From the NCBI GenBank assembly GCA_946965045.2, contig OX337238.1:2046001-2110000 (forward strand): 64,000 bases of DNA, in the 5' to 3' direction. How positions within the stretch are numbered: position 1 is the stretch's first letter; every line of letters starts with the position of its first letter. The translations under genes were made by a program, and so were the position numbers. This stretch comes from Epithemia pelagica. Its lineage: Eukaryota; Protista; Bacillariophyta. The notes under the pieces were generated by a model that had not been told where the DNA came from, ran no database searches, and saw nothing but the letters and a program-made list of their open reading frames with translations. Positions 1 through 64,000 of the stretch are shown here, one piece after another.

Positions 1-687
1 CCACTTAGAACGACGAGAGTTGAAAATGTCGCACTTTCTCCTTGAGGTACGTCATGTCCACCGCTTGTCGCTAGGTAATGGTGTGGTAGGTACAGATCTT
101 GGTCGCCTTCGTGTAGACCATCAATGAACAAGAGAACATTGTTAGACATAACGTGAACCTGGGCATCCGAACGGTTGATCGCCATATGCTTCTGTAGAAC
201 GTCCGCCAGCACATCGTCGACTCCCAAGTTTCCTTGCAATATTCGACTGTAGCGAATCGTAATCTCCTTATTCTCTTTGTCGCTGTTGACCTTCTTCCTC
301 ATAAAAAACACGCTCGTGAACTCTCCAACAGCCCTCGTCTTGCGAATGAAGCAGACAGGCTTCTCCTCGTACAGGGCACGGTACACGGTACAGTGCCACC
401 AAAAATATTAATACGCTTTTTCCAACACCAGGTGAACCGATAACAATCTGACTCATTTCTCGACCACTCTTGGTGAGTTCCTGGAACACTTCACACATTT
501 CTTTTCGAATGTAGATCGAATTTTTGGGGAAAAAATGCTCCTTCATCTTAGTAGGAGGGGCGAGGGGTGAAAAAAAAGTTTCGGTCTCGATACACTCCCC
601 CTCCACTAGGCCTGCTGCACCCAAGCCTATGTCTGCGCAATTAAGCGTTGCTGTTTCATACTGGATTGACGACAACGACGACGACAT
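1..687 (-). pseudogene. Crinkler-like P-loop NTPase gene, frameshifted, running off the window start
   Basis: ORF 268..687 has Walker A (IVIGSPGVGKS). A 7-bp duplication CACGGTA (377-383/384-390) shifts the frame. The restored frame reads ALYEEKPVCFIRK...VLLFIDG (Walker B-like)...HYLATSGG to base 1. Confidence 0.65.
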
Positions 688-1463
688 GCTGGTAAAATCG
701 TGAGACCTCGTTCAAGATTGCCTCTTTGTCTTCTGTTGATGCCTTCGTTTGTTGTTGTTTGTGTTAGCGGAATGGTGAGTCCTGGTTGATCGTGATTCAC
801 AGGGGCGATTGGCCCACTAGTCTCTAGTAGTCTCTGAGTTTCCCTAAATGAATCAATCATAAAGACTACAAGCAAAATTGGACTGGTGAAAAGTGAGACG
901 TCGCAACGAGTCCAGAAAATGGGGCTCAAGGGGTGTATGCGAACAAAAACAACAGGGAGGGACTATTGAGATGCTTGTCCTTAGCCCAATCGCAGCACTG
1001 TCTTTCTTGACGTACCTGGGTAGCATGGAAGCTGAAAAATCATGCCATTGCAAGAATTGCCATGGACACGGCCGCTGTACTGGAGGTTTGTTTGTTTTAT
1101 GAGTGTCGTGCACCAACCACCAACGGCAACCGTCATGCACGCTGGGTCGCTCAAACTGATTTGAAATGTGACAAGGAAATGCCGGCGTGTCCTTTCTGAT
1201 TTTTTATGGAAAATAGGATATGAATCGAGAAAAAAATCTCCATTGGGGGGACAGTTTGCGGACGACGTACATACGACTAATAGTTGGATTAAGGTGGCTG
1301 GTAGCGCAGTGGTTCGATTCCACAACACCTTAATTCTAAACAGAGGTAGTCGCTGTGGATCTTCAGAATTGCAGAAAATCTTGAGCGGTGACATTTGTAT
1401 TTTGGGGTTAGCATGTGTGAGCTAGGGGAAAAGCTTTCTTAGAATGGTTTCAATCCTTCCCCT

Positions 1464-3088
1464 CTACGTATAGTATGAAGGAACCACATTTTTAGCAAGA
1501 GACCATTCCGGAAGAGATGGGCGGACTCCGTCACTCAAAGGTGACTCCGCAAGTGCGTTAGCAAGTCGATGTAACAGAGCCTCGTTCTCTATTGCCTTGT
1601 CCACAGCATCCTGGCCTTCTCCCGCTCCATCGGTCCATGCTAGAGAAGCTGTGCCCGGGGTAGAAGCCCCAGGAAGATGATGTTCTGATTGAAACTGTTC
1701 TTCCAATACTGGAGCAAGTTTAGCGCGCTTGCTACCTCGCAGTTTTGCCTCCCTGGTTTTCAAAGACTTCAGGAGAGATTCAAATTCATTCAAACACTCC
1801 CGCCCATCATAGTACTGGGTTATCAACATGCTGTTGAGGGCCTCAAATTGTACCAAGTACCATTTCTTGTTCCCATCCGTACCCAGCAGAATTGTTGATT
1901 GCCCCCATACACTTTCCCTCGAGAAAGCAGCAAGCTGGAGTAACATTTGGGCCTTATTCATCGGCGTCCTGTCGGTCTTCATCTCGACCAGTGCCATACC
2001 GTATGTGTAGAACGATTCCTGAGACCGCTCACAAAGTGCGAGCATTGATTCCTCCGTAACACATCCGTCAGACTTGCCGTTTGCCACCTTTCGATCGGCC
2101 TTGATAGGTGCTAATTTCTTTCCTTTCACGTCTCTTATGCCTAGCTTCTTGCCGTCCACAGCAAGCGCTTGATCCAACTTACCAAAGAGCCATTTCAGTG
2201 CCAATGGGGTCCCATCATTTTCCGAAAGTTTTCCTGTTCCTCCCGTCAAAAGTGCTTGCTCCCATTCAAAATTTCCTACAACAGATCCGACTCCGACATT
2301 CATGTTGGCGACGGCGTTACGCCAGGAGATCGACAGCCCGGTCAACAGATCGGTTGCAAATTCAGTGTTCGCCTTCGACATGTTTCTGTCATCCGTTTTT
2401 GACTCGATCATCATTTTCTCTATGTTTTCAATTTTCCGTTTCATATCCTCCGAATCATTCGCCTGTTGTTTTTGTTGTTCATTCATTTCCTACACCCAGA
2501 GTGAGAACAAAGGTGAAACTGTAAGATCACGAACACAACAGATAAAACACCACAAGCACAAATTCAAACTCACCTGCTTTTGGGACTCGATCATCATTCC
2601 TTCCATGCGTTCAATTCTCCGTTTCATATCCTCCGAATGATTCGCCTGTTGTTTTTGTTGTTCATTCATTTCCTACACCCAGAGTGAGAACAAAGGTGAA
2701 ACTGTAAGATCACGAACACAACAGATAAAACACCACAAGCACAAATTCAAACTCACCTGCTTTAATGCATCGTGATCAAGCACATGAGAGCTCGGACAGA
2801 ACTCGATTCAGAAGGCAAAATGACTACAGAATCTCGAAATCAAATACAGATACACAAATTCAAACTCACCTCGTTTTTATTTTGCAATGGACCTTGTTCT
2901 CGAAGATGTCGAATATATGCTTGGAGTCTTTTTTGTTCCAATCTACCTTGGACATCCAAGGTCTCACAAGCGAGGTTCATGTCTTCAGGCTTGTCAGGGT
3001 TAAACTCTCGTAGAGGTACCCCCCTGCCTTCATCGCACGCTGCAGCAACTGCTTCCCATTTTGTCTCCTCTTCAGTTGGTGTTTGCAT
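1464..3088 (-). CDS. Multi-exon Crinkler-like protein with coiled-coil linker and C-terminal PD-(D/E)xK restriction-endonuclease-like domain
   Basis: Exon 3088-2870 (ATG, 73 codons, GTGAGT donor), probable 99-nt exon 2672-2574, introns 2756-2673 and 2573-2490 (GT..AG), last exon 2489-1464. Nuclease-like motif GKSDG...LVEMKT...QMLLQL. The acceptor of the first intron is uncertain. Confidence 0.6.
2401..2763. repeat. 183-bp tandem duplication of one exon plus one intron
   Basis: 2401-2580 matches 2584-2763 at offset 183. The introns look identical by eye; the exons are diverged. Confidence 0.95.
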
Positions 3089-3246
3089 CTCTGCAGTGGA
3101 TTTAGTGTCAGGAAGAAAAAAAAAGGTACAATCTGCGATGAAGGTTGAAAAAGACTTCTGGAGGAGGCTACGGCTACGGCGGTGGTGTTATGCAGTGTGG
3201 GGAATCACCTCCTACTATAACTATAGCGGGGATGGCTAAGGGGGTA

Positions 3247-3611
3247 TGTTGTCGGGCGCGCGCAGCATGGGCGGAGCATGATATGGGGGGAGCAATGCAT
3301 GCTCCACGATGCATGCTCCGCGCGCGTCTATATTATCGAGTGGGCGGATGTAGCGTGCACGACCGCGCTCAAAATCCCCGACCATCACGGAAACGCGTAT
3401 GGGTCGCCTTAAGTAGAATAGCAACTTCGGGAAGCAAAGGACACAATAATCATTCCCTTTATCGACTACTTATCATTAAGAGTATCCATTGTATATTTCA
3501 CCTGTTGTTCTGTTGGCCCTACGAGCTCATGTGGGAAAGACACGTCAATTTCCATGCTCTACAACCTCCACCATGAGGATGGAAAGACTCCTTAAGGGCA
3601 AGGCAGCAACA
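3247..3611 (+). mobile_element. Isolated LTR-like relic (365 bp) with PPT upstream and PBS-like TGG downstream
   Basis: Termini TGTTG...CAACA, AAGGGGGTA immediately 5', TGGCCGAC starting 2 nt after the 3' end, CG-rich interior. No target-site duplication found. Confidence 0.45.
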
Positions 3612-3664
3612 TTTGGCCGACTATATGTACTTGTCTACAAAACTAGTGCCTAGTGTCTATTCTA

Positions 3665-3702
3665 CCCCTGTCCTCATATGAGGACAAATCCTCATATGAG
3701 GC
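3665..3702 (+). repeat. Probable piggyBac left terminus with palindromic subterminal repeats
   Basis: CCCC followed by the perfect 18-bp palindrome TGTCCTCATATGAGGACA (3669-3686) and a second CCTCATATGAGG copy (3690-3701), about 200 bp upstream of the transposase ATG. Confidence 0.55.
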
Positions 3703-3897
3703 CACTTTTCAACGTAGCATGTCAAATCATTCATGTACTCCTAAGAGTGGTTTTATTGCAGATTCGTAATCTCCATACTTTAAAACATATCTCATAATAT
3801 TCTCATGCTTTAATAATGATGAGTAGTGAAGATACAGTGTGAAAAGAAAAGACTACCCGCGTTGTGTGCGCATTAGAAAAAAAATTTCCATGTCACA

Positions 3898-4823
3898 ATG
3901 TCGCCTCCAGATCCACGCCGTACACCCAATTCCATTCTTTTGGCCAAGGCCATGCATGTGACATCTCTTGCAGAGTGTTCCAGAAGGTATGGAAGCAATG
4001 CAAAGACGAAAAGGCTGTTTGGGAAGGTGGTTGAAGCTTCCATCCAACGGGGCCCCAATGGAAGGTCCACAACAATGGTGACTGTGAACTTCTATATGGG
4101 AAGTTTGGAGGTGATCAAGCAGAAGACACTCAACCTGAGGAGTGTCATTACTCCCAGTGATGAAGAGCTGCTGGCCTATGCCCGTTTCAGGCATCAGCAT
4201 GAGAGAAATCAACCCCCACAAGCTTCGACGACTACAGAGGGAAATTCCGCGGCCACAACGGCAACCAACACCAATACGGGCCAAGCTGCGGCATCTGAGC
4301 CTCCTGCACCACAGCAGGCCATCCAGGGGACACAGACAGCAACAGGGAACCAGGAGAGTGCAGTGGGAGAGTCAAACAATCCACCAGATTGTGAGTGTCA
4401 AGTCCATGATGTGAAATGGCATAAGGGCACTTCGTCATCTCCATTGAATTGCAATTCGATGGGACGTGTTCCTCCAAGGGATTGGACTTTCAGGACACCT
4501 AGTGGAGAGAGAATTACTCCAGGAAGTGATAGACAGGGCTTGCTTTCCAGATTGGACTACTTCCTGATGACATTCCCTCCGCGGCAGTTTGACTTAATGC
4601 ACAGGCTCACAAATGGACAGCTTGCAAAAATTGAGAGACCTTCAATGACTAAAGGAGAATTACTCAAGTTCTTTGGCGTTACAATATTGATAACCCGCCA
4701 TGAATTCACCTCAAGGGCAAACTTATGGTCAAGTACAGCAACAAGTCAGTACGGAGTGGCACCTGCCTTCGGTAAGACTGGTATGTCAAGAAAGTGTTTT
4801 GATGACATCTTTAGATGTCTCCG
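3898..4823 (+). pseudogene. piggyBac/PGBD-like transposase, N-terminal part, interrupted by Copia insertion
   Basis: LDYFLMTFP..., GELLKFFGVTILITRHEF..RANLWS, GMSRKCFDDIFRCLR are typical PGBD motifs. The frame breaks exactly at CTCCG (4819-4823). Confidence 0.9.
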
Positions 4824-5604
4824 TAGTACAATTCTTTCAAACTCATGGGGGATAATGCTCGGTAGAGCAGACAATCAGGTAGGTCACCAACCGATACAAG
4901 CTTCTCACGGTCAGAGAAGCAAGCAAGTCGTAGTCTATCAAAAGGATAGTCGGGACACAAAAGAAGATGTGATAAATGGTGATATTGTTAGATTGTGAGC
5001 TTTAGGACTACGGTGTGTGTTTTGATGTGCAGGTCTGGCCAGGGTGCATGACTGATATATTCATGGCGCTGACAGGACTGGTCTGGTTGGAGTAGACATG
5101 GATATTGTGTATTGGAAGTATATGCACTTGTATATCATATACCAATGCCAACAGCTCTTGCTTTGTTGTGATATAGGTAGTTTTCTTGGCGCGGTGCTGA
5201 TTGCATTTTTGGAATTGTGGGAATGGAAATATGGTCTCGCGTGATCTCGAATCGTGCTTCGATTACTTAGGCCGTTGAGTTAAGTCGTGGAGATGCGCAC
5301 TCGGATAGTAGTTGCGCGCGCTTGAGAATATTGGGCGCGCACGTGTAGGGCCATAGTTAATTTCCGAGCGGTTGTTGATAACGCGCGCATTGCGAGCATG
5401 CCATGGCCGAAATTAAAGGTCCGCGAGCATGTCGTCATTCTGTTCTCACTTTTCATGAAATGCGAAGGAATATAGGTCGATATAGCACCAGCTAGGGAAC
5501 AAAGGACGGATATGGGCGGCATAGATGGTGCTTCGAAGCCTCGGGACTCGGCTAACCGATGAGATGCCGGATCTAACCAATGGATAACGGTGAGAATCCT
5601 ACTA
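4824..5604 (-). repeat. 3' LTR of the Copia element
   Basis: Direct repeat of 8819-9599 with at least 3 substitutions seen by eye; ends TAGTA...TACTA. Confidence 0.95.
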
Positions 5605-5612
5605 CTCCCCAC
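5605..5612 (-). other. Polypurine tract of the Copia element
   Basis: The minus strand reads GTGGGGAG directly before the 3' LTR. Confidence 0.75.
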
Positions 5613-8336
5613 AACTTGTTGGTTCAGCCTTGTCATCGTTGGATTTGTTGAGTTCTCGTACTTCTCCACTCCAGAATAACAATGGCTTGAGTAGGGGTCA
5701 GATGGTTGCAAATTCCCAATGCTTGCTAAGGATGTCAGCAGGGTTGGTCTCCCCATCCTTCCAATAGGATACAGCATACTTTGCTGCGATGGCTTCTTGT
5801 ACCCGGTAATACGACAGAAGCTTCCATTATGTGTTGTATGCTGGAATGTATCAACGATAACGTCTTCAGATTGCCGATCAAAGAATGGACAGAACTTCTC
5901 CCAGTCATATGCTTCCTGGTAACGACAGTGGACAGAGGCATGAAGGGTAATAGGATCATTACCATTTGCATCAGCATATACAGAGAAGAAGGATGTATTG
6001 TCAGGTCCATGGTCATACGGCAAATCCAAAAGAAGATTGAGATTGCAGACAACACGATCTTTGTACTCCCCATAATTGTCATATGGATAGTTCACCATGC
6101 TACCATCAGTGTTGACTTGTTGCCAAGAAGTAGAAGCAGGGTCATGCGATGGGTCAGAATGTGAATGATCCAAAACACCAGGATCCCATGTATCAGGTGA
6201 TGTGAAGATGATCTGAGGTAACGTCTCCATGTCATCATCACTGGGGATACCTAAGGAGTGAATGTATGCTAGTCTCTCTTTGATGTGCAGAGACAAAGCA
6301 CGGCCATCAAGTGTTGTGATGCATTGTTTTCCATCAACTTTAACGGATCGTTCATCAACAGCATGTCCAAAGTGCTCGAATTGTCCAGGAGCATGGATCG
6401 ATTGTCCTTTTCCGTAGAATGCATATTCATTGAAGATGCCAATAATGGGTCCATCATTGGTTTCAAACTTAGCAGCACATGTGAAAATAGGAATCCCAGC
6501 AAGCTGATGACTGTCGATACCCATAATGGATATACGACAACCAGTCTTAGAAAGGATGCGCATGTCAGAACCAGCAAGTCCTCCATTGGCACCACGGTCA
6601 ACCAATTGGTTTCCAGGGAGAGTAGATTTCCTGGAAGACAGATAGCGCAGTATGTGTCCTTCCTGTTTATGCATATTGGCCTTGAGGCTAACCTTCTTGC
6701 TTGTTTTAGACTTGGCGTTGGATAGAACACTGGTCAAGTCAGATGCTGGATGATTGATGTCAGTCGTCATGGCTTGGTTGATGAATTGTGTAACTGGATC
6801 TTACTCATCTTGCTGCTCGGAAGTCGCACCAAGTGAAGCGTTTTTAGAAACAGCTTCTTGACTGGGGTCAGGATCAGGTTCCGGATCAATGTCAAGGGCA
6901 TGCGTCTGCACTTTCCTTGGCGTTGTTGATGATGGTGCATGAATCATCTTGTTGTACTCAATGATCAACTTGCGATCTTCTTCAGAAAGTTTGAACCATA
7001 GGTCACGCGGCAGACTAACCTTAGATGGAGAGGATGGAGAGTCAGATGTCACGTTAGTGTTCTTGTGAACATGATACTCCATATCATCTTGTGGGGTTAA
7101 GTCAGCATCTGTATCTTGGCCGTATTGTTAATCATGTTGTTTGACATGTCAACGGCGACTATGTGCAGATGACTGGGTTGCTTGATCATGGTCATAAGCT
7201 GCGTCTAGAAGGAGACGGAAGTATGATTGATAGCAAAGGGATTTTGCACCGGATTTTGTGTTCACCACATTGTCCAAGATCTTGACTTGGCGGAGATCAG
7301 GTACCTTTTCTACAGCTTGCATGAGGAAAGTCATCCTGGTATGATCAGGGATGCGATCAGACAATGTCACAAGATTGTCCAGCAAACGTAGCTGCTCTTG
7401 AAAGTGTAGAAGAAATTGACGTGTTGTTCCGCGCCATGTGTCATCAAGACGTAGATTGGAAATGTAGTTGGTTAAACGTAGGACTTCTCGTTTTGCGAGA
7501 TCAGATTCGGTATGCAATGAATGTAACTTCTTCAATACGACACGCGCATCTTCATCGTGTTCATGTTCACGTACGTAGGCTCGACCTTGGTCAGTCTGGA
7601 TAATACGGAAAAGAACGGAGTAAAGAAATACTTGTAGCTCTTGGAATAGTTCTTCAGCATACTCATCATCTTTGGGAGGTGTGTACTCGAAATTCAGAAC
7701 GTTGGATAGGCCTTGTACCTTAGCTGTAGTCTTGAATACACGCCAGAATGAATCGTAGTATCGTTCATCCTTGAATACCTCATATGCAGTTGCGTCGCAC
7801 TTAGTTCCCTTTCTGAACGCCGTTAGGTCTTGTTGAGATTGGGATGCGGCAGTAACTGTGCTGACAGATTTTGCAGATGACGGCGACTTCATTGGCGAGA
7901 CTGGGACTTGGCTAGGTTGTCCATTGGAGAAATTTGTATTGATCCTCCAAATGTTGAACTCTTTCCTCGTTAGGTTCATCCAGTCGCTATTGGATAGCTC
8001 ATCTTGAATTTCATTGGTCTTGTATATGGCCCAATAGGCTAAGAGCTTGATCTGTTGTCTTGTAGGACCTTGCAGATCATGCGTCTTGTTGTTGACCTTG
8101 TATTGGGTTAGTTCGTTCATGGATTCCTCAGTATTGGTTTGCATGTACAAGATAACATGAGTAATGTTCTCAAAACCATGGTATTTCATCCACTTCAATA
8201 AGTAGTCGGCTCTTTCTTTGGTAAAGTATTGGCAGACAGTAAATATGATGTGGTCGAATAAGTCTGTGTTCGAGACATTGTCTTGGTTATCTTCTCCCTT
8301 AGGAGTTGTAGGTGTCTTGGGTGTTTGAGGATCCAT
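5605..8336 (-). pseudogene. Copia gag-pol remnant (gag, aspartic protease, pre-integrase fragment fused to RNase H tail)
   Basis: ORFs 7149..8336, 6801..7082 and 5280..6770 share one frame separated by TGA/TAA/TAA stops. A deletion junction near 5830 joins TFQHTT to WKLLSYYRVQEAIAA...NPADILSKHW in another frame. Confidence 0.9.
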
Positions 8337-8804
8337 GGTAGTACTTGATTGGTTTTATTTAATGTGTGGTGTGATATGAACCCGGATGTGCCACGTATAA
8401 AGTACCCGGATGTGTGCTGTGATGTCCAAAAGGTAACCCGGATATGCGGAACTCGGTTTTGTCACGACTTAAAGATACTTATTCTTGGTCACTTCCAGAC
8501 TCGTTGCGGTGATCGAGTTGAACCGGGGAGTCAGGAACAGTGGTAGCTTGCTCGTCTTGCTCGTAGTCCTCAACAAAGTGGTTCACTGGTCAGGTGAGTA
8601 TTGGGAAGGTAGTTGCACGGAGTCCTGGTGCAGCTTGAGGTCCTGGAATAGGAGAGGGTTGGTGACCCTAGCCTTAGCCAGGCTGGCCCTGTTGTTGGGT
8701 TGGCTAGCTTTGTCCTCTAACTCTTGTTTGTTGGGGTATCTCAATCTGTAATGGGTGTTGATGGGTAAGTAAGGTTCCAAATGCAACTGCAGGGAAATAA
8801 GCAA

Positions 8805-8818
8805 TGAGACTGTTAATC
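8805..8818 (-). other. Putative primer-binding site complementary to a tRNA-Asn(GTT) anticodon arm
   Basis: The plus strand reads TGAGA-CT-GTT-AA-TC abutting the 5' LTR; there is no TGG-type PBS. Confidence 0.6.
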
Positions 8819-9599
8819 TAGTACAATTCTTTCAAACTCATGGGGGATAATGCTCGGTAGAGCAGACAATCAGGTAGGTCACCAACCGATACAAGCTTCT
8901 CACGGTCAGAGAAGCAAGCAAGTCGTAGTCTATCAAAAGGATAGTCGGGACACAAAAGAAGATGTGATAAATGGTGATATTGTTAGATTGTGAGCTTTAG
9001 GACTACGGTGTGTGTTTTGATGTGCAGGTCTGGCCAGGGTGCATGACTGATATATTCATGGCGCTGACAGGACTGGTCTGGTTGGAGTAGACATGGATAT
9101 TGTGTATTGGAAGTATATGCACTTGTATATCATATACCAATGCCAACAGCTCTTGCTTTGTTGTGATATAGGTAGTTTTCTTGGCGCGGTGCTGATTGCA
9201 TTTTTGGAATTGTGGGAATGGAAATATGATCTCTCGTGATCTCGAATCGTGCTTCGATTACTTAGGCCGTTGAGTTAAGTCGTGGAGATGCGCACTCGGA
9301 TAGTAGTTGCGCGCGCTTGAGAATATTGGGCGCGCACGTGTAGGGCCATAGTTAATTTCCGAGCGGTTGTTGATAACGCGCGCATTGCGAGCATGCCATG
9401 GCCGAAATTAAAGGTCCGCGAGCATGTCGTCATTCTGTTCTCACTTTTCATGAAATGCGAAGGAATATAGGTCGATATAGCACCAGCTAGGGAACATAGG
9501 ACGGATATGGGCGGCATAGATGGTGCTTCGAAGCCTCGGGACTCGGCTAACCGATGAGATGCCGGATCTAACCAATGGATAACGGTGAGAATCCTACTA
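8819..9599 (-). repeat. 5' LTR of the Copia element
   Basis: Direct repeat of 4824-5604. Confidence 0.95.
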
Positions 9600-10862
9600 C
9601 TCCGCTTCTCGGAGCAACCAGAATCACGCCCTACCTCAATGAGATCAGAGACATACAGGTGGAAGCTTGTGGATGACTTCATTCAAAACTTAAATCAGCA
9701 TCGTGCTTCGCACTTCCAACCTTGCGAACGCATCTGTGTTGACGAATCAATGATCCGTTGGTATGGTTTGGGTGGCCACTGGATAAACATTGGTCTACCA
9801 CAGTACGTGGCAATTGACAGAAAGCCTGAGAATGGATGCGAGATCCAAAACTCTGCTTGAGGTGGATCTGGGATATTTTGTCGTCTCAAGCTTGTCAAGA
9901 CTGCCGAAGAAGATGAATTGAATCATGAGGAGGACGATGACACAACACTCCTCATGAATCATGGGACAGCTGTCCTCAGAGAATGAGTGGAACCATGGGC
10001 TCATTCACAGCGTGTTGTCTGTGCCGACTCCTACTTTGCTTCTGTGAATACGGCAGAGGAGATGGCAAAGATGGGACTCCGATTTATCGGAGTTGTGAAG
10101 ACTGTAACTCGCAAGTATCCAATGGCGTACCTTTCAAACGTTGAACTACTTTCTCGTGGGGATCGCACTGGTCTCATAAGGAAAGATGCAGATGAACAAG
10201 CCACCATGATGGCTTTTGTGTGGATGGATAGGGAATGGCGCTATTTTGTTGCAAATACATCTTCTCTTGCAGAAGGAGAGCCGTACACACGAACAAGGTG
10301 GCGCCAAATTTCAGATGAGGCAGATGCAGAGCCAGAGCGTGTGGAATTGACAGTGGCACAGCCCCAAGCATGTGAGATCTATTACAAGACACGTGGACTA
10401 ATAGATCAGCATAACAGGTGCCGGCAAGACACTCTCAAAATGGAAATCAAAGTGGAAACGAAGCGATGGTGGGTACGTGTGGGGCTTGGAGTGTTCGCAA
10501 TGTGTGTGGTGGACTCTTGGCTTTTGTATTCTGGGGCAACCATGACAAAGGAAAAGCAACAAGACTATTATGCACTGCTTGCAGAGGAATTAATAGACAA
10601 CACATTCGACAGAAGTGGAGTCCCTTGTTCTGCAAGACGAAGAGGACGAGTGAGTGACGGAACAGATAATGCCGAAAGCCCATCAGATCTCATCAATCCA
10701 CGCAGTGGACAAGCAAGGGCAGGCATTGACATCCATCTGAGCCCAACCAAGAGAAGGAGGAAGGTTGATGGAGTTGCAACAAACCAATGTGCACAAGGAA
10801 GATGTAGAGTATGTCAAAAGAAAACAAAGTATATCTGTTCACAGTGTGAAGACACTAGATAG
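9600..10862 (+). pseudogene. piggyBac/PGBD-like transposase, catalytic and C-terminal part
   Basis: Resumes in frame after the TSD (CLR|FSEQP). DDD triad VDESM / ADSYF / IDQHN, Cys-rich tail CRVC..CSQC, in-frame TGA at 9858-9860 and 9984-9986. Confidence 0.92.
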
Positions 10863-11247
10863 ACTCTGCCGTCGCTTTTGTCCATGATAAATCCATCATC
10901 GGAGGACTTCGACTGTTCGACGCATTGAGTGTGGGGTGTGTGGGCGCGTGATTTTGCTTCCAACCCACGTCAGTCATGAGGATTAGTGATTCGATTCTTG
11001 TGCGCACATGCAGCTCGAATTTACGACACATGTGCGACCCGAATATTCACTCATTGTTGGGTCCTCGCCACCAGCCGCCTTGGTCGAGTGGAGGGCGCGG
11101 CAGCTGGAAGAATAGATTCAACCCTTTTTTAGTATCCACATCCTCGCCCAAATTCCTAGAGGCCACGGGAAAAATGCTATGTCATCGATATGAGCACACA
11201 TATCCCTGGGCTGTCCGCTAGGAGGAGATGATAATCTACTAGGAGTA

Positions 11248-12549
11248 CTATGGAATCACCATAGTCATTACAGTCCACTCGTAGTCTTGAACTTCCTCGT
11301 CCTCGTCCCCATAGCCCTCGGTTGCACGCTCAACCATGCAGGAAATAAGCATGACGAGTGTGGGCAATGCTGATCCGCTTGCACCCTCCCCGTCAAGCTT
11401 GTAAAAGATAGGCCGAGTCACAACATCTCCTTTCAGATCAATCAGGTGGGACTCGACCTTCTTCTCCAGACGAATAGCAAGGGTTGTGGTCGCTGCTTGT
11501 TGGTCGTCCGTCTTGATTGCTTCCTTCGTTTCAACAAGGCCAGCAGCCTTGGAACTTGAAACATTTGAAGTTGAGGCACCCGAACGGTCTATCTGACCTT
11601 CAAAGAGTCTCTCTGGATCAAAGAGAAACTCAGGCCATTTGTAGACAATCTTGATCTTTGTGCCATTAAAAACAATCGAAACAGAGATGTCTTCGGCGCG
11701 CGTACCGGATGGAAGGACCACAAAGAAACAAAGACGAAGGTTTTTGTCCTTATCGTGCCAGTAGGAATGTAGCGTGGGCCAGTAGAGGTCCCCTTCTGCC
11801 TTCAGCATCCCTTTCTTACTAGATGCAGCAAGGGTTGTGGTCGCTGCTTGTTAATCGTCCGTCTTGATTGCTTCCTTCGTTTCAACAAGGCCAGCAGCCT
11901 TGGAACTTGAAACATTTGAAGTTGAGGCACCCGAACGGTCTATCTGACCTTCAAAGAGTCTCTCTGGATCAAAGAGAAACTCAGGCCATTTGTAGACAAT
12001 CTTGATCTTTGTGCCATTAAAAACAATCGAAACAGAGATGTCTTTGGCACGCGTACTGGATGGAAGGACCACAAAGAAACAAAGACGAAGGTTTTTGTCC
12101 TTATCGTGCCAGTAGGAATGTAGCGTGGGCCAGTAGAGGTCCCCTTCTGCCTTCAGCATCCCTTTCTTACTAAATGCAGGACAAGCGGTGCTCCGAGGGG
12201 TACATAGTGCTGTAGTGGTGGCAGGAGTACCGCCAACGCCAAAACGAGGTGGGGTAAGAACCCGTCCAGGTGTAGTCGGAGGAGCAGTCAGACCCTCACC
12301 CGCAGCAGCTATACGGCGTGCTCCAGTTGACTCCACCACCTCGTTTGCAGAGCTCAAGTTCCGTTGAACATTCTTCCACGACGAATGGAAGTTTTGGAAC
12401 TTGAGCACATCCCCACTGGAGGCTTCGTACACGACTTTGTACTCCTCCTTTGTTGGATTGGGAGGCATCTTTCCAGATGCAATCTCTTGCCGGACATATT
12501 TGCCCTGCTCTCCCTTCCAGTTGAAAGCCTTTGTTGTTTTCTTTGGCAT
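11248..12549 (-). pseudogene. Harbinger accessory ORF-A: possible HTH/Myb-like N-terminus, S/T/P linker, tandemly duplicated HSP20/alpha-crystallin-like domain
   Basis: ORFs 11851..12549 and 11248..11808 are in one frame, split by one TAA (11851-11853) where the other repeat copy has CAA. The domain assignment is by eye. Confidence 0.6.
11476..12177. repeat. 351-bp in-frame tandem duplication inside ORF-A
   Basis: 11476-11826 versus 11827-12177; 6 differences seen. Confidence 0.95.
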
Positions 12550-13123
12550 GTTGGATTGTTGGTGTTGCTCCTCTCAATATTTGTGCGTACTGGTGTGCTC
12601 GTTTTCAGTTCTGTGGCGGGAACTGAAAACAACCTACTCCTACTAAAGGTGGAATCTCCCAGTCGTGTTCAGTCATGCTGTCTCATGAACATCTACATTC
12701 TACACAGCAGGCAAAACAAATATGCGAGCATTTTAATTAGAACCAGCCATTAATGTTCTTAGTTCTTAGGATGACTGTACGTAGTGGCCACACTCTGAAA
12801 GCTTATGCCCTTGTGGACAACTTCCCTTAACAACATGTGCCTCATGACTCCGAACTTTGCTCTTTTCCTCGTGCTCTGTCTTTCCACCTGCCTCCTGATT
12901 GAGAATGGCAGGATGGTCTGTCCAGCACAGTTTGCCATGATATGGACGATCTCTCTGAGACGCCTTGTCGGCAGACAGGAAGGCAGGGAAGCAAAACCAA
13001 AACTTGTCAAAGCAAGAAGGTAAGAAGGACAAATTAGTATACTACAAGAGGTAGAATACAGACATCATACGTATGTTGCTAGGAGTAGACAAATTGTTAC
13101 TAGTACTCTTACGAGCAGACGGA

Positions 13124-14104
13124 TCACGGGCCTTGACCATTGAATTGGTTTTGGAAGATTGAGAACTGTGTGTCATCATAATCCACATCAAACAGTTTCA
13201 TTTCTCCATTTTCAATTGAGAGCTGGCAAATTACAGCAACGGCACGAAACATGGCTGAGTGTTTGTCAAGAGAATGCTTGTTCTTGTGCAAGCACCGCCA
13301 CTCTTTGAGCCGTGAATTGACGGTCTCGTGTCGGTTTCTGACACGCTGTTGTAGCTCCGCATCTCCTGGAGTTTGTGTGTTGATTTTGGGATTGAGGATT
13401 TTTCTTGGTTCCCCCATATAGCCATCATCCGCTTCTGCTTTTTCGTTTGCGTCCAAAAACCACTTAATAGCATGGCGAAAGATCTTGATGTCAGGCCAGC
13501 GACCGCAAGGAAATGGCCCATGAATCCAAACAATATCTCGTGTACGTAGGCAAAGTCCAACCTCCCACCGTGTACCTGGACCATGAAACTTGTGGCTAAA
13601 CCAGCCCTTCAAGAATGGACGAAATTGTTAGATTGCTATGTCTGTTCCATCGACAGACACCGGTGCATCGTTGAGAATGTCATTAGTGTACCTCTTGTTC
13701 CAACGAATCACCTTAGGCTCAAGAAGAGCAAGCCCATCGATAAAAAGCCAGGCCTACTTCCGAAAGGTCTTGGGGTCAACCCGTCCTCTATCTTCTCCTC
13801 CGGCATCCTTTGCCAAGTCGGACTCATCTGCGTATGTACAAATGAGCATGAGTGCCCATAAGAGATGCTTCGGCTGGGCATTCAGAGGCATCTCCTCTCG
13901 CGCCTCCTGCAAACGATTCCACAAGACACTACAAACAAGGGGGCTTGCCCCAAATTTCTTTCTCCACAGACGCCGAAAGGTCTCCGTGTCAGCGACACGC
14001 CTCTGGAGGATGTTGGATCCAACATCTAAGAACAAGTTTGGCGGGACGTCGTTCATCCTTTGGTTATTAGAGTTTATCGTTCTTTTATGTGGGTTGTCCA
14101 CCAA
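13124..14104 (-). pseudogene. Harbinger/IS5-like DDE transposase (DDE_Tnp_4-like)
   Basis: One frame from ATG 14056 to 13124 with SVDGTD, ADDGY and RHETVN (DDE), WFSHKF and GPFPCG..PD motifs. Premature TAG at 13754-13756 and TAA at 13628-13630. Confidence 0.88.
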
Positions 14105-14337
14105 AACAAATTTGTTGCCTCACTATAGTCACTGGTCACTGGTTCATGATTCATGATATCCGACCTGAGCAAACACCCCAACAAGAAACAAGATGGCAAT
14201 GATCGAGGACGATACAAATTATGATACTAGTACTGTACATGTTTTATCTTTCTTATTAGTTGTCTACATGAATATTATTCTATATATAATGTATATACTA
14301 TTCGTGAAACTTGTTTTTGATTGGGCCTATTTGATGT

Positions 14338-14383
14338 CGTGGTTTTCCCGTTGGCTACTCTTATATCGTGGTTTTCCCGTTGG
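14338..14383. repeat. Two direct copies of CGTGGTTTTCCCGTTGG (period 29) resembling the TIR core
   Basis: 14338-14354 and 14367-14383 share TTTTCCCGT with the right TIR (TTTTTCCCGTGG). Confidence 0.8.
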
Positions 14384-14388
14384 ATATG

Positions 14389-14744
14389 GGATATCCACCA
14401 TGGCCAACATTCAATCGTCATTTTCTCATGATACAGAAGGAATCAGACCAATCCAATCCATGGTCAATTAGACCCCCACAGGGTCTCTCGATGCCACAAC
14501 AGAGATCATGGAAAGAGCTACCATGGCCATCAGGAAATGGATGGGAACTTTGGAAAACCAGACCAAAATGGCCATTTTCACGACTTTCCCATCCATTTCC
14601 TGACGGCCGTGGTAGCTCTTTCCATGATCTCTGTTGTGGCATCGAGAGACCCTGTGGGGGTCTTATTGACCATGGATTGGATTGGTCTGATTCCTTCTGC
14701 AGCATGAGAAAATGACGATTGAATGTTGGCCATGGTGGATATCC
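14389..14744. repeat. Long inverted repeat (159-bp arms, 38-nt spacer)
   Basis: 14389-14547 is the reverse complement of 14586-14744 with about 5 mismatches. The spacer contains the palindrome AAAATGGCCATTTT. Confidence 0.97.
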
Positions 14745-15617
14745 ATTGATATCACATTTTCCAGGGAGGTGCAAGGGCTCAACAGAGGTGCGCCGAAACC
14801 ATCTGCCTGTTCGAAATAATTGCCCTTACCAAACTAGCAGTATAAGTAGTATAACAAGTAGGAGTAGACTACAAGAATAGGGGCAGTTATTCTCGGCAGT
14901 ATTATATTATTTCTTGCCCCACTCTACAGAGACATAGACTCTCTCTCCTCTCTCGAGAGACGCGCAGCATATGGTCTTAGTCCACGTCAGAGATCAAAAT
15001 GACCTGGTTGATTGGTTGTGTTATCATCTCTGGTTTTAACATTTTTATTCGGCAATATTGTCTGTTTATCATTCTTTCTCTTCTGTGTTCACAATGGATG
15101 GCCCTTGTCAGCTGTCAGTCTTGGGTCTTGGCTCTTGGCATCTGAAAGAGAGTAGTATGATTTTTTCCTGACGACTGGTCCTGCAGCAGAGACATCTTTG
15201 ACGTCGAACATTAGAACAAACAATACAATAATGTCAAGGGTGACTATCACGGCCATATTAATAGTATTCTATTTCTTATTTCTAGTTCTCAGACACTGTC
15301 CGGATTGGAGATGACAGATGACTAACCATCGGTGCAGCAGAGAATGAGCCAAATCATGCAACTCGTTAAAATGGTAGGGGTGGGCACTACTGAGGAGGCA
15401 GAGCGATCACACTTTCCCTCCACAAAGCAGCAGTCCATACAACAAACCACACAACGAGGCGCTTAGACATGCTTTTCATTCACAGTCTGGTTCCATCTGC
15501 AACTTTGGAATGAGCTCAAGCCAACAATCAAACTTTACTCATTATGTTTGCAGATCTTTGTTCGACTGCTGTTGGTGCTGAACTGCTTGCGATCAACTAC
15601 TTCTTGTTGTAAGTCAA

Positions 15618-17409
15618 ATGGGTGTTCGACATGCTTACCTTTCAATTGTCGAGAAGTTTCAGTGCGGGCAATGGGATGCAGAGTGTTGCACCAAAGCCCA
15701 AATCCAGACTTGCTTCAATCATTCAGGGGGACTAGGGGTCGATTTTGAAGTATTTGCGACGCTCTATCGACGAGCTGCATGCGAGAAGATAACTCTCAGC
15801 TGGAAGGAAACGCGTCTACAAGAAAAGGCAGGAAAGGCACCACGCCAGATGAATGTCCCTCAAGGAGGTGTGTTTGATTGTTGCTTCTTGTCTTCAACTC
15901 TTGATCTCACCAATGTTCTTCCTGTTCTTCCCATGTAGCAGTGCCACGGAAAGCCAACATGTTTGCGGGACCTTACCGTGACCAAAATGACAGTGACGAC
16001 AATGATGACTACAACTCTGCTGATGCGGATGAAGAGGAGAATCGCCTCCTTCAGCGGGACAATGAAGTTGCCTACAGTCAAGTCGGTCATACTGGTGGTA
16101 CTACACCAGGTGGAGATGGGGGGTTTGTTGTGGTTCCTGGTGGTGAGATGCAACACCTGACAGCAGAGATGCAACGTACGCACCTTAGTCCGCAGAAGAT
16201 GGTCGCTGTTGTGGAAGGAGCTAACGCTCCTTTTCTGTTGTCTTCTCGGCATGGAAGGCTCATGATGGGCAAACGCGTTTCTCCCTCGCCATGAACCTCC
16301 TTTCTGGCGTGGAGCCCAAGTCCATGACACCCTGTGTTGCCGAAGGTGGTTCCGGCGTGCAGTTGAAGCTCAAATGGCCAAAGGCAACCATGAGTGTGGC
16401 CCAGTTGGTCCCAATCAAGTTTCTTGGACTGTTGCATCGCTATGGGCATACAACAGTTCCCCCACCTACCGAAGAATCTGACTTGAGGGACTATCCATTT
16501 CAAACCGTGCCAGTTGTATCTGGCTTGGTAGCTCAGATTGAGAAATGGAAGAACAAGAAGTTGATCCCAGGGGAAGACAATCGCCCTACAATGACAATCA
16601 ACCTGAAATCACCTTTCAAGCTGGAGCCTGTTCCCATTGGCAACACTTTTGAGTTGCATGGGCTCCAAGGTGACGTGGTTACGAAGAGACAGCATGGCTA
16701 CTGGTCGGGTGTGCTTCTCCTTGAGTGTGAAGGAGAACGCAACACTTTTCAAAAGCCTGTTGGACCAGAAAGCTACCGATTCATACGCCAATGCAATGGT
16801 GGATGGGCAATTACGCAAGACACGGATGAACTCATGGAAGATGTCAATATTGAGGGTGAACGAATGGTGCATCAAACAAAACGAACACGACCAAGTATCC
16901 AGCGTCCAACCATCGAAGCAAACGATCTTCTTATCGAGAATGAGAGCCTCAAGTCACAGCTTGAGGCAGCTCAGAATGCCCATTCAGATGCTGTCCGTCA
17001 ACTTCTTCAAAAAGAAAAGGATGTCATGGATTTGAAAGCTAGCAAACTCAAGATCCGAACAGAGCTGGCTAACGCCAACTCAGCTTTGGAGCAAGTACAA
17101 CGAGAGGCTGAGACTCACGCTCGTGCTGTACAAGATGCTCTAGGCCATGCCTATACGAAGGCTTACGGAGATGGGAAAGCATTGGTTTCAATGGCTGAAC
17201 ATGCGGTGTCAAGTGTCGAGGCCTGCTTGAATGCAGCCTCCACCAAGCAGGGTGATGTAGTTGTTGCCAAACATGCCTCAAATGCTCGTAACCATGTTAC
17301 CGAGCCAAACAATAAGTTGGCTGAAATGCATGGTCATATCTCAACGTCCGCCACTAGTACTGTGTCTGTCAATTCTGAAGTTGTTGATGACTACGATGAT
17401 ATGCATTAA
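15618..17409 (+). pseudogene. Harbinger accessory ORF-B: paralog of the ORF-A domain plus C-terminal coiled coil
   Basis: A GT..AG intron at 15868-15938 joins ORF 15618 in frame to ORF 15941. A frameshift near 16225-16240 leads into SAWKAHDGQTRFSLAMNLLSG...KWP and ORF 16291..17409. The true start is uncertain. Confidence 0.55.
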
Positions 17410-17640
17410 GAAAAAGATCTTACCCGAGCCGAAGCAAGGAAAGTATACGTAGTATGGTAGCAGTAACATAAGAGACCTGACAAACAAGTAATGATCCTCT
17501 ACTGTTGTTGCATGTGAAGCAACTTCTTTGTCGTCACAAAGTTTATCCTTCTCTTCTCTCGTGAAGGACAGAAGATAACTTGAGCAAAAATGGTGACTCC
17601 TAGCTACATACTCCTAGCATTTTTCCCGTGGCCTCCTAGA

Positions 17641-18383
17641 CACCCCCTAGCGGGGGTGGCTAAGAGGGTTTAATTTCGTGTAGCCACCCCCATCTCTCTG
17701 GTGTCCGGTCTAGTCGGCAGGCATATCTCATTTTCACAACCACGATAACAACACGACAATCAAACTTTGTTGTTGCTGGTGACCTCCTATGATCACCCCA
17801 TCATGATCCGACCATCGTGGGATTCATATTAGTACCATGGTAGTGCATTGTGAGCGGCACAGTGCATGAGGGTCACTCTAGGCAAGGATGAAAATAGTGG
17901 CCCAGCATTATGGCACGACACGAGACCATGATGGCCCCAAAACCCCATGGGAATAGAGGTCCTGCTGTCGATACACTCCGTTACTACTGTTATGTATATT
18001 GTGTACCATTAGGTGTCGAAATAATGAATAATAAGAGCCATACATGCCTCTGAGATGCTTCGTTCGAAATGGTGAGGCGTTGCTTCCGTATGACCGTGCC
18101 ACGAGGCATGGTGCCTGTGAACCAGCTCCACAATAGACTCAACCTTCATATTTTGGCCATGCAGATGTATCCTACGCTATTGGTTAGAGGCCTATGACTC
18201 GCCCGACAGGTACCAAGTGTCAAAATAGGTGCACAACAACAGGTGCAACACCGAGGTCCGTGTTGTTATCGCAATGGATGGAATGAGATATGCCTGCCGA
18301 CTAGAAACAGGTTATTTTTCCACCAGAGAGATGGGGGTGTTTCAACGAAATTACAACCTCAAAAACACCCCCGCTAGGGGGTG
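17641..18383. mobile_element. Putative MITE (about 745 bp)
   Basis: Perfect 18-bp inverted termini CACCCCCTAGCGGGGGTG / CACCCCCGCTAGGGGGTG, with weaker inverted similarity extending about 20 bp inward. No coding capacity; TSD not resolved. Confidence 0.6.
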
Positions 18384-18854
18384 CCTCGTAGAGAGCCTCC
18401 TATGGGCATTGGGCATAGTAAATGCCGACCGCGAAACCAACTGCATTACCATCCTTGCTCTCCGTACCCCACTCTATCTCTATCGAACTCACTCCGAAGA
18501 TACTCCCACTAAGACAGAGTCAACGTCCGAAAGTAAAGAGACGTGTAACGAAACAAACATTCCCGCCAGATTCACTTCATGTGCTCTGTGGAGCATCGCA
18601 TGGAGTGGACAAGGAATCAACCACAGTCATTCTAGACAAAAGCTAAAAAAGTTGTCCAAAGCACAACGCACAGCCAACTTGTTGCAAAGAGCTTGATCAT
18701 CTCGGTTGCCTCAAGTTGCCTCCTTATCCGAAGTGTCGTGAATTTGGTACACATTGAGTGGCATGGCAACTTCCTGATTGCGTTTCTTCTTTGTTACCAT
18801 CTACCGGTCAAACAATTTAAGACATTCAGCAATAAGCCCTCGAGATAAGATACA

Positions 18855-20632
18855 ATGGAACCGCGACGTGACATGTGGATAGATTCGGCATTGACGCAAG
18901 AACACATTCCAGAATCCATCTCTGTAGGAAGTACGCTGCAAGTGGACCGTGACGAAGGGTATGAAACTGTCGTTTCTCCCCTCTACATTCGTAATCACTT
19001 GATCCAAAGACAAGAGGTCTTCAACGATTTCATTGGCAATCGAACGAAGCAGCAGCTCTTCGTAGTAGGTCCTCCCGGGTCGGGCAAAACAGTTTTTCTC
19101 TCTCTACTCGCACGCATGTACGCAAAGAAACAACGAAAGAAAGTGCTGTATGTTGCCTACCGACACGACAGTATATGCCCCATCATTGTCTTCGATTGCG
19201 ACTCGGTTAAAACGATTGAAAAGTTCCCCAACAGTCGCAGTCTGTTTGATTTCATGGAGAGACTGATGGACCAAAATCAGGAGAAGTATGATTTGGTTGT
19301 GTACGATGGCGTGCGGCAGAATATTCGAGAGTCATCCAGCGTCATGGCCGTATTCAAAGGTCGTCATTCTGGTGTTTCAAAAGTGGTGTTTGTGACATCA
19401 CTTGCTTTTCGAATCAAGGATTGCGATTCGATGCCAGCCTATATAAGTGAATATAGCAAAGACTATTTCGATTCTTGGACGAAAGAAGAACACCTTGAGG
19501 CGATGCTTGGCATCTACAATGCAGGCATCCTCCCCGAAGCCATACAGCAAGATATTGCAAAACTTTCAAAGACTCACGCTCTCTTAGATCCAACCGAAGG
19601 GATGGAAGAAAAGCATGGCAGTTCCGCAGTCGACGACGCTGAACCACAAGATGCCCTTTCGCATGAACAGATACAGTCGTACGTCGACTACAAGTATTTC
19701 TATGCCGGCGGAAGCGCTCGATTTATGATTGAATTTGATATTGACTTGCTCCAAAAGACGTTAAGTGAATTATGTGCCTCTGTTCTCAACAATGAACAGT
19801 GGAAAGCCTTCTCCACTTGCCGTATTCCCATTGGAGCCATGGATGCGGTCAACACTCTGATGCAACGTTTTCTCGGCAGAGACGGCGTCGCAAGATGTAC
19901 CCCCGTCAGTCGATATATCGCCATGATTGCATACGATCATATCGGTGTGAACTGGTTGCAGCTGTGAATACAGTTGCATCCAATACCGACAATCCATCCC
20001 TAAAAGGCTGGGCATTTGAATTGCAGCAACTTGAGATTATCAATAAGGTTCTTCGAACCCGCTCTGACACTATGATCTCTGTGTCAGGTAGCCGCACGGA
20101 TGGCTTGGATGGATTAGCGTTCCGACCATCGCGAGAAACTCAGTACGATGGAATCGCACTCGTGAAAGAAAGAGGCAAAGGTACGCTGTCCGAAACAGAT
20201 TTTTCTGAACTTCGAGGTGAAACCGTTGTTGTGTGGTGCATGAAGTGGAACCAGGGGTGTTTTGACGTCGCGATCTACCATGGCGAAACTGGAACGCTTG
20301 CCACCTTGCAATTCACTGTTTCTGACAGTCATTCACTGCATCTTGAATATGTCAGGCACCTGCGTGACGCATTCCACAATGCTAATTTCTCACTGCAAAC
20401 CTTTTCACATATTGGCATCAGCAAGGACGGCGCACTGAATTGGCATGATGCGACTGGTACTGGGCATCGATTCTGCGATCCAGATTTCGAAATAGTCAGG
20501 AGCGAAAGCAAACCATTGAGGTCGGTCGACCAGCAGCTACCATTAAACTTGGTCCCGGAAGGAACGAAAGTGATCATGTACACAAACAAGAGAAGAAAAA
20601 AAGACACAGAGGCTCCATGGTTGTCTACTTGA
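18855..20632 (+). pseudogene. Crinkler-like P-loop NTPase plus C-terminal REase-like domain, with one frameshift
   Basis: Walker A VVGPPGSGKT, Walker B LVVYDG and YAGGSARF. After a shift near 19945 the ORF 19799..20632 frame gives KGWAFELQQ and WNQGCFDVA...LQFTVSDSHSL. Upstream exons are possible (about 18400-18850). Confidence 0.7.
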
Positions 20633-20696
20633 GTGGATCCTTTACGAACACTTCCGGGACAAAACAGTTGGTGATTCATTCACTTGAGTGGATCCT

Positions 20697-24404
<3,708 letters not shown>

Positions 24405-25101
24405 GGTGATGATTTTTTCAAATGACAAATCCGTCGCAATGGAGTACCCACAACCGAGAAAGGAATCCAAGCACACGTGTGCTTTGATTACTGATTGCAC
24501 AAGCTCGTCGGAAGTTCGAACCGCAAGGACAACAGAGGAGATTATCGACCACCCCGATGCATCCAAGCAAAAGGAGGATTTCTCAAAACATGACGGCGAT
24601 GGTGAGTATCTCACAATCAGTACAAACGATTACAATGGAATTATCTATACTTACTCAGAAAACTCGTATCTTCCGGGCATGCTCGGACGGCCCTTCTCGA
24701 CAAAACCTTGTTAGGAGTACTTTACCTTGTCAAGACCAAACCCATCGTTGGACGGCGATCTTCACTCTAAGTATGCAGTCGTGGAAACAATGGTAATTTC
24801 TCTGGATCATCTGCGAGCGAGACGGATGGTCTTTCGTTACGAATTGAGCGTCCGTCGTACGGCAAGGATTCTGGACGCACTCAAGTCGCGCAAATTTCCA
24901 CGAAGCAGCTGGAAGCAAAAGGAATCTCTCTACTAGAGACTGAAAGTAATTAGGCATTTTTGTTGTGGGGGTATCATAATAATATATGATGTATCAACCT
25001 TGTTATCTTTCAACTTTAATGTCTTGTTGTCCTTCGCTTTCGTTGTGGTATTATAAGTTGATACCTATGATACCACAACGATAGCGAACGACAACAAGAC
25101 A

Positions 25102-25684
25102 TTGGCGGCACCACCATACGGTACTGCTAATGCCAAGGATGCTACTGTTGCTGGTCTCTTGGCGGGACATCAAGTGATAGCGGCAGTTCGAGAAACCTTC
25201 GCTCCCCAAAAAGACTTCGAGGAGAGCAGAGAAGAGCACCAGGAGAACAAAGCCCGCCTTGATCAGATCGCCGAGGTTTTTGAACCATTGGGTGATTTCG
25301 TTCTCGTTGAAAGTAGAATCAATGAACACATGTTGCACATTCAACGAGAGCGCAGTCGGTCCATGGTTAGAAATCTCCGGCGATCTGTTCAAGTTGGGCC
25401 TTGATCCCTCAAGTATGCAAATTGGTGTAAAGCGCCTGTGGTGGATGATTGGACGACGAAGAAGCAAATGTCTTAAGAGAAACAAAGGAAAAGGTCAAGA
25501 AACACCGAAAATTTTTGAAGGAAAAGTCCGGGGAAGATCCCAGCTGGAGCGCCTTTTATCGAAATTTTCAAGGCGCTTGGCTTGAAGAAATTGGAGGTTG
25601 AGGAAACGGCGAAAACGCGCGTTGTCGACGAGCTCAAACGATTGGTCCTGGGCTGCGAAATGAGAGAGTAGATAGTGCACTGTA
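25102..25684 (+). pseudogene. Possible degraded ORF with several frameshifts
   Basis: Protein-like segments in changing frames (MAAPPYG...RRSV; LGLDPSSMQIGVKRLW; LDDEEANVLRETKEK...WLEEIGG). No family recognised. Confidence 0.25.
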
Positions 25685-25933
25685 AACCCATGTAGATGCA
25701 TTCGTTCAGTTTCGTTTTTAATATTGTATCTTTGCTGTAGTTTGTTCGCATGCTCTAGCACTATATTGGTTTCCATGTTCCATGACCACACTGGTCTCTT
25801 TCCAAAAGCTCGTGCCATTTTGTACGTATAGCAGAGTGAATGAATAGTGGGCGTATTGTATGTGGTCCTCTCTATTGCGGTTCCGTACCGGTCCCATGCG
25901 GAATGGTATGTTCACGGAGAACCAAACGTGTGT

Positions 25934-27640
25934 TTATTCCTCCTTGAGTTTCGTGTCGTCTCCTGGTTCTGTCGGTATGACCGTTTCGGGTTGTGTCGTC
26001 ACAGGTTCTCCATTGTCGTCTGGAGGTGTTACTGCTTCAGTTTCGATTGGAACAGTACCATCCATGGATGTTGTTGTTGTTGTTGTGGATCCTGTACTCT
26101 CTACAGCGGACAATAGTGGTGAAAGAACCTCGGGGACGGACGAGGCCACAGTAGTAGCAGCTTGTTGTTGTTGTTGTTTGTCCATGAGAGATGCTCCATA
26201 GCCTTCCAAGGTGGGTGTACACGCCATGGTCAAACTCACGACCGTCAGCAAGAGTTTGGTGGTGCGTTCATCCAAAATGCCGTAGGACCGGGCCGTACGA
26301 AAGGCGACAAAGGCAAATTCTCCTCCCTGTGACAACACCAGACCCAACCGACGACTGGTGGCCACGTCCAACCCTCCAAGTTTTTGCCCCACAGCACTGG
26401 CAATGGCAGTTTTGAGAATCAACAGACCACCCACCAACAAGGTGACCAAACCAAAGTTGGAGAAAATCAATTTCAGGTCCATTTCAAAGCCAACGGTAAA
26501 AAAGAACAAGCCTACCAAAATGCCTCGAATCGGTGAGGCTTCTTGTTCAATGTGATGGACATGAGGATTTTCGGCCAACAAGACGCCGGCCAAAAAGGGT
26601 CCCAACGTATTGCTCAGCCCCAAGCCTTCCGTGAAAAAGGACATTCCGAGTACATTGAGAAGGATCAATCCTACCAAGGCTTCTTGCGACTGTGCTTTCG
26701 CAACCCAATCGTAAACAGGCGTTACAGCATACTTGCCCACCAAGCCAATGCCAGCCAAGGCAATGGTCAATTGCAGAAGGGCCGATACCAACGCTTTGCC
26801 AATGCCTCCCCCTGTACCAGCCAAGAGGGGTGTCACGACAAGCAAGGGGACGACCATCAAATCCTGAAGGAGCAAGACACCAAAGGAGGATTCTCCATAG
26901 ACGGTACCCAATTGTTTCTTGTCCTTGAGCAATTGCAAGACAAAGGCCGAACTGGACAAGGCCAAACCGCCTCCCAAAATGGTGGCCGCCGCAGGAGACA
27001 TGCCAAAGACGGTAGCCGCCAAGACAGCCACTACAACCGCCGTAATGGCAAATTGACTCCCTCCCAACCCAAAGACAGTCTTTCGCATTCTCATGAGTGT
27101 AGGAATACTCAAATGAATTCCCATTTCAAACAAAAACAAGACAATACCCAGGTCGGCCAAGACTTCTGTCTGATGTACGTTGTGAATGAGTCCCAATCCA
27201 TTGGGACCAAACAAAATGCCCCAAAACAAAAAGCCCAAAATGGGAGACAGGCCCACTGCTTGACACAGGGGTGTGTTCAAGGCTGTTGTCGCCAACAAGA
27301 CGAGTGCATCTCCTTTGGGACCATTGGCGATTGAAGATATCAATCCTTGCAAGACGGACACAATCAGATTGCTGCTCTCCGTCGTCCCCAAAGCTTCAGT
27401 TCCAAGCGTTTCAGCCGCGGCAGCAGCTGTCTCCAAGACTGCGTCTCCTCCGCGAGGAATCTTCCACACCACCGATGAGTCATGGATTGTATTCGTTTGG
27501 TGGTGAAATGTATTGTAATTCTTCCCACTATGATAATTCGAAGGAAGCTTTCTTCCCCAAGTCCGAGGTGATTTTCCATGAATACTTTCGATGCAAAGCA
27601 GTAGTACTAGCACCGTCGTTACCAGAGTTCGGAATGGCAT
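25934..27640 (-). CDS. CPA2-family K+/H+ antiporter (KEA-like), N-terminal signal/transit region, no RCK/KTN domain
   Basis: ADLGIVLFLFEMGIHLS, GGGLALSSSAFVLQLL, LLLQDL, LGPFLAGVLLAE, LSQGGEFAFV. Likely ATG at 27640 (MPFRTLVTTVLVLLLC). Confidence 0.9.
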   Translation of the reverse strand: MPFRTLVTTVLVLLLCIESIHGKSPRTWGRKLPSNYHSGKNYNTFHHQTNTIHDSSVVWKIPRGGDAVLETAAAAAETLGTEALGTTESSNLIVSVLQGLISSIANGPKGDALVLLATTALNTPLCQAVGLSPILGFLFWGILFGPNGLGLIHNVHQTEVLADLGIVLFLFEMGIHLSIPTLMRMRKTVFGLGGSQFAITAVVVAVLAATVFGMSPAAATILGGGLALSSSAFVLQLLKDKKQLGTVYGESSFGVLLLQDLMVVPLLVVTPLLAGTGGGIGKALVSALLQLTIALAGIGLVGKYAVTPVYDWVAKAQSQEALVGLILLNVLGMSFFTEGLGLSNTLGPFLAGVLLAENPHVHHIEQEASPIRGILVGLFFFTVGFEMDLKLIFSNFGLVTLLVGGLLILKTAIASAVGQKLGGLDVATSRRLGLVLSQGGEFAFVAFRTARSYGILDERTTKLLLTVVSLTMACTPTLEGYGASLMDKQQQQQAATTVASSVPEVLSPLLSAVESTGSTTTTTTSMDGTVPIETEAVTPPDDNGEPVTTQPETVIPTEPGDDTKLKEE

Positions 27641-27884
27641 CCAATTACCACGAGAGTGTGCCGATGTGGTGCTCATGGCATTCGTATCAATCCTTCTTTG
27701 TTGTGCCATGGTTTCTGGTTTCCACTCTGTGCGTGACACGCCAAAAAATGTGCGCGTGTGACACTTGTCAAAGATACCGGATGTGTCCGTGCGTCATCGG
27801 CATATAGACACGTGGAAGGTGCAGAGCAAAAGATCGCAGATCGCAAGTCTGCAACCCCTCCGCCGCATCAGTGTTTGAGGGACC

Positions 27885-28655
27885 ATGACACTGAACAGCC
27901 GCGCTTCCCTTGTCTTTTTCTTGTGGCATTTCCTGCTTGGAAGTGCCCAAGCACAACGCTTTCTCCGAGATGGTTTCACAAGCAAATTAGATGAAGAGTT
28001 CAAGTACGAAGCTGGTTTGGACAACAATCCCAACAGCCCCGTGGGCATGCCCCGCGAAATGTTTGTCTTGACGGAATTGGATTTGGAAGTCTCACCTCCC
28101 ACCAATTTGACCATTCCTAGCAATCGAGCCTTGACGCGTCATTTACACAAACATTTGGATCAGCCCTTGAAATTGCAACTCGAACAACGCAAGGGTGGGA
28201 TTGGTTATCGCGCCTTTGGCGTGTTGCCCAATGGCAAACGGTTGCGGGGTTCCTGGCGTCGGGGTGAAGCACCGCAAAAATTACTCAATTCCGATTTTTT
28301 GACCGTCTCCTACGATGAAGCCGTCCGATCGCGATTGCTCTTTTTGGAAATCGAAATGGCCCTCCCGCGATTGTCCAAACGACAACAACAACAACAAGCC
28401 AGCAAAGCAAGACGACCACCTCGTGTCCTGTATCAATTGGCAGTCGAGGGAGGAGTCATGATTCCCAAGGCGGTGCTTCCACGAGGGGATGCGGCCGTTC
28501 AAGTCTTGTATTCGGATGCCAAGGATTCCACCGAACCCCTGGCTCCACCCACGGCCGCCAAACTGGGATTGCGCATGAAACCTGGCCTGGTCGATCCTGG
28601 TTGGGCTCGAGGAAGGACAATTTTACGAAAAGGACGGTCTGCCGGAGTTATATAG
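27885..28655 (+). CDS. Hypothetical protein with signal peptide
   Basis: 256-aa ORF with a hydrophobic N-terminus (LVFFLWHFLLGSAQA); no family recognised. Confidence 0.55.
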   Translation: MTLNSRASLVFFLWHFLLGSAQAQRFLRDGFTSKLDEEFKYEAGLDNNPNSPVGMPREMFVLTELDLEVSPPTNLTIPSNRALTRHLHKHLDQPLKLQLEQRKGGIGYRAFGVLPNGKRLRGSWRRGEAPQKLLNSDFLTVSYDEAVRSRLLFLEIEMALPRLSKRQQQQQASKARRPPRVLYQLAVEGGVMIPKAVLPRGDAAVQVLYSDAKDSTEPLAPPTAAKLGLRMKPGLVDPGWARGRTILRKGRSAGVI

Positions 28656-28881
28656 TCACCCGTATCATTCCTTAGGAACAATCGATAGTTGTTGCATGAA
28701 CTTCTCCTACTCCTAGGAGTACCTAAGAGTACTCTTTTCTCCCACTCCTATTATTCGCTTTTGCTCACATAGCTCTGATAGCGCCCTGAAGTGTGGTACA
28801 CTGCCCGGGGGCGTAGGCCAAAAGATACCTTCCGCCATTGGCATTTTCGTCTGAAAATTCTCCGTCAGCGAAAGAGCCACC

Positions 28882-30360
28882 ATGGTTTTGAGAACTTTTC
28901 CAATGGTCATGAAGCTACTTCTTCTGGTGAGCTCAGTTCATCCGTTTTGCTCGCTCGTGGCGGCCTTTTCCATTGGACGGCCCAGAACCACACACGGTCG
29001 ACAGTTTGCCTTCACCCAATCGACATCGACGACATTATGGCCGACGAGAGGGACAACGAGTCGGCCACTTGTGGTGGTACAATCCTCGATTCCTTCATGG
29101 TCGGAATTGGAAGACGAATTGGGGGACAGTTATCGTGCTCCCACTCCTCGCGTGATTGATTCAGTCTTGCAACCAGAATCACCTACCTTTTCTACCAGTC
29201 ATCCCACCTTGTTTCGAGAACGACATGGATGGTGTCCCTACAGTGAACGAGTTTGGTTGACCTTGGAATTGTTGGAGACTCCCTACGATACCATCCTCAT
29301 TGACAATACTGGCGGACCACGTCCCAGCTATTATTCCGGTGGACAAACACCCCAAATTCAATGGCCTGACGAGGGCGGTCGACGACAGGGAGAATCCTTG
29401 GATTTGGTCCAACGACTCGACCAAGACTATTCGTCGTCCACTCCACATGTATTACAGTCCAACCAAGATCATGTTCAGCATGTCATGAATCAATTTCGGT
29501 CCATTTTTCCATCGCGCGCTCGACCATCCTCTCGTGCCGCCTTTCTCTTTCAGGGCAATGGGGAACCCCTGTTTCGGTCCACTTTTGAACAAACCCTGGA
29601 AAAGACCAATCAACTCTTGTCCGAATCGTCCGGTCCCTTTTTGACCGGATCGACCCTGACAGCAGCCGATATTGCCTGGGTCCCCTTTTTGGAACGCTAT
29701 CGGTATCAATTGCCCATTCTTCACCAAGGCTTGTGTCCATATGACCCGCAGGTCTATCCTCACTTGTGTGCCTGGTACCAGGCCATGGATCAACTCCCCG
29801 CCTACGCGTGTCAAGTCAAGGGCAATGCGTCCAGTTGGAGAAAAGTGTTGCTCATGGCAGGATTTGGCAATGCGGGCATGGTACCCCCACAGATTACCCA
29901 AAATGTACAAGACCAAGAACACGCCGAACAACAGAAACTAGACCATCCATGGACTTCCAGTACTAGTAGTACGAGTACTACTACAGACATGGCACTGTGG
30001 CAAGCCTATGCCTCGACACGACCGCATGTGGCAGTGACACCTCGAGCGCACGTGGCGCAAATTATTTGTCGGAATCGTCACGCCCTGGTCACGGATACCT
30101 TGAAGCAACAAGCACGAGGCAATACGAATAGCGATGCCGTACCCTCTACGGAGGACGACCTGGATGAAACACTCCGCGAGTTGGTCCAAGTCTTGCTCGA
30201 TGAGGACGAAGATGGTAGTACCTTGACCAATCACAGTCGATTGACAGTCGGAGCCATGGCATCGTTCTTGTTGCATCGCATGTGCGTCCCACGAGACATG
30301 GGAGCCGTGCCCGCAGCCTCCCTCCAACAGGTGGCCTGGCAACTTCAAACGTACAACTAG
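28882..30360 (+). CDS. Glutathione S-transferase-like protein (CPYS active site), probably plastid-targeted
   Basis: ERHGWCPYSERVWLTLE, GESLDLV and GPFLTGSTLTAADIAWVPFLER; signal peptide followed by an AAF motif. Confidence 0.85.
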   Translation: MVLRTFPMVMKLLLLVSSVHPFCSLVAAFSIGRPRTTHGRQFAFTQSTSTTLWPTRGTTSRPLVVVQSSIPSWSELEDELGDSYRAPTPRVIDSVLQPESPTFSTSHPTLFRERHGWCPYSERVWLTLELLETPYDTILIDNTGGPRPSYYSGGQTPQIQWPDEGGRRQGESLDLVQRLDQDYSSSTPHVLQSNQDHVQHVMNQFRSIFPSRARPSSRAAFLFQGNGEPLFRSTFEQTLEKTNQLLSESSGPFLTGSTLTAADIAWVPFLERYRYQLPILHQGLCPYDPQVYPHLCAWYQAMDQLPAYACQVKGNASSWRKVLLMAGFGNAGMVPPQITQNVQDQEHAEQQKLDHPWTSSTSSTSTTTDMALWQAYASTRPHVAVTPRAHVAQIICRNRHALVTDTLKQQARGNTNSDAVPSTEDDLDETLRELVQVLLDEDEDGSTLTNHSRLTVGAMASFLLHRMCVPRDMGAVPAASLQQVAWQLQTYN

Positions 30361-30381
30361 AGAGAGAGAGAGAGAGAGAGA
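30360..30381. repeat. (GA)n microsatellite directly after the GST stop codon
   Basis: About 11 GA units. Confidence 0.9.
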
Positions 30382-30782
30382 GATGAGTTGCACTCGCAAG
30401 GCATGTGTAGGGTATGGAATCGAATCGTCCCTTTCTCTCTCGGCCCAGTTCTCCGAATCTTTTTGTGATGAAATTGTAAAGGTATGGTCAAGACCCTTTA
30501 CAGAAAAGGATGACATACCCAAACTATATAAAGTCTACCTTACAGTCAGATCCGAAATGGAGTCAACTGTCTGATTTGCCCGAGCATACTCCAAGGGAGT
30601 TGGAGTAGCTATTTGAACGAACATACTCCTAGAGGACTGCTAAGGCTACTCTTAGCACATCATGGCATAAAAAGGGGGCTAGCAAAAAGTGCAGCTTACG
30701 TTGCCCGTCTTTGTCGCCTGTCTGTCGCAGTTGCGGTCAAAGAACCAAAGAAAACGTCGAATTCGGATGTTTAGCGTCCACC

Positions 30783-33422
30783 ATGGCGGCGGTGGTTGCG
30801 ACTCGAACTCATTCTTTGTCTCATGTGGGGAACAGATTCGGATTGATTTGTTGGATTGTAATTGTTGCAGTCGTTGTTGTGGTTGATTCCTTTGCTGTGG
30901 TCACCAAATTGCCGAGGTTCGCCAGCACCCGAAGAAGCAACGTGTTGTTGTTGCGGCACGGGTTTTTGTCAAGGCACAAATCCAAAGAAGAGGATCCCAC
31001 AGTGGTGGTGGTCGATCCAATCCCTGAATCGAACCAACAAGACGAGTCTTCCGTAAATAGTACCATTAACGGGGCACTGGAACGACCTCACAACAAGAAT
31101 GACGACAACAAACTGGAACAGCACCACAACACAACGACACCGAGACGAATGGTACGGGTTATTCCTCCTCCCTATTCGCTTGGATTGCAATCCTATCATT
31201 CCACCTCGAACGAATCGAATTCGCGGGTCTCAAATCTTCAGGAGCGACAACAACAACAACGTCCAATGGTGACATATTTCTCGGACGACTTTCTCCAAAC
31301 ACCCTACACGCTCAAACTGCAATCCAACAACCAAATTGTCGCTCAGCGTAGTACCCCTCAACCACAAGGCAGCATCAACAACAAAACCTCTACGCCAAAC
31401 GACAGTAATCAAGTCGACGGATTGATGGAAACTCGAGTCGTTCGGTTCTCGGTCCGGCCCGAGGACCATGCCTCGTCCAACACACGGTTTCCTACCGTTC
31501 TGCTGGATCCGACCAATGTTTCTTCTACCACAACCACTGCGATATCCAAGCAGGAAGAAGACTTTACTTTACCCATTCCCTTTGCTCCTCCCAATCGCGT
31601 TCCTCCCGTTTCCTTGGCCGAAAATATATTTTTCCAATTGGCACCCACCTTGGTCAATGTATCGGCTCCCTTGGTGGCTGCCGCCTGGAATACATCCACC
31701 ATGGTCTCGTCGTCCATCCCCGTCAATGTCACCTCCATGACACCTGCTGCCTTTACCAACTTCAATGTCAATGCCACGGCCAGTCTCGCTGAAAGCTTGG
31801 CCGAAAGTCTCTTGCAGTTTATGGAAGAAGCAGTCCAACAACCAAGCAATGAAATTATGAATTTGACCGCCCGTCTGGGAAGTCAAGCCGCGTCCCAAGT
31901 GGGATCTTCCTTGGCTACAACAGTGACTGCCTTGAACGTGAGTGTCATGGATCCCAAACAACAGCAACAAACAGCTTCCACTAGTTCTACGACGACAATA
32001 CCTGTCCTCAAACCCATGTTTTCCGTCTCCTCCAGTCCCTGGAAAACCTTTTATGTCAATCGAACAAGCAAACCAGTACGACCCGGTCTTCCTCCTTCTT
32101 CGTCTTTGGCGGCAGGTCCACTCTTGGCTGCAAGAGGAAAGAATTTGACGGAAGCCTTGACCTTGGAAGATTTGGAATTTATTTTGCAAGCCAATGGATA
32201 TGTCAAACAATCCGATTTACCAGCACTCACCGCGTCCAGTGGCAGTGAGTCTCCCAGGATCGCTCTAGGAGGACTTACTTCTGGTCTCGAGGGCGTGGGT
32301 CAACCCGTTTCCTCACAGAAACATGCCCTTCAGGGCAACCAAAAGGAAACGGTGGCCTTTCCGCAGCCATCGGTGTTGAGCTATGAAAGTCTGAAATGGG
32401 GCACAACCATTTCTTCGGGATTCCTGATTATGATTGCATCGATTGCCATTGCTCCCAACCTATGGCTCGTCGGTATGCTGGGTGGAGCCTTTTATGGATA
32501 TGACATGGCCAAACAACTGCCCGTCCGAATGCCCAAGTCCCTCTTTCCACGCATCTTGGTGCGAGTGGGCTCTCGTTGCTCGAGAACCTTTTTGCAAGCC
32601 TACGACTTTGTCATTGCTCTAGTCTTTATGTGGAAGACAGGAGTCTTATCGTACGAATATTGGAAGCAATACGCCACGTTGGACAAACGATTTGGCATTC
32701 AAGATAAGGTGGATGCCTGGAATGCCCGGTTCATTGAAGGCAAGCAAAATTTTGACAAATGGGAAAAAGAAAATGAAGTGGGTCACAAGGTCCTGGCAAC
32801 CTTACGAACAGTCTGGCTGGTGGAAGAACGTAGTTTGAAAAAGGGCATGATGAAAATGCGACGGGGACAATCCCGATATCGAGTCATTCAGATCCTCTAT
32901 GACTGTGCCTACCAAGTGGGAAAGTTTATTGGTTCCTTGGTCAAGTTGGTGACGGGAGAGAGTATTGAATGGACCGAATTTTGGCGAGGCCTCCGAGTCG
33001 AATGGACCCAAGCCCGTCGTGCGGGAGGGATAGGTACTCGCGTGGGAGCTGTCGTGGCGGCCGTTGTGGCTGTGCAATTGATGGGAGCCTTGTTTACTCT
33101 GTCCTCGACACTGCTGGTTGTTTTGGCGGCTGTGACGAGTCTCATTTGGCCCACGTGGGTGACGGATGGAGTAGATCGATGGAATAGGTTTTTGCAAGAG
33201 ACTCGTGCCTTGGGACGAGAACAAGACGGAACAACGTCCTCCATGAGTACAAGGACGCGGCAGAAACCACCTCAACGAAGAAATGTGGATAAGAGAAACT
33301 TTCATTTTTATATTCGTGACGATGGAACCAAACGATATTACCGCAAAGGCAAACCTATTTGGCCTTGGTTGAGACCGAAAAAAGAGGAGAAGGAAAAGTT
33401 TGGATTTCTTGGGCTTAAGTGA
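30783..33422 (+). CDS. Hypothetical membrane protein, probably plastid-targeted
   Basis: Long ORF from ATG 30783; hydrophobic signal followed by DSF-AV; low-complexity middle; C-terminal hydrophobic segments. Confidence 0.65.
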   Translation: MAAVVATRTHSLSHVGNRFGLICWIVIVAVVVVVDSFAVVTKLPRFASTRRSNVLLLRHGFLSRHKSKEEDPTVVVVDPIPESNQQDESSVNSTINGALERPHNKNDDNKLEQHHNTTTPRRMVRVIPPPYSLGLQSYHSTSNESNSRVSNLQERQQQQRPMVTYFSDDFLQTPYTLKLQSNNQIVAQRSTPQPQGSINNKTSTPNDSNQVDGLMETRVVRFSVRPEDHASSNTRFPTVLLDPTNVSSTTTTAISKQEEDFTLPIPFAPPNRVPPVSLAENIFFQLAPTLVNVSAPLVAAAWNTSTMVSSSIPVNVTSMTPAAFTNFNVNATASLAESLAESLLQFMEEAVQQPSNEIMNLTARLGSQAASQVGSSLATTVTALNVSVMDPKQQQQTASTSSTTTIPVLKPMFSVSSSPWKTFYVNRTSKPVRPGLPPSSSLAAGPLLAARGKNLTEALTLEDLEFILQANGYVKQSDLPALTASSGSESPRIALGGLTSGLEGVGQPVSSQKHALQGNQKETVAFPQPSVLSYESLKWGTTISSGFLIMIASIAIAPNLWLVGMLGGAFYGYDMAKQLPVRMPKSLFPRILVRVGSRCSRTFLQAYDFVIALVFMWKTGVLSYEYWKQYATLDKRFGIQDKVDAWNARFIEGKQNFDKWEKENEVGHKVLATLRTVWLVEERSLKKGMMKMRRGQSRYRVIQILYDCAYQVGKFIGSLVKLVTGESIEWTEFWRGLRVEWTQARRAGGIGTRVGAVVAAVVAVQLMGALFTLSSTLLVVLAAVTSLIWPTWVTDGVDRWNRFLQETRALGREQDGTTSSMSTRTRQKPPQRRNVDKRNFHFYIRDDGTKRYYRKGKPIWPWLRPKKEEKEKFGFLGLK

Positions 33423-33647
33423 ATCAAAAACCAGTAACTGCCGTTGGGAAGCAGTGGGAGAAGAAATACTTGTGATCCTGAGAAACGGACGCCCGCCCGA
33501 AACCTTCAGTGCCACCATCAATTAGAAAATCCTACTGACATCGATGAAATCGCGAGCACAGAAGCTCCACAAGCTCTCCTGGTGCATGGTCTGGCCTATT
33601 GTAGAAGACCGAAGTATGTTGCAGGTTAAACCCATCTCCACTGCACA

Positions 33648-34610
33648 TCACTCTGTAGCTTCGGCATGAAACACCAAGCCTGACTTCTCACAAGATTTGC
33701 GAATAGCTGAAAGCGGAATGCTTATTCCATGTTCTTGATTGCTGCGACCGAGATCTGTCCCACTAATTTCAATCGCCATTGTTTCTGCCTCTTCGCTACC
33801 AACGCGGTATTCTAGGATTGGGTCAGGAGGAGTCGTTGTTTCACCGGAACGAAAGCGGTACACGTCAAAGCCAGATAGGGGCACATTACGATCCAGGACT
33901 GTTGGAAATTTTGCTCCTTCTGCGGGCTAAGCCTTGATGAGGAATCCAACCCTGACAACCCCCAGAGCATGGATGTGACCCGCAACCTGCTCCTGTAACT
34001 TCCAAATTTCAGTTTCAATCTTATTTGTCCAACTGAATTCAATGATGGCATGCGCATTCATCGAATTCTCGCCAGGAAATCCATCAATTGGAATGTATTT
34101 TCGATCGAATTCTCCATCCTCGGCTTCCAGGCGACTTTGCCCCCATATGGCCACATCAGGGTGTCTGTATTTTCCCTTCGTCTTGTCGATCAAGAGAGGA
34201 ATGTCTGCCTGAGCGAGCAGAGGATCCTCCTGGTCGCTGTGCTTGTTTATGATTCTGAGGAGCTTCTGCAGCGCGTCTTGGTGAAATACAGTTGGCCTCG
34301 CCCAGACCGCCTTCCCCTCTTGGTTAATTACAATGACCTTGTCCGAATCCAAAAGCGAATGCTTCTTGAGGTCTTCGAAAAGTTCGTCTTCCGCTGCAGC
34401 AATATCGGACGGATATGTCTTACTCTTTATTTCCTCTGGCATACCTTCCTGCTGTTCCTCGAGTGTTGGAGTCGTCGTCGCCCCTAGTTCGTTCGATCCT
34501 GTGGAAAACATGCTGTTGCTCTCCGCAGGTAAATCCGTTCCACCGCTATCGTGTGACTGCGGCGAGTCGTCCTCTGTGACCTTACTTTTCCCCGTTTGCT
34601 GTACAATCAT
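33648..34610 (-). pseudogene. PD-(D/E)xK (Uma2/Crinkler-REase-like) nuclease gene with one in-frame TAG
   Basis: YRHPDVAIWG...AIIEFSWTNK motif. ORF 33648..33884 continues in the same frame after TAG at 33927-33929. Confidence 0.6.
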
Positions 34611-35154
34611 TGAGCAGTCTTATGGTGGTACCCTGGGAGTAGTAGGAGAAGGATATCTCTCTATTCTTTAGACGAGTTCGTCAATGTTGAGCTAATGTTG
34701 AAGTCGATACAACACAAGGGTATAGGAAGGCTTTTTTTGTTTGTTTCTCATGTAAATCTGTGTTATGGTTGCTATTCTGGTTTATTCACCCCCAGCGGGA
34801 GCGAGAGGAATTCAGATTGTTAGCATGGACCATATTCTAGCTAGGAATGTCCTCAACAAAAAATCTCCCCCCGCTGGGGAATAGGTTTTTCTGCAGAGCG
34901 GCATCGGGCACTTCGGACGACGTACGGATGGAGCATGGATCTTCGGTTGGACTTTGGCACGGATTTTCATTTCAGCGACGCGAGAGAAGATTTGGAGAGA
35001 GACATACGTTGCCAGCAACATGTTGTGGAGGAGCTGCTATCGTGGTCTTCTTTCAAGGAACGACACTACAACATCCTGACGGCATCGGCAAGTTCAAGAA
35101 TTATCCAGTCAAGCGAGATCCAGAATTTATGCATTCAAGAAGCATACAGTAAGC

Positions 35155-36516
35155 ATGGGTTCCCAACAGTCTCCGCCATCACGCTTCCAACAACAACAGC
35201 GACGACAACAACAACAACAACCTGCACCAGCTAAACCACTATTCCATTCACGTTTGTCCAAGAGGCCCAGTCGTCGACGGTTGCTTCACCACCGATCCCA
35301 ATCATCCTCCATCAGGTTGGTGTGTGGGCGTCGATTGGTACCCCTCTTCCTCGTGTGTAGTACTTGTGTGGTACTCCTGTTGCCGTGGTTTGTTCCAGTG
35401 GTTTCTCGACAGCTCACGTCAGTGGTCGATTCCTCGCAGCAACCACCTCCACCACCGCCGTCAAGGATGGATCATGGTCGTAGCAGCTACAACAACAACA
35501 ACATTGTAATTTTGAACATGGGGTTGCCTCGTACAGGATCCATGGCCTTGTATCGGTTTTTGGACTGTCATGGCATTTGTTCCTTTCATTACTGTTGCAA
35601 TGCAATCAACGACCAGGATGATCCACCACGACGCACCGGGTTTCCCTGTCATGACATGGCGACGTCCACAACCGACAACCATCCCAAACATAAGAATACC
35701 CAACCACACACGTGTGGAGAGTGCGTTCATCAAAACTTGATGCGTCAACTACAACAAGACAACACTCCTCACGAGACTCTACCGTATTCACATGCCTTGG
35801 ATGGATGTGGTTTGTGTTCCAGTACTCGAAAGCACAAGAATATTGTGGCCTATTTGCAATTCGATGTGGAATCCTCTGATCCTCCCATGAGTTGGTTTCT
35901 TCCTCAACATTTTGCCTTGCCACTGTTGGCATTCAATCAAAGCAGCAACTATGCAGCAACTCGGCAAATTTGGCTCTTGCCTCGACGTGACAATGCCACA
36001 CTTTGGGCACAATCCGTCTTGCATTGGAGGTCCCTGACGCAACGATTGTTTCATGCCTTTGACTTGCCCTACTACAATTGCCATGACCACAATTCTTCTT
36101 CCTCTACTACTACTACTCACCGCAACAAGGAGGAGGTCTCGATTGGATTGACCGAGCCCTTGTCGCAGGCTCAAGCCTTTCAAGCATTGAGTCAATCGAT
36201 TGTCCGGGAAACTGCGACACACGACTGGGACCATCGATTGTCCCTCTTGTCGACTGCCGTCTACCAGACGCATTTGGATCGAGTCCGATCCTTTGTCCAG
36301 CAATACAATAGTAATGCGGCCACCAATCCAATTCACTTGGTAGAAGTCAATGTGGATGATCCAAAGGCCGGTCAAGTTTTGAGTCGTGCCTTGTCCAAAT
36401 TTCTTTTCTGGGACGATCCAGGCAATCTTGCACCCTCTTGGAAGGCTTCTTGTTGGAATTTGAATGCTATGGTGGAATTGGATGGTGATTGGAAAAACTT
36501 TTCCTTGCCTTTTTGA
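35155..36516 (+). CDS. Type II membrane sulfotransferase-like P-loop protein
   Basis: N-terminal TM segment, then ILNMGLPRTGSMAL (PAPS-binding loop-like). Confidence 0.6.
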   Translation: MGSQQSPPSRFQQQQRRQQQQQPAPAKPLFHSRLSKRPSRRRLLHHRSQSSSIRLVCGRRLVPLFLVCSTCVVLLLPWFVPVVSRQLTSVVDSSQQPPPPPPSRMDHGRSSYNNNNIVILNMGLPRTGSMALYRFLDCHGICSFHYCCNAINDQDDPPRRTGFPCHDMATSTTDNHPKHKNTQPHTCGECVHQNLMRQLQQDNTPHETLPYSHALDGCGLCSSTRKHKNIVAYLQFDVESSDPPMSWFLPQHFALPLLAFNQSSNYAATRQIWLLPRRDNATLWAQSVLHWRSLTQRLFHAFDLPYYNCHDHNSSSSTTTTHRNKEEVSIGLTEPLSQAQAFQALSQSIVRETATHDWDHRLSLLSTAVYQTHLDRVRSFVQQYNSNAATNPIHLVEVNVDDPKAGQVLSRALSKFLFWDDPGNLAPSWKASCWNLNAMVELDGDWKNFSLPF

Positions 36517-37245
36517 ATGAACCGACGTACCTGTGTGGGGGAGGACCACGAGGACGACATTTATGACAATGACGGCAACCAGGGGTGCAATGGAGGAATA
36601 CTGCCATGCGTCCAAAGTTCAAAACGACAGTTTGCGCAACTCCGACAAACTCTCCACTGCCACGCTTCCTCCAGGATCGAGAGGAATGAATGGGAAACAC
36701 GGACTCACAAATCGAATCGTAAGTTTCTGCACCACAGAGTATGAATGGATTGGTATGCTTGGCAAGTTTTGGAACTCTATCGACATGTCATCTCTCTCAA
36801 AAGTCGTTGCCACACGATACGCCACAGTTTGCCAATCTACTGCGTAGCATATTTTGTTACTCTCGAAGTACACATCCTTCTAACACATGTTCCAGGAACC
36901 ATAACAAAACAACTCTCTATTACCTAGTTGCAGATATTACTCAATCTAGGTAGTTACAATCGTTTCGTGTCGTTTGATTCAGAATCATCAACTTGCGAGT
37001 CGTTGTACCCGGTTGCTTGCATGGGGTCTTCCATTGTGAAGTCGCGGCTGTTCCAAGCATCCGGCATATCAACAGAAGACAGAGTGGTCGGTTCCGGTTC
37101 CGCCGACAGACCAGGCAATGGGAAATGGGCGCTAGAGTGTGCTTCTGGTGCAATTTGGTGGTAGTCCCACTGCGCAAGAGTGTGACGCGAAATCGAGCGA
37201 CGCCACGACGTTCGTTCGTTGGGTTGGTTCTGTTCTAGCACTTAC

Positions 37246-39069
37246 TTAATTCTTTTGGACGAGTCGAGCCTCGGCATGGTTCGGTCGTATACGGCGATTC
37301 TGGTTGGTAGTGTTCTTGGCTGGAACCAAGTAGCGACAAAACCGTAGATGGACGCAGGTTGGGTCGGCCGAATACGTGGTCGGAACCAACCGTTCCACAA
37401 GGGGTGGAATTCGGGTCGATACGGCATCGTATGGGGCTGGATTCAATATCAAGACTCGTTTCTCAACAAAGCGTCCAGTGGAAGTGTTGTTGGTCCCATG
37501 TGTGGACGAATTGGAGGAGTTGTTTGTGGATACCAATCCATTACTGGAATGATTCGTATCATCGGCTGTCAGGTGCACTCGTTGTGTTTGCATTCCTCCC
37601 AGCTGATACCCAATGCAATTGGAATTCCAATGGACGGCCGATCGAGAAAAGTCGGAATTGGAATGATAGACTTTATCGGCCGTGTGCATGGTGTACCAAT
37701 CCGACCACAGTTTGAGGTTTTGATTTTCTTTTGTCTCTGTTGTTGTCGTCGTCGTGTTGGTCGTCGAGGTGACATTCTCTGCGGTTGTGGTTGTGGTGGT
37801 GTTTGTTTTTTTGTTTTTTTTCGTCGTCTCTCCATTGGGACCCCACGTGATATCCATGGCACCGTGACGAATCCGTTTGCCGACCCAGGCCGGATCAAAG
37901 GACCAACCACAACACTCCTGAAATCGCTCGTACCAATCGATTCGATTCGTGACCAAGTACGTGCCATTTCCCTTGAGTAAATGACCCAAATACTCCAAGG
38001 ACTCATCGTCCAAGCCTCGATCTCGATCGGAGCCACCATCGGGATAGCGCAAATGTACAACGACTCGGGGTCGATAGTCATTCTCTGGAGTATTGGTGTT
38101 GTAATAGGGCAAGGCTTGAAGCAAGGCGGGTCGAGGACGGTAAAACCGATGAAAAAAGGATGGAGGAATCTCACTGCGCCATCCAGGATAGGTATTTCCC
38201 GAGAAGCTCACATACAGTATCTGTCGCGAGGTCAAGGTTTCTCGCACAACACATTCATCCGGGTCGGTCGATCCAAAGTTCCACAAAATCAAATCTTTTT
38301 TTTGAGTACGAAATTCCTTGGTGGTTTGTGTTTCCGTTTTATTGACAAATCGAGCTTCCAAGGATCGACACAAGGCGGCATGATCGGTATTGGCATAGTC
38401 AAAGGCTTCCCAAAAGGCATCCCATATGAGACACACGGTCCGATTAAATTCCAAGCCAAACAAATGGGCCGCCAACAATCCTTGCAAATGGTTGCCGGCC
38501 CCTTGTCCTCGCCTACCACCCTGAAAAATGATAAAGTGTGTTCGAGAATGGATGACCGAGTCGTCCTCGGAGGTGGTGTCAGCCTCCTCCTCCTCAATGG
38601 GAGTGGTGGATTCTTTGTCCTCATCTACGTCCTCTTTTAGATCACTGACTTCACTGTCTTGCATGGAATGTACTAAAGATGTTGTTGTTGTTCTTGCGGT
38701 GGTGGTGTCGTTGGAGAATTTTAACAGCGAATGGGTTCGAGGCAGTGTGTCATCCTTGGCGACGGGAGCTGCGTTCCGAGACTGGCCGTGATCCATGGTT
38801 CCATGAGAGGGAAAGAACATGAGTGGACCTGAACCATTTTGTTGTTGTCGGAATGATGATAATGGTGATAATGACGACTGTTGCTGCACTTGCAAGACCA
38901 GCTGAGACTGCAGAAAGGTGATCCACACTACCAGGAGTAAAAACACCAGGCCGTACTTCCGGAGACTTTTCCAAGAAGAAGAAGAAGAACCACCGAAGGC
39001 CAACCGTGGAAACAGACTTGGTCGGTTTCGTCTTCGAAGCAGTAAAGGCTGGCGTATAGATCGCTTCAT
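37246..39069 (-). CDS. Type II membrane glycosyltransferase, fucosyltransferase-like
   Basis: N-terminal TM; GQGAGNHLQGLLAAHLFGLEFNRTV, VVVHLR, YLVTN and SDFSRSA resemble alpha-2/6-fucosyltransferase motifs. Confidence 0.55.
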   Translation of the reverse strand: MKRSIRQPLLLRRRNRPSLFPRLAFGGSSSSSWKSLRKYGLVFLLLVVWITFLQSQLVLQVQQQSSLSPLSSFRQQQNGSGPLMFFPSHGTMDHGQSRNAAPVAKDDTLPRTHSLLKFSNDTTTARTTTTSLVHSMQDSEVSDLKEDVDEDKESTTPIEEEEADTTSEDDSVIHSRTHFIIFQGGRRGQGAGNHLQGLLAAHLFGLEFNRTVCLIWDAFWEAFDYANTDHAALCRSLEARFVNKTETQTTKEFRTQKKDLILWNFGSTDPDECVVRETLTSRQILYVSFSGNTYPGWRSEIPPSFFHRFYRPRPALLQALPYYNTNTPENDYRPRVVVHLRYPDGGSDRDRGLDDESLEYLGHLLKGNGTYLVTNRIDWYERFQECCGWSFDPAWVGKRIRHGAMDITWGPNGETTKKNKKTNTTTTTTAENVTSTTNTTTTTTETKENQNLKLWSDWYTMHTADKVYHSNSDFSRSAVHWNSNCIGYQLGGMQTQRVHLTADDTNHSSNGLVSTNNSSNSSTHGTNNTSTGRFVEKRVLILNPAPYDAVSTRIPPLVERLVPTTYSADPTCVHLRFCRYLVPAKNTTNQNRRIRPNHAEARLVQKN

Positions 39070-39897
39070 TCTGTGGCTTGTTTCTTTGCGGAAAGAGGGG
39101 AAGGAACGCCAGGATGATGATGATACACCTCAAGAGACTATGGCATAAAAACTGTGAGAAGCTGATTCGGTAGACGGCAGTCTATGGACGCAGTTTTGGT
39201 GCTCATGGCTCATGCTCACCAAAATTTCTTCCAAATTTCGCAAGTGCGCAGGGCCCATATCGACGCACCATAATCGCACTTTTTCTACTCCCACGCAGGC
39301 GGGAGTCTGGTCACGCGTGATTGAATGCACGATGTGCATTTATATGCTCATCACATTTGTATCCCACTTGTCCTCGTGACTTACACAAGCTGGAGATTAA
39401 CGTTTTTCGCGAACGCACCCCCACCCCGCGCCCGCGTGCCGCTTCAAAGGGGGTGACTGCGATCCCTTTATTTGCGATCCAAAATAAGGGGGCATCGAAT
39501 CTCAGATTCGTCGTCAACACAACACACCGCGACGATGATGAGGAATCATCCGATGGAGAGATAGATCTGCTGTTCACAAAAGCGCGTCTTTTGTGGCTTT
39601 GGGAGAGCACGACTTCTCGTAGAGAACTCGCGGCGCCGGATCCTCTCGAGACAAGCTGTCTGGATTTTGGTCCTTTTATTCTTGAATTGACGCAGCCGTT
39701 TGTTTCGTGTTGATGCATCTCCTGGACAGATCCAACACAAGGAGCTCCCAACAACACCAACAACGACGGCTTGGTTCACCAGTCCTGTATCCAACGAGCA
39801 GCATTCGAAACCGACGCTCCGCGTCGTACTGGAGTCTTCGGCTTCATCTGGACCAATCATCCGTAACAAAGAAAAGAAGAAGAAGAAGAAGAACACC

Positions 39898-41274
39898 ATG
39901 ATTGGAACCAAACCACCAACCATTCGTTCCATCACGAGCTCCTCGTCCACCTTGTCTTGTTCCCACAAGTCTTCGCTGTCCTGGTCCATTGTGACATTCA
40001 CCGTTGTAGTTGGAACTGCCATATCGGTGCTCTGGTACGTATCATCGATCCAGGGTTCCAAACTACCGCTGCAGAACCTGTTGGACACGCGACCGCGTTT
40101 GTATTACCGACGCCAACACACGACGGAGCACCACCAACATGACGTGTGGACCTTTACCATACTCCAGTTGGCCGATATACATTTGGGGGAAGCACAAGAT
40201 ACCGACTGGGGACCGGAACAAGATCGCAAAACATGGCGTGCTTTGAGTTCCTATTTGGATCGCATGGCTTCTGTTGTGGATTTGATTGTCTTGTCGGGCG
40301 ATCAATTAACGGCCAACGATTGTTACAATCCGAACAATGCGACCCTGTATTACAAACAATTGGGTCTGTTCTTGGCCACATACAATATACCATATGCCAT
40401 TGTGTTTGGCAATCACGATGACATGGCAGCGGATCAAACACACATTCCGGCCACAACACGTCAGGCATTGGTCCAGACCATGCAACAAAACTTTGCCGAC
40501 TTGAGTTTGTTGCAAGCTGGACCACGCCATGTTCGGGGCATTTCCAATTATTGGGTCGATCTCTATTACCCATCAAAAGACGGTACTACGAACGAGGATC
40601 GTTTGGCATCTCGAATTGCCTTTTTGGATACGGGTGGAGGACAATTCGAGCAACGGATTGATGAGTCGCAGTTGCAATGGTTTGTCGAGGAAAATCACCG
40701 CCAGAGGACCAGACGGTCCCTTGCTCCTCCAGTGGTAACCTTTGCCCACATTCCCACCCAGGAGTTTGATACCTACCAAAACACTTCTACTACTAGTACC
40801 AGTAGTAGTCGAAGGACGGGTCACTGTGTGGGTGACAATAATGACCAGGGCATTGCCCCCCTCACAGGCGGAGATGCTGGATTGATTGCCACCCTCTCGG
40901 CCCAATCCAATGTCCACTTTTTGGCTGTGGGACACAATCATGGCAATGATTACTGCTGTCCGGTACCAACCACAACCACCAAACCCACCATCCCCCAACA
41001 GACGGCGGTAGCAGCAAGGCACAACACAACCACCCATTCGACTCGGACAAGCGCCGTCTCCCCACCAAACCAACTAGTACCGTCACGGTTGCACTTGTGT
41101 TTCGGTCGGCACTCGGGACATGGAGGGTACGGTTCCTGGGATCGGGGTGCACGCGTCTACGAATTGCAATTACGACATTCCCGTGGCCGGAATCGTTTCT
41201 CCACACGATCCTTTCAATGGAAATCCTGGGTTCTCCTGGAATCTGGTTTGATCCAACACTCCTACAACCCCTAG
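39898..41274 (+). CDS. Calcineurin-like metallophosphoesterase (Dcr2/PAP14-16-28-29-like), N-terminal TM
   Basis: LADIHLGE, LSGDQ, FGNHDD, FAHIP, VGHNHGNDY and CFGRHSGHGGYG motifs; ATG at 39898. Confidence 0.9.
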   Translation: MIGTKPPTIRSITSSSSTLSCSHKSSLSWSIVTFTVVVGTAISVLWYVSSIQGSKLPLQNLLDTRPRLYYRRQHTTEHHQHDVWTFTILQLADIHLGEAQDTDWGPEQDRKTWRALSSYLDRMASVVDLIVLSGDQLTANDCYNPNNATLYYKQLGLFLATYNIPYAIVFGNHDDMAADQTHIPATTRQALVQTMQQNFADLSLLQAGPRHVRGISNYWVDLYYPSKDGTTNEDRLASRIAFLDTGGGQFEQRIDESQLQWFVEENHRQRTRRSLAPPVVTFAHIPTQEFDTYQNTSTTSTSSSRRTGHCVGDNNDQGIAPLTGGDAGLIATLSAQSNVHFLAVGHNHGNDYCCPVPTTTTKPTIPQQTAVAARHNTTTHSTRTSAVSPPNQLVPSRLHLCFGRHSGHGGYGSWDRGARVYELQLRHSRGRNRFSTRSFQWKSWVLLESGLIQHSYNP

Positions 41275-41890
41275 GAAAGGAGGAGGAACAGCAGCAACGA
41301 ATAGCGAGAGGCGTGATTCATTGGAAACTCACCAGACTCACCAGACATGCCGTTCCAGCCATGCTCTTGGTACAAATCTTGCGTGCACGCACACGGTGAC
41401 TGTTCTTTCACCAAAAACTGTTGAGAGTGAAACTTGGAGCTGTTCAAAGCCCATTTATCTCTCGGATTCCCACCTCCACGATTGTGTGTTGGGGGTGTTG
41501 CCTCGTGCGGCTCTTGTCGTCGTTCTTGGGAGCGACCATGCCATTCGAATAGGGTCGCAGGTATCAAAAATAGGGGATGTGACGAGCTCTTCTCCTACAC
41601 ATTCCTCGCCAAGAATTAAGACCGCACTGATGTCAAGATTGATCCTCGCTTTGCAGACTCTACGTATCACTTTTTTAATTTACTTATCGGCGGGGCCATA
41701 ATGAACTCACGTGAAGCATGGCATGGAAGTGAGGACTCTCCACACCAGTTTGTTTGCATCTTAGCCATTTAAAAAGATGACATTTCCAACCCAAGAGAAA
41801 GGATGGAACCTGATGAATCAATTCGTCATGTCGTACTTTACAGATGCATTAAAGTAATATTGAAGGAACTGTCTTTGGTCTTGGATACTA

Positions 41891-44281
41891 CTATTGTTTC
41901 TTACCGTCGGTTTTCTTCTTGGGGTTTGTTGTGGTGGTGGGGGCGGCCGTTGTAGTTGTGGTGGAATTCCCGTTTGTCGCCTGTGGTATCGTCTTGGCTG
42001 GTTTGGTAGGTTGCTTCTTGTTCTTTTTTGTTGGTATCAACAATCGAATGGGCGACAAAAACCATATTGTCTGAAAGACGAACCGCACACTGGCGGCAAT
42101 CGAACGCCAAACCAAGCACAAGGCTTGTCCCATGGCCCTCCAAATTTGATTTCGCAACAGCAAAATCAACAAGAGAGCTGTTCCAATCAAGATTTGCCGC
42201 AAGGTGGTATCCGGTGTTTCACACAATTGATCCAAGAAGTGGGTTCGCACAAAGGAGGGTGACTGAGCTTGTAACCTCGGACAGCGATTTCGAATTTCGG
42301 TCATCGCCTTCTTCCAAACAAGTTCTTGTTGTTTGTGCAAGGCCCGTTTCTGTTGTTGCAGTGCGGTTTCAAATTGCAGGACCTGAGGTGCGACATGGCG
42401 TTGGTAGGTTCGACTTAGTGATTGTTGAACAGGATCGACATGATGTTTCAAATGTTGACGATACCAAGCTTGATACTTTTGTTGATAGGGCTTTAACTTC
42501 TTCGACACGGGTTGGTGCACATGCTCCATCCATTGTGCTTCAACTTCCTGATAGCCCTGTCCCATCCAATATAGGGCATCGTCTTGCACATGCGTCCAAT
42601 TGAAATAACTACGTCTTCCAAAGACTTGTTCCCAATATTCTACCTCTTCTTTCGCGGTTTGTAATTCCCGTGTCAGTTGAGTAACCTGGTCGTTGCGTTG
42701 CTTCAGTGTTGTTTCGTGCTGTGACAAGGCTTGTTTGGTCTTGTCAATTTCCTGTTCTAATGTGGTCTTGATTTGATTTCCCATCGATTTGGTTGCTTGG
42801 ATTTCCTGCTGCAGCTTTTCGCTCATGGTATCCATGACGGCTGTGATTTCGGTTCGCACCCGCAATTCGGTCTGTGCCAACTCCACAGCATGGCGTTTCT
42901 TCAAAGTATCGATATCCAACTCCAAAGTAGCAATTTGAGTTTGCAGCTTCTTTTTGGTTTGTCCATGTTGCGTTTGCAATCTCGCCATGGCCGTGGCATG
43001 TTGCGTTTGAATATCCGTCACAGCCGAGGAATGCATTTGTTTCAAATCCGTCGCTTGCTGTTCGGCTTGTTCCTTTTCCGTCGTTTTCTGTTGATTCAAT
43101 TGTGCCAGCTCCTCTTTCAATTCCGTAATTTGCTCTTCCAGTTGGTCTTGCTTCTTGACATGTTCCACATTGATGCTCTTTTCCTGTTCCAATTGTTCAT
43201 TGGCGGAATCGCAGAGTTCCATTGTCTTGGTGAGATGGATGTCATGTTTCTTGTTTGCCTTTTCCAAGGCCGCTTGACAGACATCGCGAGCTTCAAAGGC
43301 TTGAAGTTTTTCGTCCCACTGGAGTTTGAGTTCTCGTTCCCGTTCCTGAAACTTGTGCTGATATTGACCCTCCATTTGATCAATCAATTGTTGCATAGAG
43401 GCCTTTTGGGCCTCCATTTGCGTCTCCAACGATGACGTTTCTTCTTCGAGCATTTGGACCTTGACGCGTTCAAAACCCAACAAGGTGGCACAATTTTGCG
43501 AGTGCCCATCTTCGGTGGAATTCTTGCTGTCGTCATTCGTGTCATTACCATCCTGTGCCATTTGATCCAACTTTTCTTGAATTTGCACTTGACATTGCTG
43601 TTCGGCTTGTCGTACCGCCTGTTGAAGTTCCAATTGGGCATTGGTTTGGGCAATTTCCATTTCCTTTTTCCAGAGCGTTTCGGTTTCATGGACTCGTTGT
43701 TCCGCCAATTGATTGGTAATGTTGGTACTTTCTTCCCATTTGCTTTGTACATTCTTGAATTCCACTTCCTTTTGTTCCAATACGTCCCGTACCTGTGTCA
43801 ATTCATCCCGAACCTGCGACAATTCCTTGTCCGTCTGACTTTGCAAGCGTGCCATTTGATGCACCAAATCTTGCTTGATGTCTTTCCATTTCCGAGCCTC
43901 CTCGTTTGACGTTTGGAGTTCCGCAGACAACCGTTGCACCTCGGTTTCATGTCGATCCTGTTCCTCTTGCAAGGTTTCGGGAGCGATGCATTCGGCCACC
44001 ACGGAAGCAGCTGGATCCTGGGGATTGTCGCCGCCAAGGGACTGGTCGTCCACTTGGTTCGGTGTCGATTCCCCTGTTCCTTCTTGTTGCGTCCTTTGAG
44101 AGGCAGCCTTCTCCATGCCTTTGTTGTTTTTGTTGTTCATTCTCATGAGCAAACGATTCAGGGGATTGGCCTGAATCATAGAGGGAAGTGACACCACAAC
44201 AATGAGAAGCACGGTTGTCAGTAGTGTGTGGCTCCACATCCTCCGCCGTCGATTCGCCAAAGCAGTAGCAGCAACGACCAT
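41891..44281 (-). CDS. Long coiled-coil membrane protein with signal peptide and C-terminal TM
   Basis: E/Q/K-rich heptad region, N-terminal hydrophobic stretch, ILIGTALLLILLL near the C-terminus; first ATG at 44281. Confidence 0.7.
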   Translation of the reverse strand: MVVAATALANRRRRMWSHTLLTTVLLIVVVSLPSMIQANPLNRLLMRMNNKNNKGMEKAASQRTQQEGTGESTPNQVDDQSLGGDNPQDPAASVVAECIAPETLQEEQDRHETEVQRLSAELQTSNEEARKWKDIKQDLVHQMARLQSQTDKELSQVRDELTQVRDVLEQKEVEFKNVQSKWEESTNITNQLAEQRVHETETLWKKEMEIAQTNAQLELQQAVRQAEQQCQVQIQEKLDQMAQDGNDTNDDSKNSTEDGHSQNCATLLGFERVKVQMLEEETSSLETQMEAQKASMQQLIDQMEGQYQHKFQERERELKLQWDEKLQAFEARDVCQAALEKANKKHDIHLTKTMELCDSANEQLEQEKSINVEHVKKQDQLEEQITELKEELAQLNQQKTTEKEQAEQQATDLKQMHSSAVTDIQTQHATAMARLQTQHGQTKKKLQTQIATLELDIDTLKKRHAVELAQTELRVRTEITAVMDTMSEKLQQEIQATKSMGNQIKTTLEQEIDKTKQALSQHETTLKQRNDQVTQLTRELQTAKEEVEYWEQVFGRRSYFNWTHVQDDALYWMGQGYQEVEAQWMEHVHQPVSKKLKPYQQKYQAWYRQHLKHHVDPVQQSLSRTYQRHVAPQVLQFETALQQQKRALHKQQELVWKKAMTEIRNRCPRLQAQSPSFVRTHFLDQLCETPDTTLRQILIGTALLLILLLRNQIWRAMGQALCLVWRSIAASVRFVFQTIWFLSPIRLLIPTKKNKKQPTKPAKTIPQATNGNSTTTTTAAPTTTTNPKKKTDGKKQ

Positions 44282-44622
44282 CTTGACGTTTGTCGTCGCT
44301 TTGCTGGTACACAGCGTGGTTTCCTCGTTGCAGGTGGATTCAGTCAAGAGCGAAAAATCTTTTTTGGTTGATGCGTGTGGTCATCGACCTTGCCCATCGT
44401 TGATTGAGAAGCAGGCAATAGAGTGAAAGCCAATAGAATTAGGAGTCATCGATGAGGCCATCAAACGAAATGTCCGCGACTCGACCATGCAAAAGCGACC
44501 CAAAATTAGGTCGCTCCAAAAACGTCGCATTGACACAAAGGTGCGACCAAAGAATCATCGAACGGGGGTGTGCGGCGCTATCTTTTCATTCCAAGATTTT
44601 AATCTGAATAATACAAGAGACC

Positions 44623-45363
44623 ATGTCATCGACTCTGGAAGAAAGTGATCCGCCACCTCCACCACCACCACCCCAAGAACCGGATGGACCGGATGTGCCT
44701 CCACCACCTCCGCCGTCCGGCGAGGAAGAGGATCCCACCACAGCAGCACCACCACCACCCACCGCCGACGCGTACATTAAAACCACAACGGGGAACTTTG
44801 TCTCGCATCAAGCGGAAATTACCAATGCTCAAAATGTGGAACTCAAAGGTCGCAGTTGGATTGAAGAAGGCGTACGTCTACGAGGTGATTTAGCCAAGAT
44901 TCGCATGGGACGCTATTGCAAATTGTCACGTGGTACCACCTTGCAACCGGCCCCCGCGACACCGTCCTCCTCCCCTTCTCCACCCACCACACAACAACAA
45001 CATGTTCCCATTGTGATTGGTTCGCATACCACCATTGGTCCGGACTGTCACATTCGTGCCGCGGCCATTGGGAGTTATTGTTGGATTGGTCCGAATGTAA
45101 CCTTGGGAGAACGTGTGATTCTCAAGGATGCCTGCGTCATTGAACCCAATGTGAGATTGGGAGCCGATACGGTCATTCCACCCTTTACTCGGGTGAGTAC
45201 AGTCCATATTTCCACCGTGGGAGGAGAATCTTCCAACACGAACCCAGCAACGACACAAGTACTGCATCAGTTGGAATTGCCTCCGGCTACCATTCCCCTG
45301 ATTCAAGAAGAGTCCATGGAGGCCTACAATCAATGTCGAAAATCCATTCAAAGTTCAGCCTAA
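44623..45363 (+). CDS. DCTN5: Dynactin subunit 5 (p25), left-handed beta-helix
   Basis: YIKTTTGNFVS...LRGDLAKIRMGRYC and IGSYCWIG..ILKDACVIE hexapeptide repeats, TVIPPF. Confidence 0.85.
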   Translation: MSSTLEESDPPPPPPPPQEPDGPDVPPPPPPSGEEEDPTTAAPPPPTADAYIKTTTGNFVSHQAEITNAQNVELKGRSWIEEGVRLRGDLAKIRMGRYCKLSRGTTLQPAPATPSSSPSPPTTQQQHVPIVIGSHTTIGPDCHIRAAAIGSYCWIGPNVTLGERVILKDACVIEPNVRLGADTVIPPFTRVSTVHISTVGGESSNTNPATTQVLHQLELPPATIPLIQEESMEAYNQCRKSIQSSA

Positions 45364-47286
45364 AACATTGCATGTCACAACAAATCATGTGTTTTATGGG
45401 AGCAAAGACAAACAGAAAAGACAATCGCATTTCACTCTCTTTGGGGGTAGACAACCTTTTCTCAGTATATTGAAAGGCAGGACAGCTATTATTATTTTGA
45501 GGATTGCACAAGGGCATGTCAAACAAGGATGCTCTATAGACGAAACGAATTTTGAAAATAATGTAGTCGTACCAATAACGACAACATGATAGAGAGATTT
45601 CTGGTTTGTTTGCGACTGTCGTAGGAAATGGACCAAGAGTACGCAGCTATTGCAGTTTTTGAATGAAAGAAAGGAGGTCTACGGGGTTGCAGTGGTACTG
45701 CTCTGGTCGTTGTTGCTTTGCTGTCATGTAAGTACTACCAAATGAAATCCTATGCATCCACTGGATGGCCGTGGGATACTCCGACCGAAACCAGTTTCAT
45801 GACTCTCATGCGGCTACGAGAAGTAGTAGGAGATGGTATAGAGATCTGTGGACGCTACAACTACAGACAGTCGGTGAATCAGAAACAGGTTCTTACGAAT
45901 GATAAAACAAAAGGTACTCTTGGGAGTGTGTGTTTGTGGTTGGTGTCGCTTTTGGTTGCTACGTCGTGTCATGTTGACGTCACAAATCAAAGCATGCAAT
46001 GCTCTTGACTCTGTCGGTTGCCGTTTGTGTGTCCCCCGACCCATCAAACAGGTGTGTATTGGAAATTTGTGGAAACTGAGAAAAAACACTCATAAATTCC
46101 CAGAAAATAGACTGTCCCCTCCACCCAACTCCAGGTAGGAACAACGGAGAGCGCCATGACAATGACGACAACGACGAATGGGATCACATCCAATTCAATT
46201 CCCCACAAGCCGCTATACCAGACCAGCGTGGTTCACAGAGTGTGAGAATTTTCTTGTTCCGCCACCCTTTGCACTTTACCGTGTCGTGAAAACACGGAGC
46301 AACATGGTACGTTCCGCTCTACCCTGCGCTCCAGAGACCAAGTTCCAAATACACAAACCCCCGGAATGGTGTGGAACATGTGATAGTTTGGCAGTCCCTC
46401 AGTCCACAGTTTCCCGATTGCCAATCGCTAATCGCAATGCTTGCAGTTTCACCCGAATCCCTCCACTATGTAGACGAAGGTTCGATTGGACACACGGTGG
46501 ATGACTCTCACCATGGCTGCACAAAACCGTGAGTGGACCCATGCGATGGACAAGAGCATGTATGTCCATGCAAGAAATAATAATGAGAGAATCTGCAAGG
46601 TGGACCAAGTACAATACGTTTTTGTCGTCACGACAAAAACAGAGGGCTCCGTAGTCCTTCAAGTCCAGAGACAATTTTGTTGGTGGGACTGTACCAGACG
46701 GCAAAGGAAGAGAACCAGCCAGACTCGACAAGCCGTCATCGTCTTTGCAGGATTTCGAGGGTCCTTTTTGCCATTTGTGGTAGCCACATATGTCGATACG
46801 CCATAAAGGAGGCCACTAACATGTTAGGAAACACTCACACCCCTGATATGGATGTGATTGTTCCTGGTCCTCTGCTCTTGTAAAGAAAGCCAAATACAAT
46901 CATTTCATCTCCTGAAGAAACGTTCGGAGTGAAAGTATAGTAAGGCTTTGCACTGCTGCCGATACAGTGACAAAAGGGTTCCGATGAGGCCAAGCTTCCC
47001 TTGAAATGGGATTGTGTTTGGACCCGTTCATCTGTCCAAGGTCATCAATCCGATGAATAAGGATACCACGATTGAAATCGCCACCGTGGAGGTCCGTCGT
47101 TGCTGCCGTCTTTCGTTCCGGTTTTGGCCAGAATATTCAGTCCATCCACGTCCATGCCTCTGCCGTTTGTCATTCAAGGCCGGCGGAGGTCACAGCATAG
47201 TACTTTCTGTGTTTTTGTGAAGAAAGACGATCCATACCTTGGTGTTGTCAGAAAATCTGCTAGTGCCATAAAATCTGCAATGTACC

Positions 47287-48486
47287 ATGACGACGACACT
47301 GCATCAGCAAGCACAACGATCTGGGCTTGCCTTTCTAGACATTAATAATAACAGTAACGAGCCACATTGGAATGTCAATGACTGGCCTCCCGTTTTGGGT
47401 GGGTGGCGTTGGTGCCATGCTTCAGTTATGCTCAACCATACCGAGCAGGATGACAATGCACAGACTGTTGTTATTTTGGGAGGAGACAAACAAGGTCAAG
47501 GCTTCACCAACTCAGTTCTGCTGATGAATTTGGCAGAAGAAAATAAGCAATGGCGGGAAGGACCGCCGTTGAATAGCAAGCGAGTCGATCATGCTGCGGT
47601 GGTTTGTTGCGGAGGAGTTTACGTGATCGGAGGATGGAATGGAAGTTCACACTTGGATACTATCGAACGGATTGATGTTCAAAATTTGTGTTCCGGGGCA
47701 GCGGTACGCACCACCAGCAACCAATGGACCACCTTGAATTGTCGATTATCGACGGTAAGAAGTCACTGTGCGGCTGTTACCGTGCACAATCGCTATATTG
47801 TTGTGATAGGTGGTTCCTTCGGAGACCCTTTGTCGACGGTTGATATAATCGATACAGGTATCGCAAGCAACCACACTGTGATTGAGGGACCATCTATGAC
47901 AGTTCCTCGTTGTGCTTGCGCAAGTGCTGTTATTGGTCATCGCATTTTTGTTGTTGGAGGCTCTAGAAATGGGACAGCTCTCGCCGCAGTAGAGTATTTG
48001 GAGATTCATGATCCTTCCGGCAATGAGACAATGAACACAGCAAATGCAGTGTTTCCATCCTCTTGCCGTTGGGCACGCCATGGCAATCTTGACCTTTTCG
48101 TCCCACGGAGAGATCATGCAGTTGTAGCTGTTGGATCATGTCTGATTGTGATGGGAGGTTGCAATCTCAGAGCTCAGACCACTGCAGAAGTCTTGGATAC
48201 TCGCCGAAACACTGTATGGACCTTTCCCCGATCAACAGGGCCTGGTTATATCTCCGGTACTGTGGTTCACTCAAGGGGAATTGTTGTGATTAGTGGAAGT
48301 TGCGATGCTTCTTGTGCGACACTCCCCTTGGTTGACAAGAATACGTGGTGTTTTCGTCTACTCATTGAACAAGTGCCGAGTACAATCTCTGGGACAAGAA
48401 CAAACTCACTGCCATCTGCAGCGGAACGCACTCTATCATGGAAGGAATCTGGTGAGTGCCCTAAGAATGGGAAACCTGAGACGTAG
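47287..48486 (+). CDS. Kelch-repeat beta-propeller protein
   Basis: Repeated GG motifs (VILGG, VYVIGG, IVVIGG, IFVVGG, LIVMGG) with R..H/C..A spacing. Confidence 0.88.
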   Translation: MTTTLHQQAQRSGLAFLDINNNSNEPHWNVNDWPPVLGGWRWCHASVMLNHTEQDDNAQTVVILGGDKQGQGFTNSVLLMNLAEENKQWREGPPLNSKRVDHAAVVCCGGVYVIGGWNGSSHLDTIERIDVQNLCSGAAVRTTSNQWTTLNCRLSTVRSHCAAVTVHNRYIVVIGGSFGDPLSTVDIIDTGIASNHTVIEGPSMTVPRCACASAVIGHRIFVVGGSRNGTALAAVEYLEIHDPSGNETMNTANAVFPSSCRWARHGNLDLFVPRRDHAVVAVGSCLIVMGGCNLRAQTTAEVLDTRRNTVWTFPRSTGPGYISGTVVHSRGIVVISGSCDASCATLPLVDKNTWCFRLLIEQVPSTISGTRTNSLPSAAERTLSWKESGECPKNGKPET

Positions 48487-49150
48487 AACGTGTCAATTGA
48501 GACATACTCCTATAAATCTTAAGAGTAAGACGCAATCATGAGAATTAGTACTAGCCAATGGGGTCGCTACGCGTTACACCATGACTCGGCAGCGGATTGG
48601 ATGAGGTATCGGCACTTTCTCATGGTCGGTGCCAACAAAGACAATGGCCATACGATCCCATTCTGGAAGGTCTCTAAAGATACCTCTCGGATACAAGATT
48701 CCCATCCGAATCTGAAAAACAGAGATCCGATTGGTTGGCCATGTCACACAGCCGGAAATCGGTTGAACGGAAAATTTCTGTTTATTAGGGTGTCACAAGA
48801 TAGAAATTAATAGGGTGTAGATCGCCGATTTCCTTTCCGTTGAGAGCTGGACCGTATTTATTGACCGTAAGTATTTTAGAAAGGCAAGCACAGCCCCAAC
48901 TTGGCGATCCTCGATACTGTAGACTAAATGTACAGTATATCAATGGCGTTAGAAGAGCGAGCCTGGGCGAGGCCGGGGGCTGAAAAAAATGGAGGCGATG
49001 GTTGCCGCCAATCCACTCTCGCTCACATCTCACAAATCGCCACAATCATCTCCCTTCTCTCGTTGGACGACACTCTCACATCCAGCGACTATCCACTGTC
49101 TCAAAAAGCAAACAACAACAAGCACACGAGATATATAAATTGTTGTCACC

Positions 49151-50853
49151 ATGAAGCTTCAAGAATTGTGTTTGGCTTTGACAAGCCTTGTCGTTGTGTC
49201 GGCAGCGCGTGGACTGGGAGGATTTTCGGCCGACAGTCCGGCCGGAAAACGGCTCTTGCGGTCCGCTGTGGTCGAACAAGAGCCGGACCGTAACCTCGAA
49301 GACAATGGATGGAACTTGGGCTCCATGTACATCAAGTACGATGGATGCAGTAGTTTCAATGATCGTGGGGATGACTACTACACCTACTGGCAAGAATACA
49401 ACAACAACGGATATGGTTACAACAACAACAATAACAACAACAACAACCGACAATACAACAACTACTACTTCAAGAACAACAACAATGGCAATCGCCATTT
49501 GGAAGACTACAACTACAACAATAACAACAACAACAACAACAACGGCGACAATGGTCTCCAATTGGTCAACCTCGTTCGATTCACGCTCTGTTACGACAGC
49601 AATTGTGGTGCCTGTACCGGTCAATTTGCCATTGACATGATGACCTTCCTCTACGCCTACGACGAGCACCAGACAACCTTGTTGCAAGGTCGATGTGAGT
49701 CGATTCGCAACAGTTGCTACTGCGATCAAAACCAAAATCAATACTACAACGAAGGAAATCAAAACCAAGGCCGCTACCAACAAAACTGCTACAACAGTTG
49801 TTACAGCCAAGCCGGTTTGAGCGAATGCTCGCAATTTGATAACTATGGTTATAATGGACAACAAAACGGAGAGGATGCGCAGTTTGTTCTCAGTGATTAT
49901 CTTGATTGTAAAGGTACGTTCATGACGAGTCTGAACCCCTTTGTCACACACATATATAGTGTGACTCACTTTGTTCTCTCTCCTGTCTTTCACGTCCTGC
50001 AGAAATGGACTACTATCCCGCAGGCTATGCCAACTACCAACAGAATGGCAATGCCGCTGGTTACTACAACAATCAAAACCAGAACTATGACAACGCCATT
50101 TACTACGTGGGCCCCTACTGCAAGGATGCCAGTTTGATTTACTTGGGCACCTTTTTGGATAACGAGTGCACGTACACCGCCACCCATGCGACGTTTACCT
50201 CCCAGTACAAGACCAACAACGGCGAATCCTTTCCCTACTTTGACACGCCTATTGTGGCCAGTGAAGAATGCATTTCTTGTCAAGACGAAGACGAAGAATT
50301 GGAAATGGAAAACAATGCCAACGCACAACAGGGCAACAACGCCAACAACAACAATGCCTACCAATACATGCAACGTTATTACTACAACAATGGACAAGAC
50401 CAACAACAACAACAACAGGAAGAGCAACAAAACGCACAAACCAACGAATTGTGTGGCTACATTGAAAAGGGAGACGAGGATATTGTGATTTCCTGCGTCT
50501 ACCAAAACGGAGGCAACGGTAACGGCAATGGTAATTACGAAAAGAACTATGCTGGTTGCAGTTATTTGGATATGCTTCCCAAATTGGATGGCCGATACAA
50601 GAATTCGGTGGCTGACATTTCCAACAAGCTAAAGTTGCAAGACAGTTACACGGTTGTCTTGGCCGTTTTGGCAGTGATCATGGTCATGACCATTTGCGTC
50701 ATTACCATGTGCAATCCGTCTTCGATTCCTGATCGAAACGCCAGACTGATCGACATGGATGAGGTACCATCACAACTCAATGCCATGCCTGGAACGGGGT
50801 CCGACCTCCAACCCGCCCTCACTTCGGTGGGTGTCGAAGCCATTGTCGATTAA
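49151..50853 (+). CDS. Silicanin-like type I membrane protein (2 exons)
   Basis: Signal peptide, RXL motifs (RLL, RNL, RHL), N/Q-rich and Cys-rich ectodomain, YYVGPYC, one C-terminal TM and a short tail. Intron 49914-50002 (GT..AG) restores the frame. Confidence 0.7.
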
Positions 50854-51608
50854 GGAATTGAAACAACGGACAACCACAAGAAGACGAAGAAGAGGAAGAC
50901 TCTTTTTCCTTTGATTGATTGATGTGAAAGGTCGTCCATCACGAACCTTGGCACACTCACACACACTCTGTACTAAGTATATATATTTGTTTTGATGAAG
51001 GAAGAAAAATCAGAACTGTAGTCGTAGAGTATGGGACTTGATGTTTTTGTATGTAACGAATAATTTAAATCATTTCTTCTGCATTCGATTTCGCGTGCCA
51101 CAATGGACGAATAAAAGTAATCAGCCATGCCTGCTAGATCGTCTTCCTCCAACAGGACATTGTGAGAACAGGTGAGGCGTCTGAGCTTTTCGGGATAGGA
51201 ATTTCTAGGTATTTCCATCACTGAGGCCCCTTCTTCTTGGTGCCTCTTTGGCACGGCCGGATCGATCGTCGTCGCCACGGCTGTCCATCGTCCCATTGAA
51301 GATCAATGAAGTAGTTGTATTTGTATTCTCCTGGTCGTAGGTTGTGCTGCTACAACCTTCAACCTTCAGTTACTCCTACTCCTACTAGGAGTACAATGGT
51401 TGCTGAAAAGTCGACGTATAGCAGACATAGCGAAACACCCAGTCGCACAAATCTTTCGTGCCGCGAAAGATCCCTTTTTCCCGCAGATCTTTGATTGTCG
51501 TGATCTTTTCTTTTCATGAAGATTAATAGAACAAGTCGAGAACATTACAACCCAGAACGAAAACGTCACCCTTCAAGGTTTCTTCCATGATCCATACAGT
51601 ATCCAACC

Positions 51609-53297
51609 ATGGGAACGCCAGTCGAAGAAGCAAGCGATCCATCATGGAAAGACAAGTTGTTTGATTACATTGATTCCCAACAAACCACGTACATTCAACG
51701 ATTGGCAGAAGCGGTTGCGTAAGTGCTGGATGAATGGTTTTTGTGTGAACTGTACGACGTAGTCGTATTGGATTGTCGAATCGTCTTACTCTTGGTTGTG
51801 GGTTCTACACGTTTCAATTCTGTGTTTGGTCACGTGCATACACACACAACTACAGCATTCCATCCGTCTCGTCCGAACTTCCGGATCGGTTGCCCGACAT
51901 TGTACGAATGATGGAATGGACGGCAGGTCATATTGAACGACTCGGAGGGACGGTAGAGTTACGGCCCAATCCATCGTCCACACCGGAACGTGCGCTTCCA
52001 CCAATTTTGTTGGCAACGTTGGGTACACCGGATCCCTCCAAGAAAACGGTGTGTGTCTATGGCCATTTGGATGTGCAACCGGCCTCGAAAGAGGATGGAT
52101 GGGATTCCGATCCCTTTGTCTTGACGGAACGCAATGGAAAATTATATGGACGAGGATCTACCGATGACAAGGGACCAGCCTTGGCATGGATGTGGATTGT
52201 CGAAGCTCATCAAGCGCTCGGCATGGACTTGCCCGTCAATCTCAAAATACTGTACGAAGGCATGGAAGAATACGGTTCGGACGGCTTGTTTTAACTGATT
52301 GCCCAAGAAGCCACACAGTTTTTGAAGAATGTCGATTTCTTTTGCATTTCCGACAACTACTGGCTGGGCAAGAACAAACCTTGTGTAACGTATGGATTGC
52401 GGGGATTGGCCTACTTTACCCTGTCGGTCCAGGGATGTGAACAAGATTTGCATTCTGGTACATTGGGGGGATCAGTCCATGAAGCCATGACGGATCTTGT
52501 TCGTGTCATGGCGTCTCTGGTCGATTCCCAAGGCACCATTTTGGTGGACGGTGTAATGGACCATGTGGCACCCTTGGCCCCCGAGGAAGGAGCCCTCTAT
52601 GAGACTATTGATTTCAATGTCGAGGCATTTGCGCAAGAAAATCGCATCACGTCCGGAAAGCTCCTCAAAAATGACAAGAAAGGTGTCTTGTTGGGACGGT
52701 GGAAGTATCCGACCTTGTCCTTGCATGGAATTGAAGGTGCCTTTTCGGGTGCGGGCGCCAAAACTGTCATTCCGGCCAAGGTCATTGGCAAGTTCTCTCT
52801 TCGACTGGTCCCCGATCAAGATCCCAACCAAATTAAAGACTGTGTCGAACGACATGTCCAACGCGAATTTGCCAAGTTGAAATCTCCCAACACCTACCAC
52901 TTGACCATGGAGCATGGATCCAAGGCCTGGATGTCTTCTCCGACGCACCCCAATTTCCAAGCAGCCGCCGCAGCGATTAGTCAAGTGTACGGCGTCGATC
53001 CCGACTTTACTCGGGAAGGAGGATCCATTCCTGTGACCAACGCCATGGAAGAGGCCACGGGTCTCAATGTGTTGCTCTTGCCGATTGGTGCCTGCGACGA
53101 TATGGCGCATTCCCAATGAAAAGTTTAACGTCTCCAACATGATGAACGGCACCAAGGTATTGGCCTTGTATCTGCATCAAGTGGCCAACCTTCCGGGACC
53201 CAAGCCCTCCGAGTGTTGCTGCGATCCATTGACGGATGAAGAACTCATGGTGCCGGGTGCGTTTATGAAAGGATTCAAGTGTAAATGCGCCATGTAG
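51609..53297 (+). pseudogene. CNDP2: Cytosolic non-specific dipeptidase (M20 family) with a nonsense codon and a frameshift
   Basis: [32 protein letters not shown] and REGGSIP motifs. Intron 51719-51855; in-frame TAA at 52292-52294; frameshift at HSQ/NEK near 53115. Confidence 0.9.
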
Positions 53298-53469
53298 ATA
53301 TAGGGGTGTCTTTCCTTGAACTGTCAGTGATTGCATCTTTCGTATCCCTGGGCCTTTCTGTCGTTGCAACCATAGCGTCCACCAAAATCAAAGAGACCGC
53401 GTGAATGTACGGTAGAACGAATGCTTGCTTTATTCGTGCCTTGTAGTTTCGTTCAGTCCATTGGTTTCG

Positions 53470-55674
53470 TCACGACGTTTTTTTTGTTTGTTTGGTTTGA
53501 CGGAGACAAAAGTCGTGTAGTTTCTGGGCGTTTGCCAATACCTGCTGGTTGTGGTTGGTGGTGGTGGTGGAAGAATCGACACCCACAAGGGGGGACAAAA
53601 TCTCGACGGCCTCACGAAATCGATCTTGATTGGCGACCCGGAGACCGTAATTGAGTCGAAGGGCCGTTCGATCCTGGTCCACATCGCATCCCGCCTGAAA
53701 GGAGTCTTCCAAAAGTTGGAGGCCCGTTTGATACGTCTCTTCAATCTGTTGGCGGAACTGATCGTCGGCTGCCGCCGTCTCGTTGTACTCGTGTCCCCAA
53801 CCTTGTTGTGGTGGTTGTGGTTGTCGTGCCGTGCCCAGTTTGGTCAAGGCTAATCCTAGATTGTTGTAAATGCGTCCATCGCAGGGTGTATAGTGCAGTG
53901 CCTCCTGATAGGCACGACACGCCAGCGTCAACAACCTCTGGACCAAGGGTGGATCATTGTCGTGTGGCAGTGGCGTCGTTGTTGGTGTGTCGTCGTGGTT
54001 GGAGTTGTCCAACGACAAGACGTGATTGGCCCAGGTCATGAGAGCATTGCCCATGTACTGAAAGGCTTCGCCATCCGTGGGTACTGCCTCGACGGCCAAT
54101 CGATTGTGCAAGAGCGAACACAGATAGGGAGGAGGAATGTCCTCCTGTTCCGTATCATCATTCGTGTGATTCTTCTTCCATAATAGGGAGGATGCCAGAC
54201 ATTCGTGCTGACAGTGTTTCAACAAGGCTGCTTGAATCCACGCCGGAGGCATACGAGTCGTGCTGGTAGACGCGGACGAGGAGATTCCCGACACAAAGAG
54301 TACCAGCACATCTCGGACGCCGTGAAGGGTATTGGCACCGGCATGTCGTTCGGCGGACGAATGCAACAAGCAATGACCGACCCCGGCCGGTTGGAGGGCC
54401 CGTATCGTGTCGCTGCGATTGTGCTCGTCGTGGTTGGAACCGGCCCGGAGTTGACGTTCAAAAAAGGTTCCCCCACCGTCAAAGTCGGAATTGAGCATGA
54501 GATTGGCCGACACCAAACTCAAATCTCGATGCAAGGGTTGTCCCGCTCCTTTACGACCACCCGGTCCATTGTTGTTGTCGTTGTCTGGTTGGAAAGGATG
54601 CACGGCGGCTGCAGCGGCTTGCGTGGCATTGTACCGAATGTACAAGGCATCATAGACAAAGAGCACCAGCTCGTCGTTGTCGTCGCTCTTGTCATGGACA
54701 GGGGTGAAGGACACTGATGAACCACGCAGCAAGGGCAAAAAGTGTTGGACAATGGCGGGATAAATGTGGTGGAGGAGCAATTCATTCACGAGGGACACCA
54801 CGGTCGGTCCCAACTCGGCCACGTGCGCTTCGGAATTTCCGGGTCGTTGATAGGTAAATCGAGATGTCGTGGTTGTCGTTGTGGAAGAGGAATCCTCCGG
54901 GGCCGTCGTGGCCGCCCAGTGTTGTTCGGCGGCGTGTCGAATCACGTCAATCGTACTTTGGTTCCAGAGCGGCCGTGTGGATTGCACAACGGCCTGGAAT
55001 GGTGGTTGGTCTGGTTGCGGCGACAGAGCCGGACTCCAGGTCGTTGTGGTGGATTCCGGCGGCGTCCCATTGTGTTGCATCTGGTTGTTTTGGCATGTGG
55101 TGGTTGATGACAAGGACGACGACGATGACCGTACAAAGGCGGAGGGAGCCTGGTCGACATCGGCCGCATTTCGTTGTCGCGTTCGTTGGTAGATTCGTTG
55201 GACCAGTTGGGACAAGCGACTGGAGGATTCGTGAGTCTTGTTGTTTGAAAAACCTTGATTCAAGTGTTGGTCCAACAATTGATCGACGTGACGTAGAAAG
55301 GAGGAGGAGGAGACATTTGTGTTTTGGTGGTGAAGCTCCAAGAAGGGATCCTCCCGATCCGGATCATGATGATCCTCCTTTTCCAGGGACGACGGACTTT
55401 GGACGGACAAGCAGGAAACCCAATTCGGCATCCTCCTCTTGTTGTTGTTGGAATCCTGCCTGTTTCTCCAACTCCAGTGAAACTCGTGGTGGTCCCCGAG
55501 TGTCTTTCCGGAGAATGGTGGTGGAACGAATAATGGAGAAGGAGGATGATGAGAGGTTGGAACCTGCAGCGGCACCCAAAAGGATCCAACCACGGACGAC
55601 GACGTTGTCGTCCAAAGCAGCAGTGCACTCCAGCACCAAACCACGACATTCCACAACAATCGTTTTGTCCCCAT
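53470..55674 (-). CDS. 2OG-Fe(II) oxygenase with C-terminal TPR-like repeats, probably plastid-targeted
   Basis: LHRD...DFDGGGTFFE...RHAG...RDVLVLF (HxD...H...R) and RIYNNLGLAL; signal peptide followed by GSF-W; ATG at 55674. Confidence 0.82.
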   Translation of the reverse strand: MGTKRLLWNVVVWCWSALLLWTTTSSSVVGSFWVPLQVPTSHHPPSPLFVPPPFSGKTLGDHHEFHWSWRNRQDSNNNKRRMPNWVSCLSVQSPSSLEKEDHHDPDREDPFLELHHQNTNVSSSSFLRHVDQLLDQHLNQGFSNNKTHESSSRLSQLVQRIYQRTRQRNAADVDQAPSAFVRSSSSSLSSTTTCQNNQMQHNGTPPESTTTTWSPALSPQPDQPPFQAVVQSTRPLWNQSTIDVIRHAAEQHWAATTAPEDSSSTTTTTTSRFTYQRPGNSEAHVAELGPTVVSLVNELLLHHIYPAIVQHFLPLLRGSSVSFTPVHDKSDDNDELVLFVYDALYIRYNATQAAAAAVHPFQPDNDNNNGPGGRKGAGQPLHRDLSLVSANLMLNSDFDGGGTFFERQLRAGSNHDEHNRSDTIRALQPAGVGHCLLHSSAERHAGANTLHGVRDVLVLFVSGISSSASTSTTRMPPAWIQAALLKHCQHECLASSLLWKKNHTNDDTEQEDIPPPYLCSLLHNRLAVEAVPTDGEAFQYMGNALMTWANHVLSLDNSNHDDTPTTTPLPHDNDPPLVQRLLTLACRAYQEALHYTPCDGRIYNNLGLALTKLGTARQPQPPQQGWGHEYNETAAADDQFRQQIEETYQTGLQLLEDSFQAGCDVDQDRTALRLNYGLRVANQDRFREAVEILSPLVGVDSSTTTTNHNQQVLANAQKLHDFCLRQTKQTKKTS

Positions 55675-56815
55675 CGAACCACAACAACAAGAAGAAGAAG
55701 AAGCTTGGTAGCAACCACCACTACTAGGATGGTCCCCTCGGACCAGGACCGTCGTGGAGTGGGTGGGTGTCATGGCGGATACACGCACCACCACTACCAC
55801 TCGGTGCGCGCACGTTTGGGTCTGATGGGTGGAATCCGTGACTGAACGAACAACAAAAGTACCGAAATATGTAGACTACCTCTAAGGAAAAAAGAGATGT
55901 CTCTCATCTAACTTATCTTGCTTCGACCTACTCCTAGCTAGTAGTTTTCTGAAATGAACCTCATATTTAGAACATATAATGCAGTGATAGGAGTAATATT
56001 CATTTTGTTTTTGTATCCTGTAGATGATATCACAATGTTGAAGGTCTTAATCAGTAGCACCGCATCATTGCCTTGTATCAGAGTGGAAAACGAACCAGAA
56101 ATTCCTTACATTAAGACCATGCAATGGTACAGCAAGACAACAGTATATAGAAACTTACGTATCGACGATTCATTTGCTGTTGCGCGCTATCCGCAGTCTG
56201 AGTACTCTGTTTGACATCTTGATGGAGGAGGAGACGAGGTTGTTGAACCATCATGGGATATAAGACATTTACCCTTTGTCCAGTAATATGCTTGGCGTTC
56301 GTGGCGAATCCCGCTTTGGTCATGCCGACGTGGGTTAAGAATCCAAATCTCGGTGCACTTCTTCTCCCACGAGAGTTCAAAATGGCTCCACCAGGACCTC
56401 TCCCGGGCAGAAGTACACCAGGACAATCAATACTGCAATTGCCTCAAACAAGAAGCGAATTCATTTTGCTCCTGGTGTTGTTGGCGTTGCTTTCTTGTAG
56501 CGCGGGACTTGGCGCTTTCTGCAGCTCTCTCTCTCAAATTGACAGGAAGGGTTGGGGCATGAGGTTCAAGTTGTTCCAGTTTGACCCATCCACCAGTGAT
56601 ATGTTGGGTATGGTGGTGGTGGTGGTGGCGGCATACGATGCATCTTCAGCATCCGTAGTGTGTCTCTTGTGCTGGTGATACACGGTGTGAATGGTTTATT
56701 GGCCGTTTGCCGCCAGTGCTACGTCTGATTGTTGAGTAAGCTTGGCCAACTTGCCCCATCATCAGCAAGTACCATGCACTACTCATTTGTATTGCCATAG
56801 CAATCTGTGCACCAA

Positions 56816-57800
56816 TCAACCAGATTGAGAATCATATTTTTGCAGAGTCTGACGTGACTCTCCCACACCAGTTCCGACAAACACCAATTCATAACGCAGT
56901 TCCAAGGATGTTCTGCTGTCTGCAGTGTTGGGTTGGTCGAGCCTTGGGCTTCGACCAGCAGTGATAGTCATGGTGACGCGGTTGCATTCAAGGTACTTGT
57001 CGGTTTGTTCCATTGGTGACGATAAGTGTGGTGTGTTCCAGTTGTTTGTGGACGAGGCTAGACAGGGTTGGATTGCCGCCGCTGTCGACTCGGCGAAGGC
57101 GAGGATACTGCTACAATTATTGTTGTTGCTGCAGGTGGCAGTGCAACTGTCGTTTTTGAGCAACTGGTTTTGTTTCGAGTCTTCTTCCAACAACAAGGAG
57201 CTTTCCAGTGACGATTGGTTCTCGACAATCTTGCCGAGGAACGATGGCGGTGACTGTGATGAGGGTGCAACGGTCTCCGAATAAAATAGGACCGTTCGGG
57301 TCGTCTGGTCAGCAAGGCCCTATTGACAACGTCTTTGGGACTGGCACCGTCACGCCACGCGTTGGCAACAATCACCGCGTCGCAAATTCGACGAGCCGTG
57401 CGATTGTATGCCGTCAGAACCAGATTGTCCACAACCACAGTGCCTCCACGACGCTCTAATCCACATTCCATATCCTTTTCCATAATTCGACTGTGCATTT
57501 CCAGTAAGGCGAACGCCTTGTTTTCATCCTCCAATTGTTCAAACTCTGTTAAATTGACTTTGCGGGTGATGCGGTCGGAAAGTTGTCGATAGACGCGCAA
57601 TAGCTTCTTCATATGAACCGGTTCCACATAGTATTTGGCTAAACGGCTACTGCGTGCGTAGCGACTGCACGACGCTCGTTCCGTCATTGTATGGATCAAT
57701 CGAGTTGTCTTCCGAGACCTCATCGTCGTCAACATCGTCATTGTCATCATCTTCGTCCTCTTCATATTGGTCAATGTCCTCAAGAGGATGTCGATAGTGA
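56816..57800 (-). pseudogene. Hypothetical gene with apparent frameshifts
   Basis: An acidic segment (DIDQYEEDEDDD..) in one frame joins a globular segment (SSRLAKYYVEP...DAVIVANAW) in another near 57670; a further shift appears near 57270. Confidence 0.4.
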
Positions 57801-57896
57801 TGCTGTTGGTAGGACTTTTCCCTTCGCCAAACAGCAGAAGATCATATCGTGGAGGCCGATATTACCAGCCTCATGAAGCTTATGAAAGATGAATTC

Positions 57897-58027
57897 GCAG
57901 ACATAGCGGCGGATCTGACAGTGATGAAAGCAGACATAGCGGCGAATCTGACAGTGATGAAAGCAGACATAGCGGCGGATCTGACAGTGATGAAAGCAGA
58001 CATAGCGGTGGATCTGACAGTGATGAA
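57897..58027. repeat. 33-bp tandem repeat x4 (encodes ADIAADLTVMK on +)
   Basis: GCAGACATAGCGG.. recurs at 57897, 57930, 57963 and 57996. Confidence 0.95.
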
Positions 58028-58060
58028 TGTGGGTCGATCTGGATTGTTTCCAGCAGCAGC

Positions 58061-58222
58061 ACCACCAAGAACCATTATCCCGTTGGCTGCGTCGACGGTT
58101 CGTTCTCTGTTCGGACAGACCCGTAATTCTGCTGCTGACAGCACGTCCCAGCAGACCCACGGGTCTATCCGAACAGAGAACGAACCGTCGACGCAGCCAA
58201 CGGGATGATGGTTCTTGGTGGT
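58061..58222. repeat. Inverted repeat (64-bp arms, 34-nt loop) flanked by direct repeats
   Basis: 58061-58124 versus 58159-58222, 62/64 complementary. GGGTCGATCTGG..CACCACC occurs at 58031-58066 and 58228-58260. Confidence 0.95.
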
Positions 58223-59088
58223 CGATTGGGTCGATCTGGGTTGTTTCCAGCAGCACCACCTCCATGGGGAATCCACCTACCATGGCGAGAATTCAACAGA
58301 GGCGGGTTCATCATCCAACCGGGAACATCCCCGTGCTCCAAAGCGCAAAGAGGAGAACAAGGACGACGATTGCAAACACTAGAAGCAGCGTCGTCCTTCT
58401 TTTAAAAAACAACGATGAGTATCCCGAGCACAACAAGGATCTACGGTAGACGGGGACGAGAATACCCACAACATAATACCAATAGAACGAATAGGGATAC
58501 CAGTACAACTTGATTGCTTCGGTACTGGGCTTTCGTAGTTCGGACAGCGCATCCTCTCGTGTATCGTGGCATTTGGTTTCGCGACGACCACAAGACACAT
58601 CCAGAGAATGAAGGTTGACCCCGCGGACGAATTTTATCTTGGATCACTCTACCTCCTGTTGTGTTCAGTTTTGAAAAAGGAAGGACCGCCTTTTGCTTCT
58701 TCGAACATGGCACTGCCAATTTCGATGGTGGTTTTATTCTAGCTACCCAGGACCGTCGTGGACTGGGTGGGTGTCATTGTGTCATGGTGAATGGTGACAG
58801 TCGTTGACCACCACCCAAGTTTGGGGAATTGGCTTTGCGCACATCAGTCGCGCGGGACCTAATCTTCGCACGGACGACTCGCAACCAGCGTACTGCTGGC
58901 GCGCTGATTGCTGATCCCATGATGATGATGCCTCACAAGCTTCCCTCCGTGCGTGACGGGTGACGGACGGTGACCGACCGACCGTGATATCGCGCATCGT
59001 AGCCGGCGCGCTGATGCGATGGGGTGTCACGTGTTCACGACAAAACTCGAGAATACTCTACACGGTACAATAGAGACAAACAACAACA

Positions 59089-59919
59089 ATGGTCACCATC
59101 GAATCGCAGATCACCATGACGACGAACGATCCAAAGGATATTCCTGCTCTAGATCCATTGCAATCCGGAAAGAACGATAATCCCGCAGCTGGCATTGATG
59201 CTGCAAGTCCTTTGAATGGAACTGCAGCCCGACTTGAGCATCCAACACGCAAACGCTTGGCCATGGCCGATCCCGCACTTGCCACCCCAGCCGAACTCAC
59301 GGCGTCCATACGCTGGAAGCACCAAGTGGAAGAATCGGCCCAGTTCGATGGCGCAGCAACGCCGGAATGGGCGCAGGAATTGCGGCGGCAAATACAAACG
59401 ATGCAGCAAGCGATACAGCAAACGATTCAACAAATGCAGCATGGTGAAGAATCGGCCCAGCTCGATGGCGCAGCAACGCCGAAATGGCCGCAGGGATTGA
59501 GGCGTCAAATACAGGACGACATGCCGGAGCAAACAGCGTCATTGCAACAAATGCAGCAGCAAATGCAACAAATGCAGCAAACGATGCAACAAATGCAGCA
59601 AACGATGCAGCAAATGCAGCAACAAATGCAGCAGCAAAATCTGGAATTGCGTTGGCTCATCCAGGAAGAAAGCGCACGATCCAAGAATCGGGCCCTGCGT
59701 TCCAATCAAGATCGGATGGAACCTTTGATTCGAACGAGGGACGGAACGTCTCCCACTGCGGAACCGCACAACTTGTGGTTTCCGGCCAACAATGAGGAAT
59801 TGTACTATGCGGAGGCGTCCCAGGTCGACGCTCTTTTGGCCTTTTACAGCCTGGAAACCACTGGACTCGTTCCGGAGCGCAAGAAACGCCTCCGACAACA
59901 TTTGCAAGTGATTCTCTAA
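59089..59919 (+). CDS. Coiled-coil protein with Mug135-like C-terminal domain
   Basis: 117-bp internal duplication (EESAQ.DGAATP.W), QQMQQTM heptads, C-terminus ARSKN..MEPL..FPANNEEL..LLAFYSL..RKKRLRQHL. Confidence 0.6.
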   Translation: MVTIESQITMTTNDPKDIPALDPLQSGKNDNPAAGIDAASPLNGTAARLEHPTRKRLAMADPALATPAELTASIRWKHQVEESAQFDGAATPEWAQELRRQIQTMQQAIQQTIQQMQHGEESAQLDGAATPKWPQGLRRQIQDDMPEQTASLQQMQQQMQQMQQTMQQMQQTMQQMQQQMQQQNLELRWLIQEESARSKNRALRSNQDRMEPLIRTRDGTSPTAEPHNLWFPANNEELYYAEASQVDALLAFYSLETTGLVPERKKRLRQHLQVIL

Positions 59920-60899
59920 GTACCCCAGGGTTCGGGGGGTCGAAAGTGCGCATCCTAGTAGGTAGTCAGTTTCGCAGTCCGTGCGACTCGTGTGGAGACT
60001 TGTGAGAATGTGAATGATGCATCTTGGTCCAACGCAATATCCAAACCTGTCTACCCCTACGAATCATATAATATATTCTTCATAGCAGCAATCATAATGA
60101 ATAAAGCAGAATGATCGACAGGACCATAACCCACTATTGACTCGTTGTCCCATACGTTTCGGCTGTTGCCATTCCAATGCCTCGTAGAGCCACGCATCCA
60201 GAACAAGCGAAATGTGAGAAAGTGTGTTTGTAAGTAAGTACAACCAATTCTAGCCCACACTTGTTGTTGTTGTGGCTTCTCGAGAGTGACAGGCGGCCGA
60301 TTGGGGAAAGCCCTTGACTCCGGCCGAAGCACCGGTAAACAAAATAAATGGCACCCTTGGTTTCACTTGTCGTCGTCGTCGTCGTTTGTTGTTGCAACAT
60401 GGCCTTGGAGCCTTCTTATCCAAACAAAAAAGATCCATATCCCGAATGTCCATGGCTCGTTTCACTTTCACCTGTTGGGGATCCACCTCTGGATTCGGAC
60501 CCTTGAGACGCGGAGAGATGGATTGTACAAGGCGAACGTCGGTGGACAACGACAGGCGGCAAACAAAAGTCTTGGACTGGCTGCGGTTGCGTGGCATCGC
60601 AAGTCACACTCGTAGCCTGGAGTTCCGTCGTCCAAAAGCCTTGAAACTCGGTACTGTTGCGGGCTCCCAAGACCAATTCATAGCTTGGCCGATGCAACAA
60701 TCGGGCCACTGATACCGACAAGCCATTGCCGACACACTGGCACTGGTTTGGCCACCGAAACCATACTGTTGTTTCTTCGATTCCGAACAAAAAATAGTAG
60801 CAATAGGAGGTGATGATGGTTTGTCAAGGAATGGAGATTGTCCTTTTGTGTGTGCTCAACGTCGTTGCAGAGGTGTTGCGACACGAAAAGGTATCTTTT

Positions 60900-61330
60900 C
60901 CATCTGAGGGATCCTCCGGTTTGTCTCTCCAGAAGGAAGGATCTGCCAGGGACGACGGATCCAACGACGGACGTTTGACCGACAACCAGGAAACCCAATT
61001 CTGCATCCTCCTCTTGTTGATGTTAAAATCCTGCCTACTTGTCCAACTCCAGTGAAACTCGTCATGGTCCTCGAGTGCCTTTCCGGAGAATGGTCGTGGA
61101 ACAAATGGATAAGGATAATGAGAGGTTGGAACCTGCAGCGGCACCCAAAAGGATCCAACCACGGTCGACAACTTTGACATCCAAAGCAGGAGTGCACTCC
61201 AGCACCAAACCAAGACATTCCACAACATTCGTTTCGTCCCCATCGAACCACAACAAACAGAAGAAGAACGGCAACCACCATGATGGTCCCCTCCGACCAG
61301 GACCGTCGTGGACTGGGTGGGTGTCATGGT
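60900..61330 (-). pseudogene. Truncated duplicate of the 5' end of the 2OG-oxygenase gene
   Basis: MGTKRMLWNVLVWCWSALLLW..VVGSFWVPLQVPTSH parallels 55674-55350; similarity is lost near 60900. Confidence 0.85.
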
Positions 61331-61848
61331 GGGACACTCTTTGCGCACCACCACTCACTCGGGGCCAGTGCGCGCACGTTTGGGGACTTGGCTTCGCGCA
61401 CATCAGTCGCGCGGGACCAGATACAGTAGATATGATACACTAGATAGCATGAGATACATGTGTGATAGTATCCTTCGCCAATTGGAATACAGAGCCATCG
61501 AGCAGGTCGGTCACTTTCATTCTTATTTCTTACACAGATTGGTACAGCCACAGGATTTGTTAAATACTCATGGTCCTTCCATTGTAGTTCAGCGATGGAA
61601 GAATCCACTCAAGACCAAACGAAGTCTAAGTATGTGCGCCAGCGGTGCGCCGGCGGGATGGTTGTACTGATTCCCACCAGAGAGAGAGAGATATATGCTG
61701 CCATCACAATCAGGCTCACAAATCCATTGAATGTAGAACAAACCTACGATCGTTTGTTCTCATTGATATCGAGCGGCCCTAAACCAGTGTCGGTTCTTTC
61801 TTTCTGTCTCTTTGCGAAAACCTCATCCTCCGCATCATCATCCTCATT

Positions 61849-63108
61849 ATGGCTTCTACTCCTTCCGACGCGGTTTCCATTGCCTCCCTCTCGTCGTCGA
61901 CCACCTCTGCGGCGAGTGGCCGTCGTCCTTCTCGTCGTTCCTACCGATTGCACAAGAATCCCTGGACGGAAAAGATTTTGTGGTCCTGTGTGGCTCGCAA
62001 TGACACCATTTTGGTCGAAGCCGGAGAGGATCCCTTTGGAGGAGCCGTGTCCCAAACAGCGCGGGCCATTTTTCAAAAAAAGGCCACACCGGGATGGGAA
62101 TATTTTTCCCTGCCCACCAAGAAACACAAGAACAAGAAGAAGAACAACACGAAGCACGTTCGAGGTCCAGGATCCTTGTACAGTGGACAAGGTTCGGTTC
62201 ATCCGGATGACGACGACAGTGCCACATCGTCCGACAAGGAATACGATGATGATGACGAATCGGAAGATCTCGATGACGAAAGTACCGTCGATGACAATGC
62301 CAGTCATGCCAGTCAGTGGTCGTTTCGTCATCGCCGTCGTCACGCGGCGGCAGCTGGTTCCCAAACAACAGCACGATCCTCTACGACAGTACAACCTCGT
62401 CTCAAGGCGGTCAAGTTTCATGTCTTTGAAGCAGCAGCACCCGCCACCACGGGGGGCGATAATGATGGTGAGAATGCAGTCGTCGTCCAGAATGAGAATG
62501 ATCCTCCTCCCATGACAGTCTGGGTCTTTTGTGCCGTCTACAATCCCGACGCCACCACGTGGCACAGCCAATCCTCGGCCAGCATTTTGCGGGATGTGCA
62601 AAGTTTTGTCCAAAAACTGGTTGGTTTGACCGAGCTGCCCCGTCAGTCCCATGACACCTGGAGGACGGGATCTCTCTTGGCCTGCCAATCCCACTTTTCG
62701 GCCACCCTGTTGCAACGCATGCAAGAAGTCACGTATTGGGGCAAGGGTGCTCGCGTCATTGCCGGAGATCATCCTACGAACCAGGACGACGACAAGGACG
62801 ACTATAGTGTTGCGCAATCGGTCGATGCTCGGGCCTTGATGAAGGCCAATATTGCCATTCTACTCAATCATCAGCAAACTCAAAACAACAATGACAACCA
62901 CAACGACATGACCATGACGGACATGGACGAGATTCGATCCAAGAGTCGCCGATTGGTACAATCCGTGACAAAATTGCAACAAAAGTCTTGGCGCATGGTG
63001 CGACGCAAAATTCTCATGCAACAAGCCAAACATGGAGCCGTCAAGGGAACCATTATTTCGGCCGCCACAGCCTTGATGATTGTCCCGCCGCTCCTTGTTC
63101 TCCTCTAG
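61849..63108 (+). CDS. Divergent longin-domain R-SNARE (VAMP7-like)
   Basis: ILWSCVARNDTILVEAG longin start, F..TLLQRM, LMKANIAILL...KSRRL..Q..KL SNARE-like helix and a C-terminal TM. Confidence 0.65.
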   Translation: MASTPSDAVSIASLSSSTTSAASGRRPSRRSYRLHKNPWTEKILWSCVARNDTILVEAGEDPFGGAVSQTARAIFQKKATPGWEYFSLPTKKHKNKKKNNTKHVRGPGSLYSGQGSVHPDDDDSATSSDKEYDDDDESEDLDDESTVDDNASHASQWSFRHRRRHAAAAGSQTTARSSTTVQPRLKAVKFHVFEAAAPATTGGDNDGENAVVVQNENDPPPMTVWVFCAVYNPDATTWHSQSSASILRDVQSFVQKLVGLTELPRQSHDTWRTGSLLACQSHFSATLLQRMQEVTYWGKGARVIAGDHPTNQDDDKDDYSVAQSVDARALMKANIAILLNHQQTQNNNDNHNDMTMTDMDEIRSKSRRLVQSVTKLQQKSWRMVRRKILMQQAKHGAVKGTIISAATALMIVPPLLVLL

Positions 63109-63632
63109 TAGTAGAGGGAGACAAGTTTGGGGCAAGAAACCCGTCTTGGACGGGGGGAATACCATTTGTTTGGGACCGTTTCGGAATCATGACATTCGAT
63201 ATAGGCTAGCATGATTAGTATTATGACACGCTACCGAAACGGACCACCAACAAAAGGAAGAAGAAGAATGCATAACAGAAAACGAGATCATTCTCGACAA
63301 AAACGAAAAAAACAAGCGCGTCATTGCAAGCTATATATCAGTGTTTTGAAGCAGGTATAAAATTTTATAGATACATGGATACATAGTATTATATCCAAGG
63401 GACACTGAAATGGAACCATTCCATTCCACACATTTGATTGATTGTTCGTGCTTCTCCACCAGCTACAGTATGCGTCGACAGGTTCACCGGGTTTTTACAC
63501 GGCATGCTTATCGACTCTCTCTCTACCTACATAAAGAACGACTCGACACAAACCCATTCCTACTGCTTACTACTACTACCACTACCACGACCATTTGCGT
63601 CCACACACATTGCCTTTCAAGGATGATGATAA

Positions 63633-64000
63633 TTAGGTTGCCCCCTTTGCTTGGTCTTGTTCGACCAACTCTTGGACGTCCTCCACGTGCACTTGCGGCA
63701 AGTCGTTGACGCCGGGACCAGTCGAGGGCACGACAAAGAGGGAATGTCCATAACCCGCGGCCAAATCCCAAACGGGAATCTCCTGCAAGGCGGGGACAAA
63801 GGTGGGTTTGGCACTGGATTTGGCCGTGGGCAATCCCAATTCTCCATGGGGACCTTGTCCCCAGGCCACCGTTTGGGCCAGGGCCGTGCAACACACGACG
63901 GTTTGTCCCCCCGCCGCCGCATGCGTCACGACATGTTGATTGTGAGCCAAGACATCAACGAGTTGGGGTCGCATGACGGCTTCTCCCACGGATCGATGTT
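63633..64000 (-). CDS. RCC1-repeat protein, 3' end only
   Basis: AAAGGQTVV..AWGQGPHGELG and LAAGYGHSLFV repeats; the gene runs off the window end. Confidence 0.8.
   Translation of the reverse strand, partial: HRSVGEAVMRPQLVDVLAHNQHVVTHAAAGGQTVVCCTALAQTVAWGQGPHGELGLPTAKSSAKPTFVPALQEIPVWDLAAGYGHSLFVVPSTGPGVNDLPQVHVEDVQELVEQDQAKGAT

Follow-up and report, generated by a model that had tools for sequence, protein, structure and literature searches.

A probable decayed copy of a diatom PIF/Harbinger-type transposon family with two paralogous accessory genes of predicted crystallin-like fold

The locus studied here raises the question of whether a transposon can carry, next to its transposase, two related accessory genes with a chaperone-like fold, and what such proteins would contribute to the element. 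By the window we mean the whole 64,000-nucleotide stretch of Epithemia pelagica DNA that was analysed. We conclude that its region 11159-17635 is probably a copy, decayed and no longer autonomous, from a diatom PIF/Harbinger family with paralogous crystallin-fold partners. The ends and the centre of the element are as follows.

11159-17635: whole element, PIF/Harbinger-type DNA transposon with TIRs, target-site duplication and DDE_Tnp_4-type transposase
11156..11158, no strand: left target-site duplication CTA, directly adjoining the left TIR
11159..11179, plus strand: left TIR GAGGCCACGGGAAAAATGCTA, 21 nt, paired with the right TIR
14389..14744, no strand: central hairpin separating the divergent gene sets, its 159-nt arms complementary at 97%
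17615..17635, minus strand: right TIR, 21 nt, paired with the left TIR
17636..17638, no strand: right target-site duplication CTA, directly adjoining the right TIR

The two 21-nt TIRs are 100% complementary, and permitting up to 3 mismatches we found the TIR sequence twice in the 64 kb (expected 0), both times at an element end. The target duplication is 3 bp long in the window (CTA) and also in L001, an intact sister element from the same assembly (TCG). Both differ from the TWA that is typical of PIF/Harbinger elements. The likeness to that superfamily consists of the DDE_Tnp_4 transposase, the 3-bp duplication and the short TIRs, which bear out the description of a Harbinger-type transposon in the initial annotation; the presence of three genes is supported as well. 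Unlike in classical elements, the genes of the diatom family diverge around a conserved central hairpin. A Pfam scan of the window ORFs also returned a DDE_Tnp_1_7 match, located outside the element. As a separate observation, differences in depth (about 390 versus 160, without a baseline) together with a branch at 14310 suggest that further copies, partial and nearly identical, may exist.

The gene content of the element can be summarized in the following lines.

13157..14056, minus strand: transposase pseudogene, PIF/Harbinger-type (DDE_Tnp_4), in a single frame, 70% identical to the L001 transposase (E 3e-147)
11248..12549, minus strand: ORF-A pseudogene within a single reading frame that runs 12573->11248, made up of a helical domain at the N-terminus, a linker and the HSP20-like domain, 60-73% identical to P0002 (338 aa), its intact counterpart in L001
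11476..12177, minus strand: in-frame 351-bp tandem duplication in ORF-A, units 11827-12177 and 11476-11826, 6 mismatches
11851..11853, minus strand: ORF-A nonsense codon, TAA in the first duplication unit versus CAA in the second
11248..11808, minus strand: complete HSP20/alpha-crystallin-like domain of ORF-A, a 186-aa ORF, modelled with AlphaFold2
15618..15867, plus strand: first exon of ORF-B, coding for a conserved domain at the N-terminus (about 70 aa), motif W-D..C....F...LYRRA.CE.IT..WK.TR
15868..15938, plus strand: predicted ORF-B intron, 71 nt, GT..AG, whose excision brings both exon frames together
15939..17409, plus strand: second exon of ORF-B, homologous to P0010, with an acidic linker followed by the HSP20-like domain and a C-terminal helical region

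The transposase is interrupted by in-frame stops at 13754-13756 (TAG) and 13628-13630 (TAA). Its L001 counterpart matches Pfam PF13359 at 25.7 bits (cutoff 24.8), and the L002 and L006 transposases alone fall below PF13359 detection, so that the clade has to be regarded as divergent. We collected 596 transposase homologues, with PF13359 in about half of those listed and names spanning six diatom genera; compared with PIF/Harbinger transposases in general, that of the diatom family is short, at about 307 aa. Through the duplication in ORF-A, the HSP20-like domain has its first half twice. ORF-B has lost its frame through a 1-nt deletion near 16229, and its exon 2 aligns with the L001 protein P0010 over 396 aa at 50% identity. 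Exon 1 is kept in L001, L002, L003 and L008 and the GGTGTG donor context of the intron was found again in relatives; contigs from three sequencing runs of unstated type were genome-colinear, unspliced and DNA-like, without splice joints. Given the two transposase stops, the duplication and nonsense codon in ORF-A and the ORF-B frameshift, the window copy is, as read from its sequence, an inactive, pseudogenised relic which encodes none of the functions proposed below itself.

The search for intact copies led to L001, whose TIRs (24 nt, 92%) are related to those of the window and have a 16-nt core in common with them, GARGCYACGGGAAAAA, the first 16 nt of the window TIR. All coding parts of the window element and L001 are collinear, and at the position of the window hairpin L001 has an inverted repeat (8227-8570) with patches of sequence similarity. 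The transposase adjoins ORF-A in L001, L002 and L006, and ORF-B lies on the opposite side of the transposase/ORF-A pair in L001 and L002, so that these genes are linked to this transposase clade. The clusters of transposase, ORF-A and ORF-B homologues are matched in size (7/6/7 and 91/71/87). More distant diatoms, Mayamaea and Fistulifera, also have elements in which one gene with an HSP20-like domain stands beside the transposase, whereas at the Chaetoceros relative L013 no accessory homologue was detectable. These observations bear on whether a single element could have captured host genes once, without a role for them in transposition. We consider such a capture highly improbable, as the gene order is repeated at four loci that are independent of each other and come from two metagenomes and at least two assemblies, the transposase and accessory-gene clusters match in size, and the Mayamaea and Fistulifera elements carry the domain as well. 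The distant members P0068-P0111, which sit on short contigs of unknown context, are the one point in its favour. One-off capture is thus largely refuted, and the accessory genes are integral to the element family. That the loci are copies of a single recent chimera is excluded by the 40-70% protein identity between them.

We then have to ask how the two accessory genes are related to each other. The ungapped alignment of 45 residues between ORF-A and ORF-B reported earlier does contain 11 identities when recounted by hand, and the downstream segments LKGDVVTR/LQGDVVTK and C..ER are shared within a colinear BLASTP alignment (E 0.003). This E-value is weak alone; the homology is solid because of the profile evidence. 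In an exhaustive search of 1.84 billion proteins the ORF-A profile reached an ORF-B-type protein at E 1.5e-8, and the ORF-B-type proteins found in this way were P0069, P0083 and P0106. With hhalign the wider-family profile A5 aligned to the ORF-B domain profile A4 over 149 columns (probability 96.5%, E 7.5e-10) and profile A3 to A2 with E 1.8e-4, and in a tblastn search P0002 matched L003 at E 1.9e-12. ORF-A and ORF-B are, on these comparisons, paralogues sharing one homologous domain. For their N-terminal domains the hhalign probability was only 15% (E 0.0017) and hence paralogy over the full length is not established.

The shared pattern had been described as HSP20/CS-like, and the predicted structure of the ORF-A domain is in line with this. 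The AlphaFold2 model of the window domain (pLDDT 86.6, pTM 0.77) is a beta-sandwich of the alpha-crystallin/CS type, predicted with high confidence. An initial AlphaFold run on full-length P0002 with 4 sequences (pLDDT 43) was left out of the fold search. In Foldseek against the PDB the top matches of the domain model were essentially all small heat-shock proteins with probability 1.0, and the small heat-shock/CS superfamily was again at the top in a Foldseek-independent structure search and in the ESM Atlas. With VIA-align the model reached Z 10.5 for MjHSP16.5 and Z 9.6 for the SsHsp20.1 ACD (rmsd 2.1 A over 83/87 residues). The CS/p23 domains (PF04969; Sgt1, PIH1D1, Shq1, NudC) have the superfamily fold in common with the model at Z 7.5-9.2 and rmsd 2.3-2.6 A, among them the CS domains of PIH1D1 (Z 9.2) and Sgt1 (Z 8.5, rmsd 2.5 A). 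By homology to the ORF-A domain we infer an HSP20-like fold for ORF-B.

At the sequence level the signal is much fainter. The best match of the family profile among PDB sequences was 4rzk, the same Hsp20.1 ACD that had matched by fold, with a marginal E of 0.02 over the motif G...EDI.V.V..GG..L.I; this motif and I.LP..VE are kept in the diatom domain. The narrow profiles A3 and A4 (the latter of the ORF-B domain) returned nothing meaningful against the same sequences. Neither Pfam HSP20 (PF00011) nor CS (PF04969) nor Myb matched ORF-A, ORF-B or their intact homologues even at E 10, and the Pfam scan of 20 distant relatives gave no match. As no Pfam model matches, the assignment to the superfamily rests on the predicted fold and the marginal sequence match. 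The language-model features of P0002 pointed to CS clusters in 86/100 matches (score 0.80, lead-level), and those of the ORF-B domain, at 0.66, were too weak to serve as a lead. Compared with the small heat-shock proteins of known structure (MjHSP16.5, Sulfolobus Hsp20.1), whose sandwich topology the model resembles, the diatom domain lacks an evident IXI tail; none was seen in the ORF-A family proteins, whose C-terminus is acidic, D-[YF]-E. It also differs in being transposon-encoded and fused to other domains, and in an insert that separates the halves of the sandwich after the fifth of the modelled strands and before the sixth; it is helical, some 45 residues long, and longer in ORF-B (about 16231-16850). 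By strand order we infer that the insert would occupy the loop which joins beta5 to beta7 in small heat-shock proteins; CS domains have no long insert at that position. Nor do the accessory proteins consist of an HSP20 domain alone: both begin with a helical domain of their own, and ORF-B also has a long helical tail at its C-terminus, probably a coiled coil.

Both the resemblance of ORF-A to ORF-B and the assigned fold could in principle be artefacts of weak similarity and an alignment-biased model. The pairwise BLASTP of just E 0.003, the AlphaFold model built from 4 sequences and the modest TM-scores (0.3-0.6) would fit this; the low TM-scores, however, are due to the insert. Against an artefact stand the profile match to an ORF-B-type protein at a whole-library E-value, the hhalign probability, the tblastn match to L003 and the fact that three independent structure searches reached one superfamily. 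We regard this explanation as barely credible, and chance similarity is rejected on the same grounds.

What the two proteins do can be approached from the classical elements. The HSP20/CS beta-sandwich is a protein-protein and dimerisation module, and CS domains act as adaptors within multi-domain proteins; the diatom proteins may work in the same way. Classical Harbinger elements require a separate Myb/SANT-like accessory gene for end binding and transposase recruitment (PMC5339849). Separate accessory genes occur in classical (Harbinger3_DR, plant PIF/Pong) and diatom elements alike, although there are two rather than one in the latter, and both products carry an HSP20-like sandwich and neither matches a Myb/SANT model. 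Tentatively, we propose that ORF-A and ORF-B may be oligomerising adaptors that recruit the transposase in place of the Myb-like partner. In intact members such as L001 the short DDE_Tnp_4 transposase is encoded together with two further proteins, ORF-A downstream of it on the same strand and ORF-B, transcribed divergently across the central hairpin. In both accessory proteins a linker, of low complexity or acidic, connects the small helical domain at the N-terminus to the divergent HSP20/alpha-crystallin-like sandwich. The N-terminal domains might bind the element ends, and the sandwich and helical tail might bind the transposase, pair A with B and assemble the transposition complex. DNA binding by the N-terminal domains is a guess: the low-confidence P0002 model has three N-terminal helices, the atlas features of the ORF-A N-terminus gave weak Myb/HTH leads only (0.5-0.58), and their profiles, A7 and A8, had no match in the PDB.

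The proteins could instead be CS-type co-chaperones, like Sgt1, p23 or PIH1D1, through which machinery of the Hsp90 family would be brought to the transposase for its folding or stabilisation. CS domains superpose on the model almost as well as alpha-crystallin domains do, and the P0002 features lead to CS clusters. However, that score is lead-level, PF04969 does not match, the sole sequence-level signal is that of an HSP20 ACD, and the long loop insert would lie at a small heat-shock protein position that is not CS-like; we therefore think this unlikely. Another suggestion, already made in the initial annotation, is that the element brings its own chaperones or anti-silencing factors which would shield it from heterochromatin or DNA methylation, as IDM2/IDM3 might with HDP1/HDP2 in Arabidopsis. 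The fold is that of HSP20 proteins, IDM2 and the alpha-crystallin domains of ARID3/5/6 are among the fold matches, and HDP1 and HDP2 co-purify with IDM2/IDM3 (PMC5339849). In the same study neither HDP1 nor HDP2 bound IDM2/IDM3 directly, and the Arabidopsis parallel is looser than had been implied. IDM2 ranked 20th amid generic small heat-shock proteins, no sequence homology of the diatom accessory proteins to IDM2/IDM3 was found beyond the fold, and the present data have no bearing on chromatin; we consider a chaperone or anti-silencing role of this kind quite unlikely. Both systems join Harbinger-type and alpha-crystallin-fold proteins in one functional unit, but in plants they are encoded by the host and belong to a complex with histone acetyltransferase, whereas the crystallin-fold proteins of diatoms are transposon-encoded, and a histone acetyltransferase gene is absent from the ORFs of the element. 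A very unlikely extension would be an ancient partnership of Harbinger transposase and alpha-crystallin proteins, in which a heterodimeric A/B adaptor also counters silencing in diatoms and the plant IDM complex echoes a transposon-borne module.

The reading of the two proteins as transposase-recruiting adaptors would have several implications. A literature search found no paper that describes crystallin-fold accessory genes in Harbinger elements. In the diatom clade the partner seems to be built differently, from a small helical domain joined to an HSP20-like sandwich, and in one lineage the partner gene was duplicated into two diverged paralogues, which offers a testable case of the replacement and diversification of transposon accessory proteins. 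The HSP20/CS fold superfamily gains a divergent, transposon-borne branch missed by sequence models, and a set of "uncharacterised" diatom proteins would gain a function. The parallel to the IDM complex, with its Harbinger-derived and alpha-crystallin-domain subunits, is suggestive but unproven. The intact L001 could be used directly in assays of transposition and binding, and possibly as a genetic tool for diatoms.

Terminal inverted repeats (TIRs) of 21 nt, complementary at every position, delimit the Harbinger-type element at window positions 11159-17635, and CTA directly abuts both ends, in agreement with the perfect TIRs and CTA duplication of the initial annotation. Even when ≤3 mismatches were allowed, these two were the only TIR matches in the window (expected: 0). 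All three genes of this copy are damaged. We observed the following features:

TIR: GARGCYACGGGAAAAA
14056->13157, minus: transposase pseudogene in a single frame, with 70% identity to an intact relative of 307 aa
13754-13756 (TAG) and 13628-13630 (TAA), minus: in-frame stops in the transposase
12573->11248: ORF-A, in one frame
11827-12177 and 11476-11826: units of an in-frame 351-bp tandem duplication in ORF-A, with 6 mismatches
15618-15867: ORF-B exon 1, encoding a conserved ~70-aa domain
15868-15938: predicted 71-nt GT..AG intron of ORF-B; its removal restores the frame into exon 2
near 16229: ORF-B frameshift, a 1-nt deletion relative to the intact sister element L001
14389-14744: near-perfect 356-bp central hairpin between the divergent gene sets
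11239 and 13079 (+), 17596 and 17610 (-): octamer CTAGGAGT

One of the 6 mismatches between the duplicated units produces a TAA at 11851-11853 in ORF-A. The proteins of the ORF-A family close with an acidic tail and a conserved terminal D-[YF]-E in A5, the wider ORF-A-family domain alignment; the window ORF-A (11248-11290) runs 9 residues beyond this end, and the C-termini of ORF-B proteins are similarly acidic-aromatic (DDYDDM, DFDDFD). The same broken copy with the same flanks is present in both haplotigs of the source assembly and the insertion is thus old; this copy itself is a relic. The assembler word depth is ~2.4x higher across 12150-14310 (transposase and N-terminal half of ORF-A) than across 14715-17199 (ORF-B half), and the contig branches at 14310, which may point to other incomplete copies of near-identical sequence elsewhere in the genome.

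The octamer occurs 9 times in the window compared to 0.7 expected occurrences. Three of the four copies within the element point inward and lie less than 90 nt from its ends, and these copies may be subterminal binding sites; the octamer is absent within the L001 element. The surroundings are rich in transposons. At ~300 bp to the left of the element there is a PiggyBac-type transposase fragment (9987-10862, +; DDE_Tnp_1_7, E 5.4e-15) whose C-terminus has a zinc-finger-like CxxC motif. A second inverted-repeat structure (17633-18391) directly abuts the right TIR and, with arms at 17633-17703/18321-18391 (82%) and 17709-17755/18259-18305 (83%), looks like a MITE-like insertion. We also encountered an extreme composition skew at 22001-24000 (GC skew 0.75, AT skew -0.82).

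Homologues of both ORF-A and ORF-B were found, in each case in metagenomes as well as among large ENA contigs. Assembly ERZ21939226, the source of the window, also contains an intact sister element of 5451 bp, L001, with the following parts:

TIRs: GAAGCTACGGGAAAAACGAGATGT, with target duplication TCG
ORF-B: P0010, 572 aa as called, with the domain at residues 151-381
ORF-A: P0002, 338 aa
Transposase: 307 aa, Pfam DDE_Tnp_4 at 25.7 bits (cutoff 24.8)
8227-8570: central inverted repeat

The two elements are collinear with 68-73% nucleotide identity and have a 16-nt TIR core in common. The position of the central hairpin is conserved between the two subfamilies and its sequence partly so (14389-14744 in the window and 8227-8570 in L001, 76-89% over short patches); the hairpin might serve as a promoter for both directions or have a structural role. 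In another assembly, locus L002 shows the gene order of L001 for transposase, ORF-A and ORF-B, the last of them truncated, and in the metagenomic locus L006 the transposase is followed by ORF-A. The 90%-identity clusters of transposase, ORF-A and ORF-B have matching sizes (L001 type, 7/6/7; L002 type, 91/71/87), as expected if the three genes are amplified together as a unit.

For the transposase clade 596 members were detectable, and PF13359 is present in about half of those listed; named members come from Mayamaea, Fistulifera, Amphora, Thalassiosira, Chaetoceros and Cylindrotheca. We checked three of the more distant transposase loci for the accessory domain. In Mayamaea pseudoterrestris (L011; BROI01000027.1, 3946-10109) two tandem transposase genes are adjoined divergently, on the opposite strand, by two tandem accessory-domain genes (E 2e-8 and 4.5e-5), which points to a two-gene relative in nested or tandem copies. 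The Fistulifera locus L012 likewise has an accessory-domain gene divergently beside the transposase (E 1e-3). At the Chaetoceros transposase locus L013 no accessory-domain gene was detectable. A one-off gene capture, named at the outset as the finding that would speak against such a transposon, does not describe these data, since accessory genes recur beside the transposase in L001, L002, L006, L011 and L012 and the cluster sizes match.

ORF-A and ORF-B had been proposed as paralogues from a 45-residue ungapped alignment. We counted the same 11 identities, and the downstream LKGDVVTR/LQGDVVTK and C..ER motifs fall inside a colinear BLASTP extension with E 0.003. As the sole evidence this pairwise value would be weak and we therefore tested the relation with families. 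Narrow ORF-A and ORF-B profiles matched in hhalign with E 1.8e-4. When 1.84 billion representatives were searched exhaustively by HMMER, the ORF-A profile had 97 matches, among them the ORF-B-type proteins P0069 (611 aa, E 1.5e-8), P0083 and P0106. Against the ORF-B domain profile these three proteins reach 1e-31 to 1e-44. With the ORF-A protein P0002, tblastn hit the P0069 locus at E 1.9e-12. Finally, A5 (33 sequences) aligned to the ORF-B domain profile A4 over 149 columns, the whole domain, with a probability of 96.5% and E 7.5e-10. Judged by these profile-profile, HMMER and tblastn matches, the domain common to both proteins is homologous. For the two N-terminal domains the hhalign probability was 15%, too low to establish a relation.

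The initial annotation had also suggested an HSP20/CS-like fold for ORF-A and ORF-B, and for ORF-A structure prediction bears this out. AlphaFold reached a pLDDT of 43 with four sequences only; for the window's 186-aa ORF with A5 it gave a pLDDT of 86.6 and a pTM of 0.77. In the model, five strands are followed by a helical insert (residues 60-98) and then by another three strands. Four structure searches agree on its placement. The best Foldseek matches in the PDB were almost only small heat-shock proteins (probability 1.0), and among Swiss-Prot models they were small heat-shock proteins and the alpha-crystallin domains (ACDs) of Arabidopsis ARID3/5/6, with IDM2 at rank 20. VIA-align gave Z 10.5 for MjHSP16.5, Z 9.6 for the Sulfolobus Hsp20.1 ACD (rmsd 2.1 Å, 83/87 residues), and Z 9.2 and 8.5 for the CS domains of PIH1D1 and Sgt1. 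In a wide VIA-align search independent of Foldseek, nearly all of the best 48 rows belonged to this superfamily, and an ESM Atlas shape search agreed. The TM-scores were modest because of the helical insert.

At the sequence level no Pfam model matched the accessory proteins. The best match of the A5 profile among 177,635 PDB sequences was the Sulfolobus Hsp20.1 ACD (E 0.02), in an alignment that covers the hallmark G...EDI.V.V..GG..L.I and, weakly, I.LP..VE. Language-model features of P0002 indicated CS clusters, as no more than a lead. The best-matching AlphaFold DB clusters are uncharacterised (E9I5P2, A0A1E7F477, A0A1Z5KEE5, A0A6A4Z583, A0A164GFT0), with annotated small heat-shock proteins ranking lower; at 402 aa, A0A1Z5KEE5 has the length of the gene beside the transposase in Fistulifera L012. 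We conclude that the domain, by its predicted fold, represents a divergent new family in the HSP20/CS superfamily. For ORF-B we infer the fold from its homology to the ORF-A domain.

Classical Harbinger transposition requires a DNA-binding partner which interacts with the transposase (PMC5339849). In the diatom element, which carries two accessory proteins with a predicted HSP20-like sandwich, no Myb-like protein was detectable with Pfam. In both accessory proteins a linker joins a small helical domain at the N-terminus to the sandwich, and ORF-B has in addition a long helical C-terminus that matched coiled-coil families only, below threshold. Sandwiches of the HSP20/CS kind usually serve protein-protein contacts and dimerisation. 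Beyond the observed gene content, linkage, paralogy and predicted fold, we infer a mechanism in which the accessory proteins would bind the element ends, recruit the transposase and pair via their sandwich domains. We favour such an adaptor role tentatively, at somewhat short of an even chance, because of the helical domain, linker and sandwich layout, the lack of a detectable Myb-like protein and the helical C-terminus of ORF-B.

Two other roles rank after it. The accessory proteins might recruit Hsp90 in the manner of CS domains, which we consider unlikely. They might also act as anti-silencing factors, by analogy to the Arabidopsis complex of HDP1/HDP2 with IDM2/IDM3 to which the element had been compared. 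In the plant complex the HDPs showed no direct contact with IDM2/IDM3 (PMC5339849), so that the parallel is loose. We regard an anti-silencing role as a long shot. The adaptor role remains our preferred reading.

In the literature searched there was no description of Harbinger elements carrying crystallin-fold accessory genes, and in diatom papers Harbinger elements receive no more than a brief mention. The interest of the finding lies at the level of the family.
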